A program made the translations under genes and the position numbers. From Coleofasciculus chthonoplastes F2-STO-03 (lineage in GTDB: Bacteria; Cyanobacteriota; Cyanobacteriia; Cyanobacteriales; Coleofasciculaceae), in contig JAVJWO010000186.1 in NCBI GenBank assembly GCA_040222015.1, forward strand, positions 1 to 15,183: a DNA stretch of 15,183 nucleotides, read 5' to 3'. Below are positions 1-15,183 of this stretch, piece by piece (position 1 is the first letter of the stretch; each line of letters opens with the position of its first letter). The notes below the pieces were generated by a model. The model did not search any database, was not told the DNA's origin, and saw only the letters and a list, made by a program, of their open reading frames with translations.

Positions 1-604
1 CTGTTGAAAAGGAAATCGCAGCTACACAAACAAAGTCCGCCTGCGCGGACTAAATTAATCGCGTTATCGTCAACCCAATTTGTAGGGGCGGGTTTAGGGA
101 CTAACATATCAAAACATAACCGATAACTTTCGTACAAAACCTGCCCTCCCACTGTTGAAAAGGAAATCGCAGCTACACAAACCAAGTCCGCCTGCGCGGA
201 CTAAATTAATCGCGTTATCGTCAACCCAATTTGTAGGGGCGGGTTTAGGAACTAACCTATCAAAACATAACCGATAACTTTCGTGCAAAACCCGCCCTTC
301 CACTGTTGAAAAGGAAATCGCAGCTACACAAACCAAGTCCGCCTGCGCGGACTAAATTAATCGCGTTATCGTAAACCCAATCTGTAGGGGCGGGTTTAGG
401 GACTAACATATCAAAACATAACCGATAACTTTCGTACAAAACCCGCCCTTCCACTGTTGAAAAGGAAATCGCAGCTACACAAACAAAGTCCGCCTGCGCG
501 GACTAAATTAATCGCGTTATCGTCAACCCAATTTGTAGGGGCGGGTTTAGGAACTAACCTATCAAAACAGAACCGATAACTTTCGTGCAAAACCCGCCCT
601 TCCA
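1..604. repeat. Tandem array of 151-bp composite palindromic units (4 copies visible, probably truncated by the window edge); BIME/REP-like
   Basis: Units start at 1, 152, 303 and 454 with CTGTTGAAAAGGAAATCGCAGCTACAC and differ at only a few sites. Each contains an AGTCCGC-CT-GCGCGGACT hairpin and an inverted pair GTAGGGGCGGGTTT...AAACCCGCCC. Confidence 0.95.
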
Positions 605-669
605 CAGCCTGCGATCGCGTCTTTCCTGTCTGTTGTCTGAATAGTAGGATGGGTCAGCATTTGAGCGGC

Positions 670-3321
670 TCATGAATTGGGCGCGTCTGGTGGTGGATTG
701 GGTGGGGAAAGCGATAGCAGTTGCTTTAACCCTTTTGGCACATTGTAGGCTGTTTCTAATCCTCGCACGTTTTCCCAGTTGGTGTGTTCATCCCAGGTAA
801 TACCGTCTAAGTCTACGCCACTGAGATTAGCATCACTGAGGTTGGCATCAAGGAGGTTAGCTAATTTTAAGTCGGCATCGTTGAGGTTGGCGTTGTTGAA
901 ATTTGCGCCCATGAGGTTTGCACAATTTAATTCTGCGTCGTTGAGATTTGCGCTGCTGAGGTTTGCCTGGATAAGGTTTGTCAAGTTGAGGTCTGCGTTG
1001 CTGAGGTCTGCGTTGCTGAGGTCTGCGTCGATAAGGTTTGCCATTTTCAGATCTGCACCAATGAGGTTAGCCTCGCTGAGATTTGCACCAAGGAGGTTAG
1101 CACCAATGAGATTGGCATTTTTAAGGTTTACGTCAGAGAAGTATGTACCTCTAAGATCTGCACTACTGAGATCTACACCGTTAAGGTTTACACAGTTGAG
1201 GAATGGACGAACTGTTAATACAAAAGTGAAATATTTAACGCTATTGCTATCATCAAGCAACGCCATCATATACTCGACTATTTCCCAGGTCAGTCCCCCA
1301 TAACCCAGTAAATCGTACACTTCCTCGGCTAACTTTTCCCGGCTAACCAGAAAACCTCCACGTCTGCGGCGCGGTTCAACTAATACCCACTCTTTCAAAC
1401 TTTCAACTAACCGCTGGGCGCATAAAAACTCAGCAAAACTTTTATGGACAAACTCCACCGCTCCTTCTGTTACACCAGCAGCAGAAGCGGGTCGTAGATA
1501 AAACGCTGCTAGCGCATTTCTCAAGGGATTATCACCAATGCGTTCTCGTGCCTTTTCTAATAAGTTTCTGGCTTGATCATCTCCCTTGAGACGTTCCTCA
1601 ATCATTGCAATTGAAGTCCACTCTCCACCCGATTGGGTAACACATAACCCCGCTTCTGTTAGAATGCGCCGCAAGCCTTCTGTCTCCTGTTCGGTGAGTT
1701 CCAGATTCAGTTCTTGAGAACGCTGCTGAGTCAGTACCCAATCTAAAGCTTTTTGATAAATTAACACTTTAGCATCAGCGCGGCTGGTTCCCTCAAACAT
1801 TTCTAAGGATATTTCATCATCCCGATGCATCGCGGCTAAAAGGTAAAGCAATAGCGGTTCTCGCGCCAATTCCTTCACCCGTTCCGGGCAGTTTTGATCC
1901 TGTAAAAACTCCCCAAATGCGTTAGCTTTATCCTCACCCACTAAATTTGACCATTTCCCCAACCATTGCTGCTGGAGTTGGTCATTCATTAGGGCAATTT
2001 CTACCCGTTCTAAATTGCGAGGTAGAAATTGTTCAATCCCATGTAATGCTAATTCTCGACCCGTGACTAAAAACCGATGTCCCAGTTGGGAATTTTGCTG
2101 ACAACTGGTTTGAAAATTTCCCACCTGTTTGAGAAACTTTTCAATCCCGCCTGTGGTTCTCCCCTCCATTCGCAATTCATCAAATCCATCCAGGACGAAT
2201 AAAAATCGGGTATTGCGGTCAGTTAACCAGCCGTCATCACTCTTAACAAAATCTGCCTTAACCGCAGCGCGGAGGGTATTTTCGATATTGTTTTCAAAGG
2301 CATCAATATCCCGGAGTCGAATCAGAATCGGTGTCCAGATGGGATGAAGATGTTCTCGCACCCAATTAGCAAACATGCGACAAAAGACACTTTTTACTCG
2401 TCCGGGTTTCGCTTGAATAAATAGGACTTGACCCTGTTTATCCGGGTTCGTAAGCTGTTCTTTTGCCCATTGTTCTAAATTAACCGGATTTGCTTGTTTA
2501 TCAATTTTGCCGTTTTTATCGACTAAATGGGCTTCCAGTGGCACATAGATATCCGGAAGCGTGAAATTTTCACCCAATACTTTCCACTGGCTTTGTAATA
2601 GAGGATTATTGGTATGAGGAGATATTTGTTCAGTTAAATAGGATTCAATGCTGCTATATTTCTGGGTTGCTTGAGTTTCCCGTGCGGCGGTGCGGGTTAA
2701 TTGTAGAGGTTTGGTAATCGTCTCTGATTCGTAGGATAGTAACTTATTAATTATCGGATAGATTCCCCAGGCTACCCATCCGGTTACAATAGGAATATTG
2801 TACTGATTTAATCCCGCTTGCTTTAAGTATTCTGATAATTGTTGATTTAAAGCCTGTCCTAACCGGGATTCGGGAAAATAGGTTAAAGCGTCTTCAATTA
2901 ATTTCTGGTCAAGTTGAAGTTCTCCAAGCTGATCCAATTGTGACTTAGCCGCTTGATTCGATATCCCAGAACCGATTTTTTGCTGTAGCCAATCATTTTC
3001 ACGCACCAATTGATCGAAGCTTTCCAGATACGCTAAAGGAAACGCGATCGCAGCCCACTCTTCTAACTTTGTCGTTCCCTTCGCCTTATCACGATACAGG
3101 TTCACCCCTTTGCGAGCAAGCCCCACAAACGACAACCCAGCCGGGATCGCCGCCATAGGTGCGGCTGGCGTTCCCAATAAACCTAGCGCGATCGCTAATT
3201 CTAACCCAGCTTTGGAAACCTCTGCGCCAGCCTCGGCAATTTCTCCCGGTTTCCCTAAATCCCGGATATCAGTATTGAGAAGCGTATTGAGAAGCTGCCA
3301 AACCTGCTTAATTTTTGTCAT
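670..3321 (-). CDS. NACHT-type STAND NTPase with C-terminal pentapeptide repeats
   Basis: 883-aa ORF with LPDIYVPL pre-P-loop motif, P-loop region FIQAKPGRVKS, Walker B FLFVLDGFDE, LVTGR sensor, PLLL, EFVHKSFAEFLCA, and a C-terminal A(N/D)Lxx pentapeptide tract. GGGAGAGG lies upstream of the ATG. Confidence 0.9.
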   Translation of the reverse strand: MTKIKQVWQLLNTLLNTDIRDLGKPGEIAEAGAEVSKAGLELAIALGLLGTPAAPMAAIPAGLSFVGLARKGVNLYRDKAKGTTKLEEWAAIAFPLAYLESFDQLVRENDWLQQKIGSGISNQAAKSQLDQLGELQLDQKLIEDALTYFPESRLGQALNQQLSEYLKQAGLNQYNIPIVTGWVAWGIYPIINKLLSYESETITKPLQLTRTAARETQATQKYSSIESYLTEQISPHTNNPLLQSQWKVLGENFTLPDIYVPLEAHLVDKNGKIDKQANPVNLEQWAKEQLTNPDKQGQVLFIQAKPGRVKSVFCRMFANWVREHLHPIWTPILIRLRDIDAFENNIENTLRAAVKADFVKSDDGWLTDRNTRFLFVLDGFDELRMEGRTTGGIEKFLKQVGNFQTSCQQNSQLGHRFLVTGRELALHGIEQFLPRNLERVEIALMNDQLQQQWLGKWSNLVGEDKANAFGEFLQDQNCPERVKELAREPLLLYLLAAMHRDDEISLEMFEGTSRADAKVLIYQKALDWVLTQQRSQELNLELTEQETEGLRRILTEAGLCVTQSGGEWTSIAMIEERLKGDDQARNLLEKARERIGDNPLRNALAAFYLRPASAAGVTEGAVEFVHKSFAEFLCAQRLVESLKEWVLVEPRRRRGGFLVSREKLAEEVYDLLGYGGLTWEIVEYMMALLDDSNSVKYFTFVLTVRPFLNCVNLNGVDLSSADLRGTYFSDVNLKNANLIGANLLGANLSEANLIGADLKMANLIDADLSNADLSNADLNLTNLIQANLSSANLNDAELNCANLMGANFNNANLNDADLKLANLLDANLSDANLSGVDLDGITWDEHTNWENVRGLETAYNVPKGLKQLLSLSPPNPPPDAPNS

Positions 3322-3399
3322 CGCTGATCAAGTATTAACCTCTCCCTTACAGGATAAATGATTCGGTTGGTTAATTGACTCGGATAAAGACCCCTACCC

Positions 3400-3434
3400 A
3401 AACCTCTCCCTAGCCCTCTCCTACAAGCAGGGGG
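3400..3434. repeat. Degenerate copy of a cyanobacterial intergenic palindromic repeat (CCCTCTCCTACAAG...AGGGG type)
   Basis: AACCTCTCCCTAGCCCTCTCCTACAAGCAGGGGG; imperfect hairpin. Family assignment is from recall only. Confidence 0.35.
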
Positions 3435-3785
3435 TGACAAAGGCGGATTTGGTATAAGACGAACTGGATAGTACAGCAGCATTTAGGAGTCAAGACATTG
3501 CTGGCATTGGGATGTCCATAAGTTAAATAGCGTCTTGACCAAAACTTCATAAAGTTCTGACACTTTCTTTATGGAAACTTTACCAAAAATAAAACAAAAG
3601 TTTATAAAATAAAGTTGAATTAAATTTTACTCTGTCGAAAAAATATCGGATTCATATTGTTTTCAGAAACAGGGTTAACGCAATTTAATTGCCGCAAGAA
3701 TTAATAGATAGGTGGGACGTTGCCTTCTTAGCATACATATCCAAGGGATAACCCAATATCAAACAATCACATTTGGAGCAAGTTG

Positions 3786-4652
3786 ATGAATTACATTTTT
3801 GGCACAGTTGGTGATGATTGGCTAGAAGGCACATCCAGTGATGATGTCATTTATGGAGGTGAAGGAACCAATCAGATTATAGCGAGATATGGCAATAATG
3901 AAATTTACGGCGGTTCGGCGGCTGATTGGATTACGGCTGGGGATGGCAATGACACGATTTATGCCAACGAAGGGGAAAATATAATTGATGCTGGAGGCGG
4001 CGATAACCTGATTTACGGGGGTTCGGCGGCTGATTGGATTACGGCTGGGGATGGCAATGACACGATTTATGCCAACGAAGGGGAAAATATAATTGATGCT
4101 GGAGGCGGCGATAACCTGATTTATGGGGGTTCGGCTGCTGATTGGATTACGGCTGGGGATGGCAATGACACGATTTATGCCAACGAAGGGGAAAATATAA
4201 TTGATGCTGGAGGCGGCGATAACCTGATTTATGGGGGTTCGGCGGCTGATACAATTACCACGGGATCGGGTGATGATATTATTTACGCGGGTGAAGGGGT
4301 AAACACGATTAATACTGGAGATGGAAATGACATTATTTACAGTGGTTCAGGTGATGATTTAATTAATGCAGGTAGAGGTCAAAATCAAATCTGGCTGGGC
4401 GGTGGACAGGATACCATTAGCTTAGAAATGTGGGGATCTAGTGAGATTAATAACTTTAACCCCTATCAAGACCAAATTGACTTGGGACTCTCCGATCTAC
4501 GCGGCGTAGTTTTGATAGGACTTGGCAATGATACAATGATCGGTTTAGGTAATCATTCGATTATGGCAACGCTGCATAATGTTGATGTTCAGACTGTGGC
4601 GGCTCATTCAACTGATATTTTTGGCGCAGAACTTACTCTGTTTTCCAGTTAA
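3786..4652 (+). CDS. Hemolysin-type (RTX-like) calcium-binding repeat protein, probable T1SS substrate
   Basis: Gly/Asp-rich nonapeptide repeats (AGDGNDTIY, GSGDDIIYA, GDGNDIIYS), no Sec signal, and a C-terminal INNFNPYQDQIDL motif typical of RTX C-termini. GGAG lies 7 nt before ATG 3786, which is preferred over TTG 3783. Confidence 0.88.
   Translation: MNYIFGTVGDDWLEGTSSDDVIYGGEGTNQIIARYGNNEIYGGSAADWITAGDGNDTIYANEGENIIDAGGGDNLIYGGSAADWITAGDGNDTIYANEGENIIDAGGGDNLIYGGSAADWITAGDGNDTIYANEGENIIDAGGGDNLIYGGSAADTITTGSGDDIIYAGEGVNTINTGDGNDIIYSGSGDDLINAGRGQNQIWLGGGQDTISLEMWGSSEINNFNPYQDQIDLGLSDLRGVVLIGLGNDTMIGLGNHSIMATLHNVDVQTVAAHSTDIFGAELTLFSS
3903..4250 (+). repeat. Intragenic 108-bp tandem repeat (about 3.2 near-identical copies, 36 aa each)
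   Basis: Units start at 3903, 4011, 4119 and 4227 (partial) and encode identical IYGGSAADWITAGDGNDTIYANEGENIIDAGGGDNL. Confidence 0.95.
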
Positions 4653-4734
4653 GCCTGTCCAGCGATCATCGGTCATCATACCAAATCCGGGTTCCGGGTT
4701 GACAGCCCCTTTTTATGCCAACCGCAAAAACATT

Positions 4735-4776
4735 GTAGAGACGTTGCAGTAGAGACGTTGCATGCAGCGTCTCTAC
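4735..4776. repeat. GTAG-type REP-like palindrome with a duplicated left half
   Basis: GTAGAGACGTTGCATGCAGCGTCTCTAC (4749-4776, one mismatch), preceded by a direct 14-bp copy GTAGAGACGTTGCA (4735-4748). Confidence 0.8.
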
Positions 4777-4833
4777 TGGTATATCTTGACATCTACAAAA
4801 ATTAGGATATGAATCGGACATCTCGCGATCGCG

Positions 4834-4866
4834 CCCAATGACGCCCCAATGACGCCCCAATGACGC
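4834..4866. repeat. 11-bp tandem repeat CCCAATGACGC x3 next to a HIP1 site
   Basis: Three exact copies at 4834, 4845 and 4856. Confidence 0.9.
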
Positions 4867-5183
4867 CAAGTGGTACTCAAGAAACCCAAGCGTGAGAGAT
4901 CGCTGGGTGGAAGTAGGTTGCATGTACACTCTTCATTCAGATTAGCGCATTACGCTTCTTACGGTGCAGCAATTTCAACTAGCTTTGTGAGCAGATGCAT
5001 CATCAGGATGATGCAAATGAGTTCACCACATTGATGTTGGGGGAGTCCAGTGTATCCCAACGCGCTCATCATAGATTACAGGGTGGGTCTTATTGCTCCC
5101 CCTTTCCCCCCACGATTAGATAAAATCTAGACAAGCTGGATGCAAACAAGGATTCCAGCCAACTCCTTTAAGATTTATTAAAG

Positions 5184-5420
5184 ATGATGAAACCTAAATT
5201 AGTCATAACCGCTATTTTGGCAACGAGCGCGATCGCAACAGGTGTGATGCTAGGTTCAGCTAGTTCCGCCCAATCCTGTAGCTATAGCAAGTATGAGTCC
5301 TCTCACCGAAAAGAAGCCCAGCTAGACTGGTTGCGATCGCCTTGGGCTATCGTGATCACCTTACCTGGAATCGCCTTGGCAACAGCCCTGTCTAGAGGTG
5401 GGCGTTCCTACGACAGTTAA
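5184..5420 (+). CDS. Small hypothetical membrane/exported protein
   Basis: 78 aa with a basic N-terminus and hydrophobic signal-like stretch (MMKPKLVITAILATSAIATGVMLGSASSAQS), a second hydrophobic segment (PWAIVITLPGIALATAL) and a basic tail. Start may be 5187. Confidence 0.7.
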   Translation: MMKPKLVITAILATSAIATGVMLGSASSAQSCSYSKYESSHRKEAQLDWLRSPWAIVITLPGIALATALSRGGRSYDS

Positions 5421-5587
5421 TCCGGGACATATCGCGTGTAGACGACAACAACTTAACTCGCTCCTAAACCATTATCCCAGACCTTACCCATTTTCTGATA
5501 CTCCCGCTTAGTTCCCTGGAGTAGAGGGGACATGGTCACGGGACATTGTAATATTCCCTCCACAATTTGACAGGAATTATCGCGGTT

Positions 5588-5754
5588 GTAGGGGCGAGTC
5601 GCTGCATATCCTAGGCAGTGTGAGAAGTAACCTATCTCGACTCGCCCTTTTCTAACGGTATGTGGTTTCTGATAATTACCGATACCCAGCGCAGGGCGAG
5701 CCGATCGCATTAAGGGCTGAGCGGTGTGAATTGAATGCGGCGGCTCGCCCCTAC
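5588..5754. repeat. Two GTAG-type REP-like inverted pairs (BIME-like element) downstream of hlyD
   Basis: GTAGGGGCGAGTCG...CGACTCGCCC (5588-5647) and GGGCGAGCCG...CGGCTCGCCCCTAC (5694-5754). The outer ends GTAGGGGCGAG/CTCGCCCCTAC are exact inverted repeats. Confidence 0.75.
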
Positions 5755-5838
5755 CATTGTCTTTATGTAGGGCTTGCTGCATGAATATGGTGCGCATGGA
5801 GGACTTCTGTCGCTGACTGATAACGTTGCTTAACTTTT

Positions 5839-7296
5839 TTATCGTACAGTTTTGAGACTATCAATTTTCCGCATAAACAAGTCGCTGAAGATACTAATTA
5901 CAGGACGCTTGCGGACTTTAATATTAGCGCTGATTGACATCCCCGATTGTAAGGGAATTTCTTTTCCATTGACAGATATGGTTTGTCTATCCATGCGAAT
6001 TTCCGCTGGGAAACGATAGAACGGGTAGACTTCATTGGGCGGTAAAGCATCAGAACCAATCTGGACTAAATTGCCTTTGACATCCCCAAATTCGCTATAG
6101 GGGAAGGAATCAACCCTGACATCCACGGACATTCCTTCATTGACAAAACCAATGTCTTGGTTAGTGATATAAACTTTGGCAACGAGTGTGTCATTCGGGA
6201 CAATTTTCAGCACGGGCTCACTGGTGTTTGCCACAAATTCAGGACTGGCTTGCAGGTCAAACACTATGCCACTTTCAGGTGCATGTAATTCCTGATTGGT
6301 TAACGTTACCTGGATTTGGCTGAGTTGACTCTCGATTTCTTGGAGACGTTTTTGGTTTTCAACAATAATTTTGGTGAGTTGGCTGTCAATTTCGGCAATC
6401 CGTTGTTCGTTTTGAGCAATTTGCGTTCGCAGTTCTTCTTCCGATAGCGCCATGGTGTTCTGTTTGCGTTCCTGGGCTTGCTCGATCGCTTTCTCTAACC
6501 GTTCCTGTTCTTTCTGGAGACGGGCTACTTCGGCGGCGCTGCTGTCGGTGTCTTGTTTCTGACGCAGATACTGGAGTTCGCCGAATGCTCCTTCTCGCCA
6601 CAGCTTTTCTAGGCGATCGGTAATTTGTCGGTTAAAGGCTAACACTTGTTCAGCATCGGCAAGTTGGATTTGGGTTTGAGTGAATTGTCGGTTGAGTTGT
6701 TCGACTTCTAAATCGGCTGCCGCAACGCGAGAGTTATACTCGTTTTGGCTTGCCTGTAAACGTTGCTGTTGGGCTAGAGTTAATCCGGCTGGATTTCCCG
6801 TGAGTTGGGCTTGATAGTACCGATTTTCTGCCACTAAAGCCGCCCGATTTTTGGTAAGTGAGGCAATTTGGGGCGGGAGTTTCTCTGGCAGATTTTCGGG
6901 GTCAATGGGAACGGCTTTGCCCGTCATCTGAGCCTGATAAAATTGATTTTCTTGCATCAAAGCGGCGCGAATTTGCTGGAGCGATTTAAATTGAGCTTGA
7001 GCCGCTGTTTGGTCAAAAGTGAGTAGGGTATCCCCTTTTTCGACGCGATCGCCTTCTTCAACCTCCACCGATTTAACCACCCCACCTTGAGGGGCTTGGA
7101 CTTCCTTGACGGCGGCTTTGGGTTCGAGTTTGCCTTGGGCGGGAATGGCTTCTTCAATTTTCGCGAAACACGCCCAGGTGACGCTTAATGTCGTCACCCC
7201 AATAATCGCTACCACAATCATTCGGGGCCACAGGGGAGATTGTTGCAGGATAACGGGTTGATCAAATTCTGGGGGTTGATTGGTTTCATTCGTCAT
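5839..7296 (-). CDS. hlyD: HlyD-family type I secretion periplasmic adaptor (membrane fusion protein)
   Basis: N-terminal TM helix, lipoyl-like halves (VQAPQGGVVKSVEVEEGDRVEKGDTLL; LHAPESGIVFDL), long coiled coil, and C-terminal DIGFV...VDSFPYSEFG...LQSGM beta-barrel. Confidence 0.93.
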   Translation of the reverse strand: MTNETNQPPEFDQPVILQQSPLWPRMIVVAIIGVTTLSVTWACFAKIEEAIPAQGKLEPKAAVKEVQAPQGGVVKSVEVEEGDRVEKGDTLLTFDQTAAQAQFKSLQQIRAALMQENQFYQAQMTGKAVPIDPENLPEKLPPQIASLTKNRAALVAENRYYQAQLTGNPAGLTLAQQQRLQASQNEYNSRVAAADLEVEQLNRQFTQTQIQLADAEQVLAFNRQITDRLEKLWREGAFGELQYLRQKQDTDSSAAEVARLQKEQERLEKAIEQAQERKQNTMALSEEELRTQIAQNEQRIAEIDSQLTKIIVENQKRLQEIESQLSQIQVTLTNQELHAPESGIVFDLQASPEFVANTSEPVLKIVPNDTLVAKVYITNQDIGFVNEGMSVDVRVDSFPYSEFGDVKGNLVQIGSDALPPNEVYPFYRFPAEIRMDRQTISVNGKEIPLQSGMSISANIKVRKRPVISIFSDLFMRKIDSLKTVR

Positions 7297-7326
7297 TGGT
7301 CATTCATCTTATGTCATTCGTCACTG
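7285..7326. repeat. STRR-like heptamer tract (GTCATTC/GTCATTG) at the hlyD start
   Basis: TTCATTC GTCATTG GTCATTC ... GTCATTC GTCACTG. A similar short tract lies near 11416-11432. Confidence 0.55.
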
Positions 7327-7387
7327 TTTCGGGTCAAACAACTTTTTTCATCTTGAGGACTTAGAAAAAACAAAGGACATAAGACCA

Positions 7388-10300
7388 TCAAAGTTGAGCA
7401 TCTTGCTGTTGATAGAGGCAGTAGTAGCGCCCTTGCAGTGCCATCAGTTCGCCATGGGTTCCTTGTTCAACCACTGATCCTTTATCCATCATTAAAATGA
7501 TGTCGCTGTTGCGAATGGTAGTTAAACGGTGGGTAATGAAAAAGACAGTGCGTCCTTTGAAGGCTTCAATTAAATTTAAACAAACTTGCCGTTCGGTGTC
7601 ATAGTCAAGGGCGCTGGTGGCTTCGTCTAGAATTAAAAGTCGCGGATTTTGCAGTACCGTGCGGGCAATGGCAATTCGCTGGCGTTGTCCTCCTGATAGG
7701 GATGATCCCCGCTCCCCGACTCTTGTATTGTAACCACTAGACAACCCCATAATAAACTCATGAGCGGCGGCGACTTTAGCGGCGGCAATAATTTCCTCGG
7801 CGCTAGCATCAGGATTGGTGAGGGCAATATTATCTTGTACCGTACCATCAAACAGCAGACTATCCTGGGGTACAATCCCTACCTGACGACGCAGAGAATA
7901 GAGTTCAACTTTGGAGATATCATAGTTGTCGATCAGAATTCTCCCTGAATCAACATCATAGAGACGGGGTAACAGTTTCATTAATGTACTCTTACCGGAA
8001 CCACTTTGACCGACAATCCCGACAAATATGCCAGCCGGAAAATGCAGGTTAATATTGGTTAATTGCCAAGGACCACTGGTGCCAAAGCGGAAGGAGAGAT
8101 TTTCATACTCCACTTCCCCTTTAATCGCAGGCATAGGAATATTTAAGCGATCCGCCTCATCCGCTTCTTGGGGGCTATCTACAATATCACTCAACCGTTC
8201 TAAAGATAGCGCCGTTTCTTGGAAATTCTGCCACAGTTGGGCTAATCGGAGTAAGGGACTGGTAACATAGCCGGAAATAATCCGGAACGCGATTAATTGC
8301 CCTAGGGTTAATTGTCCATCTAAAACCAGATAAGCACCCACCCACAGCACTAACAACGCCGAGAGTTTATTCAAGAAATTACTCGCTGAACCCGCCGTTG
8401 TCGAGGTAAGCACCGTCTTGAACCCCGCCGATACATACCGGGCATAGCGTTCCTGCCATTGCCAGCGCGTTCGCAATTCGATGTTTTGCGCTTTTACCGT
8501 TTGAATCCCAGACATGACTTCGACTAAATAGGATTGCGTCTGGGCGTTCCGTTCAGCTTTAACCCGCAGTTGGCGACGGACAATCGGTGACACAATTACG
8601 GTTAACAACACAAACAGGGGAATAATCCCCAAGGAGACAATGGTTAGCACCCAGCTATAAATAAACATGACCACGATGTACAACACGGAAAACACCGCAT
8701 CTAACACCACCGTCAACGCCGTTCCCGTAAGAAACTGACGAATATTTTCCAACTCATTAATTCGACTCGCCAGTTCCCCCACGGGACGCTTTTCAAAATA
8801 CCGCAACGGTAAGCGGACTAAGTGGTCAATAATCTCCGATCCCAGATGCATATCAATCCGGTTCGTCGTATCCACAAATAGATACGTGCGGAAACTGGTT
8901 AATAGCGCCTCAAAAACGGCAATAATGACCAGGAAAAACCCCAGTACATGCAGTGTATCAATACTGTTCTGTACAATCACCTTATCGATGATCACTTGGA
9001 TCATCAACGGATTCGCCAGTCCAAATAGCTGCACAAAAAAGGAGGCGATAAACACCAAAATTAAGACGCGGCGATAGCGTACCAGAGACGGGAGAAACCA
9101 TTGCAAGCCAAACCGTTGTTGCGGCGTGTGCTTTGTCCGTTGTACCAGCAGCACCGGGATCGCTTCCGGTGACTGCCCGTCTTCGCTTCTCGGTAAACTA
9201 TCCAGTAAATCAGCAGGTTTGCGGCGGACAATCCCCAATTCTGGCACGCCCAGCAGCAATTCCCGGGGCTTGGCTTCATAGAGAACGGCAAAGCCTTCAT
9301 ACCAAGGAACCAGGGCGGGGGTTTGCAGGCGACTAATCGATTGGGGCGGTACATTTACCAATTGGGCATGTAAACCGATTAAATCCGCCACCGCCCCACA
9401 CAGGGGTAACGACAGCCCCCCGGTGCGCTGCATCTGTTCATTAAGTACCCGACGGATCACATCGCGGCGAAAGGGCATTTCTAAATGCTTACTCAGCATT
9501 TGGAAACAGGCTAGGGTACCATCGAGGAGTCCTTTCCCTCGGACATGGGGATATTTGCGGCGTTGGTCAGAGGTTTGATCTACGTCCTCTGTGGCTTCTG
9601 GCGGTTTATCAGGGGCATAGGGGATACTCTCGTTGCCATTGTTATCATCCAGCCAAGGGTCATCGTCGGTGGTTAGGGGGGTTTGTTCGCCAACTACTGT
9701 CACTGGGGTAGTGGGAGGTTCGGTTTCAGGTTCCCCGACTAAATCCGATTCGCGAAAGCCGACAATCCGGGCGGGGGTAGATCCTTGGATGTCCAATCCC
9801 TGAGAAATTGCCTCTGGCGTCAGCCGACTTCCCACGAGAAAATCTTTGACGACACTCCCGCCACTGACAAACCACACCCGATCTGGCGTCAGCAGTTCCG
9901 TGGCGTCAGTCATGGGATAGAGGTAACGCACCTGGGCATCTTGGTAAGCGTTTTTTGCCAGTTCTTTGAGATTCATAATCCCACTGGCTTGGCGTACCAA
10001 CTCCGCGCCAATTAACTCGAAGGCTTCGATGACACTGCACTGGTTTTGGAACGCGGCGGTAGCGGTGGGTTCCTGTGCCATCAGCGCTAAAAACTGACCC
10101 GTGGGGATGGTTAAGCAGACTGCCTCCGTTGATGCGATCGCGGTTTCACAAGGGATACCCCGTATCACACTCACCCAACCCAGAATCGCGCCCGGTTTCA
10201 ACAAGTCTAGGGTGACAGGTTTTTGCGTGGTTTGTTCGTAGCTTAAAAGACGCGCCTTTCCCTCATAGAGAATCGAGATTTGAGAGGGCATTTTGTCTCG

Positions 10301-10438
10301 CACCAGGATCGGTTGACCCATGCGGTAGCGCAATAGTTGACTTTTTTCCGCCAACTTGGTTAGCGTCGAGGCTTCAAGTTGATTGAAGGGAACGATATCC
10401 GCCAGAAAATCCTGAATCGTTGTCTTTGTGTAGGTCAT
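7388..10438 (-). CDS. hlyB: Type I secretion ABC transporter (HlyB family) with N-terminal cNMP-binding domain and inactive C39-like domain
   Basis: Walker A GQSGSGKS, signature LSGGQRQR, Walker B LLILDE, H-loop ITHRL, ABC TM domain, and an N-terminal cNMP-like fold. The C39-like DGTLACFQM lacks the DCG catalytic Cys. GAGG lies 8 nt before ATG 10438, which is preferred over TTG 10444. Confidence 0.93.
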   Translation of the reverse strand: MTYTKTTIQDFLADIVPFNQLEASTLTKLAEKSQLLRYRMGQPILVRDKMPSQISILYEGKARLLSYEQTTQKPVTLDLLKPGAILGWVSVIRGIPCETAIASTEAVCLTIPTGQFLALMAQEPTATAAFQNQCSVIEAFELIGAELVRQASGIMNLKELAKNAYQDAQVRYLYPMTDATELLTPDRVWFVSGGSVVKDFLVGSRLTPEAISQGLDIQGSTPARIVGFRESDLVGEPETEPPTTPVTVVGEQTPLTTDDDPWLDDNNGNESIPYAPDKPPEATEDVDQTSDQRRKYPHVRGKGLLDGTLACFQMLSKHLEMPFRRDVIRRVLNEQMQRTGGLSLPLCGAVADLIGLHAQLVNVPPQSISRLQTPALVPWYEGFAVLYEAKPRELLLGVPELGIVRRKPADLLDSLPRSEDGQSPEAIPVLLVQRTKHTPQQRFGLQWFLPSLVRYRRVLILVFIASFFVQLFGLANPLMIQVIIDKVIVQNSIDTLHVLGFFLVIIAVFEALLTSFRTYLFVDTTNRIDMHLGSEIIDHLVRLPLRYFEKRPVGELASRINELENIRQFLTGTALTVVLDAVFSVLYIVVMFIYSWVLTIVSLGIIPLFVLLTVIVSPIVRRQLRVKAERNAQTQSYLVEVMSGIQTVKAQNIELRTRWQWQERYARYVSAGFKTVLTSTTAGSASNFLNKLSALLVLWVGAYLVLDGQLTLGQLIAFRIISGYVTSPLLRLAQLWQNFQETALSLERLSDIVDSPQEADEADRLNIPMPAIKGEVEYENLSFRFGTSGPWQLTNINLHFPAGIFVGIVGQSGSGKSTLMKLLPRLYDVDSGRILIDNYDISKVELYSLRRQVGIVPQDSLLFDGTVQDNIALTNPDASAEEIIAAAKVAAAHEFIMGLSSGYNTRVGERGSSLSGGQRQRIAIARTVLQNPRLLILDEATSALDYDTERQVCLNLIEAFKGRTVFFITHRLTTIRNSDIILMMDKGSVVEQGTHGELMALQGRYYCLYQQQDAQL

Positions 10439-10464
10439 GGGCAAGCCTCAGGGAATAGCATTGT

Positions 10465-10490
10465 TCCAGACGTAGCATGCTACGTCTGGA
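10465..10490. repeat. Perfect 26-bp palindrome between the PPIase and ABC transporter genes
   Basis: TCCAGACGTAGCA|TGCTACGTCTGGA; the core resembles the REP-like palindrome at 4749-4776. Confidence 0.85.
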
Positions 10491-10496
10491 CAGGGT

Positions 10497-11234
10497 TTAG
10501 GATTGAACGGGTGTACCTAAGGATATTTGTTGTCGCAGTTGTTCTTTTAACCAGGTGGTAAACATTTCATCTAGGAGTCGCTGACGCATCGGATCATCTA
10601 GTTGCACGGGTAAAAATTTTTCTAAACGAATGACGATAAACCAGTCGCCTAAACGGGTGGGGGGCAAAAGTTGACCCGGTTGGCTAACGGTTAACATTTG
10701 CGCCAAGGTGGGGTGGGGTGTACTCAGTTCAACGGGTCCGACTAATCCGCCTGTTTGCGCCTCTGGTCCTTGGGAATAATCCCTGGCGAGTTCATTAAAT
10801 GACTGTTCTCCTTCTTGGATACGAAAATAGAGTTCTTGGGCAATCGCCGCCTCCTTTGTCCGAATCAGGGAATAAATCACCCGATCTAACCGTCCTTTGC
10901 GCTTGAGGAAATAGGATTCAATCTTATGTCCCCAAGTCGCCTGTTTAAATTTTTCCAGCTTCAGTCCCCGAACCGCTAATTCTTCAACTTGTTCTAAGCT
11001 TAAGTCTTGGCGATCGCGCCACGCTTGACGCTCTTCCTGGGAAGTTAGCTGATTTTTAGTATAGAACTGCTCGGAGGCAGCATTTTTTTCTTCGTCGGTA
11101 CAATCTAGGGTGGCAATGGCTTGATCAATAATGATTTCTCGCAATAACTGAGGGAGTAATTGATATTTGGCTAACAGGGGAATTACTTCTTCAGCCGTGA
11201 TGGTTTGGTCGCCAACCTTTAAAATGGCAGTCAT
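10497..11234 (-). CDS. Parvulin/PpiC-type peptidyl-prolyl cis-trans isomerase associated with T1SS
   Basis: VIYSLIR...ELYFRIQEGEQSFNELARDYSQGPEAQTGGLVGP rotamase motif; lies directly upstream of the ABC transporter in the same orientation. Confidence 0.88.
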   Translation of the reverse strand: MTAILKVGDQTITAEEVIPLLAKYQLLPQLLREIIIDQAIATLDCTDEEKNAASEQFYTKNQLTSQEERQAWRDRQDLSLEQVEELAVRGLKLEKFKQATWGHKIESYFLKRKGRLDRVIYSLIRTKEAAIAQELYFRIQEGEQSFNELARDYSQGPEAQTGGLVGPVELSTPHPTLAQMLTVSQPGQLLPPTRLGDWFIVIRLEKFLPVQLDDPMRQRLLDEMFTTWLKEQLRQQISLGTPVQS

Positions 11235-11488
11235 CGTGGTGAGAAGCCTCTCAAGGTAGTGTTTTCAATAGGTAATGGACTGGGCGATTTCCAAGATAAC
11301 ATCTTGCTTCAACTCAGCGTTATACTCTAGCACCACGATGAATTAAAAGTTTATGAAAGTTAAGATTTTTCCTTGGGGCGAGAATTTTGTTAATTTTTTT
11401 GTGCAACAGTAATAATTCGTCATTTGTCATTGCCCTACTCGTTCCCGAAAAGAAGCAAGCTACGTCCTTAGTAAGGGTTTAAAGCTTG

Positions 11489-12625
11489 TTAACATTTCTT
11501 CGTGCATTGTACAGAATTTAGGGCGACAGCGATACAAGTGTGAATATCGGCATTGGTTTTAATCGCTCCCGGTGTAATATGAGTGGCACAGGCGAAATAT
11601 CCGCGATCGCGCAATGCCTGAATCAGATGCTCTCGTTTGGGGATATCCAAACGCCCTCGGCGTCCAATTTCCGCCAAGGTATAAAAGTAGGGCGGGAAAT
11701 CGGCTTCGGCTTCGGCTTCCATGAGGCTGAGGAGTTGTACCCGTTTTGACCAGTGCCACTTTTCAGCTAATCCCTGCATCTGTCTTAACCAAGATTGATT
11801 ATGCAACAGTCCCAGCCACAGAGGACCACTCAGGGTCAGGGATTTTTGGTCATAAGCACAAACCACACGCCCTAACTGACGCCAGGACACAGTTTGATAA
11901 TTGCCACAGTGATGACAATAACCCAAAAATCCGTAATTTTGCAGCGTCAACGGCTGGGTTTTGACCAAACGTACCATCAGGCGATAGGTTTGACCTGTAA
12001 ACAGGGAGAAAATCGGCTCAATCCCCAAACCCTTGGCGATGGCTTGCTGCTGGAGTTTACCAATCACCACTCGTAATCCTTGTTCCTGGGCGGCGGGATG
12101 GTTGCGGGGATATGCCCCATAAATGCCCAAACTACTTTCTGAAGCATGACCCGTCAGCTTGCGCCCATCGGTACTGGTGAGATAGAGAAGTCCCCCTAGT
12201 TTCAGCGCCCAGAGGCTGGTATCCAGATAGGGGGTAGGGGAACCAAAGCAGTCCACATCGATGAAATCGTAGTAGTCTCGGCGGTTATAGCACTCAAAAA
12301 AGACCTGATTGGCGTCGAGATGGGTAAGGGTGGCTTTATGGCTTGCGATCGCGCCTGCTAAATTTTGCTGTAGAATCGGGTTCAGCTCAGGATTTCCCTC
12401 ATTCACCCATATCCAATCCGCTTCACTCTCCAAATCATAACGTAGAGAACGCACCCCACAGCCACTCATCGCATCAATTACTCGTAAGTGACCGATTTGA
12501 GACTTATAAATTGCTGCAGCTAAAACCCCTAAATCTCGCACCAATTGCGTTCCTGGGCGATAAAACGCATTACCAATTTTAAATGTGGCGTTGCCTTCGG
12601 TATGTTCAGTTAAATTTCGGGTCAT
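11489..12625 (-). CDS. trm1: tRNA (guanine26-N2)-dimethyltransferase, Trm1 family
   Basis: AFY-P...RDLGV, SAM motif VIDAMSGCGVRSLRY, IDVDCFGSP, TSTDG, E-GLR, CHHC, GPLWLG, and C-terminal THI...IKTNA. Confidence 0.88.
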   Translation of the reverse strand: MTRNLTEHTEGNATFKIGNAFYRPGTQLVRDLGVLAAAIYKSQIGHLRVIDAMSGCGVRSLRYDLESEADWIWVNEGNPELNPILQQNLAGAIASHKATLTHLDANQVFFECYNRRDYYDFIDVDCFGSPTPYLDTSLWALKLGGLLYLTSTDGRKLTGHASESSLGIYGAYPRNHPAAQEQGLRVVIGKLQQQAIAKGLGIEPIFSLFTGQTYRLMVRLVKTQPLTLQNYGFLGYCHHCGNYQTVSWRQLGRVVCAYDQKSLTLSGPLWLGLLHNQSWLRQMQGLAEKWHWSKRVQLLSLMEAEAEADFPPYFYTLAEIGRRGRLDIPKREHLIQALRDRGYFACATHITPGAIKTNADIHTCIAVALNSVQCTKKC

Positions 12626-12687
12626 TGTTTGTGCTTTTGAGTCTTAATCACACCCGTGGGAAACAGAAACTTGATCCCGATCAGGTA

Positions 12688-12717
12688 TTGACGCGAGCCA
12701 CAACAGCTTGCTATGGT
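12688..12717 (+). promoter_or_regulatory. Putative sigma70-type promoter for the aroF leader
   Basis: TTGACG (12688-12693), 18-nt spacer, TATGGT (12712-12717) preceded by TGC (extended -10). Inferred TSS is about 12723-12725, roughly 40 nt before leader 1. Confidence 0.6.
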
Positions 12718-12764
12718 ATCCGGTAACAGGCATCTCGTTAACGTTTCATAGAAAGCCCACAGCT

Positions 12765-12821
12765 ATGCTCAACTACAACAACTACTTTTATTTTTGGTTT
12801 ACGGAGGTTCACCGGAGGTGA
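12765..12821 (+). CDS. Aromatic-rich attenuator leader peptide 1 (MLNYNNYFYFWFTEVHRR)
   Basis: ATG 12765 to TGA 12821; six consecutive aromatic codons Y-F-Y-F-W-F (12783-12800) plus an earlier Tyr. Followed by a terminator and upstream of DAHP synthase. SD is weak (AGAAAG). Confidence 0.8.
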   Translation: MLNYNNYFYFWFTEVHRR

Positions 12822-12851
12822 GCAGAGTTCCTCATGGAACCTCCCCCGGTG

Positions 12852-12887
12852 GACCGCAGAGCGAAAGCTGCGGTCTTTTTGTTTTTT
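12852..12887 (+). terminator. Intrinsic terminator of attenuator 1
   Basis: GACCGCAG-(AGCGAAAG)-CTGCGGTC 8-bp stem followed by TTTTTGTTTTTT. Confidence 0.85.
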
Positions 12888-12899
12888 AAGGAGTATCTG

Positions 12900-12968
12900 A
12901 TGACAACCTACCTGAGTAACTTGTTTACCTTATTTTACTTTTTTTGGTTCGGAAGCGGTTCCGGGTAG
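12900..12968 (+). CDS. Aromatic-rich attenuator leader peptide 2 (MTTYLSNLFTLFYFFWFGSGSG)
   Basis: AAGGAG (12888-12893) lies 6 nt before ATG 12900; six consecutive aromatic codons F-Y-F-F-W-F (12933-12950); TAG at 12966-12968. Confidence 0.85.
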   Translation: MTTYLSNLFTLFYFFWFGSGSG

Positions 12969-12993
12969 GTAATGCTGCGTTAAATTTTCTCAG

Positions 12994-13024
12994 AACCCGG
13001 AACCCGCAAGAAACCGGGTTTTTT
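12994..13024 (+). terminator. Intrinsic terminator of attenuator 2
   Basis: AACCCGG (12994-13000) / CCGGGTT (13014-13020) stem with a 13-nt loop, running into TTTTGTTGTT. Confidence 0.75.
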
Positions 13025-13057
13025 GTTGTTCACTCATTGTTTAAAGGAATTAGTCTG

Positions 13058-13900
13058 ATGTTGAATGCTAAACTTGCCACTCAATCTGATCGCCAAACCC
13101 TGGTTCATCTTTCGGATCGTATCACTTTCGGCGGTGAGGAACTGGTGATTATTGCCGGTCCTTGTACGGTTGAGAGTCGATCGCAGATGGAAACGGTTGC
13201 GACTCAATTGCAACGCGCCCCAGTTCAAGGGTTACGCGGCGGTGCTTTCAAACCCCGCACGTCTCCTTACTCGTTCCAAGGTTTAGGGGTAGAGGGATTA
13301 CAGATATTATCCCAAGTGCGATCGCGTCATCAGATTCCCGTGGTGACGGAAGTCATGTCCATTTCCCAAATTGAGTTAGTTGCTGCCCATGCTGATATGC
13401 TTCAGGTGGGCAGTCGTAATATGCAGAACTTTGATTTGCTCAAAGCCTTGGGTGACGTTGATAAACCGATTCTGCTGAAGCGGGGATTAGCGGCGACTCT
13501 AGAAGAATTCGTCATGGCAGCCGAATATATTCTCAGTCATGGGAATTCTCAAGTGGTGCTGTGCGAAAGGGGGATTCGTAGTTTCGATACCTATACCCGG
13601 AATGTCTTAGATTTGGGGGCAGTTGTGGCACTCAAGCAGATGACTTCATTGCCTGTAATTGTAGATCCCTCCCATGCGACGGGCAAACGGGAATTAATTC
13701 CCGCCTTGGCGAAAGCGGCTGTCGCAGTGGGTGCGGATGGATTAATCATTGAGTGTCATCCCGAACCGGAAAAATCCGTATCTGATGCCCGTCAAGCATT
13801 ATCGTTAGACGATATGGTGCAGTTGGTTCACAGCTTACACCCCATCGCCGCCGCCGTCGGGCGAAAAATTCCAGCCAGTTTAGCGGATGTGTCAGCCTGA
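13058..13900 (+). CDS. aroF: 3-deoxy-7-phosphoheptulonate (DAHP) synthase, type I-beta, short form (280 aa)
   Basis: IAGPCTVES, RGGAFKPRTSPYSFQGLG, QVGSRNMQNF, LLKRG, LCERGIR, VDPSHATG, ECHPEP and SDARQ motifs. KPRTS indicates DAHP rather than KDO8P synthase. AAAGGA SD lies before ATG 13058. Confidence 0.93.
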   Translation: MLNAKLATQSDRQTLVHLSDRITFGGEELVIIAGPCTVESRSQMETVATQLQRAPVQGLRGGAFKPRTSPYSFQGLGVEGLQILSQVRSRHQIPVVTEVMSISQIELVAAHADMLQVGSRNMQNFDLLKALGDVDKPILLKRGLAATLEEFVMAAEYILSHGNSQVVLCERGIRSFDTYTRNVLDLGAVVALKQMTSLPVIVDPSHATGKRELIPALAKAAVAVGADGLIIECHPEPEKSVSDARQALSLDDMVQLVHSLHPIAAAVGRKIPASLADVSA

Positions 13901-13942
13901 GGTTTAATTTTAAATTGAGTTTTCGGCTGATGCGATCGCCTT

Positions 13943-13980
13943 ATCCCGGACTTAGAAACAGTTCCGGGATGTTGTTGTTT
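13943..13980 (+). terminator. Putative terminator hairpin after aroF, between convergent genes
   Basis: ATCCCGGA (13943-13950) / TCCGGGAT (13963-13970) stem followed by GTTGTTGTTT. Confidence 0.5.
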
Positions 13981-14057
13981 GTCAGGTCGATTCCCTTGTC
14001 GCTGGTGGTCAAGTAAAATGATGTTATCTTGCCTAATAATGCGAGGTTTCGGGAACA

Positions 14058-14207
14058 CTAAACGGCTTTTCGCGCCAAGAGTATAACCGTTCCGATAACG
14101 AGAAAACCAATTCCCCACCAAAGGGAGTTACCTGGGAAACTCTTGAGCAAGAGGGTTACGATTCCCGAAGTAAGAAGCGACCACCCTATTGTTGTTCGAT
14201 ATTGCAT
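14058..14207 (-). CDS. Unannotated 49-aa two-helix membrane microprotein
   Basis: MQYRTTIGWSLLTSGIVTLLLKSFPGNSLWWGIGFLVIGTVILLARKAV*: two hydrophobic segments around a PGN turn, a basic C-terminus, and GAGG about 15 nt upstream. Shorter than any ORF in the supplied track. Confidence 0.7.
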   Translation of the reverse strand: MQYRTTIGWSLLTSGIVTLLLKSFPGNSLWWGIGFLVIGTVILLARKAV

Positions 14208-14266
14208 GAATTACAACTAAAGCCTCAAAGATGTTTAATGAACAGGGATTTACCCTGAGATACTGC

Positions 14267-14510
14267 TTAGGATAGTCGGGGAATCAGATGACAACCTCCA
14301 TCAAGAGAGATAGGGGGTGCAATTGGGGTAAAAAACCCATCCTCCGGTACTCCGGTAAACTTACCCACGCTGATTACCTGATCCGACGTGCGGAGAATCT
14401 ATCCGAAGGGGGTTGATACTGGGTAGCATAGCCAGGGGTTAGGGAGGGGTTAGGGTCAGTAACCCAATTACCAGGGAGAGAGGAATAAAGAGTAGCAGAG
14501 TAGAATGCAT
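14267..14510 (-). pseudogene. Possible frameshifted remnant of a secreted protein
   Basis: ATG 14510 gives signal-like MHSTLLLFIPLSLVIGLLTLTP, then a stop created by an 11-bp duplication (AGGGGTTAGGG x2, 14434-14455). Removing one copy continues as GYATQYQPP, and a further frame reads ILRTSDQVISVGKFTGVPEDGFFTPIAPPISLDGG. Confidence 0.3.
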
Positions 14511-14543
14511 CGTCGCGATGAGGAAGACTCACCGGGTATATTC

Positions 14544-14728
14544 GGGTCTTCCGTAGTTAGTGTGCTAAATTGTTAGTCTGATTTACCATAATATTGGACA
14601 GCAATAGCTTTAACCATTTTTACCCGAATTTTAATTTGTTTTAAGGCAGTTAAAAGCTACAGTCCTTGTGTGGCAAGCTTCCCAATTCATTAAAACTGAT
14701 AGTTTAGCACACTAAGTCCGGAAGAGCC
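14544..14728. mobile_element. 185-bp MITE / internally deleted IS with ISL3-like terminal inverted repeats
   Basis: Left end GGGTCTTCCGTAGTTAGTGTGCTAAATTGTTAGT vs reverse complement of right end GGCTCTTCCGGACTTAGTGTGCTAAACTATCAGT (28/34 identical). AT-rich non-coding interior. GGCTCTT termini are typical of ISL3. No clean target duplication. Confidence 0.75.
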
Positions 14729-14743
14729 GTAAAACTTAACCAT
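14729..14743 (-). pseudogene. Five-codon stub (MVKFY) of a probable DUF5615/PIN-like toxin gene, truncated by the MITE
   Basis: The ATG overlaps the DUF433 stop (ATGGTTAA) and reads ATG GTT AAG TTT TAC, then enters the MITE terminus. This resembles the M-x-(K/R)-F-Y-x-(D/N)-E-N start of DUF5615 partners. Confidence 0.5.
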
Positions 14744-15035
14744 CCCCATCCTGATCAACCGCCGCGATCACGCGATCGCATTCTTCTGGATGCTGTTTAT
14801 AATATGCCCAAGCCGCCGTCAAGTCGTCTTGCGTCAATGTCGGATAATTTCGCAGAAGTTCCTGATCATCCGCCCATTGCTGGCGAAAAGCCACCAATGT
14901 CCATACGGGGATGCGCGTGTTGTGAATGCACGGGTGTCCACCACATACCCCTGCTGTCACCTGAATTCGCTGGTTACTAAGTTGTTCAAGGAGCAAATGG
15001 CGTTCTTCTGGGGTGAGGGATTCAATAATTTGCAC
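14736..15035 (-). CDS. DUF433 domain protein (putative antitoxin)
   Basis: IQVTAGVCGGHPCIHNTRIPVW...ELLRNYPTLTQDDLTAAWAYY is the DUF433 signature. GTG start is uncertain and the N-terminus may be truncated. Confidence 0.85.
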   Translation of the reverse strand: MQIIESLTPEERHLLLEQLSNQRIQVTAGVCGGHPCIHNTRIPVWTLVAFRQQWADDQELLRNYPTLTQDDLTAAWAYYKQHPEECDRVIAAVDQDGDG

Positions 15036-15183
15036 GCCTTGAACGAAAGTTGAGCGCAGTCCCTATCTAGAATCTTTGATTTAGATGGGGTTAGCGAAAC
15101 AAAATAGCTTGTTAAGTGCCCAATAATACTATACAATAGTATCAGGTACGGCGGCAGTTTGTTAACTTGTTCGGCACGACCTA

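Follow-up and report, generated by a model that had tools for sequence, protein, structure and literature searches.

Two putative leader-peptide attenuators in series are conserved upstream of a cyanobacterial DAHP synthase gene

Why would a gene for a DAHP synthase be preceded by two short reading frames, each with a run of aromatic codons and each followed by a predicted terminator? This arrangement lies upstream of aroF in the window, the 15,183-nucleotide stretch of DNA from Coleofasciculus chthonoplastes F2-STO-03 that was analysed, and an initial annotation had read it as two leader-peptide attenuators in series with Phe, Tyr and Trp codons. That reading is supported by conservation, covariation and spacing, and we consider it highly probable that a second DAHP synthase, free of the feedback domain, is controlled by two ribosome-mediated attenuators of transcription arranged in series. 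As judged from the sequences, the element is real, strongly conserved and mechanistically coherent. The support is made up of sequence, conservation, covariation, fixed spacing and gene linkage; from it we infer that the leaders are translated, that transcription terminates in vivo, that the response depends on amino acids and is multiplicative, and that the enzyme is insensitive to feedback.

All features lie on the + strand of the window. The predicted promoter (12688-12717) is of the sigma-70 type, with TTGACG, 18 nt and an extended -10 element TG-TATGGT; it is the sole promoter-like site in 12300-13300, one having been found against 1.1 expected by chance, and 98 of 108 loci had a TTGAC-N15-19-TAnnnT site 5' of leader 1. 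Leader ORF 1 (12765-12821) has 18 codons with the aromatic run YFYFWF and no Shine-Dalgarno (SD) sequence, and it is followed by a predicted intrinsic terminator with a U-tract (12851-12887; hairpin 12851-12876). Immediately 3' of this U-tract is an SD-like AAGGAG (12888-12893) for leader ORF 2 (12900-12968), whose 22 codons include the run FYFFWF, and a second predicted intrinsic terminator with a U-tract occupies 12994-13027 (hairpin 12994 to about 13020-13022). The SD-like AAAGGA of aroF (13043-13048) is clear of both helices, and aroF itself spans 13058-13900. The promoter, the two leaders and the two terminators of the initial annotation were thereby all found in place; its six consecutive aromatic codons per leader proved exact on translation, and the SD sequences it had assigned to leader 2 and aroF are the two SD-like sites given above. 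Across the 108 loci an SD-like site preceded leader 1 in only 2 and leader 2 in 49.

The gene behind the leaders had correctly been called a DAHP synthase: its 280-aa product belongs to type I-beta by TIGR01361 and PRK08673, both above cut-off. Only the catalytic domain PF00793 is present, the N-terminal ferredoxin-like regulatory domain is absent, and the best PDB matches are the short enzymes 1ZCO and 1VS1, which we take to be unregulated DAHP synthases. Because the regulatory domain is lost, the enzyme is probably feedback-insensitive to Phe, Tyr and Trp. Its nearest DNA-encoded relatives, from Coleofasciculus, are 96% identical. The other DAHP synthase of the genome has 352 aa, is 49% identical and carries PF18152 in addition to PF00793; the DNA upstream of its gene has no such leader.

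As a control for chance, we collected every intergenic ORF of the genome that starts with ATG and has 10-35 codons, 16,069 in all. A predicted terminator follows 87 of them, and among these 87 only leader ORFs 1 and 2 have at least five aromatic codons in seven. Covariance models of the two modules, R1 and R2, matched this genome solely at the aroF locus, and no further leader attenuator of this type was found there. Across loci the leaders form two families, M...YFYFW-x3-VH-x-x-stop for module 1 and MT...WFYGFYFW-x4-SG-stop for module 2, with 5-9 aromatic codons in each leader. Phe, Tyr and Trp are all present in 108/110 module-1 and 106/108 module-2 leaders. The last Trp stands 4 codons ahead of the anchor in 103 of the 110 and 5 codons ahead in 98 of the 108, and in both modules the pairing segment starts about 9-11 nt past Trp. 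The tail VHR of the leader becomes VRP, VHW or VHL in other loci and the RNA pairing partners change alongside, so that the constraint on these residues is RNA pairing and not peptide function. Phe codons are UUU in 616/663 cases, compared with 73% in the genome, the loci being non-independent. We also looked for pause signals in the aromatic runs. A NusG-type TTNTTT pause was found in 89/110 module-1 runs (59% expected) and in just 62/108 module-2 runs (67% expected); being below expectation in module 2, it is not supported as a general feature. A match to the elemental pause was seen in only 63/110 module-1 runs.

Each module can be divided into three working segments, of which the first lies in the final leader codons, the second is the terminator 5' arm and the third its 3' arm with the U-tract. 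Pairing of the first with the second gives the antiterminator, and of the second with the third the terminator. In module 1 the predicted antiterminator (12806-12855) joins 12806-12815, the Val-His-Arg codons of ORF 1, to 12846-12855, a segment that shares bases with the 5' arm of terminator 1. In module 2 (12957-13004) the end of ORF 2 at 12957-12966 pairs with 12995-13004, which is the 5' arm of terminator 2. The parts list of the initial annotation was right about the terminators but lacked the antiterminators, which are present and covary in both modules.

Terminator 1 has a folding energy of -15.4 kcal/mol (z -3.3) and is 99% paired among 54 module-1 sequences, with 11 G-C/A-U swaps at one pair. 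In this genome the terminator 2 hairpin has a weak fold (-10.3 kcal/mol, z -1.1) with two possible registers; its pairing among 52 homologues is 86%, and 4 pairs covary, with 22 two-sided-change cells against 7.6 after shuffling. Antiterminator 1 (-30.1 kcal/mol, z -4.6) is 87.9% paired in the 54 sequences, with 6 pairs and 26 two-sided-change cells (5.8 shuffled), and antiterminator 2 has 5 pairs and 17 such cells (5.0 shuffled) in the 52. No shuffle reached the observed number of two-sided-change cells in either module; these shuffles ignore relatedness, and many pairs are invariant. Module 1 also has an optional, lineage-variable early helix (12803-12844), in which 12803-12810 would pair with 12837-12844. 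Its folding energy in this genome is -18.3 kcal/mol (z -2.1). Over 71 combinations its own pairs scored -7.2 versus -5.8 kcal/mol for swapped ones, and it is weak in many loci; none is evident in the module-2 alignment. This helix could be a polymerase pause or a terminator protector. R1 and R2 each match the other module weakly (E 0.001-0.04), which fits, without proving, an old duplication.

How widely is the arrangement conserved? Loci were gathered by a protein search and an RNA model, those with less than 65% identity or with a match starting after residue 20 were dropped, and identical ones were merged, giving 121. The initial annotation had proposed looking for modules of an upstream ORF and a terminator before short aroF homologues, and both modules were indeed found in 113 of these 121 loci, 101 by script and 12 more by R1 and R2. 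Five loci had module 2 only (L004, L013, L028, L063 and L131), one (L159) had module 1 only, and in two (L015 and L016) the upstream DNA was too short. Eight loci of long DAHP synthases gave no match to R1 or R2. Because R1 and R2 were built from many of the counted loci, searches of wider samples matter here. In a phylum sample of 151 genomes, the short gene was found in 26 with an identity of at least 71%, and the matches after these reach 55% at most; R2 matched in 25 of the 26, always directly upstream of the gene, and the 26th had module 1 only. In a class sample R1 matched 53 of 151 genomes, once each. We fetched 40 of these 53 loci, ten being already in hand and three left out. All 40 lead into aroF and 36 were new sequences; the strict script found two leaders in 32 and a single one in the other 8, and R2 matched 38. 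Tandem modules are thus the norm and not obligatory, as single-module loci exist. Since related loci are not independent, these counts show conservation, not statistical significance. A close same-strand ORF lies downstream of aroF in only 11/106 photosynthetic-cyanobacterial loci and the neighbours vary, so that the promoter, both modules and the gene travel as one unit.

To see how the position of a ribosome would act on these structures, we folded 40 sampled loci with a ribosome set on one codon after another and a footprint of 9 nt beyond the A site; 35 were usable for module 1 and 37 for module 2. Before the terminator 3' arm emerges, the modelled antiterminator was formed as long as the A site was at or before Trp (median 0.75-1.0) and was lost at Trp+1 in module 1 (n = 35) and at Trp+3 in module 2 (n = 37), which places the predicted switch point at the end of the aromatic run. 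The switch point depends on the assumed footprint: with 12 nt covered, a stall at Trp no longer frees antiterminator 1. When no ribosome was included, the antiterminator pre-formed in both modules (median 1.00), so that the predicted default is read-through, and knockout of the start codon is predicted to give read-through, at least in module 2, unlike in E. coli trp. With the 3' arm out, at equilibrium and with the ribosome at or before Trp, the median for the terminator base was 0.18-0.62 in module 1 and 0.60-0.91 in module 2; in the window itself the values were 0.65-0.97 and 0.00, respectively. Because equilibrium often favours the terminator despite a stalled ribosome, the switch would need an order of folding, that is, kinetics: for read-through, the antiterminator would have to form first and hold while the polymerase crosses the U-tract.

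Taken as attenuation, the element would work as follows. Polymerase would start at the 12688-12717 promoter and a ribosome would load on the first leader. As long as Phe-, Tyr- and Trp-tRNA are abundant, the ribosome would pass the Trp codon and cover the segment that starts about 9-10 nt further on, terminator 1 would fold, and transcription would end near 12882-12884. Should one of these tRNAs be scarce, the ribosome would stay in the aromatic run, the segment would pair with the terminator 5' arm, and the polymerase would read through. The SD of leader 2 would then emerge and the test would be repeated, with a stop near 13025-13027 or continuation into aroF. Since both tests must fail to terminate, read-through would be the product of two probabilities, and the tandem would lower basal expression and steepen the response; the initial annotation had likewise expected a steeper response or a wider dynamic range. 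The leaders thus probably let ribosomes switch aroF on at a shortage of Phe, Tyr or Trp, and the double check on aromatic aminoacyl-tRNA supply most likely keeps a probably feedback-free isozyme off until needed. Four of six features that define an attenuator were found at the sequence level: clustered codons for the end products, a predicted intrinsic terminator, an antiterminator that excludes it, and a fixed Trp-to-anchor spacing, with a model flip at Trp+1/Trp+3 that is tied to the 9-nt footprint. RNA sequences matching one locus (L047) came from 22 runs, all as Logan contigs sharing 0.29-0.35 of words; the contigs of four runs span leader and gene, broken by repeats between, and such contigs carry no ends, strand or level.

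Other explanations of the same element have to be weighed. The pair might be a general sensor of translation stress, in which both switches open whenever ribosomes slow or fail to load, be it through darkness, nitrogen starvation or antibiotics, and the aromatic codons are of minor importance. As the modelled antiterminator pre-forms with no ribosome, non-specific slowing would also cause read-through, and upstream ORFs that sense translation stress are described in the available text of PMC12121999. However, six to nine aromatic codons, with all three kinds among them, are kept at fixed positions and fit the pathway in which the downstream gene acts, and in one locus described below (L190) the codons become Tyr ahead of a tyrosine-using gene; we regard this explanation as improbable. 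Still less credible to us is nascent-peptide arrest, as in TnaC and SecM, where the peptide together with a free amino acid or another ligand, and not a lack of charged tRNA, would stall the ribosome. The position of Trp is nearly invariant and Trp-Pro occurs in 66/98 of leader 2, as such arrest might demand, but the residues past Trp vary freely, F, Y and W interchange within the run, and the two leaders are unlike in sequence while alike in geometry. Moreover, if excess amino acid caused the stall, a biosynthetic gene would be turned on just when its product abounds.

The hairpins themselves could also be something other than terminators, namely processing or stabilising ends, or structures that mask the aroF ribosome-binding site, so that control would be translational or through RNA stability. 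According to the part of PMC12642595 available to us, just 22% of Synechococcus elongatus transcription units end at canonical intrinsic terminators, and terminator 2 is weak in this genome (z -1.1). The same part states that hairpin and U-tract terminators function with cyanobacterial polymerase. Against this explanation, the U-tract is kept behind both hairpins in essentially all aligned loci, and stem 2 ends 21-358 nt (median 46) from the aroF start, hence leaving the SD uncovered; it seems to us as hard to credit as peptide arrest.

Transcription attenuation in response to aromatic aminoacyl-tRNAs is the reading we keep, and one may then ask why there are two modules. Loose coupling of transcription and translation was considered as a reason and rejected. 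A distance of 12 nt between stop codon and terminator is the threshold for the signature of runaway transcription, and by this crude proxy, which covers only the 89/4,294 ORFs of the genome with a predicted terminator, 6/82 predicted terminators start within 12 nt of the stop codon (median 41.5), giving no runaway signature. In the available part of a review that summarises Johnson et al. 2020 (PMC7858274), cyanobacteria are not named in this context.

The element is not confined to photosynthetic cyanobacteria. In Candidatus Obscuribacterales (L076), and also in L079, both leaders precede aroF, which is followed by a chorismate mutase-prephenate dehydrogenase fusion gene. R1 matched 19/41 genomes in the relative set of the L076 genome; all 19 loci lead into aroF (59-79% identity), and R2 matched 11 of them at E <0.01. 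The 7 genomes checked among these non-photosynthetic relatives, MAGs of unstated completeness, yielded no photosystem I gene. One locus (L179) has two module-1 copies in series and another (L183) has one module-1 copy alone. In a quick tree of 63 catalytic domains, all 52 short enzymes formed one branch (support 100), within which the 33 photosynthetic ones came together (support 88). This tree fits vertical descent from a common ancestor as well as an early transfer. One genome (G200) contains a second tandem unit, L190, with leaders dominated by Tyr and lacking Trp (Tyr4 plus one Phe; Tyr4), upstream of an L-tyrosine isonitrile synthase-like gene, which at 267 bits stays under the cut-off of 600, and of genes for a dioxygenase and an FAD protein. 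In this one case, as read from its sequence, the kind of codon goes with the function of the gene; the case is odd in that stalling at L190 would turn on a tyrosine-consuming pathway at tyrosine shortage. Our literature search gave no description of a Tyr-dominated variant.

These variants invite a broader and more tentative reading, which we put at somewhat below even chances: a portable double attenuator that is ON by default and possibly older than oxygenic photosynthesis, that terminates only after a ribosome passes Trp in time, whose tandem form is itself selected, which codon changes can retarget, and which acts as a native gauge of coupling. If this were true, the pair would square the leak of a single module, L179 would be a tandem rebuilt from two module-1 copies under selection for tandemness itself, and L190 would show how a change of codons redirects the unit to another operon. 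The unit would also gauge transcription-translation coupling in vivo in what is, to our knowledge, a phylum without Rho; in this genome, no match to Rho exceeded the family cut-off.

Termination in cyanobacteria is described as poorly understood in the available part of a 2025 preprint (PMC12642595). From a conserved attenuator of the leader-peptide kind it would follow that ribosomes keep close enough to the polymerase to control termination in cells without Rho, and such an attenuator offers a simple reporter for transcription-translation coupling in cyanobacteria. It also suggests how shikimate flux may be raised, with a tightly silenced and probably feedback-free second isozyme beside a regulated one, which bears on the engineering of aromatic products in these organisms. 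Whether stacking makes a response sharper could naturally be tested on two such attenuators in series that share one signal.

The enterobacterial trpL, pheL and pheM attenuators each sense one amino acid, and their 1:2 protector helix makes an untranslated leader terminate. The present modules share with them a run of cognate codons, the choice between antiterminator and terminator, and a readout of ribosome position. They differ in that one arm of the antiterminator is the leader segment itself and that the model antiterminates without a ribosome; as for a 1:2 protector of the E. coli trp type, module 1 has the variable early helix, a candidate for such a role, and in module 2 none is evident. 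These enterobacterial systems are named in the available text of PMC11802643, which also gives the nearest relative by target gene, aroR-aroF of Corynebacterium glutamicum (Neshat et al. 2014), first noted as a leader in PMC4046766 as far as the consulted parts of these sources go. There too a leader peptide with aromatic codons precedes a DAHP synthase gene and ribosome stalling raises transcription, but that single Phe-Tyr-Phe leader is reported to respond to Phe and not to Tyr, whereas here, in another phylum, the modules are two in a row and each has 5-9 aromatic codons, Trp among them. A predicted Phe-codon upstream ORF with a terminator precedes aroF in the uORFC-13-1 motif of Acholeplasma; in the available part of PMC8632094 this is a single motif with 24 representatives, known as a prediction from Acholeplasma and environmental DNA only.

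Rfam gave no family at the gathering threshold, its one match being BjrC68 at 15.2 bits with 39 needed, and our literature search, the scope of which excluded supplements and most subscription journals, gave no description of this element and no cyanobacterial report. In the portions of the sources available, a 2016 survey finds no reliable data for an attenuation mechanism in cyanobacteria (PMC4833913), cyanobacteria are absent among the rows examined of predicted attenuators for aromatic genes (PMC1173090), and attenuation is unmentioned in a study with three DAHP synthase genes in Chlorogloeopsis (PMC7693272). For the tandem form, the closest case is the Salmonella mgtCBR leader, in which mgtM and mgtP sense ATP and proline and act additively, termed a singular example in the accessible text of PMC3641672. 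In both, a single leader holds a pair of short ORFs and alternative stem-loops, but instead of two modules for different signals, as in mgtCBR, both leaders here carry the same three amino acids and both modules end in predicted intrinsic terminators. The class of mechanism, the target gene and the tandem arrangement each have precedent. What is new, as read from the sequence and in a phylum for which we found no report, is the placing of two amino-acid attenuators for the same signal in series.

In the window, a hairpin 3' of aroF (13943-13970) is followed by a GT/T-rich tract; its arms are similar to those of terminator 2, and it is probably the gene's own terminator. On the other side lies a divergent Trm1 tRNA dimethyltransferase-like gene (11489-12625, minus strand), which matched TIGR00308 with 202 bits, below the cut-off; in the neighbor comparison of the collected loci, such a gene was the upstream neighbor at just four. 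Farther away, a protein carrying RTX-type calcium-binding repeats (3783-4652) stands near HlyD-like, ABC-transporter-like and peptidyl-prolyl-isomerase-like genes, the first two labels being assigned by reading the sequences and not by a scan, and the whole region (3783-11234) resembles a cluster for type I secretion. An 883-aa protein with pentapeptide repeats at its C-terminus is encoded at 670-3321 on the minus strand.

Natural variants of the leader region and of aroF were also seen among the collected loci. Unrelated, insertion-like DNA occupies the expected site of module 1 in L004, and foreign sequence is fused to leader 2 in L131. In L120 the stop codon of leader 1 lies two codons past Trp, and the aroF match of L143 is interrupted by an internal TGA. 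At L179/L189 (G186:C6:60185-60446), the serial pair consists of two module-1-type units, which replace the usual module 1 and module 2.

In two non-photosynthetic relatives, a chorismate mutase-prephenate dehydrogenase fusion was found 3' of aroF (L076:2904-3701 and L079:3202-4704). L079 is labeled Proteobacteria, yet the genome it comes from is one of those in the relative set of L076's Obscuribacterales genome. A second tandem module was observed at L190, in another of these relatives (G200:C20, ~2650-3010, minus strand); its leaders, which start with TTG and GTG, are Tyr-dominated and Trp-free, and the genes behind it encode a protein resembling L-tyrosine isonitrile synthase, a dioxygenase and a FAD protein. 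This wiring is odd in that Tyr shortage would induce a Tyr-consuming pathway.

Other short ORFs with predicted terminators occur in the genome of the window. One (G000:C64:10064-10168) has a run of five Thr codons and then a predicted terminator. Two near-identical Leu-rich short ORFs stand in tandem (G000:C75:1130-1210 and 1234-1314), each followed by a predicted terminator; they may be repeats of a type I toxin-like kind, or else a further pair of leaders.
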